DNA of 64,000 bases. It comes from Octopus sinensis. Lineage: Eukaryota. A program made the position numbers and the translations under genes. The stretch covers positions 10,788,001-10,852,000 of the forward strand of contig NC_043018.1 in assembly GCF_006345805.1 (NCBI RefSeq), written 5' to 3'. Shown one piece after another: positions 1 to 64,000 of this stretch; the first letter of the stretch is position 1; each line of letters starts with the position of its first letter. The notes under the pieces were generated by a model, which saw only the letters and a program-made list of their open reading frames with translations, was not told the DNA's origin and made no database searches.

Positions 1-262
1 AGGGAGAGCAAAAGGAGAGAAAAGTAGAATAATGGTAGGTGCGTCCCTATATTCGAAAGTCCCGAGGATCCAGGAGGAGCACGCCCAACGTGCCATGTCA
101 ACTTTGCTGTTTATGTGAGCACTCCAGCTTATTTTGTTGTTAACAGTAACACCCAGGTCTCTAGCAGTGCTGGATCCCGGGAGGGTTTCGCCTGAGGTAA
201 GAGTGTATGGTTGTTGGAATACAGTCTCTTTTTCTTCGTTTAGCCACATATTATGTTTCTCG

Positions 263-263
<1 letters not shown>
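1..263 (-). mobile_element. CR1-group LINE fragment (post-RT region), 5'-truncated, running off the window edge
   Basis: The minus strand reads open as EKHNMWLNEEK...SSTARDLGVTVNNKISWSAHINSKVDMARWACSSWILGTFEYRD. This matches the NNMxxNxxK / RDLGV / WILRxF motifs also seen in the LINEs at 2352 and 18671. It is absent from the ORF track because it has no stop codon inside the window. Confidence 0.8.
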
Positions 264-311
<48 letters not shown>

Positions 312-322
312 CAGCAGCAGCA
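264..322. repeat. (TAG)n/(CAG)n microsatellite
   Basis: Direct inspection. A second (TAG)n run at about 1102-1173 flanks the SINE array on its other side. Confidence 0.95.
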
Positions 323-323
323 A

Positions 324-1104
324 GGCGGCGAGCTGGCAGAATCGTTAGCACACCGGGCGAAATGCTTAGCGGTATTTCGTCTGCCACTACGTTCTGAGTT
401 CAAATTCCCCCGAGGTCGACCTTGCCTTTCATCCTTTCGGGGTCGATAAATTAAGTACCAGTTACGCACTGGGGTCGATGTAATCGACTTAATACCTATG
501 TCTGTCCTTGTTTGTCCCCTCTGTGTTTAGCCCCTTGTGGGTAATAAAGAAATAGGTATTTCGTCTGCTGCTACGTTCTGAGTTCAAATTCCGCCGAGGT
601 CGACTTTGCCTTTCATCCTTTCGGGGTCGATTAAATAAGTACCAGTTACGCACTGGGGTCGATGTAATCGGCTTAATACCTATGTCTGTCCTTGTTTGTC
701 CCCTCTGCGTTTAGCCCCTTGTGGGTAATAAAGAAATAGGTATTTTGTCTGCTGCTACGTTGTGAGTTCAAATTCCGCCGAGGTCGACCTCGCCTTTCAT
801 CCTTTCGGGGTCGATAAATTAAGTACCAGTTACGCACTGGGGTCGATGTAATCGACTTAATACCTATGTCTGTCCTTGTTTGTCCCCTCTGTGTTTAGCC
901 CCTTGTGGGTAGTAAAGAAATAGGTATTTTGTCTGCTGCTACGTTCTGAGTTCAAATTCCGCCGAGGTCGACTTTGCCTTTCATCCTTTCGGGGTCGATT
1001 AAATAAGTACCAGTTACGCACTGGGGTCGATGTAATCGGCTTAATCCGTGTGTCTGTGCTTGTTTGTCCGCTCTGTGTTTAGCCCCTTGGGGGTAGTAAA
1101 GAAA

Positions 1105-1107
<3 letters not shown>
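324..1107 (+). mobile_element. tRNA-derived SINE-A: one head plus four tandem 184-bp body units
   Basis: Head ggcggcgagctggcagaatcgttagc (A-box-like) and B-box-like gagttcaaattcc. Units start at 372, 556, 740 and 924, joined by aaagaaatag|gtattt. Confidence 0.9.
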
Positions 1108-1173
<66 letters not shown>

Positions 1174-1532
1174 TTGCTCCTCGATATGAATTGAGCGGGG
1201 GATAGTGTCGCCGTGTTTTGAGCTAATCGCCGAGTGACTTCATTACCACCTGCTGATGGTGTAACACAAGTTCAAAATTCGAACAGCGTTCCCTCATCTT
1301 CCATAATCAGTCAACCGTATTAAATTGTTTTACATTTTATGTTTGTAGTGTCAGTGGAAGGTTAATGAATCTGTAAACGAAAGGTGATTAAGTTCTGTAT
1401 GTTGTGAATGTGTGGCCGAGAAATTGGTTAGAAAGTCTGTTTGGGTTGTATGGTGGTTCTGTCACGACTATGTAGCTGTGACTATGAATTTTGATGGTGA
1501 AAAAAGCTGTCAAACTAAGTGACAATGCGAAC

Positions 1533-1926
1533 GAGTGGCTGTGTGGTAAGTAGCTTGTTTACCAACCACATGGTTCCGGGTTCACTCCCACCGCTGGCAC
1601 CTTGGGCAAGCGTCTTCTACTATAGCTTCGGGCCGACCAAAGCCTTGTGAGTGAATTTGGTAGACGGAAACTGAAAGAAGCCCGTCGTATATATGTATAT
1701 CTATATGTGTGTGTGTTTGTGTCTCTGTGTTTGTCCCCCCAACATCGCTTGACAACCGATGTTGGTGTGTTTACATCCCCGATATTTAACTGTTCGGCAA
1801 AAGAGACCGATAGAATAAGTACTAGACTTACAAAGAATAAGTCTTGGGGTCGATTTGCTCGACTAAAGGCGGAACTCCAGCATGGCCGCAGTCAAATGAC
1901 TGAAACCAGTAAAAGAGTAAAGAGTA
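1533..1926 (+). mobile_element. tRNA-derived SINE-B, near full length
   Basis: Head gagtggctgtgtggtaag...ggttccgggttc, internal (TA)/(TG) tract, tail ccagcatggccgcagtcaaatgactgaaac...aaaagagta. More than 15 related copies lie in the window. Confidence 0.9.
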
Positions 1927-2351
1927 TATCTATTTTGGTTCGAAGCAAAACTATTTCGTAGGTGTCTCAAATACGGAGGTATTGGTAATGGGTCGTATTG
2001 AAACGGACTCAAAATCGATGAACCTCAATCGGGACTTGGGAAATGCATGTATGCGTGCGCGTGCGTGTGTTTGCTTGTCTCTCCTCACCTGCCACTTGAC
2101 AACCGGCTTTGGTTTGTTTACGTCCTCTTAGCCCAGCAGTTCGTTAAAAGTATAATGGCTTTTACACAAATCCTATATAACTGCACCTTTTACTTTTTAC
2201 TTGTTTCAGTCATTTGACTGCGGCCATACTGGGGCACCACCTTCAGGAACTTTAGTTGAAAGAATCGCCCCAGTACTTACGGGGACGTAAACTCCCTTTC
2301 TTCAACTCTCCACACAGACACAGACATGGAGTGTATATATATATATATATA

Positions 2352-3190
2352 TGTATTCAATACCCAATAAATACACTGGACCTGGAGGGAATGCAATCCC
2401 AGAGGCACAGTCAGTGCGAGAGCTGAGTATTTACATGAGTAATGATGCAACCTTTCATGTGCATGTTGCTAAATTGGCAATGCAATGTAGGCAGCTGACC
2501 GGATGGATTCTTAGAGCCTTTAGAACAAGAGACCAGGAAACCATGATGGTCCTCTGAAGGACACTTGTCCTAAGCCACTTTGACTATTGCTCTCAGCTAT
2601 GGTCACCATCCAGTGTCAAGTTAATCACAGAACTTGAGGCGATCCAACGAAGCTACACGAAGAAGATAGCCTCTGTGCAGCATATAAGCTATTGGGAAAG
2701 ACTCAAAAGATTAAGACTCTATTCCTTAGAGTGTAGGCAAGAAAGATATGCCATAATATACATCTGGAAGATCCTGGAAGGACTTGTCCCAAACTTTGGC
2801 ATCGAGAGTTACACAAATGCTAGAACTGGGCGCCACTGCATAGTGCCAAGGACTCCAAATTTGCCATCAAGATGTAGGACAAGATACTGTGATAGCCTGG
2901 GCTTCAGAGGTCCACAGCTCTTCAATATCCTCTCGAAGGACCTGAGAGACCTGCATGGGGTGGATGCAGATGTCTTTAAAATAAAACTGGATCTCTTCCT
3001 GTCAGGTGTCCCAGATGAACCAACTTCATGGCAGGAGGTGCAGATGAGGGCAGCTGCATCGAACTCTCTCATGCACCAAATGGCAATTGCTAAAAAGCAT
3101 TCATGAACTAAAATCATGTAGCAACACCGAATGGCGGTGCCCCAGCATGGCCACAGTTCGTGAGCTGAAACTAGATAAGATATAAAATAT
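2352..3190 (+). mobile_element. CR1-group LINE, 5'-truncated 3' end with 3' UTR; single frame 2351-3106 broken by one TGA at 2555-2557
   Basis: ORFs 2351..2557 and 2675..3106 are in the same frame. Motifs: GWILRAFRTRD, DYCSQLWSP, YWERLKRLRLYSLE, FRGPQLFNIL, VPDEP. Homologous to the C-terminus of the ORF at 18621..20150. Confidence 0.9.
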
Positions 3191-3220
3191 AATATAATAT
3201 AATATATATATATATATATA

Positions 3221-3349
3221 TGTTGAAGAGCGTAGGCTGGAAATATAAAAGACTTTCTCACTTTCCGAGCGTCAAACTAATACACCTGCTTGTTGTTTAT
3301 ACTGTTTATACATCATTCTTCGTGTTTTACTTTTCTGTAAATTTCAACC
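3221..3349 (+). repeat. Short variant of repeat family D (hammerhead-like motif, degenerate)
   Basis: gaagagcgtaggctggaaatataaaagac...actaatacacctg is shared with 6341-6903, 30855, 49108 and 56158. Flanked by (TA)n. Confidence 0.75.
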
Positions 3350-3484
3350 AATATATATATATATATATATAGATATATATTTTTTTTTTTACTTGTTTCA
3401 GTCATTTGACTGCGGCCATGCTGGAGCCACCGCACTCTTATATATATATTATATATATATATATATAATATATATATATAATTT

Positions 3485-3690
3485 TAATCCAACGGAAACA
3501 AAAAAACAACACAATGGAACAATTACAGTATTATACTAATAGGCGCTCAGGAAATGGAAGCAGGGAGGTATGACGTTTCGAGCGGAGCTCTTCGTCGGAA
3601 ACATAAAGAAGGAGAGAGAGGAAAGAAAGATCCAGAGCGGGCAACAGGAAAGAGAAAAAAGACGACTGGTGTTTACGAGTTGCACATATA
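3485..3690 (-). repeat. Divergent family-D-like repeat with a hammerhead-like core
   Basis: The minus strand at about 3566-3603 reads ccgacga-agagc-tcc-gctc-gaaac-gtc. It shares the cctgagcg...tatacta/atac context with family D. Confidence 0.5.
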
Positions 3691-3718
3691 TATTATATTA
3701 TTATATAAATATATATTA

Positions 3719-5056
3719 TATAAAAGGGCTTAGTAAAATAAATTACTTTGCCGCATACTGAACTCATTAGAAATAGCAGCTAAAAAACTTTTTAAAGCTA
3801 TTTATACTTAAAGAAAATCTCTCTCAATATAGTGTTGCTTAATTCAATTCACAAAAGGTTTGGGGGTAAGGACATCGAAAAATCAAATGCTAAGGTTATT
3901 CGAGAACGTACGTTTCAAGATAGTTAAAACAACATTTCTATCATCGGCTCAGAAATTCCTTGGTTTGGATTGGAAAACACTGAAAATAAGAAATACCCTT
4001 TCGAAGATCGCTTCCAACACACAGTGCCAACAAATTCAAATAAGCAAGCGAAGAATCTCTGTTCTCCCCTTTCCCCAGCGTGGGTTAAAATCATCAAACA
4101 CTATGCTTATTTCGGTAAAATCCGAAGCATAATCAGAGGGATGATTAAGTATAATTTCAACAATTGAGGGCAAAATTAATTAATTATTAATCAATTTCAC
4201 CAAGTGTTCAGTATGCAAAGGGACCATTCAAGGCGAATTCAAATTATTACATATATAAAAGGGCTTAGTAAAATAAATTACTTTGCCGCATACTGAACTC
4301 ATTAGAAATAGCAGCCTAAAAAACTTTTTAAAGCTATTTCTAATACTTAAAGAAAATCTCTCTCATATATAGTGTTGCTTAATTCAATTCACAAAAGTTT
4401 GGGGGGTGGGTACGACATCGAAAAATCAAATGCTAAGGTATTCGAGAACGTACGTTTCAAGATTAGTTAAAACAACATTTCTATCATCGGCTCAGAAATT
4501 CCTGGTTTGGATTTGGAAACACTGAAAATAAGAACATACCTAATGCTTCGGATTTTACCGAAATAAGCATAGTGTTTATGATTTTAACCCCGCTGGTGGA
4601 AAGGGGAGAACAGAGATTCTTCGCTTGCTTATTTGAATTTGTTGGCACTGTTAGTTGGAAGCAGATCTTCGAAAGGGTATGTTCTTATTTTCAGTGTTTC
4701 CAAATCCAAACCAAGGATTTCTGAGCCGATGATAGAAATGTGTTTTAAATAATCTTGAAACGTACGTTCTCGAATAACCTTAGCATTTGATTTTCGATGT
4801 CCTTACCCCCAAACTTTTGTGAATGAATTAAGCAAACACTATATATGAGAGAGATTTTCTTTAAGTATTAGAAATAGCTTTAAAAAAGTTTTTTAGCTGC
4901 TATTCTCAATGAGTTCAGTATGCGGCAAGTAATTTATTTTAACTAAGCCCTTTTATAATAATGTAATAATTTGAATTCGCCTTGAATGGTCCCTTTGCAT
5001 ACTGAACAACTTGGTGAAATTGATTAATAATTAATTAATTTTGCCCTCAATTGTTG

Positions 5057-5060
<4 letters not shown>
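3719..5060. repeat. 535-bp tandem unit (1.5 copies forward) followed by an inverted copy, forming a large palindrome
   Basis: tataaaagggcttag occurs at 3719 and 4254. From 4541 the sequence is the reverse complement of the unit. Arms are about 4153-4540 and 4676-5060. Confidence 0.9.
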
Positions 5061-5087
<27 letters not shown>

Positions 5088-5089
<2 letters not shown>

Positions 5090-5990
5090 AGGAGCTACTT
5101 AAAAGTAACCGGAAACGTTCTATGTTGCACAAGCCAGTTGTATTTCTGGCTTCCGCCGCTAGAAACCACTTGATGCGACCCTTAGGCATCAATCTGCCGA
5201 CCAGCATCGTTGAGTCTAGTCTTACTTCCACGTGGTGCATCTTTGTTTTGCCGTGCTTCTCCCCCATTCGTCGATTTTTTACGATGACTGATACGAAAGA
5301 ACAGCATGCCTCCATGAAATTCTGTTTTCTGCTGGGGGAAAACGGCAGCCGAAATACTTGTCAAGCTTCACACAGCTTACAAGGGCACTGCTACGAGCAA
5401 AACACAAGTTTACGAGTGGTTTCCAAGCTTTATGAATTGTCACTTGTCGCTTGAAAACCAACCTCGTTCGGGGCGACAATCCACTTCACGAAAATTCATG
5501 AACTGATCTTGGAAAATCGTCGCCGAACTATTGACAAACTTGCTGACATGATTGGTGTGTCCTGGAACTGCTACCAACGAATTTTGAGCGAAGAATTGCG
5601 AGTGAAAAGAGTTGCAGTAAAATTTGTGCCTCGCTTGCACGCGGAAGATCAAAAACAGTCGCAACTGAATGCGTGACCCCTCTTACCCACCTGCCCTATT
5701 CAACCGATCTTTCTCTCTGCGACTTTTCTTTTTCTTTTGTCTCCCCGAATGAAAAAGGTCCTTAAAGCAAAACGTTTTGCAGATGTAGAAGAGGGGAAGA
5801 AAAAAAGACGGAGGCATCAAAAGGCATCACTTGGCAATAGTTCCAGGACTGCTTCGAACAGTGGAAAATCCGCGTCTGGACCGATGCATTGCTTCAAACG
5901 GAGAATACTTTGAAGGCGATAAAAGTGCAAACATTTAAAACAAGGTGAATGAAATAATATGCAAAATTCTGGTTTCTTTTGGCTACCTCC
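5088..5990 (+). mobile_element. Degenerate mariner transposon, internally deleted
   Basis: Frameshifted translation MTDTKEQHASMKFCFLLG..KTQVYEWF, PRSGR, KRVAVKFVPRL (WVPHEL-equivalent), PHLPYSTDLSLCDF (YSPDL), DRCIASNGEYFEGD. Imperfect TIRs (caaggagctacttaaaagtaaccggaa / ttctggtttcttttggctacctcc) within (TA)n. Confidence 0.85.
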
Positions 5991-5991
5991 T

Positions 5992-6029
<38 letters not shown>

Positions 6030-6044
6030 TATTATATATATATA

Positions 6045-6082
<38 letters not shown>

Positions 6083-6281
6083 GGAGGAAAAGGATCCCAT
6101 CAACTTTAAAACGGAGTCTGGATAGATTCTTTCAAAGAATACCAGATAAGCCACCCATAATTGGATACAACTCACCCAACAAGAAACTCACTACTTGAAG
6201 AAAACTTGACTTCTTAAACAGGATTCGAATAATCCTATCAGGTGGTGCAATCTTTGGTCGAAACATATCTAAGTTATCTAA

Positions 6282-6312
<31 letters not shown>

Positions 6313-6340
6313 TATATATATATATATATATATATATCTA

Positions 6341-6903
6341 TAGTTGAAATTTACAGAAAAGTAAAAGGATCTTTTCGGGTTGAACGGCAGTTTTTTCTTG
6401 CGGTGTCATATGAAATTGTCACCCATAATTATGACCCTAGTATCGATCTATTGCATTTCAATCTAGTTTAGAGTTAGGGTTGGTTAGGGTTAGGTTTAGG
6501 GGTGGGGGAAGGGTATCTTTTTTTCTTCAGAAATGTAAATAAACCCAGTCTGTTTCTTAAACGAGGGACATATTCATACGGCACAGAATGTTTTCACCTC
6601 AATAGACGTCATTAATTGGTTGAAATTGCAAAAAATTGAAGGAAAAAAACAACAAATATCTTACAAACTACAGAATTTTCTCAATAAAGCCAAGAGAAAA
6701 AGATGTTTTATAAACACATTCTACCAGTATACGAAGTTTAAAATTTTTTAGTTACCTAGAAATTATGTTAAAAACTGCCGTTCAAACCGAAAAGATCCAA
6801 GTAAAAGACGAAGAATGGTGTATAAACAACAAGCAGGTGTATTAGTTTGACGTTCGGGAAGGTGAGAAAGTCTTTTACATTTCGAGCCTACGCTCTTCAA
6901 CAT
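6341..6903 (-). repeat. Family-D short variant split by a MITE insertion
   Basis: The flanks atagttgaaatttacagaaaagtaaaa | gacgaagaatgg...gagcctacgctcttcaac rejoin to match the reverse complement of 3221-3349. Confidence 0.8.
6367..6798 (+). mobile_element. MITE-G (GGATC-TIR non-autonomous DNA transposon)
   Basis: TIRs of about 26 bp (ggatcttttcgg(g)ttgaacggcagtt / aactgccgttcaaaccgaaaagatcc). Perfect 8-bp TSD aagtaaaa. Confidence 0.92.
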
Positions 6904-6904
6904 C

Positions 6905-7325
6905 TTTCTAGCAATTCTTTCCTGCGATATCCTAATTACATGTCATCCGTAGAGCCGGAACTGTGACATTTCAAGCGAAGAGACTCCCTGATCTCTGAGC
7001 TACTCTCACCTCATTGAATATCGTTGCTCCTGAAATTCTTCGGAGGAACTCCATTTCGGTCGCTTCGGTTTGCGATCGCAATCTTTCGGCCATTACCCAA
7101 CATTCACGACTATAGATGAGGATAGAATGGGAAACCAAACTGAAGATAGTTTAGCTTTTTTTACCAATCTCTTCTCTTCTGAGAGTCGAATACTGGGGCA
7201 TTACTGTGGCATTACCCAGCATTCAATTCAGCTTCTTGCTTTCCATCGCTTGTGAGCACGGTCCCGAGACTCTTGAACTTATCCACTTCCCTCTCTTCCA
7301 TCGGCGGTGGATTCGAATTCTGATG
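6905..7325 (-). mobile_element. Degenerate RTE-clade LINE fragment
   Basis: Frameshifted minus-strand translation EVDKFKSLGTVLTSDGKQEAELNA...ECWVMAERLRSQTEATEMEFLRRISG...HVIRISQERIARKM, typical of the RTE C-terminal region. Confidence 0.7.
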
Positions 7326-7349
7326 AAATAATAATTGATTCTGACTTAG

Positions 7350-8190
7350 GCTCAAGACCAGCAAGTATGAGAAGAGAGAGTTAGTCGATTCTGTTGAGTT
7401 CACTATTTGACGGATACTTTATTTTATCGACCCCGAAAGAATGAAAAGCAAAGTTGACCTCGGTTGGGATCTGAACTTGGGACGTAATCATCTGGAGGAA
7501 AAAGCGAAGTATTGCCATGCATTTCTTCCGACGCTCTAACCAATTCTGCCAATCCATATAATAATATAATAATAATTGTAAAGGCGGCGAGCTGGCAGAA
7601 ACGTTAGCACGCCGGGCGAGATGCTTAGCGGTATTTCGTCTGCATCTACGTTCTGAGTTCAAATTCCGCCGAGGTCGACTTTGCCTTTCATCCTTTCGGG
7701 GTCGATAAATAAAGTACCAGTTGCGCACTGGGGTCGATGTAATCGCCTTAATCAGTTTGTTTGTCCTTGTTTGTCCTCTCTGTGTTTAGCCCCTTGAGGG
7801 TAGTAAAGAATAGGTATTTCGTCTGCTGCTACGTTCTAAGTTCAAATTCTGCTGAGGTCGACTTTCATCCTTTCGGGGTCAATAAATTAAGTACCAGTTA
7901 CGCACTGGGGTCGATGTAATCGACTTAATCCCTTTGTCTGTCCTTGTTTGTCCCCTTGTGGGCAATAAAGAAATAAAAATCGTTAATGCTCGGGACAAAA
8001 TGCTTAGCGGCATTTCGTCTGTCTTTAGGTTCTGAATTCAAATTCCGTCGAGGTCAACTTTGCCTTTCATCCTTTCGGGGCTGCTAGAATAAGTACCAGT
8101 TATGTATTGGGGATCGATGTAATCGACTTACTCTCACTCCTAAAATGGCTAGCCTTGTACCAAAACTTTGAAGGCATTTTATCGTTGTTG
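7350..8190. mobile_element. SINE-A cluster: diverged minus copy (7350-7553), plus copy with two tandem units (7583-7975), further variant (~7976-8190)
   Basis: Shared gaggtcgactttgcctttcatcctttcggggtcgat core. Unit starts at 7631 and 7814. Confidence 0.85.
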
Positions 8191-8714
8191 TCGAACTCAA
8201 GGGAAAGAAACCCTAATCATGTGGGCCTTTAATCAATGACGCTCCACTCGTGACCATCTTGACATTTTCCCATGCGCAATATGCCTAAAATCACAGTATT
8301 CAACGTATCTGTTACTAAGACGGTTTCTAAGAGAGATGTTGCTGCTATTTCTAGCAGATCGAGCGACCACATTGGAGTGTATTCGTTGGTAGTGGCTTAG
8401 GCGTTGGTGCCAACGTGACAGGAAATAGGTCAAAGATTGAAAGCATAGTTTCATTTTAAAACTGGACAAAAGGGGTGTGACCAGGCGACACGCCTCGCTG
8501 GACCTCGAGTTTAAATGGAAGAGCACATGGTTAATAAAATGAGATTAATTTACAAATACTTTCTACCTTTTAACATCAGGATGTTGACGTGGAGAGGAGG
8601 GAGAAGGGTGGGGGGAGAGAGGAGGAGGAGGAGGAGGAGCAGGAAGTATGTGAAAGTTGCAGCCAAAGATTTATTATTCCGAGTATTTTATGTGGGGGTG
8701 GGGAAGGTTCATTA

Positions 8715-8897
8715 GTTGTCATCACAGTTGTCGTTATCGTCATCGTCGTCGTCGTCGTCATCATCGTTGTCGTCATCGTTATCATCATCCTTATCATTCA
8801 TCCCCATCGCCATGGTTATCATCACCGTCATCATCATCGTCATCATCATCATCATCGTCATCATCATCATCATCAAAATCATCATCGTCGTCATTAT
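8715..8897. repeat. (CAT/CGT)n trinucleotide microsatellite
   Basis: Direct inspection. It generates the poly-S/H/I/D/M ORFs in the track. Confidence 0.95.
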
Positions 8898-8953
8898 CGC
8901 CATTCTCATAGTCTTTCAGTGGTTTCATTTGTAGCCATGCTGGAGTACCGCTT

Positions 8954-9269
8954 GGCGTTCCTTCGTTTTAACCCGACAAAACTGTAACAAGACCTCGGTT
9001 GTTTCCGTGTCAACTCGACAATTCACTTCGGATATCTTCGTGGCAGTGTGCGTGTTCTGTTTTTATGTATTCATGTGTTCTGGAATATAGATATAACGAA
9101 ATTATGCCAGCAAAAAAGCCTTGCATATTTGTTCTTACCTGTTTCATGTGTGTATGTGAAATCCGAAAATTTCCGGAGGTCACGAAGATATCCGAAGTGG
9201 ATTGGCGAGTTGTCACGGAAACAACCGAGGTCTTGTTATGGTTTTGTCGAGTTGAAACGAAGGAACGCC
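8954..9269. mobile_element. Fold-back MITE with ~88-bp TIRs (Mutator-like), inserted in a SINE-B tail remnant
   Basis: ggcgttccttcg...ggatatcttcgtg is mirrored by cacgaagatatcc...cgaaggaacgcc. Flanks taccgctt / caccgcctt suggest a decayed ~9-bp TSD inside gctggagcaccgcctt. Confidence 0.75.
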
Positions 9270-9644
9270 CACCGCCTTGATTTATTTTCTTTCAGTTTTG
9301 TTGTCACTTTTTTTGTTGGAAATTGGTCTCTAAGATTTTGTCTGTGGCAGCTGATCTTCCCTGAATTTTATCATTGAATGGTTGGCTCGTCTGGTGTCGT
9401 CATTAGGAACTTATGCAGTGTTTCTTTGAATGTCCATTTTTCCTGGTAGGGGAGCTGAACTATTGAGGATCTCCAAACATCAGAGTGATACAATAGAGTG
9501 TTTTCACTCATGATTTCGAAAGTGGTATATTTGGAAGCTGACAATAACTACCAGCTCGTGCATTAGAATTTTTTCTAATACCGAAGTTTGGAACATACCC
9601 CTCCAAGATTTTCTATACCTATATGATAGTATATATATATATAT

Positions 9645-9873
9645 TTCTTTACTACCCACAAGGGGCTAAACATAGAGGGGACAAACAAGGACAGACAAAG
9701 GGATTAAGTCGATTACATCGACCCCAATGCGAAACTGGTACTTTATTTATCGACCCTGAAAGGATGAAAGGCAAAGTCGACCTCGGCGGAATTTGAACTC
9801 AGAACGTAACGGCAGATGAAATACCGCTAAGCATTTCGTCCGGCGTGCTAACATTTCTGCCAGCTCTCCGCCT
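9645..9873 (-). mobile_element. SINE-A monomer
   Basis: Reverse complement of the head plus one body unit, ending aaagaaat followed by (TA)n. Confidence 0.85.
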
Positions 9874-9883
9874 GTATAGTATA

Positions 9884-9924
<41 letters not shown>

Positions 9925-10312
9925 CACACATACACACGCACACACACACACGCACACACACACACACGCACGCACACACACACGCACACACACGCACACA
10001 CACACACACACACATGCTCTCTCTCTCACTTTCTCCCCATCCATCACCCTCTTGTACTATCTTATATCTTTCCCCACCACTACACATTCATTAACACTAT
10101 AAAATGGTCAAAATTTTTCCACAAGAACTTAGTTCCATTTGAAAATCCACCAGAATGGACGAAAGCGCTATTATATGATATATGATATAAGTTATATGAT
10201 GTATAAAAACATGTAATACACAAATAAATATCTGTAAATAAAAAACCATCCGAATTTCTGAGTACCTCATTTCTGCTAATATATAATACCTGTACATCAT
10301 CTCCAAACCTTC

Positions 10313-10349
<37 letters not shown>

Positions 10350-10470
10350 ATATATATCTTCGGCGTTCAGGAGAGTAGAGACGCAGATCTTTCAGGTGTT
10401 TCCAATGAGTAAAGATTTTAACTGATGTTATTTCACAAGTAAACGTTCTTTGTAACCCTTCAATCTCTTC

Positions 10471-10884
10471 GGATCTTTTCGGTTTGAACGGCAGTTTTTC
10501 TAGCGGTGCCATATGAAATTGTCACCCATAATTATGACCCTAGTATCGATCTATTGCATTTTAATCTGTTTTAGGGTTAGGGTTAGGGGTGGGGGAAGGG
10601 TATCTTTTTTTCTTCAGAAATGTAAATAAACCCAGTCTGTTTCTTAAACGAGGGAATATTCACACGGCACAGAATGTTTTCACCTCAATAGACGTCATTG
10701 ATTGGTTGAAATTGCAGATATTGAAGAAAAACAACAACAAATATCTTACAAACTATAGAATTTTTTCAATAAAGCCAAGAGAAAAAGATGTTTTATAAAC
10801 ACATTCTACCAGTATACGAAGTTTAAAAGTGTTTAGTTACGTGGAAATTATTTTTAAAAACTGCCGGTCAAACCGAAAAGATCC
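10471..10884 (+). mobile_element. MITE-G
   Basis: Both TIRs present. Flanks share tctcttc, a 7-bp match. Confidence 0.9.
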
Positions 10885-11454
10885 TCTCTTCTATGAAACC
10901 GGATTGTGATCAGTCATCTAATCTAAGGTTTTCCATAGAGTTAGCACAACTACTGGTTGGTTCTCTAGTCACGAAGGTTCGTAGGATCCTTTCTCAGGTG
11001 TCTGCATTTAAAGGTTAGTTTGGTCTTGTGGCTGACGAAAGATGCATCACTTGTCATGATTACTCCTAAATCCCTTACGTCATTAGCGCTGTGAATCGTG
11101 TTATCCGGTGTCAAATATTGTGATTTTTATGTATTCCCTCCGTCGTGCAGATCAAGTGATTCTTATGAATATGTTGCTTTCAATATGCTTCTTTCTGTTT
11201 CCATCTACACCAATCCACTCTCTAGCTTTGGTCGGTCCGAGACTTTGGTAGAAGACATCCAGGATGACACGCTGTGTGACTAAACTTGAAACCAAATGAC
11301 TGGGAAGCAAATTTCCTACCACAGAGCCACACCAGCGCCTATATGCGCGCGTGCATTAGCTTCTACTTGCTTTAGCCATTAGACTGCAGCGATGCTGGGA
11401 CACCGCCTTGAATTTTAGTTAAACGAATGGACCACAGTACTATTCTTCAAGTCT

Positions 11455-11692
11455 GGCAGAAACGTTAGCACAACCGGGCGAAATGCTCAGCAATATTTCG
11501 TCTGTCGCTACGTTCTGAGTTCAAATTCCGCCGAGGTCGACTTTGCTTTTCATCGTTTCGGGGGCGATTAAATAAGTTCCAGTTACGCACTGGGGTCGAT
11601 GTAATCGACTTAATACCTATCTCTGCCCTTGTTTGTCCTCTTTGTGTTTAGCCCCTTGTGGGCAGTAAAGAAATAGGTGTCTTTTGCCGAAC
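11455..11692 (+). mobile_element. SINE-A copy
   Basis: ctggcagaaacgttagcac...gtaaagaaataggt. Confidence 0.8.
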
Positions 11693-12290
11693 CGCTAGGT
11701 TACGGAGACAAGCAGTGGTGGGGAACGAACACAGACACAAATCCACACATATACATATAACTAGAGAAATAGTGATCTTTGTTTAATAACCAGTTGGTCT
11801 AGCAAGTGGGGCCTCATATCAGTGAGGGGGTGGTGCGCATTGATGGCGTCGAGAGGTAGGCCCCGAAATGGCGCGCATTCTCTCCTGATGACCCCATACA
11901 CTTGCTGGCTTCCGGTATGCGGAGTTCTCGACTGGTAGCACTTGCATGTGCAAGTTGTTTACAAGACACATACGACATGCATATATAAACATTATCGACC
12001 ATACATACTTAATATACATCGCATGTATGTTTACTGGTAAGCTGCGAATTAACGTGGTGGAGTTGACTCCCTCAAAGTGCCGGATGTTAAGACACCCCAC
12101 ATCCCATTCAGGAGTGATGGACATCGATGTTTCGCTTGTGATCTTCCTCAAATGGCTCTCTACCGTCCCTGTTATTTGTAAACTGTCCCCTTAATGTTCC
12201 TCTCATTCGATGCCCTTGTGGAAAATAAAGAAATCATCATCATTCGAATCATCACCATCATCATTGCTATTATTATTGAGTTGTCTCGTG

Positions 12291-12450
12291 AAGGCGGCGA
12301 GCTGGCAGAGTCGTTAGCACGCTGGACGAAATGCATACGTTCCGAGTTTAGCGAAGTTGTGAGTTCCAATTCCATTGAGGTCGACTTTGCTTTTATCCTT
12401 TTGGGGTCAATAAATTAAGTCTAGTTGTGTACTGAGGGCTGTTGTAATCG
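12291..12450 (+). mobile_element. Diverged SINE-A copy
   Basis: aaggcggcgagctggcagagtcgttagcac head plus the core domain. Confidence 0.7.
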
Positions 12451-12954
12451 ATCATATATACCGTCGTATATATGTATATATGTATGTGTGTCTGTGTTTG
12501 TCCCCTAACATCGATTGACAACCGATGCTGGTGTGCTTACATCCCCGTAACTTAGCGGTTCGGCATAAGAGACCGATAGAACAAGTACTAGGCTTACAAA
12601 GAATAAGTCCTGGGGTCGATTTACTCGACTAAAGGTGGTGCTCCAGCGTGACCGCAGTCAAATGGGTAAAACAAGTAAAAGAGTGAAGAGTATTTGTTCT
12701 GACCTTACATTCTGAGTTTGCAGACGTTGACTGCTTTTCATCAATAAAATAAGTTATAATTGAGCACCGCAGTCGATGTAATGGACTAACCCGCTTCCCT
12801 AAAAGATTTCAGGCCTTTAAGCCTTTAGTACAGTGGTTCGATTCCTTCGATTACTATTTTGCTCTCGTGGACAACTCATAGCATTTCGATGTTTAAAAAC
12901 TAGTTTCATAGAAACTTCTTTCAAAATTCCAATTTTGTTTTTCACACATTCACT

Positions 12955-13169
12955 TACTCTTTTTACTCTTTTTACTCTCTTACTTGTTTCAGTCATTTGA
13001 CTGCGGCCATGCTGGAGCACCGCCTTTAGTCGAGCAAATCGACCCCGGGACTTATTCTTTGTAAGCCCAGCACTTATTATATCGGTCTCTTTTGCCGAAC
13101 CGCTAAGTGACGGGGACGTAAACACACACCAGCATCGGTTGTCAAGCAATGCTAGGGGGACAAACACAG

Positions 13170-13229
<60 letters not shown>

Positions 13230-13392
13230 GACAGGCTTCTTTAAGTTTCCATCTACCAAATCCACTCACAAGGCATTGGTCGGCCCGGGGCTATAGCAGA
13301 AGACACTTGCCCAAGATGCCACGCAGTGAGATTGAACCCAGAACCATGTGGTTGGTTAGCAAGCTACTTACCACACAGCCACTCCTGCGCCT
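12955..13392 (-). mobile_element. SINE-B, full length
   Basis: Reverse complement of the consensus with an expanded (CA)(TA) internal tract and a repeated tail (ttttactct)n. Confidence 0.9.
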
Positions 13393-13599
13393 ACTTGTGT
13401 AGGATGAATTATATAAAATGTGAGAGAAAGAAATGTTTCTTACATCCAAATCAAAGTGTTTTCATGGGCCCTTAATATACTACTCTGGATTCCCAGTTAG
13501 CTATTATTATTATTATTTTTTTTTGAGTGAACCGCCAAAAATCTTAGATGGACTCCTGTTGAGAATCACTGCTTTAATAGAAATATTATTATCAAAGCG

Positions 13600-14150
13600 A
13601 AAATCATTAGCACGCCAGGCAAAATGCTTAGCGGCGAGCTGGCAGAATCGTTAGCACGCCGGATGAAATGCTTAGCGGTATTTTCGTCTGTCGTTACGTT
13701 GTGAGTTCAAATTCCGCCGAGGTTGACTTTGCCTTTCATCCTTTCGGGGTCGATAAATTAAGTACCAGTTCCGCACTGGGGTCGATGCATTCGACTTAAT
13801 ACCTATGTCTGTCCTTGTTTGTCCCCTCTATGTTTAGCCCCTTGTGGGTAATAAAGAAATAGAAATAGGTATTTCTGAGTTCAAATTCCGCCGAGGTCGA
13901 CTTCACCTTTCATCCTTTCGGGGTCGATAAAATAAGTACCAGTTGAACACTGAGGTCAATGTAATCGACTCATCCTCTCCTCCAAAGTTGCTGCCCTGGT
14001 GGCAAAATTTGAAACCATTATTAAGGTGGCGAGCTGGCAGAATCGTTAGCACGCCGGGCAAAAAGCTTCGAGATATTTCGTCTTACCTCCTCCCCCCAAA
14101 ACCGCTGGCCTTGTGCTAAAATTTGAAATCATTATTATTATTTTTATTTA
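13600..14150 (+). mobile_element. SINE-A cluster with repeated heads, tandem body and alternative (TTA)n-ending tails
   Basis: Heads at about 13630 and 14025, aaagaaatag re-entry junction at about 13860, tails ending tttgaaa(c/t)cattatta. Confidence 0.8.
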
Positions 14151-14184
14151 TTTATTTAGTTCCTAAATCTAAAAGAAAAAAACA

Positions 14185-14342
14185 GTGTGGTAAGTAGCTT
14201 GCTAACCAACCACATGGTTCCGGGTTCAGTCCCACTGCGTGGTATCTTGGGCAAGTGTCTTCTGCTATAGCCCCGGGTCGACCAATACCTTTTGAGTGGA
14301 TTTAGTAGACGGAAACTGAAAGAAGCCTGTCGTATATATGCA

Positions 14343-14375
<33 letters not shown>

Positions 14376-14570
14376 CTGTGTTTGTCCCCCTAGCATTGCT
14401 TGACAACCGATGCTGGTGTGTTTACGTCCCCGTCACTTAGCGGTCCGGCAAAAGAGACCGATAGAATAAGTACTGGGCTTACAAAGAATAAGTCCCGGGG
14501 TCGATTTGCTCGACTAAAGGCGGTGCTCCAGCATGGCCGCAGTCAAATGACTGAACCAAGTAAAAAAGAG
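14185..14570 (+). mobile_element. SINE-B
   Basis: Matches the SINE-B consensus from tgtgtggtaagtagc to the tail. Confidence 0.88.
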
Positions 14571-14949
14571 AAAGAGCAAAACAGCGTCCATAACCTTTGC
14601 AGGCCCTCCAAGACCAGTGAGGTCGATGCTTTTAATGTTCTGTTTAAATTATTGTTGGTCAACACCAGCAGGAAACACATGAAAAGTGAGAAGATTCCAG
14701 TGGGATAAAAGTTCCGGGGAAAAAGGACTGTAATAAATTGGTGAGTGCGAGGCCGAGGGAGGGGAGGGTTGGACGGGGTAATAAGTGGGGGACGTCTTAA
14801 AAATTAGCAAGCACATATTGAACAGAGTACTTCTTAAATGTTTTGGAAAATAGGATGGGTTTGTTACGACTGGGACGCTTTTGACCTAAGGTCTGCCTGC
14901 TCAGACAACACGACCGCCGACGCCAACACCTCCACTTCGGTCACCGCGG

Positions 14950-15710
14950 TTACCTCTGCTACAATTACCACCACCACCACCACCACCAACACCACACCGC
15001 GTCCTCTGACGTTACCATCCACCCTCATCATCACTACCACCACCACCACCAACACCATTATCATCATCATCATCACCAACCACTACCACCCTACATTATG
15101 AATCTCATTAAGGATCCACACCACGTGGTGTGAGGCTTTGAAATTCCTTTCATTTTAGTAGGAGTAAATAACCTAAAAGTTATTTACCACCACCACCACC
15201 ACCAACCCCATCGCCACCACCGTGGTCTATAGAGCACAACGACCAGGAAATACCACCGCCACAACCACCACCACTATCATCACCGCCGTCACCACCATTA
15301 TCAACACAGTTACGATGACCACCACTCCAACAATTACTACCGAATAACAATCGTCACCGCCATATCACTACGCCACCACCCTCGTCTTCACCAGCGCGAA
15401 AACCACCGACATCACCATCACCACCTCCTCCACTACGCCTACCACGTCATCAAACACTACAGCTACCATAATCTCCACCACAACCACCACCACCATCACC
15501 ACTCAAACCAACACCATCAGATCTACCTCCATCACCACCACCACCACTACCACTATCACCACCGCCACCACCATCAGATCTACCTCCGTCACCAGCACCG
15601 CCACCACCATCACCACCACCACCACTATCACCACCAAAACAAACACCACCGCCATCACCTCCACTACACCTACAACATCGTCCCCTCGCCACAATCACCA
15701 CCACCTCTTT
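14950..15710. repeat. Degenerate (CAC/CAT)n-rich low-complexity tract
   Basis: Direct inspection. Confidence 0.9.
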
Positions 15711-16119
15711 TACTTACCATATTCATTCCCAGTAGAATGCCATCTCGAATATTTCACGACGACTTCCCACAGACTGTATCGAAAAGTCATTAAAAATATA
15801 GTCTTTTTTTCCTTTCCTCTTTTCATTTCTTTTCGACCCTCCACAACCATCCCTAACTCCTCAGCTACCCCCGACTACCCCCACTTTACCTCACATCCCT
15901 TTTGACCTTGAGATTTGTTGGGTTTTTCTTCTTTTTTCCTTTTGTATGAAATTTCTTCCATTAGACACCAGCGAATGAGATAAAAGCCATATCTTCTGTT
16001 TGGCTTTTGTTTTTATGTCCGAATTCAATGTTAGACGTCCCCCGCCTTTGCTCACCTTTGACTGATAGTAACCTCTCTTGCGCGGCGGCGGATTAATGAC
16101 AAACATTGTACTCAAATAT

Positions 16120-16568
16120 ACTCTTTTACTTGTTTCAGTCATTTGACTGCGGCCCATGCTGGAGCACCGCCTTTAGTCGAGGAAATCAACCCCATGACTT
16201 ATTTTTTGTAAGCCTAGTAGTTATTCTATCGTTCTCTATTGCCGAACCGCTAAGTTACGGGGACGTAAGCACACCAGTATCGGTTGTCAAGCGATGTTGG
16301 GGTGACAAACACCGACACACAACAACACACACACACACATACACACACATACACACACACACACTCACATATATACATATATAAGTACATATACATATAT
16401 ACGACGGGCTTCTTTCAGTTTCCGTCTACCAAATCCACTCACAAGGGCTTTGGTCGGCCAAAGGCTATAGTAGAAGACACTTGCCCAAGGTGCCACGCAG
16501 TGGGACTGAACCCGGAACCATATGGTTGGTAAGCAAGCTATTTACCACACAACCACTCCTGCGCCTAT
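16120..16568 (-). mobile_element. SINE-B, full length
   Basis: Reverse complement of the consensus. Confidence 0.88.
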
Positions 16569-17603
16569 GGAAACTTAGTTGTTGAAAAATCGATTCAAAA
16601 CAACAGCAACAAGGAATAAATAAAAAATAATAACATTTAAATTGAATTTACCAAAATATTTTCGTCGCTTTGAGACCGCGACCTGTTCCCTGACGACGAA
16701 AATAATTTGGCAAATTAAATTTAAATGTTGAAGTGAATCTAACGGTTTTTGTGTTTTTAAATGGCTTATAAACACCTTCCACGCTGCAATTGTTTTTGTT
16801 TCAGCACCGTCTCAGATCAGGTCACTTGCTATGCAAGTACATCTCCGCAATAGCAACAACGCTAACTGCCAAAGCAACAATATATATATATATATTTATT
16901 TATTTATCTTGTACGTGTTTCAGCCATTAGATTGCGGTCATGCTGGGGCAACACCTTGAATTTTTAGTCGAACCAGTCGCGCGCGCGTGTTAAATAAAAA
17001 AAAGAGACAACAAAGTCAGGTCAGTGTGAAATTTCTAGGAGAATTATAGTACGGTAGCACTTACATAGCCTTACCTGCCATTCGGGGTCTTCTGAGTACC
17101 AAAGCGTCTCATATATATATATGAGAAAGTTCAAAAGGTCAACTTATTCTCATTAATCTGTAAGTACTGAGAGAAGAAAACAAAAGACTTTAAATATATT
17201 TTTTTGAATGCTGATTTTTCTGCGACCTAACATTCTACAAGCTGGTGCTCCAACATGGCCGCAGTCCAATGACGGAACAATTTAAAATATTTTTAGAAAA
17301 TAAAAAAACCGAAGGGTTATAAAAAATTTTTTAATAGATTTCGCTGTTATTTCTAGCATGTGGAGATAAAAAATTCTTTAAGGCCGCACTCTAATAACTG
17401 CAACAAGTAAAAAGCGAAAAAAAATTCTGGGGTTGATACGTTCAACCAAAAATTCTTCAAGGCGGTGCCCCAGCATGACCGCAGTCTAATGACTGAAACA
17501 AGTAAAAGGTAAAAAAAAACGAAAATTAATCGAAAAATATAACCGTGGGGCTTTTGTCCGTGGGTCTTTCGTCCGTGGGGCTTTTGTCCTATACATGTAT
17601 ATG

Positions 17604-17637
<34 letters not shown>

Positions 17638-17859
17638 GCTTCACACGATGGGCTTCTTTCACACTACCAAATCCACCACTAGACTGAACTCAAAGCGACG
17701 ACACGGGGTTGAGGAAGAAAATTCTTCCCATATAGCCATGCCTACATGTTGCTGGAACTTTGGCCACATGTCTTCTACCCTAGCCTACGGCCGACGAAGG
17801 ACTTGTTAGTGGATTTCATAGGCGGAAACTGAATGAAGCTCGTCGTATGTATTACTCTC

Positions 17860-18049
17860 TCTCTTTTACTTATTTCAGTCATGCTGGAGCACCGCCTTTT
17901 AGTCGAGCAAATCGACCCCAGGACTTATTCTTTGTAAGCCCAGTACTTCTATCGGTCTCTTTTGCCGAACCGCTAAGTAATGGGACGTAAACACACCATC
18001 GGTTGTCAAGCGATGTTGGGGGGACAAACACACACACACACATATATAT

Positions 18050-18086
<37 letters not shown>

Positions 18087-18250
18087 CGACAGGCTTCTTT
18101 CAGTTTCCGTCTACTAAATCCATTCACAAGGCTTTGGTCGGCTCGAGGCTATAGTAGAAGACACTTTCCCAAGATGCCACGCAATGGGACTGAACCCGGA
18201 ACTGTGTAGTTGGTAAGCAAGCTACTTACCACATAGCCTCTCCTGCGCCA
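17860..18250 (-). mobile_element. SINE-B
   Basis: Reverse complement of the consensus. Confidence 0.85.
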
Positions 18251-18620
18251 ATGTATATATATATATATATATGATGATGATGATGTATGAAATTTGACTG
18301 GTGACCACCGCTGCTACCATTTGCAGTTGCTTTTAGCTTAAGAGGCAGAGAGAATTAGGGTTTGCTAAGAAATGAAAGGGAGTGGAGGGCACAACACGTT
18401 ACCAAAAGGTTCGGATTTAGTTAACGGTTCCACACCCCGCTCCAATGCTCCTGGCAATGTGGTAATAACCGTCATATCTCATGATAAGCCAGCATGGAGA
18501 ATCCGAGTGGCCTTCAATATCAATTAATAACAAACGTAGATCGGATTGCGCAACAAGCTAGTTTGATTGAGTAACAGTGACAACAGGCTCCCACGTCTAT
18601 TTATATTAAGTTTTAAAATG

Positions 18621-18640
18621 CTAATTATATATTCTGCGCT

Positions 18641-18675
<35 letters not shown>

Positions 18676-20150
18676 TTTTCCAGACGTATATCACTGTATA
18701 TCTCTCCTTGCCTTCGCTCTAGGGAGAAGAGTTGTAATACTTTCAGTCTTTCCCAGTAGCTGATATGTTGCATTGAGACGATCTTCTTAGTGTAGCTTCT
18801 TTGAATTGCTTCGAGTTCTGCTGTTAGCTTTATATTGTGTGGTAACCATAGTTGGGAGCAGTAGTCCAAGCGGCTGAGGACAAATGTCTTCCAAAGGACC
18901 ATCAGTGTCTCCTTCTCTCTTGTTCTGAAATTTCGGAGAATCCATCCAGCTAGCCGTCTGCATTTTATCACCAAATTAGTAATATGCACTTGGAAAGGGG
19001 AATCATTGCTCATGTCAATGCCCAGGTCACGCACTGATTTTGACTCAGGGATTGCAATTCTTCCCGGGCCAGTGTATCCAGTCTGCATGTCGTTTACCTT
19101 TGTGTGCCGGTAGCGCAGGGCCTGGAACTTCACTGCATTAAACTGCGTGTTGTTGTCCTCAGCCCACCTGTATATTGTATCCAACTCTTGTTGCAGATGT
19201 GCAATATTTCCAGGGTTTTGTATTGTGTGGGAGACTTTTGTGTCATCTGCATAGCTAGCAAGGGTGGCCATCTTAGCAACTGAGGGCATGTCTGAAAGGG
19301 CCACTATGAACAGCAGTGGCCCCAAGACAGTGCCCTGTAGAACACCGCTTGTTATTTGTGTTTCCTTGGAGATGACTCCATTGGTCACAACTGCCTGTCT
19401 TCTATCTTTTAGGAAGTTGTGCAGCCACTCTCCAAGTTTTCCGCCTATGCCGAGACCACGCAGTTTGTGACAGATCATACCATGGTCAACTTTATCAAAG
19501 GCTTTTGAAAAGTCGAGATATATCACATCTACATTTGAGCCACTTAGTAGCTGTTTTAACACCCAGTCATAGTGTTGCAGGAGCTGTGTTAGGCAGCTTC
19601 TACCTGGTCGAAATTCATGCTGGGTGTCAGTCAGCAAGTTATTTTCTTCAAGGAACATGATTAGTTTCTTGGGGACTATTCGTTCCATGACTTTGCTGAT
19701 GTGTGAGGTCAGAGAGATAGGCCTATAATTTTTAGCATCTGCTCTGCTTCCTCCCTTATGGATAGGGCATATTACCCCCTCTTTCAATTTGACTGGGAGC
19801 TTACCACTTGCAAGAGAGCTCTGAAAAAGAAGCTGTAGCGGTTTTGCAAGGGCTCGTTTGCACGATTTGAGAAGGATCGCTGGAAATCCATCAGGTCCAT
19901 CAGCTGAGTTTGTGTCAATCTCATCTATGGCCAGTGTGATGTCATTATCTTCAATGTTGATGTACTCAATTTTTGCCTCTTTGGCCACAGGTAAAGTGGG
20001 AAAGAATTCTTCTGTGTTGTTTACTTGCATGTGTCCTAGAAGTGTAGTGAACACACTTTGGAACTGTTCGTTCAGTATTTCACTTATCCTCGTGGGATTT
20101 CCTGTGAGGGAGCCATCTTTTTGGAAGAGAGGTCCTATTCTCTGGCGCAC
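18621..20150 (-). CDS. Non-LTR retrotransposon reverse transcriptase (CR1-group ORF2 fragment, 509 aa; last ~17 aa are read-through into microsatellite)
   Basis: RT motifs YRPISLTSHISKVMERIV, QHEFRPGRSCLTQL, VIYLDFSKAFDKVDHG, SGVLQGTVLGPLLF, catalytic YADD, RDLG. The endonuclease domain is missing. Confidence 0.9.
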
Positions 20151-20490
20151 TGTGGCTGTCTCTTTGGCAAACTTAAAGAAAGCTTTAGGGTTTGACTTGA
20201 TATTTTCTATTACCCAAGCTTCTTTATTTACTCTCTCCTTTTCATGAGATTAATGCAGACTTTTCTCAATTTCTATTAGCATTCTCTTGAGCCGAGACTT
20301 CTCACCACTTTTGGTGTGCTTGCTCAGGCGGTTCGCAATCCTTGTCCGTCGTCTCATAAGAATTTTCCTTTCTCCAGGGATCCTGTTTTTGTTTTTGTGT
20401 GTGCTGGCCCTGCACACTGGGACATATTTGACACATATAACTTGTATTATGGACATGAAACGTTTGTGTTTCATGTCAATGTCGTAGATA
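18671..20490 (-). mobile_element. CR1-group LINE, truncated at both ends, RT region open
   Basis: Upstream frames give YVPVCRAS...IEKSLH and ENIKSNPKAFFKF, then the ORF below. The 3' end is cut at LERRQ..WKI by a (TG)n tract. Confidence 0.92.
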
Positions 20491-20567
20491 CAAAAATTGA
20501 ATATCTTCGAAATATATTTAATTTTCTTAATATATTTAGTTTTTCTATCCACATATATCCGTATATA

Positions 20568-20601
<34 letters not shown>

Positions 20602-20911
20602 GTAAGAAACTTGCTTCCCAACTACATCATTCCGGGTTCAGTCGCACTTCGCGGCACCTTGAGTAAGTGACTTCTATAGCCGCGGGCCAACCGAAACCTG
20701 GTGTGTGGTAGCTCAAAAAAGCCCGTCGTATATATATGCTTGTATGCGTGTGTGCGTGTGCATGTGTGTGTGTGTGTGTGTGTGGTGTGTGTGTGTGTGT
20801 GTGTGTGTGTGCCGTGTGTGTTCATACACGCATAGGAGTTAAAGCGTCGCGGTTGTGACCTACTGCATCTTTTATTTAGTCATCACATATCTCGGACTAT
20901 CTTATCCAATA

Positions 20912-21326
20912 TATCCTTTTCGGTTTGAACGGCAGTTTTTTCTAGCGGTGTCATATGAAATTGTCACCCATAATTATGACCCTAGTATTGATCTATTGCA
21001 TTTCAATGTTTTAGGGTTAGAGTTAGTTAGGGGTGGGGGAAGGGTATTTTTTTCTTCACAAATGTAAATAAACCCAATCTGTTTCTTAAACGAGGGACAT
21101 ATTCATACGGCACAGAATATCTTTTTACCTCAATAGACGTCATTGATTGGTTGAAATTGCAGAAATTGAAGAAAAAACAACAAATATCTTACAACCTATA
21201 GAATTTTCTCAATAAAGCCAAGAGAAAAAGATGTTTTATAAAAACATTCTACCAGTATACGAAGTTTAAAAGTGTTTAGTTACCTAGAAATTATGTTAAA
21301 AACTGCCGTTCAAACCGAAATGATCC
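20912..21326 (+). mobile_element. MITE-G (degenerate left TIR)
   Basis: Internal sequence is collinear with the other copies. No clear TSD. Confidence 0.85.
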
Positions 21327-22018
21327 TCCGTTTCTTTTAAGACATTAGGCTTGATTCGAAGAAGGTTTAGCTGCTATTACTATCAAGGCAAGTAAAGACG
21401 GCGTGCTGACAGAATTATGAGTGCGTCGTACAAAAATTGCTCAGCAGCATTTCTTATGGTTCTTTACGCTTCTGAGAATTCGAAATTCCACCTCGGTCGA
21501 CCTTGCTTTTCATCTTCTCGGGATCGATAAAATGGCTACCAGTTGAGCACTAGGGTTTCGATGTAACCCCTTCCCTTTAAAATTGCCGGCCTTGTGCCTA
21601 TGGAAGCAAGGATTATTAAACCATGCATCCACATCAGAAACTTGTGTAGTGATGATGATGATGATGATGATGATGACGTCTACGACGACGGTGGTGGTGG
21701 TAACGGTGGCGGCGGAAAATTATTTGAATGAGGTTCACAATCAGTATATTAATTTAAGCAGGGTGTTTTATGGGTGGATAGGGGGTGGCTGCTGACCCCC
21801 TGCAATTCCTTCTTCATTCATTGATAAAGGAATTCGCCTGAATGTGAACCAGAACTTTGAGGCGAGAGAGGTCAAATCAGGATTGATGGCGAAAGTATGA
21901 ATACACGCGCACACACACAGACGCACAAAGAGAATAATACTCTCATACACTTATATACACATTGCATATACATACACATACATATACAATGCACAAACAC
22001 ATACACAATCTATACGTG

Positions 22019-22100
<82 letters not shown>

Positions 22101-22101
22101 A

Positions 22102-22194
22102 CTTTATTTAAAAGCAGCAGAAATTCAACAAAACCTGTTACCCTAACCCTAACCCTAACCTGTTTTATTGAATTTCTGCTGCTTTTAAATGAAG
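22102..22194. repeat. 33-bp-arm hairpin enclosing (CCCTAA)3
   Basis: ctttatttaaaagcagcagaaattcaacaaaac / gttttattgaatttctgctgcttttaaatgaag (2 mismatches). Telomere-type repeats at 22141-22158. Confidence 0.85.
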
Positions 22195-22262
22195 CATATT
22201 ACTCTACCCCTGGTATTTGAGTACTCTTTTTTCCACCTTGTTTCACATTTATGCGTTTACTC

Positions 22263-22311
<49 letters not shown>

Positions 22312-22326
22312 TCTTTTCTCTTTTAC

Positions 22327-22366
<40 letters not shown>

Positions 22367-22411
22367 ATATATATATACTCTTTTCTCTTTTACTCTTATA
22401 TATATATATAT

Positions 22412-22485
<74 letters not shown>

Positions 22486-23368
22486 ATACTATACTAGATT
22501 GTTAATATTAGCGACAGACACTGTATTTATCGCAAGAGGTAATGTTTGTCCCCTCTACATATACATATGTTCAATACATACCATAATATTAACCCATAAT
22601 ACACAATACGTATACATATACACGCAATGCATACATACACAATACATACTCTCTCATACAGTCTGTAGAAACTCACACACACATACACAATAGACACACA
22701 CACACTCACACACACAATTCACCCACGTGGTCAGTATTTCCAAACAACTTATTTTGTGTGGGATGGGCTTTCTTAGAATTTCATATTCTCTCTCTCTCTC
22801 TCTCTTTCTTTACTTTCTTCCTCAATCTCCCTCTCCTCCTCTCACTTTCGTCTTACTCTCTACTCTCTTTTCCTTCTCTCTCTCTCTCCATTCCCCTTCT
22901 CTCTTACTCTCTCCCTCTCTCTTTCTTTCTCTATTCAATGAGTGTGTTTTATTTTTAGAAATTGTTTTTCTCGAATAGCTGCTTTCTTGCTTAGAAACGG
23001 GGTTCTTTCAAGCAAATCGAACGCAAGCTGGGTCTCAATCAATCCCGATTGGGTCAATGACCCCTAAAAAACCATCATTGATCATGTGTCCCCTTGCATC
23101 ACAGAATGATACTTGGAAAAGCATACAACATCAACGGGGTAATCACATATGTACGTACGTATGTATGTCATTATTCAGGTTATTTCCGGATTTCTTGCCA
23201 ATAGAGAAAGAACCGGTTTATAACCTAGATTCATTGGAATTTCAACATCAACAACAGGGTATTTTTGTTTGTTTGTATGTATGTATGTATGTGTGCAGAT
23301 TTGTATGTTTTGTTTTATGTATGCCTTCTCATGCATATACTTGCATATCTAGACATGCTCATATATAT

Positions 23369-24163
23369 TTAAATGATAAACTTCCGAAAAGTTTTACAGA
23401 ATTTTACAGTTCCAGTTATGGATTGGATCTGTAGTCTTCGAATTCGCTTTTTCCTTTCTGGTTTTGAGAAGCCTAATTTCTCAAGATTGGTATTTAGGCA
23501 GCGTGTTACATATCTCAGGGGCCCAATAATTACAGGTATAAACCTGAACTTGCAATCTGGATAGAGTAACTGCAGATTTCTCAATAGTTCAGCATAAGTG
23601 CTCTCTTTCTCATTGATCTTCAGCTTTATGTTATCTTCCGCTGGGCAGCTAATTTCCACAACTGTGCACAGTTTCTCTTCTCTATCCCAAATCATTATAT
23701 CAGGTCTGTTGTGCTTACATTTTATTGAGGTCTTCACTGGCACATTCCACCAGTATTCCTTTTTATTATGAGTGGCTATGGCTTCTACCACATTGTGGGT
23801 TTTTATTTCTTTGTCCTTGGGGTTATCCTTCCGACGGATTTCATTATAGAGTATCATAGCTACAACGTCATATCTCATCGGTAAATAATACCGTGATGAC
23901 ATTTTCGCACAACTGCTTATGATATGGGTGATATCTTCAGTGTGAACTCTACAAAGTCTGCATCGGTTGTCACATTTTACGGCTTTTTCTGCACCTCTAT
24001 CCCTTTTGTGCATCAAGTACTTGGTTGATATTTCCTGTTCCTGGATTGCAAACGCATACCCTTCAAAGTGGGAGGTAGTAATCCAGTTATTCGTCCATGA
24101 TAAACTACTTTGATGATCGATGTTACTATCACCACGGAGCTTTCTGCTAATGTGTCCATGCAT
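23369..24163 (-). CDS. C-terminal zinc knuckle plus RLE (PD-D/ExK) domain of an R4/Dong-like retrotransposon, 264-aa fragment
   Basis: HFEGYAFAIQEQEI, CRLC-x5-E-x3-HI-x3-C, RYD (RHD motif), NRPDI-x3-D-x7-VEISCP, IPVIIG. Confidence 0.88.
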   Translation of the reverse strand: MHGHISRKLRGDSNIDHQSSLSWTNNWITTSHFEGYAFAIQEQEISTKYLMHKRDRGAEKAVKCDNRCRLCRVHTEDITHIISSCAKMSSRYYLPMRYDVVAMILYNEIRRKDNPKDKEIKTHNVVEAIATHNKKEYWWNVPVKTSIKCKHNRPDIMIWDREEKLCTVVEISCPAEDNIKLKINEKESTYAELLRNLQLLYPDCKFRFIPVIIGPLRYVTRCLNTNLEKLGFSKPERKKRIRRLQIQSITGTVKFCKTFRKFII

Positions 24164-25595
24164 AGTTCATATAGACTCATCCTTTCATCTGATGATATGT
24201 TGCGGTAGTCATGTGACTTCTTTGGACATGTATTCTAGGTTATCAAAGAGTGTTGCTCAAGGAGCTGCCTTCCAAATCTTATGATGTTATCAGGCTCATG
24301 TATGCCAATTTGGTCAAGGAATGCACTTCGACACTTGGTGGTTAAAAGATGTTGTCGAAGGGATATGATGCGACATTCAAAGGCATTTTGGATAGATGTT
24401 AAGCCTCTGCTGCCTTCTTTTTGGTTTAGGTAAGGGCGGTCTACAACCAAAATGCTGGTATGAGTACTGGCACCGCAAATATATTATGGGCCAGTTTTTT
24501 TGTTTTTGTTTTTTGAATGCATAGAGTTCTGAGGTCCAAATTTTCTTTGCTCGGCTGTAATATTCTTTAGTGGCACGTGTTCTGTTACAGGTGCCATTGT
24601 AAGACATATTTTCATCCACCCGCAGATACCCGTAACATTCAGACTTCCTTAACATGAATGACAAGGGGTTTACAGAAAGTATAAACAACATCACAGAGAG
24701 GCTGTCTCCTTGGAATATGCTTTTGCGACACTATATTCTATCGGTGAGAATTTAGTCACTTTATGTGTTTAATTTCAAGATGGTGGCCCACGAAGAATTC
24801 AGGTCAGCTATGGCTTTGACTATTCTCATTGCAAGTTGAAGGGCTTCTAGCATCCATGAGTGAAGAAGATAATCAAAGGCTTTCTTGTGGTCTAGCCACA
24901 TTAAAACTGGGTTCCTCCTATGCTCTCGCACTTCTGACATCACAGATTTGTTGATTGCTCGGCACATTCCCAGACCCCCTTCTTCCCAGTTGCTTGTTCT
25001 CCTGTGATAATATTATTGGTTTCACAATGGCCCTGGAGGAAGAGGTTTAAACATGCTGTATATATATTTTATACATTAAGTTCTGGCATGCAATTGGCTG
25101 GTAGTTTGTTTTGCCATGTGGGAAGTTCTGCATTTGGGGATCAATTTTATCTCTGCCAAAGCTAACCGGTGTGGTATGCTACTGTTCCTAAGGAAAGCTT
25201 GCTGGTACAGATTGTTAAGATATGGTCGGTAGAATGTTAGCTTCTTGTACCAATATCTAACAATCAAGGCTCTTCCAGGTGCTTTTCCATCCTGGAGTTT
25301 CTGGATCACATTTGCAAGAGTTTCATCATCAATGTTGCATATCTTGGATGTAACGCAGGATTAATAACTTTTTCGGATTTCTTCCAGCCACAGAGCATCT
25401 TTGTTAAATTTCTTCTCTTCACTCCAGATTTTCCTCCATAGGGAGTCTATGTCTTCTCGTGAAGGAGCTTCCGTGATGTTTACTGCTCCTCCTCTCATGT
25501 CTCTGTATACTGCTGCCTGGTTGCGATAAATGTTTTGTTTATTGTTCTTCTGTCGGTTATTCTCTTCTGATATCGGAGTTTTTGCTGACAGCTTT

Positions 25596-26011
25596 GGATC
25601 TTTTCGGTTTGAACGGCAGTTTTTTCTAGCGGTGTCATATGAAATTGTCACCCATAATTATGACCCTAGTATCGATGTATTGCATTTCAATCTGTTTTGG
25701 GGTTAGGGTTAGGGGTGGGGGGAAGGGTATCTTTTTTTCTTCACAAATGTAAATAAACTCAATCTGTTTCTTAAACGAGGGACATATTCATACGGCACAG
25801 AATGTTTTTTACTTCAATGGACGTCATTGATTGGTTGAAATTGCAGAAATTGAAGAAAAAAACAACAAATATCTTACAAACCATAGAATTTTCTCAATAA
25901 AGCCAAGAGAAAAAGATGTTTTATAAACACATTCTACTGGTATACAAAGTTTAAAAGTTTCTAGTTACGGGGAAATTATGTTAAAAACTGCCGTTTAAAC
26001 CGAAAAGATCC
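25596..26011 (+). mobile_element. MITE-G inserted in the R4/Dong-like element
   Basis: Perfect 8-bp TSD acagcttt (25588-25595 and 26012-26019). The host reading frame rejoins across it. Confidence 0.93.
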
Positions 26012-26502
26012 ACAGCTTTTAGCTCCTGCTTGAGGACAATCAGTGAGCAAGTGAGTGTTCTCTTTTGTTGTCTCCAAACATCATTTCTATCTCCTTTTTT
26101 ACTTCCTCTTGGTGGGACGTATAGTGATTTGCTTGTTTGCAGCCAATAAGCATCATTACATGACTTATGTTCTTCCGTAAACCAGTTAACTTTTTCTGTC
26201 TTCAAAACCGATGATGATACTTACTTTCTTTGTTATTTCGGTTTTGTTTACTTTTCGAATATCATTCATCTACTGTTTTATAGTAGGAGCCAGAGCAATA
26301 CAGACAGGCGTTAATCTGCCAGTGTGTGGGTTCATCACACAGCTCTAAATACTCGTTAACAGCTTTTAATACCGTAACTGGTGTTTTTTTTACTTACTTT
26401 GCCAGAGAATACTCTCTCCTCGAGAGAGTCCTTAAAAGCCAAAATTAATTTTTTTCTCGAAAAATGTCAGTAAGGGCACATTTCACCGGCATATAATCTT
26501 GA

Positions 26503-26523
26503 CTATTACTACTACTGCTGCGG

Positions 26524-26586
<63 letters not shown>

Positions 26587-26620
26587 ATAATAATAATAAT
26601 AATAATACTATAACAACAAC
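26503..26620. repeat. (TAC)n/(TAA)n microsatellite
   Basis: Direct inspection. Confidence 0.95.
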
Positions 26621-28072
26621 GATAATCGCTGCGGTTGTTTTCCCGCTGTTTACCATAGTCGTAGTAGGTGGACAGTGGTCAGCTACTTGAGCCAGTAATG
26701 TAGTTTGGCTGGCAGGCACTGCGGAGTCTGTTGGAATGTCGCTAGCTGCGAAACCACGTGGTGGTCTTATATCATCCACGTTTTCGTTCTTGTTTATAGA
26801 GTCGGGAAGAAGGTTAATTTTCGATTTTTTAATAAAGCTACAATTACTAACCTTCTTTCTATATTCTATAAATGCTAATTTCAAGTTACGATCGTGAATA
26901 AAAGGCTCCTTCAGTTAATTCATCTGAAGATTAACCAGTTATTTAACAAGGCTGGATGACGTGGCTCCAAAGGTGGAGAGAGTATTCATCGTATTTTCGA
27001 TAGTCTCTCACGCCAAATACGCAACTTGTCGCTTCGAATGTATGTATGTATTTATGTTTCTTCTATTTTTTAAATTATTATTAATCTTCCTCTGAGGAGG
27101 CAGCCGGTTTCCAACAAAGATACAAGACTCCATCATTGGAATTAAGTTAACGCAGACAAATTCACATTTGGAACTTGAGAAAAGGGCAGACAAAGGGATT
27201 AAGTCGATTACATCGAATAAAATGCGTAACTGGTAATTATTTAATCGACCCCTAAAAGATGAAAGACAAAGTCGACCTCGGCGGAATTTGAACTCAGAAC
27301 GTAGCGGCCGCCCGGCGTGCTAACGATTCTGCCAGCTCGCTGCCTTAATGATGTAAAATATTACATTAATTATATAATAACCCCATTCACATAGTGAGCA
27401 TAATGAAAAGAACACCATGGCGTATCTTAGAAAAATTAAAACAAATGCAATATTGAAAACCTCATTAAGGGTTGAGGTTCATTTAGAGTTTTGCTACAAC
27501 CTTATACTGTACTTAGGCCTTTCAGAAACTTCACCATGGTCTTCACATAGTCCAGAGGTGGGTTTTGTCCGGACCCCATGACTACTAATACAGCAAACAC
27601 TTTTCATATATTTATGTACGAAAAGTTCTGCGGAGCATTTAAGAAAAAAATCCTGTGTATCTATAGGATTTTTTTTAATGATTCTCAGGAAATCAGTCAA
27701 GGGTCACGTCTGGGTAGCAGATAGAATGGAAGGAGGGTGACAGAGAGAGAGAGAGAGAGAGAGAGAACATGGTAAGGAAGAAAGAAAGTCTATAATTAAG
27801 TGTGAGAAGACGAGAGGGAGAGAAAAAGTAGGAATGTTAGAAAAAGAATATTAGGACGAGAGAGAGAGAGAAAGAAAAATAGAGTCGCAAAAAATATATA
27901 CAAAATTACTGTTGACAAAAAATGGGGATGTGTGACGTTCAGATATTCCATAAATGAAAAATGCATTAAGTACTACAAAACGTACACGTAGGACACACAC
28001 AAGGATCCTAACGCTTCCGTTTGTAGAAAACATAAATCCAGGGAAGAAACACACTCTAAGATGTAGAGCAGT

Positions 28073-28252
28073 GTATATTTTAATGGGGGAATCCAGTTTA
28101 TGGGATTACCCTGGGTTTCCCGTCCATAAAGAGTTTGGCTCTATGGTGTATCGTTAAACCTAAAAAAAATCTGTTGGCCATAAAGCCAAACCCTTTATGG
28201 ACGGGAAACCCAGGGTGATCCTATGAACCGGACTCCCCCATTAAAAAATATA
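28073..28252. mobile_element. Fold-back MITE with ~65-70-bp TIRs
   Basis: taatgggggaatccagtttatgggattaccctgggtttcccgtccataaag is mirrored by ctttatggacgggaaacccagggtgatcctatgaaccggactcccccatta. Confidence 0.75.
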
Positions 28253-28751
28253 TATATATATAAAATATAATTGCCTAAATGTGGCGGTCCCATAGAGTAC
28301 GATGCTACTGTTGTTTTTAGCCCCAGGAGGACATCTCCTCCTGCTGGCTAACAGTACACTGCTTGTATCTGATTAGTATTTGCAAAGAAAAATTATCGTT
28401 CCAAATTCTAGCCTTACGTGATACACACAGATCCGGGTTTCTGAGTAATAGCCCTTCATCAGTGTGTGATAATCACAACCTAGTAATGAAAACTCATTCC
28501 ACATGCAAAATAGTATATGCTTTTTCCAGTGACACACACACATGTATGCATGTGTGTATATGTGATTATACGTTTATCTATAAATATGTAAGTATAGATA
28601 TATATGTCTGTGTGTCCATGTATGTGCGTATATTTCTGTCTGTGTGTCAGCGCGCGTGCCTGAGTGTGTTCAGTAGCCTTGAGTTATTTGCAGAAAAAGG
28701 TTCCTCTCTCAGCTGTCAAAACATATTTGACACTACAGAACACAGCACATA

Positions 28752-28980
28752 CAGGGTGGCCCCAAAAGTAGGTTTTACAGGTATTCAAATGTCCCTTTCG
28801 CATTCATGTATTAACAGTTTAGATCTTAATTATAAAAAATATGAAACCCTTATTCTGTGCTAATTTTGTCAAGCTCCCTTTTCAATTTTTAAGATAGAAA
28901 TTTAAATGTTATAATCCATGTTTTAAAAGAAATCTAAAGTGCCTATGTCATAACAGTAAACCTACTTTTGGGCAACCCTG
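28752..28980. mobile_element. Tc1/mariner-type MITE (229 bp)
   Basis: TA|cagggtggccccaaaagtaggttttac ... gtaaacctacttttgggcaaccctg|TA, i.e. TIRs with a TA target duplication. Confidence 0.85.
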
Positions 28981-29029
28981 TATATAGATACATGGCATAT
29001 ACAGTCCTTTACACTTAAAAGCATACACC

Positions 29030-29098
29030 CATGGGCATACATACATACATACATACACACATACATACACGCATACATACATACATACAGACATACAT

Positions 29099-29129
<31 letters not shown>

Positions 29130-29137
29130 TACATACA

Positions 29138-29171
<34 letters not shown>

Positions 29172-29318
29172 CATACATACATACGTACATGCATACATAC
29201 ACATGCCTAAATATATGTATGTGTGCATATGTGTATATATGCAGGGATGTATAATCACAAAAATTAATTTCGTATGCAAATATACTTTCACACTGGCACC
29301 ACAAACCACGCACGCACA

Positions 29319-29396
<78 letters not shown>

Positions 29397-29410
29397 CACC
29401 ACACACACAA
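29030..29410. repeat. (CATA)n and (CA)n microsatellites
   Basis: Direct inspection. Confidence 0.95.
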
Positions 29411-30410
29411 TTTATTAATTATTTTCATGTTGCGAGCCCCAACTGCTGACCCCAAAATATTTTGTTTCTGTTTGTCTTGACCTCTCAAACCACCCACTGT
29501 CCACCAACGCATTCATTCTCGATGTGTCTCATCATGGCCGCATTGGACTGCAGCCATTATGAGACACAGCATCGAAGAATTCAGACAACTTAATGAATAT
29601 CATCGGGTCACTAGCATAACTAGAATGTGTGCCGCCCGGGCGAATTTTTGTGTGCCGCCTGAAGCGATCCTTCAGCATGCCGCCCCAGGCCCACACAGAA
29701 ATACATATTGCTTACAGCAGACCCAAAAGTGGTGTCACCCTTATAAAAGTGCCGCCCATGGCGGACTGCCCCCTCCGGCTCCCTCGTATCGGGTGCTTAT
29801 TCTGACGATCGTCTTTTGCCTAACCGCCAGGTAAACGGAGTCCAAGACAAAACCCACCTTTGAACCATGAGGATGAGGGGCAGACCACGGAGGAGGTTCT
29901 GAATGGCTTCGGTACAGCATTAGGTTGCTGTAAGACTTTAAATGAGTGATTCTCAACCGAGGTCCATATAAGATTTTTGGGTCTTCGTAAAAAAACAGTA
30001 AATTGGGGACCACAGTAGTATTTTAAGAGCCCTAGAAAAAAATTTGCTTCAGATGTATGTATTGTTATGTATTGCAAGAAATAACTAGGTTTCTTTTTCC
30101 GACATTTTATGGTTACGGTTAGGGTTTTAGGGTTAGGGTTAGTGTTGAGGAAAAGAGTCAAAATTGAAGAAGTTGTGGGGGGAAAGCGGGGGCAAAAATT
30201 TCGCAATGCCGACTTTTGGCAATTTTTCGGAACCTTTGTATCTGAAAACGGGGATTTTTGATAAAAAAAAAATTACAAAAATAAACAAATTTGGGAGAAA
30301 ATGGGGGTGGGGTCTTACCGCTCCAGTATGGCCGCAGTCAAATGATCGAAACTAGTAAAAGATTAAAAGAATAAATATGTACTGCTCGAGGCGAGAAATT
30401 TAGACAGATA

Positions 30411-30802
30411 TCTTTACATATAAAAGAGAGGTTGTGTGTCTGTCTCCTACGATTTAGATTCCTAACTACTCCCACATTTTGCGGTGCAGTGTAACCAAAA
30501 CCGGATATCTTATAGTCGTGATTCATATCTAGCCCTTCTGGGTATTAGCGCGCGTCTACGATGAGTCTACGATTTAAAAAAAAAATTACCATCAATTTTT
30601 CCCATTTTTAATGCATTTTTGGCATATATAAGGGAAGTAACTCTCTAAAAAATTTATTATTAAATCTCAGAATGAAAAAAGCTACAGTAACACCCCCTTT
30701 GTGGTTAGCCATATTGAGATGGCTATTATACTTTACATCTCTAAAAATGCTTATATAGTTATTTCCCTAACAAACCCGAGCAACGCCGGGCGATACTGCT
30801 AG
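30411..30802 (+). mobile_element. Non-autonomous Helitron
   Basis: A|TC 5' end, subterminal hairpin cccgagcaacgccggg, CTAG|T 3' end, no TSD. A second copy lies at 45769. Confidence 0.85.
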
Positions 30803-30854
30803 TGAATAATATAACATACATGTTGATTTGACAGTCGTGTATAAGTTTGATAAA

Positions 30855-31046
30855 GGGAAAGTATACGAAAATAAACAAAAGACGAAGGCAGGTGGTGTAC
30901 AAAACAAACAAATGTATTAGTATAACGCTCAGGAATAGAAAAAGTCTTTTACGTTTCGAGCCTACGCCCTTCTACAGAAAGGAACACAGGAAAAACAAGG
31001 AGAGAAAAAAATGTGTGTAGTAGCTAACGATCTATCATGGCGTCTG
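30855..31046 (-). repeat. Repeat family D (~190 bp)
   Basis: Reverse complement of the 49108-49302 and 56158-56347 copies. Core ctgtaga-agggc-gtag-gctc-gaaac-gta. Confidence 0.85.
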
Positions 31047-31468
31047 ACTTCGGACAGAATGGTAAGACGGGAGAGGGGAAGTAGGGGAGATAACAAGGTC
31101 AAGATGACCTCCAATACAAAGGAGCCCCCAATACAAAGGTGCGTGTGTGTATAAGATAGTATGTATGTGCGTGTGAAAGAAGGCGATAAGTTTGATAGTT
31201 TGTAGTCGAATAGAAATCTGCACAGACGGGCGTTTTGGTGTTTCCGTCTGACGTCATCAGCATGTATTGGTTTACAATGCTGTGGAGTCATCTACACTGG
31301 GTAGTGAGTGACATGACCTAACTACGCTACACAGTCAATGATTTGCTAGTTTGCGCTCGTTCGAGTCTATTAATGCCTGCTACGAAATTCTAATTTTGAG
31401 CAGTAATCAATAGATAATTTCTATGAGGCTCCTCTGTGCTCGTGCGGGCGCGCCCTCTGGCACGCACC

Positions 31469-31505
<37 letters not shown>

Positions 31506-31854
31506 ACAAACACTCACGAATATATATAGAGAAGTATAGACTGCAGAAAGACTGACATATATGTATATATATCTTTCATTTGTTTTTTTTCTTTAAAGCC
31601 TAGTACTTATTCTATTGGTCTCTTTTGACGAACCGCTAAGTTACGGTGACGTAAACACACCATTTGACTACGTCCATGATGGGGCACCGCCTTGAAGGCT
31701 TTTAATCGAAGTAATCGACCCCAGAAATTATTCTTTTTAAGCCAAGTACTTATTCTATCCGTCTCCTTTGCTGAACTGCTAATATTACAGTAACGTAAAC
31801 ACAGCAACACCGGTTGTCAAGCAGTGGTAGGGGACAAACATAGATGCAAAGACA

Positions 31855-32300
31855 TACACACACACACATACACACATATACATACATACATACGTACGTA
31901 CATACATACATACATACATACATACATACATACATACGTACATACGTACGTACGTACGTACATACATACATACGTACGTACGTACGTACGTACGTACATA
32001 CATACATACATACATACATACATACATACATACATACATACATACATACATACATACATACGTACGTACATACATACACACGTACATACGTACGTACGTA
32101 CGTACATACATACATATATACATACATACGTACGTACGTACACACACACATACATACACACCCACACCCACCCACCCACCCACCCGTACGTCCATCCATC
32201 CATCCATCTGTCCATCCGTCCATCCATACACACATACACACACACACACACATACACACATACAAACATACATACACACATACACACATACATACATACA
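31855..32300. repeat. Compound (TACA/TACG/CCAT/CA)n microsatellite
   Basis: Direct inspection. Confidence 0.95.
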
Positions 32301-32373
32301 TGCATTCTTACTTATTTCAGTCATTAAACCTGAACCCATGTGGTTGAGAATCAAACTATTTATTACACAGTTA

Positions 32374-32510
32374 GGATCTTTTCGGTTTGAACGGCAGTTT
32401 TTTCTAGCGGTGTCATATGAAATTGTCACCCATAATTATGACCCTAGTATCGATCTATTGCATTTCAACTGTTTTAGGGTTAAGGTTAGTTAGGGTTAGG
32501 GGTGGGGGAA
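32374..32510 (+). mobile_element. MITE-G left part (truncated)
   Basis: Left TIR through the TTAGGG/G-rich tract, then loss of homology. Confidence 0.85.
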
Positions 32511-32581
32511 AGGAATGAGATTTAAAAAAAAACCAGGTAATAAATAGCTTTCATAACATTTGTATGTACATGTGTATATAA

Positions 32582-32649
<68 letters not shown>

Positions 32650-32687
32650 CATATATATACACATGTACATACAAATGTTATGAAAGC

Positions 32688-32737
<50 letters not shown>

Positions 32738-32769
32738 ATACTATACACGGTGTGTCCCCCTCCCAATCT

Positions 32770-33382
32770 CAGTACCGAACTGGCACTTTATTTTATCGAC
32801 CCCGGAAGTTTGAAAGGGAAAGACAACCTTGGCGGAATTTGAACTCCGGACGTAGTGAGTCGCAAGAAATATCGCAAAGCATTGTTTCTGACAAGCTAAT
32901 GTTTCTGCCATCTCGCCGCCGTTAACCCGTTAGAAATGCTTCTTTATTGCGCACAGGGGGATAAACAAGGCCAGACAAAGGAATTTAATCGATTACATTG
33001 ACCCCAGTGCGCAACTGCTACTTTTTTTAATCAACCCTGAAAGGATGAAAGGCAGTCAACCTTGATGGAATATGAACTCAGAATGTAGCGACAGATGAAA
33101 TACCACCAGGTATTTCACCCAACATGCTAACTGTTTTGCCAGCTCGTCACCTTTAAATAATAATAATGGTTTCAAACTTTTGCGCATGTCCAGCAATTTT
33201 GAGGAAGGACTTAAGTCAATTACATCAACCCTCAGTATTTCACTGGTATTTATTTTATCGACCGCGGAAGGATGAAAGGCAAAGTCAACCTTGGTGGAGT
33301 TTGAACTCAGAACATAACGGCAGACCAAATACCCCTGAGCATTTCGCCCGGCGTGCTAACGATTCTTCAAGCTTGCCGCCTA
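32770..33382 (-). mobile_element. Cluster of three diverged SINE-A copies
   Basis: Repeated ttttatcgacc..gaaaggatgaaaggc..aactcagaac..gtgctaacgattc on the minus strand. Confidence 0.75.
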
Positions 33383-33554
33383 CCCGTTAGAAATATCGAG
33401 AATCCATAGATTATATAGGAATATCATATTAATTTACCAGGAATTACAGTATGATACGGTTTATCATCAAAAGAATTAGACACATTCTTTTGGTGGTACT
33501 GTGACTGGCTTTATTTACTTCAATTTGTTACGACAATCTGTCATGATAATCATT

Positions 33555-33950
33555 CAAGTCGACTTTTATTCTCAGCAAGATAGCGCAGCCCACACTATCA
33601 GCATAATGTAAAGATCAACCTTGATGAAGTTTTGCCAAACGAGTAGATTGTCGGAAGAGAGTCAGTGAAATATCCTTCCCGTTCACCGGACCTCACACTC
33701 ACTTGATTTCTATGGGGATACTTGAAAAATAAAGTTTATCGAATAAAACCGGTGAATTGAGGGCAGCCATTGAACGAGAATCTGCTTGATGTTCGTGATT
33801 CCGTTGCTTGGCGTTATCAGTTGTGTCTGGAGCAGAACGGCCATCAAATTGTCTGTTGATTCTATTAGGTTTTGAAAATGAAATATATTTTAATAAACAC
33901 TGACTTTATAATCATTCAATGCTCGTTTACATTATTTTTCGGACATCCTG
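33555..33950 (+). mobile_element. Tc1/mariner-superfamily transposase 3' relic with right TIR
   Basis: Frameshifted FYSQQDSAAH (QQDGA), PSRSPDLT..DF motifs. Ends ttatttttcggacatcctg|ta. The left end was not found. Confidence 0.65.
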
Positions 33951-34039
33951 TATGTACGTGTGTGTGTGTGTAGGCATGTCTGTGTATATGGATAAAAAAA
34001 TATATGTATGTATATGTGTGTATATATGTTTATATATAT

Positions 34040-34123
34040 ATAGATAGATAGATAGATAAACAGGTAGATAGACAGATAGATAGATAGATAAATAGATAGA
34101 TAGATAAATAGATAGATAGATAA

Positions 34124-34178
<55 letters not shown>

Positions 34179-34183
34179 GATAA

Positions 34184-34250
<67 letters not shown>

Positions 34251-34255
34251 GATAA

Positions 34256-34304
<49 letters not shown>

Positions 34305-34305
34305 C

Positions 34306-34344
<39 letters not shown>

Positions 34345-34435
34345 CAGATAGATAAATAGATATACAGAAAGATAGACAGACAGACAGACAAGCAGGCAGG
34401 CAGACAAATAGATGATAGACAGATAGATAGATACA
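34040..34435. repeat. (GATA)n/(GACA)n microsatellite
   Basis: Direct inspection. Confidence 0.95.
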
Positions 34436-34831
34436 GAGTGAGAGTGAGAGAGAGCTGTAATATTTGTGTGCATTAATGTTTGTAAACATCTGAGAAAAAA
34501 AGTGGGAGATAAGGGTGTTAGGGTGGGGGGAGACAGAGAGAAGGAATGAGAGAGAGAAATAGGGGGAGAGAGACATTTTCTGGCAGACGATACTGATCGT
34601 CTGCTTTATCAATATTTCCTCCCCTACAATCACTCTCACCACCCCACTACCACACTATCACCCTCACCACCATGTAATGTGATGTCAATGGCGGTTAGTT
34701 TCCTTATTCCGTCGTGTGTCACAGCAATAAATAGTTAATGGTCGACCAGTTTATGAGGGGGCTTCGACACCAGGCATGACAACTTTTCCGAAAAGTAGGC
34801 AGCACTACTAAAACAACCTGAAGGTAATTTG

Positions 34832-35240
34832 GGATCTTTTCGGTTTGAACGGCAGTTTTTTCTTGCGGTGTCATATGAAATTGTCACCCATAATTATGAC
34901 CCTAGTATCGATCTATTGCATTTCAATCTGTTTTAGGGTTAGGGGTAGGGGAAAGGGTATCTTTTTTCTTCACAAATGTAAATAAACCTAATCTGTTTCT
35001 TAAACGAGGGACATATTCATACGGCACAGAATGTTTTCACCTCAATAGACGTCATTGATTGGTTGAAATTGCAGAAATTGAAGAAAAAAACAACAAATAT
35101 CTTACAACCTATAGAATTTTCTCAATAAAGCCAAGAGAAAAAGATATTTTATAAACACATTCTACCAGTATACGAAGTTTAAAATTTTTTAGTTACGTGG
35201 AAATTATTTTAAAAAACTGCCGTTCAAACCGAAAAGATCC
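34832..35240 (+). mobile_element. MITE-G
   Basis: Both TIRs. Perfect 8-bp TSD gtaatttg. Confidence 0.93.
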
Positions 35241-35924
35241 GTAATTTGTTGTTAGGCGTGCCATTCAGATGACCCCCGCAGTCCACAGCTTGGCCTTGAA
35301 CGCTTTACACGTAGGTTTGACCTGCTAGAAATAGCAGCAAATTCTCCATCAAGCCACATCTTATTCGTTTTAAAATAAAGTATAGTTGTTAAAAATATAT
35401 ATACTAGCGACAAAGGCAGAATTAGAACCGAGAGGTAACACGTTTAAGTGAGAACAAAGTTGCTGATATACACAAAGACGCTTCGACATGTTGGAACATC
35501 TTTCATTAGATGCATTGTTACGACTATAGCTAATTTAGCGCGAAAAAATATATAGCAACCAAATTTACTTCGAGTCAATCCAGCTGCTAGAAATAGCAGC
35601 AGTATTTCCTTCACATCGCAATCTAATTTTAAATTAGTAAAGAGTAAACTGGACAATGTTGTTCTAGGTATAGGTATACTAAAAACACGACATGATTACG
35701 GCTGGAATGCTCAGATTGTAGATCTCCACTCTAAGGGGTAGACTTGGGGTGGGGTTAAAAAAGTTTATTGAGATAATTAGTAATAGTCTTTACCATCTGT
35801 TAATTAACTCTAATGAATGACAAGAGAATACATTCATATGTGAGTGAAGGTGTACATACATACAGGTGTGTGTGTGTGTGTGTGTGTGTGAGCGCGTGCG
35901 TGCGTGTATCTTTTGCCTTATTTT

Positions 35925-36139
35925 TTACTTGCTTCAGTCATTAGACTGCGGCCATACTGGTGCACCGCCTTCATGAATTTTAAGTCGAGTGAATCGACCC
36001 CAAAACTTTTTTCTTAAGCCTGGTACTTAATTTATTGATGTCTTTTGGAAACCACTTAATTACTGGTACGCAAAAACACCAGCTGCGGTTGCCAAGCGGT
36101 GTGTGGGACATAGACACAAAGATGCGCACGCGCACACAC

Positions 36140-36177
<38 letters not shown>

Positions 36178-36340
36178 GGCGGGCTTCTTTCAGTTTCCGT
36201 CTACCAAATCCACTCACAAGGCTTTGGTCGGCCCGAGGCTATGGCAGAAGACACTTGCTCCAGGTTCCACGTAGTGGGACTGAAACCGGAACCCCGTGGC
36301 TGGGAAGCAAACTTCTGACCACTCAGCCACGCCTGCGCCT
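35925..36340 (-). mobile_element. SINE-B (diverged subfamily)
   Basis: Reverse complement of the head, body and ccagtatggccgcagtctaatgactgaagcaag tail. Confidence 0.8.
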
Positions 36341-36449
36341 ATAGATATCACGTGATCGACCGGACTATCGGATGTTATTATACATTGCTAGTCACAATGC
36401 GCTTTGTATCATTTTAGCAATGGAATGAAGCCACCCCACCGGCCAACAA

Positions 36450-36625
36450 GCGAGCAGGCCAACATCCCCTACCCCACGATCAGAGGGCTAGTCTGTTGTA
36501 AGTTTACCCATTAACAGCTGAATGAACTGGAGTAACGTGAAATGAAGTATCTTGCTCAAAAACACAACGCCCAGCCGCTCTGGAAATCGAAACCACGGTC
36601 TCACAATCGTGAGTGCAACAAGCTT
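36450..36625 (-). mobile_element. Probable third tRNA-derived SINE remnant
   Basis: Minus strand ggtttcgatttcc (B-box-like) followed by gttgtgtttttgagcaagatacttcatttcacgttactccagttcattcagctg, resembling conserved SINE central domains. Single copy here. Confidence 0.45.
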
Positions 36626-36748
36626 CACCACATGGCTTAAAGTAGAAGACACTTACTCAAGGTAACATGGAAGCATATGATTGAGATGCAGACTTGTTAC
36701 CACGCAGCCACGCCTCTCTCCCCTCTTCCCCTCTCTTTCTCTCTTTAG

Positions 36749-36823
<75 letters not shown>

Positions 36824-37336
36824 CATATAAGAGGGATGACCACTAAGTGAACATCCATCTGCTAGAAGTCGAGAATTATCTTCTGCAGAATTATTTCCGT
36901 TATTTTGGCGCGCCAAAACGAAAACTTTTGAAATATAACCCCAAATGTAATTGGTAGAACTATATACATGTTCAATCCCATGCGGATGTCTCGTGTGTAG
37001 TTCTGCAAATTATATTTTGCTATGAAGATCACACTGACGAGTTGCGGACATCTACGTAACAACGAAACTGGTTTGTGATTAATCTGTATATTTTGTATCT
37101 TTTCATTTGTCTTGCTCGCTTACGTTCTGGCGTTTGCCGAATTTTCTTGAGAACAATCTTTTCTTTATGGTCAGACCATACAGGGTCGACTTCTAGCATA
37201 ATGGAATCTACTTATATGTATGTAATATAATTTTTCTGAATCTTCAGATTTTTCTATATGCTAGACTACTGGTTTTAAATTGATATTAATCAAATTTAAA
37301 AACCAATTTTTCACCCTTATTATTTTAAATTTATAT

Positions 37337-37367
<31 letters not shown>

Positions 37368-37394
37368 ATCAAATCAGATTTTAAAAAATCAATT

Positions 37395-37590
37395 CAAATA
37401 AACGAATGATAAAATTAACATACAAGAGGGCGTGCACAAGGAATGTATTAGCTTGACATCCGGTAAAATGAGAGAGTTTGAAGTTTCGAGCATTGCTCTT
37501 CGTCGGAAAAGAGAAAGGGAAAAGTCCAAAGAAGGAAAAGAAATCGCCAACAGCACGCTAATATCGAAGGGCGAGAATGAGTGCACAACA
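37395..37590 (-). repeat. Divergent family-D-like repeat with a hammerhead-like core
   Basis: Minus strand ccgacga-agagc-aat-gctc-gaaac-ttc at about 37480-37512. Boundaries are approximate. Confidence 0.4.
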
Positions 37591-38372
37591 GCCCATTGCA
37601 TATACATGTGCGTGTGTATATATATGTGTGTGTGTGTGTTCCCCACCATTGCTTGACAACCGGTGTTGGTTTGTTTATATAACCGTAAATTAGCGGTTCG
37701 ACATAAGACACTGAGTATGTCTGTCACTCCCTGTTGGTCTTAGATACCCGCGTGAGTAACGTCAGTGACACGTTCACAGATGTGCGAGCAACACTTTGTA
37801 GAGTATCAATAATTGCAGGAGGAAAAACTATATGGTGGCAAAGCGAGCTTCTTGTTGACAAAGCCATGCTTGCGTTCAACTCTTGAAATTTGTTGCTGGA
37901 TATTTTGCGAGCTACATACGTATTGCGACGTAGAAGACTCTTAAACCGAACTGGTCGACACGTGAAGCAGTTGTACAGTCGAGAAAAAAAACATTTGTTT
38001 TGAAACAGTTATTAAAGAGGTTGTTACACAGCAATATTAGTCGATATAAACTATGAGATTTGGAGAAAAACGTTCGCTGTGACTTTGAAAGTTTTTCTCT
38101 CGCAAATAATACACAATTAGCGAAAAAAACAACAAAAAATTTTAAAAAACCTACCGCTGCAAAATAGGTGGAAAAACTTGAGTGTTTTAACAAAACACAC
38201 ACACACACACAATCGCTCACTCACTCACACACAAGAATAAGCACTGGAACCAAACCGTGTCACTGTAAAACGTGGGAAAATTTTCATTAAGATTTCTCTT
38301 TCTTTTCCTTTCTTTCCCTTTATGCGTGTGCACGTGATTTGTACATGTATGTATAATTCATATATATATGTT

Positions 38373-38419
<47 letters not shown>

Positions 38420-38724
38420 TATATATATGTCTATAATACAAATAAGAAAATGGAGAAACAAATTTGGTTTATTCATCAACTTTCGGATATTATAGTGTTG
38501 GATTATTTATTCATTTAACAAAATGAGAACCTTAATAACATACATGTATATCTTATAATTCAATACATATAAGATAAGAATACAAATTATAAAATTCATA
38601 ATATATATTATTGAAATCATTAAAATCATTCTTACAGCTGTTTCAGCCTATGGTTAAAAATAGTTATTTTTGTTGTTAAGTATAAAGTTTTATAAAAAGT
38701 ATGTGTGCATGTACACGGTAGCCC

Positions 38725-39160
38725 GATGTCACATGGTGGTCAGTTGTTATAGATTGCGGTCTATGACGTGGTAGTGGTCAATCGTTGGTATGGTGACCAC
38801 TTGTTATTGGCTGCGGTGACACATCTATGATTTCATGTTGGTCAATTGTCGGTCAGTTGTTTGTCAGTTGATACAGACTCCAGCGCCGCATAGTCACATA
38901 ATAGTCAGCTGTTGTTCAATCGTTATAGACCTATGATACCTGTTAGTGGTCAGTTGTTGGTCAATTCTTATTTGTTGTGGTGGCACATTTATAACATGAT
39001 AGGGGTCGGTTGTTAGCCCTTATAGACTGTGGCAGGCCATCAATTGTTGGTCAGTTGTTATACATTATGGTAACACATCTTTGATATGGTGGTGGTGAGT
39101 TGTTGGTCAGTCGTTATAGCTTTTGCTATATCTATGACATATTTATGAACTGGTCATCAA
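38725..39160. repeat. Highly degenerate minisatellite built on ggtcagttgtt-like motifs
   Basis: Recurrent ggtc(a)(g/a)ttgtt / gttatag / tatga words. Confidence 0.6.
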
Positions 39161-39437
39161 TTATTTGCCAATTACCACTGTCCGGTCCCATAATAGTCAT
39201 TGAAATCCAAAAATCCTTGTTTACCGTTTTAGCATACGCTTTCCTGTCTGGTTTTCACAAAGACTGTCGGTTAACATGCTGTTTACCGTCGCAAAAGAAA
39301 GGAAAGTAAATTGTGATAAAAACCGGAAGTGACGACACTGACATCCCATAAATTCATGCGAACTATGTATGTATAACTAATGTATATAATGTATATATAC
39401 TTAATATAACATGAATACTGTAGATATATATTTTATA

Positions 39438-39733
39438 CAGGCGTGGCTGTGTAGTAAGAAGTTTGCTTTTCAACCACATGGTTTTGGGTTCAGTACCACT
39501 GCGCGACACCTTGGGTAAGCGTCTTCAACTATGGCCTCAAAAGCCTTGTGAGTGGATTTGGTAGACGGAAAATGAAAGCAGTCCGACGTCCGATCACCGA
39601 AGTTAAGCAAGGTCGAGCCTAGTAAGTACTTAGATGGGTGACCGCTTGGGAAACCTAGGTGCTGTGAGCATCTCACCTAAGGCGGCGGTGCTCCAGCATG
39701 GCTGCAGTCAAATGACTGAAACATGTAAAAGAG
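39438..39733 (+). mobile_element. Chimeric SINE-B head / 5S rRNA segment / SINE-B tail
   Basis: SINE-B 5' half to about 39586, 5S-derived 39587-39671, then ggcggtgctccagcatggctgcagtcaaatgactgaaac. Confidence 0.85.
39587..39671 (+). pseudogene. 5'-truncated 5S rRNA pseudogene segment (approximately nt 36-120)
   Basis: cgtccgatcaccgaagttaagcaaggtcgagcctagtaagtacttagatgggtgaccgcttgggaaacctaggtgctgtgagcat aligns by eye to invertebrate 5S rRNA, including box A (agttaagc) and box C (gatgggtgaccgc). Confidence 0.88.
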
Positions 39734-39741
39734 TGTATATA

Positions 39742-40125
39742 TAGGCGTAGGAGTGGCTGTGTGGTAAGTAGCTTGCTTACTAACCACATGGTTCCGGGTT
39801 CAGCCCCACTGCGTGGCACCTTGGGAAAGGGTATTCTACTATAGCCTCGGGCCGACCAAAGCTTTTTGAGTGGATTTGGCAGACGGAAACTGAAAGAAGC
39901 CCGTCGTATATATATATATGTGTGTATGTGTGTTTGTTCCCCTAACATCGCTTGACAACCGATGCTGATGTTTTTACGTCCTCGTAACTTAGCGGTTCGG
40001 CAAAAGAGACGGATAGAATAAGTACTAGGCTAACAAAGAATAAGTCCTGGGGTCGATTTGCTCGACTAAAGGCGGTGCTCCAGCATGGCCGCAGTCAAAT
40101 GACCGAAACAAATAAAGGAATAAAA
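39742..40125 (+). mobile_element. SINE-B, full length, in tandem directly after the chimera
   Basis: aggcgtaggagtggctgtgtggtaag ... gaccgaaacaaataaagga. Confidence 0.9.
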
Positions 40126-40224
<99 letters not shown>

Positions 40225-41659
40225 AGAAAGAGAGTGCGTGTGTGTGTGGTGTGTGTGTGTCTTTGTGTCTGTGTTTGTCCCCCGCCACCGCTTGATAATC
40301 GGTGTTGGTGTGTATACGTCCCCGTAACTTTGCGGTTCGGCAAAAGAAAACCGATAAAATAAGAACCAGGCCTTATAAAAAATAAGTACTGGGGTCGATT
40401 CGTCCAACTATATATCTTCAAGGTGAAGCCCCAGCATGACCGCCGTCTATTGACTGAAACAAGGAAAAGACAAACGATGAAAACAATCACATAACCGCCA
40501 TTGATGCACAGAATGAGATCCATGAATATTTCTTTATTATCCCTAAATCTGTCTCGCCCCACAAGCCCCTGAAGCCATGAAAATAAATCATTAGCAGTCC
40601 CCTATTCTGGCCTAAGTTTCTTTTGTCGTCGCTTACACATTTTATCGCAATTTACTTTCATTGTTTTAGAACGACTTACTTTCACTTTTTTTACGAAGCT
40701 AAACTACATCTTTAAACCAGATTATGACCCTAAGCATTTTCCCTCAATAATCTTTCTTTAAACTTATCAACTTCGCTACTTCCCCACTCACCCAAATCTA
40801 CCCCCTTGTTTTCAGCAATCTCGGAACCGATGTTACTTCTACACCCCCTCCTCGTCTTACTTTTCTAAATAACAAGCTAACGAACTAATTTTCTTATTGT
40901 ATGTTCACCGTTCTTCACATTGTTTCTGTTCCTTCGTTGTTAATGGCATCGTTCCCAAAACTTAACCAAACAGTAATTCGTTTGCCACAAGTCTTTTTTA
41001 CTCTATTAACGTCGACAATTCTTACAATAAACAAACATTTCTTCCATTCCTACAACCTGGGATTCATTTGTGACGTAGCAAATTCTGGCAACCAACAGAG
41101 GCGTAACAAGGCGAAGTCAGTTGAGGAGGGGAAGTTGATCTTTGGATACAGATGTGATAGGGTGCAAGATTTATCTCTGATCTATGAGGCTTTCTGATGA
41201 AGGTGAAGGCGCCCCGAAATGTCTTTTAGCACCTAAGCGCTGAGAACTTTGCTTTGTCAGTGGCTACCATTTCTTTTAAATGAGGTGTCAGAACATCGAT
41301 ATAGTCACTTCATCTACAAGAAATAGCAGCCAAATCTCCCTCAAGTTATGTCCTACTATTGTTTATAATTTTTTTTTGTAATTGAAAAATATATTGGATA
41401 ATGCTGTGCTAAATAGTTTTGTTTGAATAAGCCACGGCTGGAACGTATTTAATCATAGGTGTCCTTGAAAATGACTGACCGAGGACAAAACAACAACATC
41501 TTGAATGAAACCAAGGGCGATAAACTTCTGTAAATCAAGACAGCGACAGGGTTTCGAATACAGGTACACACACACGAACACACGCGCATACATTGAACAT
41601 GTGCGGGTATATTTGTATGTATGCATACGTGTGTACGCGTTTAAGTATGTTTATGGATG

Positions 41660-42047
41660 TAAATACTCTTTTACTTGTTTCAGCCATGCTGGAGCACCGC
41701 CTTTAATCGGGCAACTCGACTTATTCTTTTGTAAGCCCAGTACTTATTCTATCGGTCTCTTTTGCCGAATCGCTAAGTAACGGGGACATAAACACACCAG
41801 CATCGGTTGTCAAGCAATGCTTGGGGGACAAACACAGACACACAAACACACACACGCATATATATATATATATATATACATATATACGACGGGCTTCTTT
41901 CAGTTTCTGTCTACCAAATCCACTCACAAGGCTTTGATCGGCCTGAGGCTATAGTAGAAGACACTTGCCCAAGGTGCCACGGAGTGGGACTGAACCCGGA
42001 ACCATGTGGTTGGTAAGCAAGCTACTTACCACACAGCCTGTGCCTAT
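41660..42047 (-). mobile_element. SINE-B
   Basis: Reverse complement of the consensus with small deletions. Confidence 0.85.
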
Positions 42048-42194
42048 ATATATATATACACAAGCATACATATACATATATCCTTTACCTTCTACTTGCT
42101 TCAGTCATAGACTGCGGCCATGCTGGGGTACTGCCTTGAAGAATTTTAATCAAAGGAATCGACTTATTTTTTTAAGCGCCGGAAGTTGTTGTTG

Positions 42195-42430
42195 AACTTG
42201 TTGCAAACAACACCTCTGATTGTTTTCACTTCAATAGAGGTCATTGATTGGTTGAAATTGCCGAAATGCAAGAAATTAAACAAGAAATAGCTTACAAACT
42301 ACATAATTTTCTCAAGAACGCCAAGAGAAAAAGATGTTTATGTGACACATTCTACCAGTATACGAAGTTTAAAAGTGTTTCGTTACGTGGAAATTATTTT
42401 TAAGATCTGCCGGTCAAAGTGAAAAGATCC
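42195..42430 (+). mobile_element. Diverged MITE-G right half
   Basis: cttcaatagaggtcattgattggttgaaattg...gccggtcaaagtgaaaagatcc. Confidence 0.7.
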
Positions 42431-43049
42431 CAGAGTGGTCCCTAGGTTGGTGGGCTGCCGTACAGCTATAGCCCAGCAAATTTCAGTCTTCAAGTTACTA
42501 GTCGAACGAGGAAATAGTAAAAGACACTTGGCTAAGGTACCATGCAGCGAAAAAGTACCATACATCACGTATTTGGAAAGCGAACCTCTTATCTATACAG
42601 TCACAACGACCCTTCTTTTAGAATAAAAATAAGAAGTAAAAATGAAAATGAAATTACAATCGTAAATCGAACGCGAGTCGCAGACAGCGCGTTAAACGGG
42701 ATTTCCCTAATGGTGTGTTAAAATATTAGGCCAGGTAGATTTTCAGCAGAACTCGAGAGAGATAAGGCTGAGATATTTTTAGTCATGATGACAGCCTAGA
42801 GAGTGGAAATGGAGAGGAAGATATTCCCTGATAATAGAACACTTGGAATTTGAGTGAAGGTGTTTGTTGTAATCGAGTGGGAAAGAGAGGAAGACAATGG
42901 AGGCGGGTGTATGTGTGTGTGTTGGAGCGGGTGGAAGTGTGAGCGAAAGTTGGAGTGAGAGAGGGAGGGGGGATGTAAGCGAACTAATGTCCTTGTGTGT
43001 GAGAGAGAGAGAGCTACTGCCATTATATGTGTATGTATGCATACATACA

Positions 43050-43817
43050 TACATACATACATATATATATGACTATGTATGTGTGTGTGAGTGAATGTGT
43101 ATGTTTGTATATTAATGTGTGTGAATAATCATGTATAGTAACTATTTATGTGTATGTGCGTGTGTGTCAGCGACTGTATGTAAGAGAGAGAGAGAGTGTG
43201 TATGTATATGCGTGAGTGTTGATGTTTATGAGCGTGTGTATGTGTATTTATACCCATGTGTGCGTTACTATGTACGCGTGTGTGCGTGAATGAGTGGAAG
43301 AGAAAAAAGTGGGGGAAGGGGAGGTAGAGAAAGAAGAAATGCAAAGTAGCGGAACAAATTGGGGAAGAGGGAGGAGTAGGAGGTAAAAGAGAGAAAGAGA
43401 AAGAGTAATAGAAGTATGTTGTAGGGAAATAGGAAAGGGGGAAGTAATGAAGAGTATAAAGAAAGAGTAAGAGATAATAAGAGGAGTAGAGGTAAAAGAA
43501 ATAAGAGAGAGGGTGTAAATAGGGATGATGTAATAAAAACAGAGTAAAATGAGTGAGTAAAAGTGACAGAATAAAGACAAGAGAGAGAGTAAAAGTGAGA
43601 GTCGGCAAGAGAGAGGTAAATGAAAGATAAGGGAAAGAGTAAAAGAAAGAGAGATGAGAGTGAATGAGTGAGTGATGAGAGAGAGATTATACAAGAAAAC
43701 GAGAGAGTGAGAATGAGAAAGAGAAATTGAGAACGAAAGAGAGCTATTAGAGAGAGAGATAGTAGTAAGATAGATTGCTCACAGAGGAAGTGCTAAAAGA
43801 GAGAGAAAGTGTTAAGA

Positions 43818-43852
<35 letters not shown>

Positions 43853-45215
43853 TATGTAAGAAAGTGAAGATAATAAGAAATGCGTAAAGAGAAAGAGAGA
43901 GAGAAGGAGAAGGAAAGATGAAGGAGGGAACGATTGAGCGGGCAAGATGGAGGCGTGTGTCGGCTGTTGGCAGATAAATGGATAAAGTCGAGGGTAAAAT
44001 GACTGAATGATGTTCGGATTGTTGAGGATTTGACTGAGTTTAATGAAGGTGACCAAAGTAAAGCGGTTTTGATGGTTGTTAATAATGGCTGTGAGGGAGG
44101 AGGAGGTGGGAAGTAAATGAACAATGACCAATGGTTTGGTAAAGACCAATTACTGTGTGGTCGTCTGGTTGTATGTGTGAGTGATTGTATGGTTAGTATG
44201 TGTGATTGTCTAGTATGTGTGTCTATGTGATTGATTGTAGGTGTGTGTGTGTATGTAAATGATTGTGCATAGTGTTGTATGTGTATGTAACTGACTATGC
44301 ATAATGGTGTATAGATGTGATTAAACAGTGTGTGTGTGTGTGTGTGTGCGTGCGTGTTCGTCATTATGTATGTGTATGATCGCCGAGTTATAGTTATGTG
44401 TGAGAGTGATTGTGTATAGTGGTGTATGTGTGTGATTGCGTATGATGATGTAATTGTGTGATTGTCTCGTTGTAGGTGTGTGTATGTGTGACTGTGTATA
44501 GTTGCGTACATGAGTGATTGTGTAGTTGAATATATGTGTGTAATTGTCTAGTTGTATGTATCTGTGTAAGTGATTGTGTATCTGTGATTGTCTAGTTGTA
44601 TGTGTGTGTGTAATTGATTATGTATAGTGGCGTATGTGTGTGTGTGGTTCATTGCATGTTTATGTATATGTGTGTGATTGTCTAGCTGTGTAAGCTATTG
44701 TCGTGTGTATGTGTGTGTCTGGTTTTATATGTGCGTGTGTAAGCACGTAGCCTGGCTATGCATGTGTATCATTGACTATCTGTGTGTGTAAATGATTGTA
44801 TATGATAGTGTTAATGTGATTAAAGTTATGTGTATGTGTGTTATTGTCTGGCAATGTGTGTGTGGTTGTACATGGTGGTGTATATGTGTGATTGATTGTA
44901 TGTATGCATGCGTGACTGTGTAAAGTTATCTATGTGTGTGCGTGTGATTGAGTATGAGGTTATGACTGGATGAGTGTGCGTCTGTGTGTGTCCCGTTACA
45001 TGTGTGTATGTGGTTGTCTGGTTTTATGTGTGTATGTGTCTGAGATTGGCTTCGTGTATGTATTTAAGATGGTGTGTGTGTGTGTGATTGCATATGGTTT
45101 GGCATTTGTATGATTGTCTGACTGTTATTTGTGTGTATGATTATCTGTCTGTATGTGTGTGTGTATGTGATTGGGTGTGTATAAGTATATGTCTAGTTGT
45201 ATGGATGTATGTAAA
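43050..45215. repeat. Extended low-complexity zone: GA-rich (~43250-43920) then degenerate GT-rich (~44150-45215)
   Basis: Direct inspection. Recurrent tgtgtgattgtctagttgtatg words. Confidence 0.85.
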
Positions 45216-45220
45216 TCTTT

Positions 45221-45552
45221 ACTCTTTTACTTGTTTCAGTGATTTGACTGCGGCCATGCTGGAGCACCGCCTTTAATCGAGCAACTCGACCCCGGGACTT
45301 ATTCTATCGGTCTCTTTTGCCGAACCGCTAGGTAACGGGGACATAAACACACCAGCATCGGTTGTCAAGCAATGCTTGGGGGACAAACACAGACACACAA
45401 ACACACACATGCATATACATATATATACTCACAAGGCTTTGGTCGGCCCGAGGCTATAGTAGAAGACACTTGCCCAAGGTGCCACGCAGTGGGACTGAAC
45501 CCGGAACCATGTGGCTGGTAAACAAGCTACTTACCACACATCCACTCCTGCG

Positions 45553-45555
<3 letters not shown>
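45221..45555 (-). mobile_element. SINE-B (with internal deletions)
   Basis: Reverse complement of the consensus. It lacks a 24-bp segment between acttattc direct repeats. Confidence 0.88.
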
Positions 45556-45585
<30 letters not shown>

Positions 45586-45589
<4 letters not shown>

Positions 45590-45760
45590 TGGTGTGTTTA
45601 TGTCCCCGTTACTTAGCGGTTCGGCAAAAGAGACCGATAGAATAAGTACTGGGCTTACAAAAGAATAAGTCCCGGGGTCGAGTTGCTCGATTAAAGGCGG
45701 TGCTCCAGCATGGCCGCAGTCAAATGACTGAAACAAGTAAAAGAGTAAAGAGTAAGAGTA
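45586..45760 (+). mobile_element. SINE-B 3' half, inverted relative to the adjacent copy
   Basis: atgctggtgtgtttatgtccccgttac...gagttgctcgattaaagg...aaaagagta. Confidence 0.88.
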
Positions 45761-45768
45761 TGTATATA

Positions 45769-46274
45769 TCTATATATATAAAACTGTAGTTGTGTGAGTG
45801 TCTGTCCCCTTCGATTTAGATTCCTAACTCCTCCCACATTTTGCGGTGCAGTTTAACCAAATTCGGGTATCTTATAGTCGTGATTCATATCGAGCCCGTC
45901 TGGCTATTAGCGCGCGTCAACGATGAGTCTACGATTTTAAAAATAATTTAACATCATTTTTTATTCCATTTTAATGCATAAAATGCATCGTATGTCGATG
46001 GCGGCGGAGTTGGCGTCCACGCTCACAGCTGCACCTGTTTGCTTCTCCCCCTTCCCTCCCTCGTGAAGCTGTGGGGAAGGGAGTGTAAAGAAATCAACGT
46101 CGTAATGCGTTGTGAAGGAAACCAGCGTTCTTTTAGAACAACGACTTCATGGCTTGAAGACACCAAAACAAAAATGGCTAAGAAAGCCCGAATTTATAAG
46201 GGAAGTAACTCTCTAAAAATGCTTATATAGTTATTTCCCTTACAAACCCGAGCAACGCCGGGCGATACTGCTAG
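45769..46274 (+). mobile_element. Non-autonomous Helitron, second copy
   Basis: A|TCTATATATATAAAA ... cccgagcaacgccgggcgatactgCTAG|T. Confidence 0.85.
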
Positions 46275-46966
46275 TATATATATATGTGTGTGTGTGTATG
46301 TGCGAGTGTGATTAATCTAGTTGTATCTGAGTGTGTATGCGTGTACACATGATTATGGTGAAGTAAATATGTGTGAGTTGTATAATGCAAATAAATATGA
46401 GAACAGTGCGTATGTAGTTATTTAGCCCCGGGTCAACCACGTTGAGGCTGACTTCTATTCAAAGGTATTCCAGTTATGACCAGCCTGTTGTGTTTTTTTA
46501 AGAATTAATATACGGCCCCACTATTTAATGTATTCTGTTATAAGAAGACATCTGATATAGTATTTAGCTTCCATTTTAAACGAGTTCAGCATCATGGACA
46601 CCCCACCCACCCCCATCGCTGTCTCGTATAATTAATTAACCTGTGTGTTAATTATAATTTGTTTGACTGGTTAAAATCATTGTCAACTCTCACTTAAAAT
46701 ATCTTCTACATAAACTAATAATAAAAACAGTTACTGATAATGTAATTAACGCAGTCAATACTAATTATTAATGCAGTGAGCATTTACTATGTAATTATGC
46801 TTTTCATGCTCCCGACGTTAATCCTTTAGCACTGAAACCAGCCATATCAGGCCTTACTCACCTACCCTACCATCTTATGTTGAACATAAGCAATCACATC
46901 ATCGAAATATCGAAGCTATAAGACAATACATGATTAATTTAAAACGATGTGAATAAATAAGCATTA

Positions 46967-47388
46967 GGATCTTTTCGGTTTGAACGGCAGTTTTTAAAAA
47001 TAATTTCCACGTAACTAAAAAATTTAAAACTTCGTATTCTGGTAGAATGTGTTTATAAAACATCTTTTTCTCTTGGCTTTATTGAGAAAATTCTATAGTT
47101 TGTAAGATATTTGTTGTTGTTTTTTTCTTCAATTTCTGCAATTTCAACCAACCAATGACGTCTATTGAGGTAAAAACATTCTGTGCCGTATGAATATGTC
47201 CCTCGTTTAAGAAACAGATTGAGTTTATTTACATTTGTGAAGAAAAGAAGATACCCTTCCCCCCACCCCCACCCCTAACCCCAAAACCGATTGAAATGCA
47301 ATAGATCAATACTAGGGTCATAATTATGGGTGACGATTTCATATGACACCGCTAGAACAAAAAACTGCCGTTCAAACCGAAAAGATCC
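46967..47388 (-). mobile_element. MITE-G
   Basis: Both TIRs. Perfect 8-bp TSD aagcatta. Confidence 0.93.
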
Positions 47389-47554
47389 AAGCATTACATT
47401 TGACAGAAAAATCTGAATATTAACATAGGTTTTTCATGTGAATAGCGTCACGGAGAAATTAACTTAGAGAGCTCATTCATCCATCAATCCATTTTTCTGT
47501 TCACAATTCCTGAGAGATTCGTGAGGACATAGTCTTTAATCACCTCCTCCATAA

Positions 47555-47805
47555 GGTCCTCTATCAGAGGTTGGATTCCCAAGAGTGGCCAACTGGCACT
47601 ATGGATATTATCCACCGATCTTATTCTTGGTCTGCCCTTAGGTCTTCTGCCAATTGGCTCAGCTTGGAACATCTGTCTTGTAACTTTTTCGTGTGACATT
47701 CAAATCACGTCTTTAGTTCTGGCGTTGTGATCGTTCAATGCGGGGAAGTAGCTACTCGACCTAGAGAGAGACACTCCGATTTACGAGTTACGCACTCAGT
47801 TAAGT
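47555..47805 (-). mobile_element. RTE-clade LINE 3' fragment
   Basis: LLPRIERSQ..MSHEKVTRQMFQAEPIGRRPKGRPRIRSVDNI, the RTE C-terminal GRRPxGRPRxRW motif. Confidence 0.75.
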
Positions 47806-47813
47806 AAAGTTAC

Positions 47814-48537
47814 GGATCTTTTCGGTTTGAACGGCAGTTTTTTAAAATAATTTCCACGTAACTAAACACTTTAAAACTTCGTATACTGGTAGAATGTGTT
47901 TATAAAACATCTTTTTTCTCTTGGTTTTATTGAGAAAATTCTATAGTTTGTAAGATATTTGTTGTTTTTCTTCAATTTCTGCAATTTCAACCAATCAATG
48001 ACGTCTATTGAGGTGAAAACATTCTGTGCTGTATGAATATGTCCCTCGTTTAAGAAACAGATTGGGTTTTTCTTTCTTTTATTCTTTTACTTGTTTCAGT
48101 CATTTGACTGCGGCCATGCTGGAGCACCGCCTTTAGTCGAGCAAATCGACCCCGGGACTTATTCTTTGTAAGCCCAGTACTTATTCTATCGGTCTCTTTT
48201 GCCGAACCGCTAGGTGACGGGGACGTAAACACACCAGCATCGGTTGTCAAGCAATGCTAGGGGGACAAACACAGACACACAAACACATACACACACACTT
48301 ATATATATATATATACACATATACGACAGGCTTCTTTCAGTTTCCGTCTACCAAATCCACTCACAAGGCATTGGTCGGCCCGGGGCTATAGCAGAAGACA
48401 CTTGCCCAAGATGCCACGTAGTGGGAGTGAACCCGGAACCATGTGGTTGGTTAGCAAGCTACTTACCACACAGCCACTCCTGCGCCTATATTTTATTCAC
48501 ATTTGTGAAGAAAAAAAGATACCCTTCCCCCCACCCC
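47814..48537 (-). mobile_element. MITE-G, truncated and split by a SINE-B insertion
   Basis: MITE sequence at 47814-48069 resumes at about 48492 (cacatttgtgaagaaaaaaagatacccttcc). Confidence 0.8.
48075..48487 (-). mobile_element. SINE-B, full length, nested in MITE-G
   Basis: Reverse complement of the consensus, with MITE sequence on both sides. Confidence 0.9.
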
Positions 48538-48926
48538 AGTACTTTTGTTTTTTAAGCCTGGTCCTTATTTTAGCGGCGACTTTTACCGAGCCGCTAAGTT
48601 ACGGGGACGTGAACACATCAACACCAGCTGTCAAGTTGTGGTGGGGGACATAGACAGACCATAGACACACACACGCACATACACATACGACGGACTTCTT
48701 TCGGTGTCCGTCAACCGAATCCACTCACAAGGCTTTGGACGGCCCGAGACTATAGTAGAGGACACTTGGCCAAGGTGCCACACATTGGGACTGAACCTGG
48801 AACCATGTGGTTGAGAAGCAAGCTTCTTACCACACAGCTACGCCAGCTCCTTTTTATTAATAATTTTTGTGAAATCAATAAAAATGCTATGAAACCTTTA
48901 ACAATGAATTTCAATAATCAATTTCA

Positions 48927-49301
48927 ATAGGAGTGGCTGTGTGGTAAGTAGCTTGCTTACCAAACACATGGTTCCAGGTTCATTCCCACTGCGTGGCACC
49001 TTAGGCAAGTGTCTTCTACTATAGCCTCGGGTCGACCAAAGCCTTGTGAGTGGATTTGGTAGACGGAAACTGAAAGAGGACCGTCGTATATGTGTATATA
49101 TATATATGAGACGCCATGATTGATCGTTAGCCACTACACACATTTTTTTTCTCTCCTTGTTTTTTTTCTGTGTATCTTTCTGTCGAAGAGCGTAGGCTCG
49201 AAACGTAAAAGACTTTTTCTATTCCTGAGCGCTATACTAATACATCTGTTTGTTTTGTACACCACCTGTCTTCGTCTTTTGTTTTTTTCCGTAAACTTTC
49301 C

Positions 49302-49333
<32 letters not shown>

Positions 49334-49510
49334 TTGTTTGTCCCCCAAACATCGCTTGTTGGTGTGTTTACGTCCCCGTAACTTAGCGGTTCGGCAAAAG
49401 AGACCGATAGAATAAGTACTAGGCTTGCAAAATCGATTTGCTCGACTAAAGGCGGTGCCACAGCATGGCCACAGTCAAATGACTGAAAGAAGTAGAAAAA
49501 GTAAAAGAAC
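48927..49510 (+). mobile_element. SINE-B split at its internal microsatellite by a family-D insertion
   Basis: 5' half 48927-49100, family D 49108-49302, (TG)n and 3' half to about 49510. Confidence 0.85.
49108..49302 (+). repeat. Repeat family D (~195 bp) with a hammerhead-like motif at 49175-49212
   Basis: tcttt-ctgtcga-a-gagc-gtag-gctc-gaaac-gta-aaaga, flanked by (TA)n on both sides. Confidence 0.85.
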
Positions 49511-50461
49511 GAAAGAAAATTAACATTTACAATGGAATTTTACGATACACATCAAACCTTAACGCTAAACCATAATGATAAACCTTAACCTTAACTCTTA
49601 GCCCTCACCCTAGACCTTAACTATAATCCTAATCTAAACGGTAACCCTGAAACTAATTTCACAGTGGTATCCATTACTTGTTATGGTAACGTACATATAT
49701 ATACTCGGTAAACCGTGACTAAACGAGGTGTAATATTTTTTCAAGATAACAATGATAAAAATGAACGATCAGATATGTTAGGTCACTGCCATCACATCTT
49801 AAGTAGTTATTTAGCAATTATATGCTTCAAGTAGTAATGTGTGTGTGTGTGTGTGTATTAATTTGTACTTAAAGCAGATATGCTGATTGCTAAACTGCAG
49901 TATTCGTCTGTAAATAGCATCTGATATAGACGCATAGAGTTATAGAAGACGAAGATATATCAGAAGTAGACGGAAATCGTCCAGCAGCAGAGGTGGCGTT
50001 GCTAAATACGTATTTCTGCATCTTTGGGCTTCGTCAGTAGCAGTCATCCACTTGCATCCATATACTAAGATAAAATAAGACGCTACTTATATCGCAAAAC
50101 AATGACTGAAAAATCACTGATGACGCAACTAGCTGGCAGACTGAATAAAAATTCGTTATGTGCGACAGACGCAGCATTAGTTCGAAATAGCAATCTGAGT
50201 ATGATACTTAAAATAGATACATCGTTGGAAGCTTGGTAAACTGTGCAGTCCGCCTCGCCGGCTAAATGTGATATCAGTGATTTGCCTTCCAGCAAACTCG
50301 TGATGGTCGTAGTCGCGTATCAATTGCGTGTGGAGAAAGAATATATCTGGTTGGTTAAAATTGTAAAAATAAATTCAATCGTTAAAGTTTCTGAACTTCG
50401 TCTTCTTATTATTCCCAAACTTTTTCGGGTTGTTGCCCCCTTGACATCCAACCCATATTGG

Positions 50462-51110
50462 TGACACAAGATCAAAGCTTACTTACCAAAAAACTACCAA
50501 TCTATCGTTCTTCAAAACGGTTCTGATTCTAAATGCAGATTATGCGACACATTTAACGAAACAATAGACCATCTCGTCTCGGGATGTTCTGTGCTGACAC
50601 CAAACAAATGCAAAAATCGCCACGATAGGGTAGGATAGTATTTACATTGGAACATATGTAAATACTACAAAATCTACACTCCTGCTTACTGGTATGAAAC
50701 ATCAACTTGAGCTAATCGTTGAAGGTAAAAATGTCATTTTCCCCTGGGATTTTCCAGTCAACATTGACAGAACGATCCAGGCTAATCGACCAGACATAAT
50801 TATTAAAGATAGGGAAGAAAATACTTGTAGACTAATAGATGTAAGTGTTCCTATTGATAAAAGTATATCTGTAAAGGAATTTGACAAACTAATTAAATAT
50901 AACGACCTGGAAATTGAAATACAAAAGATGTGGCATCTTAAAGCGAGAACTGTTCCTGTTATTGTAGGTGTCCTTGGTATGATAAAAAAGGGATGTCAGA
51001 AACGTCTAGATAGCATCTCAGGAGAACCATATCTCAGAGAAATCCAGAAGGTTGTTGCTGACAAGTACTGCCCACATCCTTAGAAAAAACCCTATCCATT
51101 TAGATGTCTG
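50462..51110 (+). mobile_element. Second R4/Dong-like family, 5'-truncated and decayed
   Basis: QDQSLLT..KCRLCDTFNETIDHLVSGC..RHDRVG*, then WDFPVNIDRTIQANRPDIIIKD...LIDVSVP...VPVIVGVLGMI (ORF 50694..51083). Confidence 0.85.
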
Positions 51111-51920
51111 TGTTGTATCACATGAAGATATTTCGCTACTGCCCCTGCCACTCCCCCCCAAGCCTTCAGTCAAAATGTAACAGCTCTTATCCTTCACTCG
51201 CCCCAGGACGCTGAGTGTGTCTCGGCGAGTGCTAACGATTCTGTCATGATAATAATAATAATCTTTTCTACTATAGGCACAAGGCCTGGATTTTTGTGGA
51301 GAGGCGGACAATGTATGTATGCATTACCATACCTCATCTCATCGAACCTAACCTGTTTCTCTCTCCTGCTCCCCTTTTCCACCTGGAACCGGGTGGAACA
51401 CAACACTAAGTGCGGTTTTCATGGTAACAATCTGTTAATGCCCCGCTGTCTGTTGATTGGCTAAAATTACCCAAATTTCTCAATTTTAATTCCAAATAAC
51501 ACCAGATTCTTTAATTTACGAGTTAAAGTAATTGGATGATCGTAATTAAAATTCAGAATTGCATCGATACACCAAAATTCAAAGCAATCTGAGTAAAATT
51601 AAATTGAAAAGATTAGATCCGTAGCTTCTGCTTCAGAACGTAGCGACGGGTGAAATACATCTAAGAATTTTGCCCGGTGTGCTAACGATTCTGGCAGCTC
51701 GGACTTAATTTCTTAAAAGCCTAGTACTATTCTCTTTTGCTGCTAAGTTACGTGGACGTAAATATACCAACACCGGTTGTCAAGCGGTGATGAGATACAA
51801 ACACACGCAAAGACACGCACACATACACACACAACGGGCTTCTTTCAGTTTCCGTCTACTTGGCTTTGTTCGGCCCGAGGCTATTGTAGAAGACACCTAG
51901 CCAAGAGAAGTTACGAATGG

Positions 51921-52168
51921 AGTGTTCGCAGCAGCTGTCCATGCGTTTTGTTGTTGAGGGAGAGTGTGAGTGTGAGCGTGCGTGAGTATTTGTGTGCGTG
52001 AGCATAAATGTGCGTGAGTGTGTGTGAGTGTGTAGAGGCCATAACATCGCTTTCTTCTCTTCTCTTCTCATCAACAACGGTAGCAAATAATTTAACAACG
52101 TCACTGATGGCTGAGAGAACTTCTATGTGGTCCGTCGATGTGCTAGAAATAACAGTCAAATCTTCTCA
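51921..52168 (+). repeat. ~250-bp segment duplicated at 53067-53316
   Basis: gtgttcgcagcagctgtccatg...ggctgagagaacttctatgtggtccgtcgatgtgctagaaataacagtc is present twice. Confidence 0.85.
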
Positions 52169-52579
52169 CTTAGGTTTGTTCGGCCCGAGGCTATAGTAGA
52201 AGACACCTACCCAAGATGTCACGCAGTGGGACAGAACCCGGAACCATGTGGTGAAGATGCACAAACACATACACATATATACATAAATATGACGGGCTTC
52301 TTTCAGTTTCCGTCTACCAAATCCACTCACAAGACTTTGGTCGGCCTGAGGCTATAGTAGAAGACACTTGCCCAGGCTACCACGTAGTGGGACTGAACCC
52401 CGAACCATGTGGTCGGTAAGCAAGCTACTTACCACACAGCCACGCCTGCGTTTATGATATGTGGACGGCAAAACTGATTCAATATCAAATGTGAGTGAGT
52501 GTAGCAACTGACCCAAAAGGAATACAAAAGTTTGTTCACTGGAACAAATATCGATATCTTTAGAGACAGACAGGCCCAG

Positions 52580-52985
52580 GAGTGGTTGTGTGGTAAGTAG
52601 CTTGCTTACCGACCACATGGTCCAGAGTTCAGTCCCACTGCGTGGCACCTTGGGCAAATGTCTTCAGCTATAGCCTCAGGCCGACCAAAGTCTTGTGAGT
52701 GGATTTGGTAGACGGAAACTGAAAGAAGCCCGTCGTATATATGTATATATATATATATGTGTGTGTGTGTGTTTGTGTGTCTGTGTTTGTCTTCCCAACA
52801 TCGCTTGACAACCGATGCTGGTGTGTTTACGTCCCCGTAACTTAGCGGTTCGACAAAAGAGACCGATAGAATAAGTACTAGGCTTACAAAAGAATAAGTC
52901 CTGGGGTCGATTTGCTCGACTAAAGGTGGTGCTCCAGCATGGCCACAGTCAAATGACTGAAACAAGTAAAGGAGTAAAAGACAGA
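52580..52985 (+). mobile_element. SINE-B, full length
   Basis: Matches the consensus from head to tail. Confidence 0.9.
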
Positions 52986-53316
52986 CAGACAGACAGAGAG
53001 TTTGTATGGTGTGTGTGTGTGTGTGGTTAAGCAACGAACGATGACAGGTGAGAAATTATGAATGTCAGTGTTCGCAGCAGCTGTCCATGGCTTTTGTTGT
53101 TGAGGTAGAGTGTGAGTGTGAGCGTGCGTGAGTGTAAGTGTGCGTGAGTGTAAGTGTGCGTGAGCGTGTGTGTATAAGTGCGTAGAGGCCATAACATCGC
53201 TTTCTTCTCTCCTCGTCAACAACGCTAGAAGCAAATCATTTAACAACGCCACTGATGGCTGAGAGAACTTCTATGTGGTCCGTCGATGTGCTAGAAATAA
53301 CAGTCACATCTCTCTT

Positions 53317-53722
53317 GGATCTTTTCGGTTTGAACGGCAGTTTTTTCTAGCGGTGTCATATGAAATTGACACCCATAATTATGACCCTAGTATCGATCTA
53401 TTGCATTTCAATTTGTTTTAGGGTGGGGGGGGAGGGTATCTTTTTTTCATCAGAAATGTAAATAAACCCAATCTGTTTCTTAAACGAGGGACATATTCAT
53501 ACGGCACAGAATGCTTTTTACCTCAATAAACGTCATTGATTGGTTGAAATTGCAGAAATTGAAGAAAAAAAACAACAAATATCTTATAAACTATAGAATT
53601 TTCTCAATAAAGCCAAGAGAAAAAGATCTTTTATAAACACATTCTACCAGTATACGAAGTTTTAAAGTGTTTAGTTACGTGGAAATTATTTTAAAAAACT
53701 GCCGTTCAAACCGAAAAGATCC
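53317..53722 (+). mobile_element. MITE-G (no TSD; start of a local duplication)
   Basis: Both TIRs present. The right flank is shared with the copy at 57291. Confidence 0.9.
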
Positions 53723-54761
53723 AAAATTTCTTATCTTTATACGCATTCAGCTCGAATATTATGCAAACATGATTTTATTTATATACATACATGAATACAC
53801 ACGATCGCACGCACACCGACACACACATATGTACATGTATGTAATTTAAAACGTTTTGGTTATTATTGGGCCCAGGTCATGTCTAACTTCAATAACACCA
53901 CATGGCCTACTCATGTATGCCATGTTTGAGGACACTAATGTAGGAAGCTATTTGCCGAGATGTATTCGGTTGCCGTTCAAACCGAAACGATCCGAGATAT
54001 ATATATGCACATTGCAAGCAAACATATAAACAGTTGAAGCCGCTTATTTTAATCAAGGTTATCAAATTTAGTCAGTCCAAAACACCATATCTTGTGTCAC
54101 TCGGATAGTGTCACCTAAATGGCTCCGCCTCAAACTACATCACACTCGAATTCGTGAGTATGTGTGTATGTGCGCACGTGCGCGTGTATGTTTATAAAGT
54201 ATATGAGTTGTTCGACAGTAAAGCTACAATTCTCTTTTTTTATTGTATAAGTCCATGTCCCTTGGCTACTGGAGATTATGTTGGGCATTTGTCACGCTGA
54301 TGAAGACTATTGAACCCGAAACACCTATGCCACGGCTGTCCTCCAATCTCCAGACAAATAGTCTGTCTTTTATTTAATGGAATGTCAACTTTGGAGGATT
54401 CTTGAATTTTGAGATTATCTCCCCTTCTCAAGTGGACCTCATCTTAATCCCCATTTGGTAATTATGGTACATTATCTTGAGGCGGAGATAATTTTGATAA
54501 CCCAATAATCTATGCTGTAGGGTACTTGATAAACCTGTATTTGTCTGTCTTGTATATAAATTAGATTACATAATGGTAGATCGGTTTTAATGAGATTCTT
54601 CTCGAACGAAATCTGGCTACGTCCGTAATAAGGTAGGAACAGGTTCTACAGTAAGGTTAACCAAACGCTGTTGTTATTGATCAGAGGCTGTAGTTGATTA
54701 GAGGCTACCTTTGATCAGAAACTGCAGTTGGTAGAGGCTGTTGATGACGTACGTATGTATG

Positions 54762-55190
54762 TATGTATGTCGGGTCGTCGGCGACTAAACCGGCAACCCC
54801 ACCAGCTCGCTTGGTGAGGAGGGTATTTATTGGTCACCCTGCGGGATGAAAAACAAAACCCGTCAAAGGCGGAGGAACTCTTGAGAGTCAACGGCCATCC
54901 AATAATTGTCTTAAGGCTGTATCATGCGCGGGAACATAGAAATAATCGGACTGAATACCTGATCGTGTGGTTAAACCATTGGGAGTGAAGGACTCCTAGC
55001 CTTTGTTAGGGCATCCTTCTAGGAGAAGGTAACTCAGGTAACTGGGATGACTCCGACATAAAATCTGCGGCTCAGTGGTTACCGATGATGTTGACTTGTT
55101 CTTCTTTTCGGATTATGGCTGCTGTTGCTTAGTGAGTGGGATTGACTCAATGCACAGCCTTTCCTCACTTTAAAAAAAAATCTTCTTGCA
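54762..55190 (+). mobile_element. Possible RTE-type LINE 5' UTR
   Basis: The motif gggcatccttctaggagaaggtaactc and the GC-richer structured leader resemble, from memory, RTE 5' UTRs. No ORF follows. Confidence 0.3.
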
Positions 55191-55283
55191 CAGGTATTGC
55201 ACGATAACAACATTGATTAAGCTTCGTGCAATGGCCATACTCGATAACGAGGGGGCAGGCACCATGTATGTATGTATGTATGT

Positions 55284-55719
55284 GCATATTTGTATGTTTT
55301 TTTTTATGTACGCTCATGCATAGAGTTACATATCTAGACACGATCATATATATGTAAATGATAAACTTCTGGTAAGTTTTACAGATTTTTACAATTCCAG
55401 TGATGGATCTGTAGCCTTCGAATTAGCTTTTTCCTTTCTGGTTTTGAGAAGCCTAATTTCTCAAGATTGGCATTTAGGCAGTGTGTTACATATCACAGGG
55501 CCCCAATAATTACAGGTATAAACCTGAACTTGCAATCTGGATAGAGTAACTGCAGATTTCTCAATAGTTCAGCATAAGTGCTCTCTTTTACACTGATCTT
55601 CAGCTTTATGTTAACATCCGCTGGGCAGCTAATATCAATAACTGTGCACAGTATCTCTTCTCTATCCCAAATCATTATATCAGGTCTATTGTGCTTACAT
55701 TTTATTGAGTTCTTCACTG
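55284..55719 (-). mobile_element. 5'-truncated copy of the first R4/Dong-like family
   Basis: Near-identical to 23295-23740 (KCKHNRPDIMIWDREE...IPVIIG and the 3' UTR). (CATA)n lies on both sides. Confidence 0.9.
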
Positions 55720-56110
55720 TATGTATGTGCGTATGTATGTTTTGTCATACCTCATCTCATCGAACCTAACCTGTTCCTCTCGGCTGCTCCTCTTTCCATG
55801 GTTCACCACTTGACCCCTGTGACACAAACCTCTTCTTGTATCTAACCAACTATTTCCTCTCTGGTTTCACGCGTTGATATTCTTTTGTTACATTAGAAAT
55901 AAATACAAATGAAAAGGCTATTTCCATTTTAGTTTTATACTAGCTTCATTATTTACAGGTTACATATATTATATCATGCTTTTATTACTGAATGGACTCA
56001 GTGGCCATTGACAGGCCATTGATAATAAATAAAGTGTGAATAGTTAAATTTGCCCCGTTTATATGTCTGTTACATATATGTGTTGTGTTGTGTGTGTGTG
56101 TGTATGAATG

Positions 56111-56157
<47 letters not shown>

Positions 56158-56161
<4 letters not shown>

Positions 56162-56347
56162 CCATGATAGATCGTTAGCCACTACAAACATTTTTTTCTC
56201 TCCTTGTTTTTTCTGTGTCCCTTTCTGTAGAAGAGCGTAGGCTCGAAACGTAAAAGACTTTTTCTATTCCTGAGCGTTATACTAATACATCTGTTTGTTT
56301 TGTACACCACCTGTCTTCGTCTTTTGTTGTTTTTCGTAAACTCTCCC
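56158..56347 (+). repeat. Repeat family D with a hammerhead-like motif at 56220-56257
   Basis: cttt-ctgtaga-a-gagc-gtag-gctc-gaaac-gta-aaaga, embedded in (TA)n. Confidence 0.85.
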
Positions 56348-56840
56348 TATATATATATATATATATATATATAATAAAATATTCAAATTAAAATCAGGAA
56401 AATGGAGAAGTACCGTTAATATAAGTTATTAACTGCAAAAGTTCAACATGTTGAATTTTTATAAGCCAAGATTTATATTAACACTATTATTATTTTAGGA
56501 ACATTATTATTCACAACAAAATAATAGATAACAAACCAGTAATTCAATGGATATTTTCTGTTCCTTAAGGCGATAATTTTAACCTCTATCTAAATTTATA
56601 TGGTTAAATAAGAAGAATGGAGAGTTAAAAAGGATGATCCCAATTTTTTGAATTTGCAATTTATATTAGACTGAATTAAAACGTGCGTAGACTTTTATTT
56701 GGCTGTAGTTTTTTTTTTAATCAGTTAGTTGTCATAATAATACTCAGAGTTTCAGATGCCAGGACTAAAAGACATCCTCTTCAGTTATTAAAACAAAAAC
56801 GCTATTTACATAATATCGAGGTCTTATGCGTTCTTTTGTT

Positions 56841-56872
<32 letters not shown>

Positions 56873-56874
56873 AA

Positions 56875-56909
<35 letters not shown>

Positions 56910-57290
56910 ATACATACATACGTACATACATACATACACATCACACACATGTATGTGTGTGTGTATTAAATATAACCGACCTCACATACACAGCTCCGCA
57001 AAAGGTTTGTCTGCCGGTAGGCTGCGCCTAGCGCCTTGTATCCGACATCCTCTCAGCACTAAACCGCAGCCTACAGGCGAACAAACTGTTTCCTGCTCGT
57101 GCATGTGTGGTCGATAATGTTCTTTACACTAGTGTTGTATTTGTACCATGCCATTGCTTGACAACCGGCGCGGGTGTGTTTACGTTCCTGCTATACTGGG
57201 GTCGATTTATTCGACAGAAAAATTTTCAGGGCGGTGCCCCAGCATGCTGCAGGCTAATGACAGAAACAAACAAAAGATACGAAAGATATA

Positions 57291-57708
57291 GGATATTTTC
57301 GGTTTGAACGGCAGTTTTTTCTAGCGGTGTCATATGAAATTGTCACCCATAATTATGACCCTAGTATCGATCTATTGCATTTCAATCTGTTTTAGGGTTA
57401 GGGTTAGGGGTGGGGGAAGGTTATCTTTTTTCTTCAGAAACGTAAATAAACCCAATCTGTTTCTTAAACGAGGGACATTTTTCATACGGCAGAGAATGTT
57501 TTTTACCTCAATAGACGTCGTTGATTGGTTGAAATTGCAGAAATTGAAGAAAAAAAAACAACAAATATCTTACAAACGATAGAATTTTCTCAATAAAGCC
57601 AAGAGAAAAATATGTTTTATAAACACATTCTACCAGTATACGAAGTTTAAAATTTTTTAGTTACGTGGAAATTATTTTAAAAAATTGCCGCTCAAACCGA
57701 AAAGATCC
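57291..57708 (+). mobile_element. MITE-G (no TSD; start of the duplicated block)
   Basis: The right flank aaaatttcttatc... matches that of the 53317 copy. Confidence 0.9.
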
Positions 57709-58325
57709 AAAATTTCTTATCCTTATACGCATTCAGCTTGAATATTATGCAAACATGATTTTATTTATATACATACATGAATACACACGCACGCACACCG
57801 ACACACACATATATACATGTATGTAACTTAGAAACGTTTTGGTCATTATTGAGCCCAGGTCATGTCTAACTTTAATAACACCACATGGCCTACTCACCAC
57901 ATGTTTGAGGACACTCATGTAGGAAGCTATTTGCCGAGATGTATTCGGTTGCCGTTCAAACCGAAAAGATAAGAGATATATATATGCACATTGCATGCAA
58001 ACATATAAGCAGTGGAAGCCGCTTATTTTAATCAAGGTTATCAAATTTAGTCAGTCCAAAACACCATATCTTGTATCACTCGGATAGTGTCACCTAAATG
58101 GCTCCGCCTCAAACTACATCACACTCGAATTTGTATGTGAGTATGTGCGCGCGTGCGCGTGTTTGTTTATAAAGTATATGAGTTGTTCGGCAGTCAATCT
58201 TCTCTATAACATCCATTTCCCTCTCTCACTCTGTTATCTCCTCTCACTTCACCTTTCTCTGCCTGTTTCACACCAACTCTCACTGAAACTCCCCCCCCTC
58301 TCTCTCTCTCTCACACACACATTTT

Positions 58326-58731
58326 GGATCTTTTCGGTTTGAACGGCATTTTTTAACATAATTTCTAGGTAACTAAAAAATTTTAAACTTCGTATACTGG
58401 TAGAATGTGTTTATAAAACATCTTTTTCTCTTGGCTTTATTGAGAAAATTCTATAGTTTGTAAGATATTTGTTGTTGTTTTTCTTCAATTTCTGCAATTT
58501 CAACCAATCAATGACGTCTATTGAGTTAAAAAAGATTCAGTGCCGTATGAATATGTCCCTCGTTTAAGAAACAGATTGGGTTTATTTACATTTGTGAAGA
58601 AAAAAAAGATACCCTTCCCCCTAACTCTAACCCTAAAACAGATTGAAATGCAATAGATATGGTCATAATTATGGGTGACAATTTCATATGGCACCGCTAG
58701 AAAAAAACTGCCGTTCAAACCGAAAACATCC
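58326..58731 (-). mobile_element. MITE-G
   Basis: Both TIRs. TSD cacatttt / tacatttt (7 of 8 match). Confidence 0.9.
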
Positions 58732-59194
58732 TACATTTTCTTTCTCTTTTTCTTTCTCACCTCCTCTCCAACCGTCTATCTCTCTCTATCCTATCATCAT
58801 TCATCACTCACTCTCCTGCATCACCATCACTCACTTACCGACTCTAACACCCCCCCCCCTCCTTGACACATTTACCAAGTTTTATTTTTAAAAAAGTACA
58901 TCACTGCTTTCCTAAGAATTAAGTATTTTGTTTATTTTTACGCATTTACGCATTTAAATGCTTGATTAAAAATGATAAGAATCAACAAAAAAAAAAAACA
59001 TGGCCTCTTTTTTGTTCTAAGTTTCTGCGTTACCAGAAATTACTAGGATGGAGCAGCAGAATGGCTGCAAACTTGTGCTTTTAGGCAACGGTTCCCAACA
59101 TTTTTTGTGCTACGAACCGGTCTCAAGCAAGAAAATTTTGCCACTGACCGGGGTACCACACACATAAAAAAAAGAAAAAAAATACTATACAGTG

Positions 59195-59555
59195 CATTGC
59201 GTGGCATCTTGGGCAAGTGTCTTCTACTATAGCCCCGGGCCGACCAATGCCTTGTGAGTGGATTTGGTAGACGGAAACTGAAAGAAGCCCGTCGTATATA
59301 TGTATATATATATATATACATATGTGTGTGTATGTGTGTGTGTGTGTATGTTTGTGTGTCTGTGTTTGTTCCCCTAGCATTGCTTGACAACCGATGCTGG
59401 TGTGTTTATGTCCCCGTTACTTAGCGGTTCGGCAAAAGAGACCGATAGAATAAGTACTGGGCTTACAAAAGAATAAGTCCCGGGGTCGAGTTGCTCGATT
59501 AAAGGCGGTGCTCCAGCATGGTCGCAGTCAAATGACTGAAACAAGTAAAAAGAGT
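59195..59555 (+). mobile_element. SINE-B (5'-truncated)
   Basis: Matches the consensus from gcgtggcatcttgggcaag to the tail. Confidence 0.88.
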
Positions 59556-59679
59556 ATATAGTACATACATAGATGCAGGCGCAGCTGTGTGGTAAGTAGC
59601 TTCCTTCTCAACCACATTGTTCTAGATTCAGTCCCACTGTGTAACACCTTGGGCAAGTGTCTTCCACTATAGTCCCGGG

Positions 59680-60208
59680 CACCAAATGTTTTTTTCCCAC
59701 GAGTGTTCCGGACCCCAGTAATGAACTCATTTGCATACAGCCAATCAGAGCTCACCTTTAATATCCATATACTGTTCACTACTACAGTACAACCAGTCAG
59801 GCATAGAATGGTGTATGCCACGCTGTGAGTACAGCGTAGCAGGTCTCATATAAACACCACGTTTCCCCCACCCCATCCTCAGTTGAGTACCATCTCTATA
59901 TGGAGGTAACATTAGGTACCTATGCTCTGACTGACATTAGTGATACTGCATGTACCCATTGATATATGCAAAGAGGGCGCAATACGACACAACGCCATAT
60001 TACTCTTTTACTTGTTTCAGTCATTTGACTGCGGCCATGCTGGGGCACCGCCTTTAATCGAGCAAATCGACCCCGGAACTTATTCTTTTGTAAGCCCAGT
60101 ACTTATTCTATCGGTCTCTTTTTGCCGAACCGCTAAGTAACGGGGACATAAACACACCAGCATCGGTTGTCAAGCAATGCTAGGGGGACAAACACAGAGA
60201 CACACACA

Positions 60209-60283
<75 letters not shown>

Positions 60284-60785
60284 TACGACGGGCTTCTTTC
60301 AGTTTCCGTCTACCAAATCCACTCACAAGGCTTTGGTCGGCCCGAGGCTATAGTAGAAGACACTTGCCCAAGGTGCCATGCAGTGGGACTGAACCTGGAA
60401 CCATGTGGTTGGTAAGCAAGCTACTTACCACACAGCCACTCCTGCGCCTCAGGAGTTGATTACGATGTTTCCAGATCAACACCATCATTTTAAATTAGGA
60501 ATGTACAAAATCAGTCAAATCATTATGAAACCACTCATTTACATTTTCTAGTAAATTACGCAAATTGTCAACACTTCTGGCATCATCGGTGAGCAGCTCT
60601 CCATTCACTTTATACACTAAATTTCACATTTATCACCCCTATTAACCTGATTAGAACAGTTAAATTTTGCTTTAATGCACATTTTCCGCTGAATCGTGAC
60701 TAGGTGGACACTAGTCAAGCTGACTGGTTGTATGCAAATGAGTTCATAACTGGGGTCCAAAACTCTCGTGGGAGAAAAATTTCGC
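59680..60785. mobile_element. Non-autonomous TIR element (~75-bp imperfect TIRs) inserted in an older SINE-B and itself hosting a younger SINE-B
   Basis: ggaccccagtaatgaactcatttgcatacagccaatcag mirrors ctgactggttgtatgcaaatgagttcataactggggtcc. gtcccggg is repeated on both sides. Host SINE halves are at 59575-59679 and 60786-61100. Confidence 0.75.
60001..60449 (-). mobile_element. SINE-B, full length and close to consensus
   Basis: Reverse complement of the consensus. Confidence 0.92.
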
Positions 60786-61459
60786 GTCCCGGGTGACCAA
60801 AGCTTTGTGAGTGGATCTGGGAGACGGAAAATGAAAAGCATGTCGTATGTATGTATGTATGAGTGTGTGTGTGCGTGCGTGTGTGTGTGTGTGTGTGCGT
60901 GCGTTTGACCCCACCACCACCGCTGGTGGTGTGTTTACGTCCTCGAAACTTAACGGTCCGGCAAAAGATAGAGATAGAATAAGTACCAGGCTTATAAGTA
61001 GAGATAGTCCTGGGGTCAGTTTGTTTGATTAAATCCTTCAAGGCGGTGCCCCAACATGGCCGCAGTCGGATGAGTGAAACAAATACAAGAATGAAGGAGT
61101 TCGATCCCCAGCATAAGAACGGCATTATTGTTTTAACGCAGTGCCTCAGCATGGCCACAGTTTAATGACTGAACCAAGTAAAACGTAAAACACATTATAA
61201 TATATAATGGAGAATGCCCAGCAGACCGCAATAGTCAATACCAAAGAAATATATTTTTAAATTTACATTTTCTTCTTTGCGGTCCGATACCAAATAATCC
61301 ATGGCCTGGTGACCAGAGATCGCTGTGTAAGGTATTTTAAAAATGGCGCTTGTCCTCTACAAGAGTTGTCAAACTCAAGATAATTCGGCTTTTTATTCCT
61401 TACCTCTTTGCGAGCTCTTTCGCTATAAAATGGCCAAGTTGTTATGAGTAAGTGATTTA

Positions 61460-62245
61460 GGCGGCGAGCTGGCAGAAACGTTAAGCACGCCGGGCGAAAT
61501 GCGTAGCCGTATTTCGTCTGCCATTACGTTATGAGTTCAAATTCCGCCGAGGTCGACTTTGCTTTCATCTTTTCGGGGTTGATAAATTAAGTACCAGTTA
61601 CGCACTGGGATCGATATAATCGACTTAATCCGTTTGTCTATCCTTGTTTGTCTCCTGTGTTTAGCCCCTTGTGGGTAGTAAAGAAATAGGTATTTCTTCT
61701 GCCGTCGCGTTCTGTGTTCAAATTCCGCCGAGGTCGACTTTGCCTTTCATCCTTTTGGGTCGATTAAATAAGTACCAGTTACGCACTGGGGTCGATATAA
61801 TCGACTTAATCCGTTTGTCTGTCCTTGTTTGTCCTCTCTGTGTTTATTTAGCCCCTTGTGGGTAGTAAAGAAATAGGTATTTCGTCTGTCTTTACGTCCG
61901 GAGTTCAAATTCCGCCGAGGTCGACTTTGCCTTTCATCCCTTCGGGGTCGATTAAATAAGTATCAGTTACGCACTAGGGGTTGATATAATCAACTTAATC
62001 CGTTTGTCTGTCCTTGTTTGTCCCCCTCTGTGTTTAGCTCCTTGTGGGTAGTAAAGAAATAGGTATTTCGGTCGTTGCTACCTTCCGAGTTCAAATTCCG
62101 CTGACGTCAACTTTGTCTTTCATCCTTTTTGGGATCGATTAAAGTACAAGTGAATTACTGGGGGTCGATGTAATCGACTAGTCTCTTCACCCAAATTCCA
62201 GGCATTGTGCCTTCAGTAAAAAAGGGTTTATTATTATTATTATTT
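61460..62245 (+). mobile_element. SINE-A: head plus three tandem units plus a fourth unit with an alternative (TTA)n tail
   Basis: Unit starts at 61509, 61690, 61877 and 62063, all joined by aaagaaatag|gtattt. Confidence 0.9.
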
Positions 62246-62589
62246 GCTAAGATGTTTCCGTAATTTTGATGAGAGAAACATCATCTCTGAACTGGTTGAA
62301 CCACTTCTAATAAGCTCTGCTGTTGAAAGATTCTTTCACTTCAATGTATAAAAGACGTCAGTAAAAATATTACAAGATTTTGTTGTCTGATATCGTCTGT
62401 CATCAAACTTGATACTTTTTTCCGAGTGTGTGTGCGTGTGTGTGTGTGTGTTTGCAATGTGTTGTATGTGGGCATTATTGCTTGTATGTGTCGAAATGTA
62501 TGTGAGACAGGGCCTCTATCAAGCAAACGCACGCACACATTTTATATATATGTACGTGTTTAGTGTATGTGTGTGCAAGAGATATACAA

Positions 62590-62739
62590 ATATATGTATA
62601 TAAATACACATACACACACACGCACACAAATATGTACATGTATGTATATATATATATATATATGCATAATGTATACCTGTATACTTATTACACATATTTT
62701 ATATATACTTATATAGATAGATACATACATACACATACA

Positions 62740-62790
<51 letters not shown>

Positions 62791-62961
62791 TATATATATA
62801 TATATATGCACACACACGCACACACACACACACACAGAGATATATATATATGTATATATATACACGCGTATATTTGTATGTGTGCGTTTATATAGGCGCT
62901 TGTATTACGTACACACACACACACACACACAAACGCACAGACACACACACACAAACGCACA

Positions 62962-62997
<36 letters not shown>

Positions 62998-63577
62998 ATA
63001 CGCTACCAGTAAAGATAGATACTCTAAAGAAACAGTGAACCTCCAAATGTGACACTGACGAGACAACTTTCGCGCCACAAAGACATTCTGATCGTCTGCA
63101 ATTATTGAATTTAGATTTGCACGGGGGTGGGGGTGTACGAAATCGCTCTCTCTCTCCCTCTCTCTCCTCTCTCTCTCTCTCCCCTCTCTCTCTCCCCCTC
63201 TCTCTCTCCTCCTCTCTCTCCCCCTCTCTCTCCCCTCTCTCTCTCCCCTCTCTCTCTCCTCCCCTCTCTCTCTCCTCCCCTCTCTCTCTCCCTCTCTCTC
63301 TCTCTCCCCACTCTCTCTCTCTCCTCCCCTCTCTCTCCCCCCTCTCTCTCTCTCTCCCCCACCCTCTCTCTCCCCTCTCCCTCTCTCCCCTCTCTCTCCC
63401 CCTCTCTCTCTCCCTCTCTCCCCCTCTCTCCCCTCTCTCTCTCCCACTTTCTCTCTCCCCCTCTCTCTTTCTCTCTCCAACTTCTCACTGGATATTTGTT
63501 TCTATCATACATACACTCACATTTATCTATCTGTCTGTCTGTCTGTCTGTCTATCAGTCTGTCTGTCTGTCTGTCTA

Positions 63578-63656
<79 letters not shown>

Positions 63657-63885
63657 GTCTGTCTGTCTCTGCCTGCCTATCTATCTGTCTGCCTGCCTGT
63701 CTGTCTGTCTATCTATCTGTCTGTCTATCTGTCTGTCTGTCTGCCTGTCTGCCTGTCTGCCTGTCTGTCTGTCTGTCTATCTATCTGTCTACCTGTCTGT
63801 CTATCCGTCTGTCTGTCTCTCAGTCTGTCTGTCTATCCGTCTGTCTGTCTGTCTCTCAGTCTGTCTGTCTGTCTGTCTGTCTACG
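62590..63885. repeat. Compound microsatellite zone: (TA)/(CA)/(TG), (CT/CCT)n 63145-63480, (CTGT/CTAT)n 63525-63885
   Basis: Direct inspection. Confidence 0.95.
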
Positions 63886-64000
63886 CAAATACAAATACAC
63901 ACAAATGCCAATGTATCAAAAACCTTGGTGCTTGAGTTACTCTTCAGCCAGATTCTAATTACATATATTCTTTTATTCTTTTACTTGTTTCAGTCATTTG

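What the first reader, a model, noticed from the sequence alone, without database searches (positions are those of the whole stretch)
39438..39733. Tripartite chimera: tRNA-SINE head + 3' 85 nt of 5S rRNA + LINE-type SINE tail
Seen: a SINE-B whose microsatellite and central body are replaced by a 5S segment reaching the natural 5S 3' end. The left junction falls on a short shared word (SINE ...cccgtcgt versus 5S ...ctcgtccgat, joined at cgt). The element holds tRNA-type A/B boxes and the 5S internal control region (box A, box C) in one unit that keeps the retrotransposition tail. Established: LINE RTs make chimeric retrocopies by template switching, and 5S-containing SINEs exist in other animals. 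Inference: a double template switch (SINE tail to 5S RNA to SINE head), possibly the founder or a member of an undescribed tRNA/5S composite SINE family.
Basis: partly seen in the sequence, partly recalled or inferred. Interest (0 to 1): 0.7.

Follow-up and report, generated by a model that had tools for sequence, protein, structure and literature searches.

The report
5S–SINE-tail retrocopy nested in older SINE
The apparent three-part mobile element is most likely an older short repeat (SINE) split by two later insertions, one of them a small fusion of the last 85 bases of 5S ribosomal RNA with a SINE tail; this is an ordinary nested insertion with one mildly interesting fused retrocopy.

Summary
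The three segments are present as described. They are a tRNA-type SINE head (39438-39589), the 3' 85 nt of 5S rRNA (39586-39670) and a 62-nt SINE tail (39673-39734). The 5S piece scores 57.2 bits on Rfam RF00001 as a 5'-truncated match, E=3.6e-12, model positions 35-120.

They are probably not one retrocopy. The microsatellite and central body were not replaced. They lie 0.5 kb downstream on the same strand: (TA)n(GA)n(TG)n at 40126-40262, then body and tail at 40264-40470. Removing 39590-39734 and the full-length SINE at 39745-40125 (9-bp target duplication GTATATATA) restores a canonical SINE.

Subfamily markers agree. The head and the downstream tail are of an older type, and the tail next to the 5S piece is of the younger type.

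What remains is a two-part unit, 5S(35-120) joined at its natural 3' end to a young SINE tail, inserted at the edge of the host SINE's internal TA microsatellite. The best reading is a single template switch from SINE RNA to 5S rRNA, followed by 5' truncation. A 5'-truncated copy of an undescribed 5S-headed SINE family cannot be excluded, because no octopod genome could be searched.

The parts
39438..39589 (+). Head of an older ('O-type') tRNA-derived SINE copy. It ends at ...CCGACGT, exactly where canonical copies begin their internal (TA)n microsatellite. [quoted passage not shown]
   Evidence: Alignments (87.5% identity to the young consensus). It has the O-type state at 2 of 3 head markers, a transition from the O state at the third, and the young state at none.
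39586..39670 (+). 3' 85 nt of 5S rRNA (model positions 35-120), covering the box A, IE and box C positions and reaching the natural 3' end. Bases 39587-39589 (cgt) could belong to either the head or the 5S piece.
   Evidence: RF00001 5'-truncated match, 57.2 bits, E=3.6e-12, all internal helix pairs canonical. Forced full-length alignment 35.9 bits. Unique in the window.
39673..39734 (+). Last 62 nt of a young ('Y-type') SINE: CTCACCTAA + GGCGGCGGTGCTCCAGCATGGCTGCAGTCAAATGACTGAAACATGTAAAAGAGT. Together with the 5S piece it forms insert 1.
   Evidence: Y state at 3 of 3 tail markers: no 10-bp insert, GCTCC, GTCAAATGA. 2 mismatches in 51 against the Y consensus core. It carries the SINE-specific GTCAAATGA and CTCGACTAA-like sequence, which both LINE 3' UTR copies lack.
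39735..39743 (.). GTATATATA: the left copy of the target-site duplication of insert 2, and part of the host SINE's internal microsatellite.
   Evidence: The same 9-mer directly follows insert 2 at 40126-40134.
39745..40125 (+). Insert 2: a full-length young SINE with head, (TA/TG)n, body and tail.
   Evidence: 9-bp TSD found.
40126..40262 (+). Internal microsatellite of the host SINE, (TA)n(GA)n(TG)n. Its first 9 bases are the right TSD copy of insert 2.
   Evidence: Sequence. Canonical copies have (TA)n(TG)n at this position.
40264..40470 (+). Central body and O-type tail of the host SINE. This is the 'missing' part of the element whose head is at 39438-39589.
   Evidence: BLAST to SINE positions 179-375 on the same strand. 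Body 85.6% and tail 81.8% identical to the young consensus. Tail is O type at 3 of 3 markers. Body markers are 4 O, 3 Y and 1 other.
2675..3190 (+). Context: C-terminal ORF and 3' UTR of the partner LINE. Its last ~50 nt are homologous to the SINE tails and end in TA-rich repeats.
   Evidence: Sequence. Same LINE family as the RVT_1 ORF at 18621-20150(-). The related LINE 3' end on locus L001 has the same tail followed by (TA)n.

Best explanation
An older SINE copy is interrupted, at and within its internal (TA)n microsatellite, by two later retro-insertions in the same orientation. The older copy consists of the head at 39438-39589, the microsatellite at 40126-40262, and the body and tail at 40264-40470.

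Insert 2 (39745-40125) is an ordinary full-length young SINE with a 9-bp target duplication.

Insert 1 (about 39588-39734, 147 bp) is a two-part retrocopy. The partner LINE's reverse transcriptase began on the tail of a young SINE RNA at a nick in the TA repeat and copied 62 nt. It then switched template to the 3' end of a 5S rRNA molecule and copied 85 nt back to position 35. The truncated cDNA was joined to the target at a 2-3 nt microhomology (GT/CGT) at the 5' edge of the microsatellite.

The apparent tripartite element is therefore a by-product of nesting.

Shown: the segment identities, the downstream remainder of the host SINE, the target duplication of insert 2, and the marker states.

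Inferred: the template switch, the order of events, and the microhomology-mediated 5' joining.
For: - Seamless reconstruction. The sequence reads head ...GTCCGAC[GT] | insert 1 | GTATATATA | insert 2 | GTATATATAT(AT)n(GA)n(TG)n TCTGTGTTTGTCCCCC... body, tail. Canonical copies read ...CCCGTCGT(TA)n(TG)nGTCTGTGTTTGTCCCCC.
- Subfamily markers. The downstream tail is the older type at 3 of 3 markers. The tail beside the 5S piece is the younger type at 3 of 3. The head has the older state at 2 of 3 markers and the younger state at none.
- Divergence from the young consensus. Head 12.5%, downstream body 14.4%, downstream tail 18%, against 2/51 for the core of insert 1's tail. Fisher p=0.04 against the pooled old parts.
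- The SINE-internal TA microsatellite is a proven target in this window. Insert 2 has the TSD GTATATATA. A second SINE (48929-49494) carries a ~190-bp foreign repeat in the same microsatellite. LINE and SINE 3' ends run into TA repeats.
- The 5S piece ends at model position 120 with intact internal helices. It abuts SINE-specific tail sequence that the two LINE 3' UTR copies lack.
- Chimeric retrocopies of 5S rRNA with a retroelement 3' end, and SINE births by a switch from SINE RNA to 5S rRNA, are documented (bioRxiv 10.1101/2025.02.02.635956; PMC3272025; PMC4824008).
Against: - Insert 1 has no recognisable target duplication beyond 2 bp. However, only one of five full-length young copies examined has a clear one (the neighbour's 9 bp); a second has only an 8-bp low-complexity match.
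- The marker evidence is thin. Only two older-type reference copies have heads, only 3 head markers exist, and the downstream body is mixed (4 older, 3 younger).
- The divergence contrast rests on a 51-nt tail core.
- No flanking duplication of the whole host SINE was found. The only candidate is a non-adjacent 10-mer, CATGAATAYT, at 39410 and 40521.
- The one-off origin of insert 1, as opposed to family membership, is untested.
Confidence: 0.6

Rival explanations
1. The nesting is as above, but insert 1 is a 5'-truncated copy of an undescribed 5S-headed (SINE3-type) SINE family of octopods. A full-length member would be about 120 nt of 5S-derived head fused to the ~62-nt SINE/LINE tail. The template switch happened once, in the family's founder, not at this locus.
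For: - The 5S piece covers the whole internal control region and is fused directly to a tail that retrotransposition can use.
- 5S-headed SINEs that share a tail with a co-resident tRNA SINE are known, for example HaSE3/HaSE1 (PMC3272025) and vertebrate SINE3 (PMC4824008).
- Finding such a unit in one arbitrary 64-kb window is more likely if thousands of copies exist (inference).
- Several other short elements in the window share the same tail, so the tail is used modularly.
Against: - There is no second copy in 64 kb that holds about 20 tRNA-SINE copies.
- The held literature describes no cephalopod 5S-derived SINE.
- The intact 5S helices and the near-consensus tail fit a direct copy of mature 5S rRNA equally well.
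Confidence: 0.25
2. Head, 5S piece and tail are one retrocopy made by two template switches (SINE tail to 5S rRNA to SINE head). The microsatellite, body and tail downstream are an unrelated 5'-truncated SINE that happens to lie next to it.
For: - All three parts are collinear and in the same orientation, with a short shared word (cgt, ancestrally tcgt) at the head/5S junction.
- 5'-truncated SINE halves that start near the microsatellite occur elsewhere in the window, for example 12461-12682 and 31661-31856.
- Multi-part chimeras from repeated template switching are known in mammals (literature cited in PMC4824008).
Against: - It needs a same-strand, older-type 5'-truncated half to start at exactly the position where the head stops, directly downstream. 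I estimate this at under 2% from the density of such halves in the window.
- Head and tail are of different subfamilies, so three different RNAs would be required.
- No target duplication flanks 39438-39734.
- No second copy of either junction exists in the window.
Confidence: 0.07
3. The 5S piece and the 62-nt tail are two independent events. They could be a 5S pseudogene fragment and a severely 5'-truncated SINE inserted side by side, or cDNA fragments captured during repair of a break in the fragile microsatellite.
For: - Tail-only fragments embedded in TA repeats exist, for example 3387-3433(-).
- Insert 1 lacks a target duplication.
Against: - The 5S piece ends within 2 nt of its natural 3' end exactly where the tail begins, with no intervening TA repeat.
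- 5S RNA alone lacks the tail that SINEs share with this LINE, so it would not be expected to be mobilised on its own. This is an inference from the shared-tail principle cited in PMC4824008 (Kajikawa and Okada 2002).
Confidence: 0.05

Closest known systems
5S rRNA/LINE-1 and U6/LINE-1 chimeric retrocopies of mammals (Buzdin et al. 2003, as cited in PMC4824008; census in bioRxiv 10.1101/2025.02.02.635956)
   Same: A small Pol III RNA is fused to the 3' end of a retroelement in a single insertion. For U6 the orientation is the same, and the small RNA is joined at its natural 3' end. The explanation is a template switch by the reverse transcriptase during target-primed reverse transcription.
   Different: - The 3' partner here is a SINE tail (62 nt), not the LINE itself.
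- The LINE is not L1. Pfam gives only RVT_1; its relatives carry the names and endonuclease domains listed.
- Human 5S/L1 chimeras are mostly antisense and keep the 5' part of 5S (positions 1-45 or 1-90). Here the 5S piece is in sense and keeps the 3' part (35-120).
- No target duplication is seen here.
SINE3 / 5S-derived SINEs, e.g. zebrafish SINE3 and Helicoverpa HaSE3 (PMC3272025; Kapitonov and Jurka 2003, cited there)
   Same: 5S-derived sequence, including the box A, IE and box C region, joined to a tail shared with a co-resident tRNA-derived SINE and its LINE. The proposed origin is a switch from SINE RNA to 5S rRNA.
   Different: - Those are multi-copy families that begin at 5S position 1 and usually keep a body between head and tail.
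- Here there is one copy, it lacks 5S positions 1-34, and the 5S piece abuts the tail directly.
- Family status is untested.
Ordinary nested SINE-in-SINE insertion at an internal microsatellite
   Same: A host element is split into head and remainder with nothing lost. The insert sits in TA repeats. A second insert beside it has a clean 9-bp duplication. A further example lies in the same window at 48929-49494.
   Different: Nothing essential differs. The only unusual content is the 5S part of insert 1.
Hybrid or 'jigsaw' SINEs of molluscs, built by template switching between modules (PMC4758252, PMC4824008)
   Same: Mollusc SINEs are modular (head, central domain, LINE tail), and modules are thought to be exchanged by template switching.
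   Different: Those are established multi-copy families with conserved central domains. Here the apparent composite is explained by nesting, and no copies are known.

Membership tests
5S rRNA (Rfam RF00001) | Covariance-model score at or above the gathering score (38 bits) | tested here: met
   57.2 bits, E=3.6e-12 as a 5'-truncated match to model positions 35-120. The forced full-length alignment scores only 35.9 bits.
5S rRNA (Rfam RF00001) | Complete molecule with helix I (positions 1-34 present), i.e. a possible gene | tested here: not met
   Model positions 1-34 are absent. The sequence upstream is SINE head and pairs poorly. It is a fragment, not a gene.
Template-switch chimeric retrocopy (U6/L1 or 5S/L1 type) | The 3' part is the 3' terminus of a retroelement RNA, with the small RNA immediately 5' of it | tested here: met
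   39673-39734 is the terminal 62 nt of the young SINE, in the same orientation and abutting the 5S piece.
Template-switch chimeric retrocopy (U6/L1 or 5S/L1 type) | The small RNA is joined at its natural 3' end | tested here: met
   The match reaches model position 120 at 39670. The tail starts at 39672-39673.
Template-switch chimeric retrocopy (U6/L1 or 5S/L1 type) | One target-site duplication flanks the whole chimera | tested here: inconclusive
   Only GT (2 bp) is repeated, at 39588-39589 and 39735-39736. Only one of five full-length young SINEs in the window has a clear duplication.
Template-switch chimeric retrocopy (U6/L1 or 5S/L1 type) | Unique junction, not propagated | not testable with these tools
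   No octopod genome is searchable. The positive-control SINE pattern gave 0 hits in the metagenome collection.
SINE3 (5S-headed SINE family) | 5S-derived head containing box A, IE and box C | tested here: met
   The piece spans model positions 35-120, which include the control-region positions. This is sequence presence only, with no evidence of function.
SINE3 (5S-headed SINE family) | The element begins at or near 5S position 1 | tested here: not met
   This copy starts at position ~35. That would be compatible with 5' truncation of a family member.
SINE3 (5S-headed SINE family) | Many dispersed copies sharing the 5S/tail junction | not testable with these tools
   There is one copy in the 64-kb window. 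A genome-wide search was impossible.
   The remainder of the head's own element lies at 40126-40470. Head and tail differ in subfamily.
   There are none in the window. Scans of public collections were empty, but those collections hold no octopod DNA.
Window's tRNA-derived SINE with internal microsatellite | Head with A/B boxes, then (TA)n(TG)n, central body and LINE-related tail, in that order | tested here: met
   The reconstructed host element (39438-39589 plus 40126-40470) has all four modules in order.

The most novel reading that the evidence does not exclude
The 5S(35-120)+tail unit is a 5'-truncated member of a so far undescribed 5S-headed SINE family in octopods that borrows the tail of the dominant tRNA-SINE. 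A less likely variant is that the nested head+5S+tail arrangement has itself been transcribed from the head's Pol III promoter and has seeded a composite family.
Probability: 0.25. Interest if true: 0.45.

Novelty: new member of a known kind. Interest (0 to 1): 0.22.

Why it matters
As it stands this is mainly a caution. In SINE-dense genomes whose SINEs carry internal TA microsatellites, nested insertion readily mimics composite elements. Flanks of at least a kilobase must be read before template switching is invoked.

The residual two-part unit is a plausible example of a non-L1 LINE reverse transcriptase switching from a SINE RNA to 5S rRNA in a cephalopod. That is the step thought to give birth to 5S-headed SINEs.

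If the junction proved to be multi-copy, it would, to my knowledge and in the papers I could search, be the first 5S-derived SINE reported in cephalopods. That would be a modest addition to SINE biology.

Tried and rejected
- Protein-database probes. I used a 68-aa antisense ORF spanning the head/5S junction. The word-indexed search found no candidates. The exhaustive HMMER search returned 50 hits, and the seven I inspected were antisense translations of ordinary full-length 5S genes or chance matches. None was chimeric and none was a SINE-head ORF, so the library does not sample octopod SINEs and the negative result is uninformative.
- Exact-product look-ups for four window ORFs: none is on record.
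- Junction pattern scans of the metagenome and prokaryote-genome collections gave 0 hits. The positive-control SINE pattern also gave 0 hits in the metagenome collection, so these negatives are uninformative too.
- Literature. No cephalopod 5S-derived SINE turned up. SINE sequence strings are not found in any held paper. The 1983 Walker and Doolittle paper on marine-invertebrate 5S rRNA sequences is not held, so the divergence of the 5S piece from a cephalopod 5S could not be measured. An initial impression of about 15% divergence rested on a mollusc 5S recalled from memory. I dropped it because the helix differences are compensatory and all internal pairs are canonical.
- Target duplications. 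None is convincing for 39438-39734 or for the reconstructed host SINE. The only candidate is a non-adjacent 10-mer with one mismatch.
- A LINE rather than a SINE as donor of the tail: rejected. Both LINE 3' UTR copies (window 3126-3190 and locus L001) lack GTCAAATGA and the CTCGACTAA-like lead-in that insert 1 has.
- ARAGORN and Rfam at gathering threshold found nothing in the window.

Full report
**What is at the coordinates**

The window is dense with a ~400-bp tRNA-derived SINE, with about 20 copies or fragments in 64 kb. The canonical order of this SINE is:
- a head ending ...GAAAGAAGCCCGTCGT;
- an internal (TA)n(TG)n microsatellite;
- a central body starting GTCTGTGTTTGTCCCCC;
- a tail, CTCGACTAAAGGCGGTGCTCCAGCATGGCCGCAGTCAAATGACTGAAACAAGTAAAAGAGT.

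At 39438-39589 there is a SINE head. It is 87.5% identical to the consensus of the young copies and has an 8-bp deletion.

Next comes 5S rRNA. In a forced full-length alignment the match scores 35.9 bits, below the gathering score of 38. Searched as a fragment, it is a 5'-truncated match to model positions 35-120 at 39586-39670. It scores 57.2 bits, E=3.6e-12, and every internal helix pair is canonical. It is the only 5S-like sequence in the window.

Then 39673-39734 is the last 62 nt of the SINE.

So are the 'cgt' overlap at the left junction and the 5S piece reaching its natural 3' end.

Directly after the tail comes GTATATATA (39735-39743). It is followed by a full-length young SINE (39745-40125), then GTATATATA again. 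This is a clean 9-bp target duplication.

After that comes a long (TA)n(GA)n(TG)n tract (40126-40262). Then, on the same strand, come a SINE central body and tail (40264-40470), which BLAST places at SINE positions 179-375 (sequence).

The head at 39438-39589 stops at the last base before the microsatellite. The downstream piece starts with the microsatellite. Removing 39590-39734 and the neighbouring SINE with one duplication copy leaves ...GTCCGACGT ATATATA(TA)n(GA)n(TG)n TCTGTGTTTGTCCCCC..., a complete canonical SINE with nothing missing and nothing duplicated.

The microsatellite and body were therefore displaced by insertions, not replaced.

**Subfamily and age**

The tails in the window fall into two types:
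- The abundant young ('Y') type reads CTCGACTA-AAGGCGGTGCTCC...GTCAAATGA.
- The older ('O') type has about 10 extra bases (AAAATTCTTC-like) before AAGGCGG, GCCCC in place of GCTCC, and GTCTAATGA in place of GTCAAATGA.

| Segment | Marker states | Divergence from Y consensus |
|---|---|---|
| Head, 39438-39589 | O at 2 of 3, a C-to-T derivative of the O state at the third, Y at 0 | 12.5% |
| Tail beside 5S, 39673-39734 | Y at 3 of 3 | 2/51 in the core |
| Downstream body, 40264-40401 | 4 O, 3 Y, 1 other | 14.4% |
| Downstream tail, 40402-40470 | O at 3 of 3 | 18% |

Marker states are, and divergences. The head markers come from the only two O-type copies that have heads (35920-36338 and 48533-48848). 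The tail core against the pooled old parts gives Fisher p=0.04.

The markers are few and the body is ambiguous, so this is supporting evidence rather than decisive. It does point the same way as the structure: the head belongs with the downstream half, not with the adjacent tail.

**How likely is the coincidence under the single-retrocopy model?**

About five 5'-truncated SINE halves that start near the microsatellite occur in the 64 kb. The chance that one lies within a few hundred bases downstream, on the same strand, is of the order of 1-2%. That is before requiring continuity at the exact base and the older subfamily type. This is my estimate from the counts.

In addition, the single-retrocopy model needs two template switches among three different RNAs. 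No target duplication brackets 39438-39734.

**Why the microsatellite is hit**

The partner LINE is present in the window. It consists of an RVT_1 ORF at 18621-20150(-) and its C-terminal region with 3' UTR at 2675-3190(+).

Its 3' UTR ends with GGCGGTGCCCCAGCATGGCCACAG...CTGAAAC... followed by TA-rich repeats. A related LINE 3' end on an ENA scaffold (L001) ends ...CTGAAACAGAGTAAAAGAGT(AT)n.

Elements whose RNA ends in TA repeats would be expected to prime preferentially in TA repeats (inference). Three observations fit this:
- The neighbour's duplication is GTATATATA.
- A 50-bp tail-only fragment sits inside TA repeats at 3387-3433(-).
- Another SINE (48929-49494) has a ~190-bp unrelated repeat inside the same internal microsatellite.

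**What insert 1 is**

Insert 1 is 5S(35-120) joined at its natural end to 62 nt of SINE tail.

The tail carries the SINE-specific GTCAAATGA and a CTCGACTAA-like lead-in (CTCACCTAA, 7 of 9 matches). Both LINE copies lack these. The first template was therefore a SINE RNA, not the LINE.

The simplest mechanism has four steps:
1. Target-primed reverse transcription starts on a young SINE RNA.
2. The enzyme switches to the 3' end of a 5S rRNA.
3. Synthesis stops at position ~35.
4. The cDNA joins the target at a GT/CGT microhomology. The host reads ...CGAC GT|ATAT and 5S reads ...CTC GT|CCGATC.

Insert 1 has no target duplication beyond 2 bp. This is not unusual here, because only one of five full-length young copies has a clear duplication.

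This mirrors the 5S/L1 and U6/L1 chimeras of mammals (bioRxiv 10.1101/2025.02.02.635956). It is also the step proposed for the origin of 5S-headed SINEs such as HaSE3 (PMC3272025; PMC4824008).

**What stays open**

A 5'-truncated copy of a real 5S-headed SINE family would look identical. Testing this needs a search of the host genome, which I could not do:
- The DNA collections hold no octopod sequence. The control SINE pattern gave 0 hits.
- The protein-space probes returned only antisense translations of ordinary 5S genes.
- Exact-product look-ups were empty.
- The held literature has no cephalopod 5S-derived SINE.

The host is an octopod by the best named relative of the LINE reverse transcriptase (Argonauta hians, 57% identity). 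From memory, the SINE looks like the dominant Octopus SINE, but this is unverified.

**Verdict**

- The sequence observation is real.
- The tripartite, double-switch interpretation is very probably wrong. I put nesting at about 0.85-0.9.
- A two-part 5S/SINE-tail retrocopy remains. I put a one-off template-switch chimera at about 0.6 and a family member at about 0.25.
- This is a new example of a known kind of event, of low to moderate interest.

Noticed in passing
window 48929-49494 (+), insert at about 49108-49300: Another SINE copy has its internal TA microsatellite interrupted by a ~190-bp unrelated repeat (...GAAGAGCGTAGGCTCGAAACGTAAAAGAC...). A copy of the same repeat lies at about 3222-3350, again flanked by TA repeats. 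This looks like a separate short element that targets TA microsatellites.
   Followed up: partly
window 18621-20150 (-) and 2675-3190 (+): Fragments of the partner LINE: an RVT_1 ORF of 509 aa, and a C-terminal ORF plus 3' UTR whose last ~50 nt match the SINE tails. The best named relative is a hypothetical protein of Argonauta hians (57% identity). Other relatives carry endonuclease domains (PF14529, PF03372), and one is named 'transposon X-element' polymerase.
   Followed up: partly
window 61095-61195 (+), 30265-30375 (+), 17190-17300 (+): Short sequences that carry the same ~45-nt tail but have different upstream parts. One starts GGAGTTCGATCCCCAGCA, which resembles a tRNA T-arm and acceptor end. 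The tail appears to be shared by several small elements or chimeras.
   Followed up: no
window 3387-3433 (-): A ~50-bp tail-only SINE fragment embedded in TA repeats on both sides. It is an extreme 5' truncation inserted in a TA microsatellite.
   Followed up: no
window 39410-39419 and 40521-40530: CATGAATACT and CATGAATATT form a 10-mer direct repeat with one mismatch. The copies lie 18 bp upstream of the host SINE head and about 50 bp downstream of its tail. This could be a remnant target duplication or chance (roughly 0.1-0.3 expected by my estimate).
   Followed up: partly
window 23369-24163 (-) and 50694-51083 (+): Two ORFs share a C-terminal motif (..NRPDI(M/I)I.DREE..C.(V/L)(V/I)(E/D)(I/V)S(C/V)P..). 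The first has a weak zf-RVT hit (E=8e-4, below the Pfam cut-off). They are probably remnants of another retroelement family.
   Followed up: no
window-wide, e.g. 31880-32160, 29016-29252, 62550-63000: Long TA/TG/CA microsatellites and cysteine/tyrosine-like repeat ORFs produce dozens of sub-threshold Rfam 'microRNA' matches (mir-297, mir-3149, mir-5014). All are low-complexity artefacts.
   Followed up: yes
locus L001 (ENA metagenome scaffold ERZ23491053, 2061 bp): A scaffold filed as metagenomic carries a LINE 74% identical in protein to the window's LINE, with the same 3' tail and (TA)n. It is evidently octopod-like host DNA within a metagenome assembly.
   Followed up: partly
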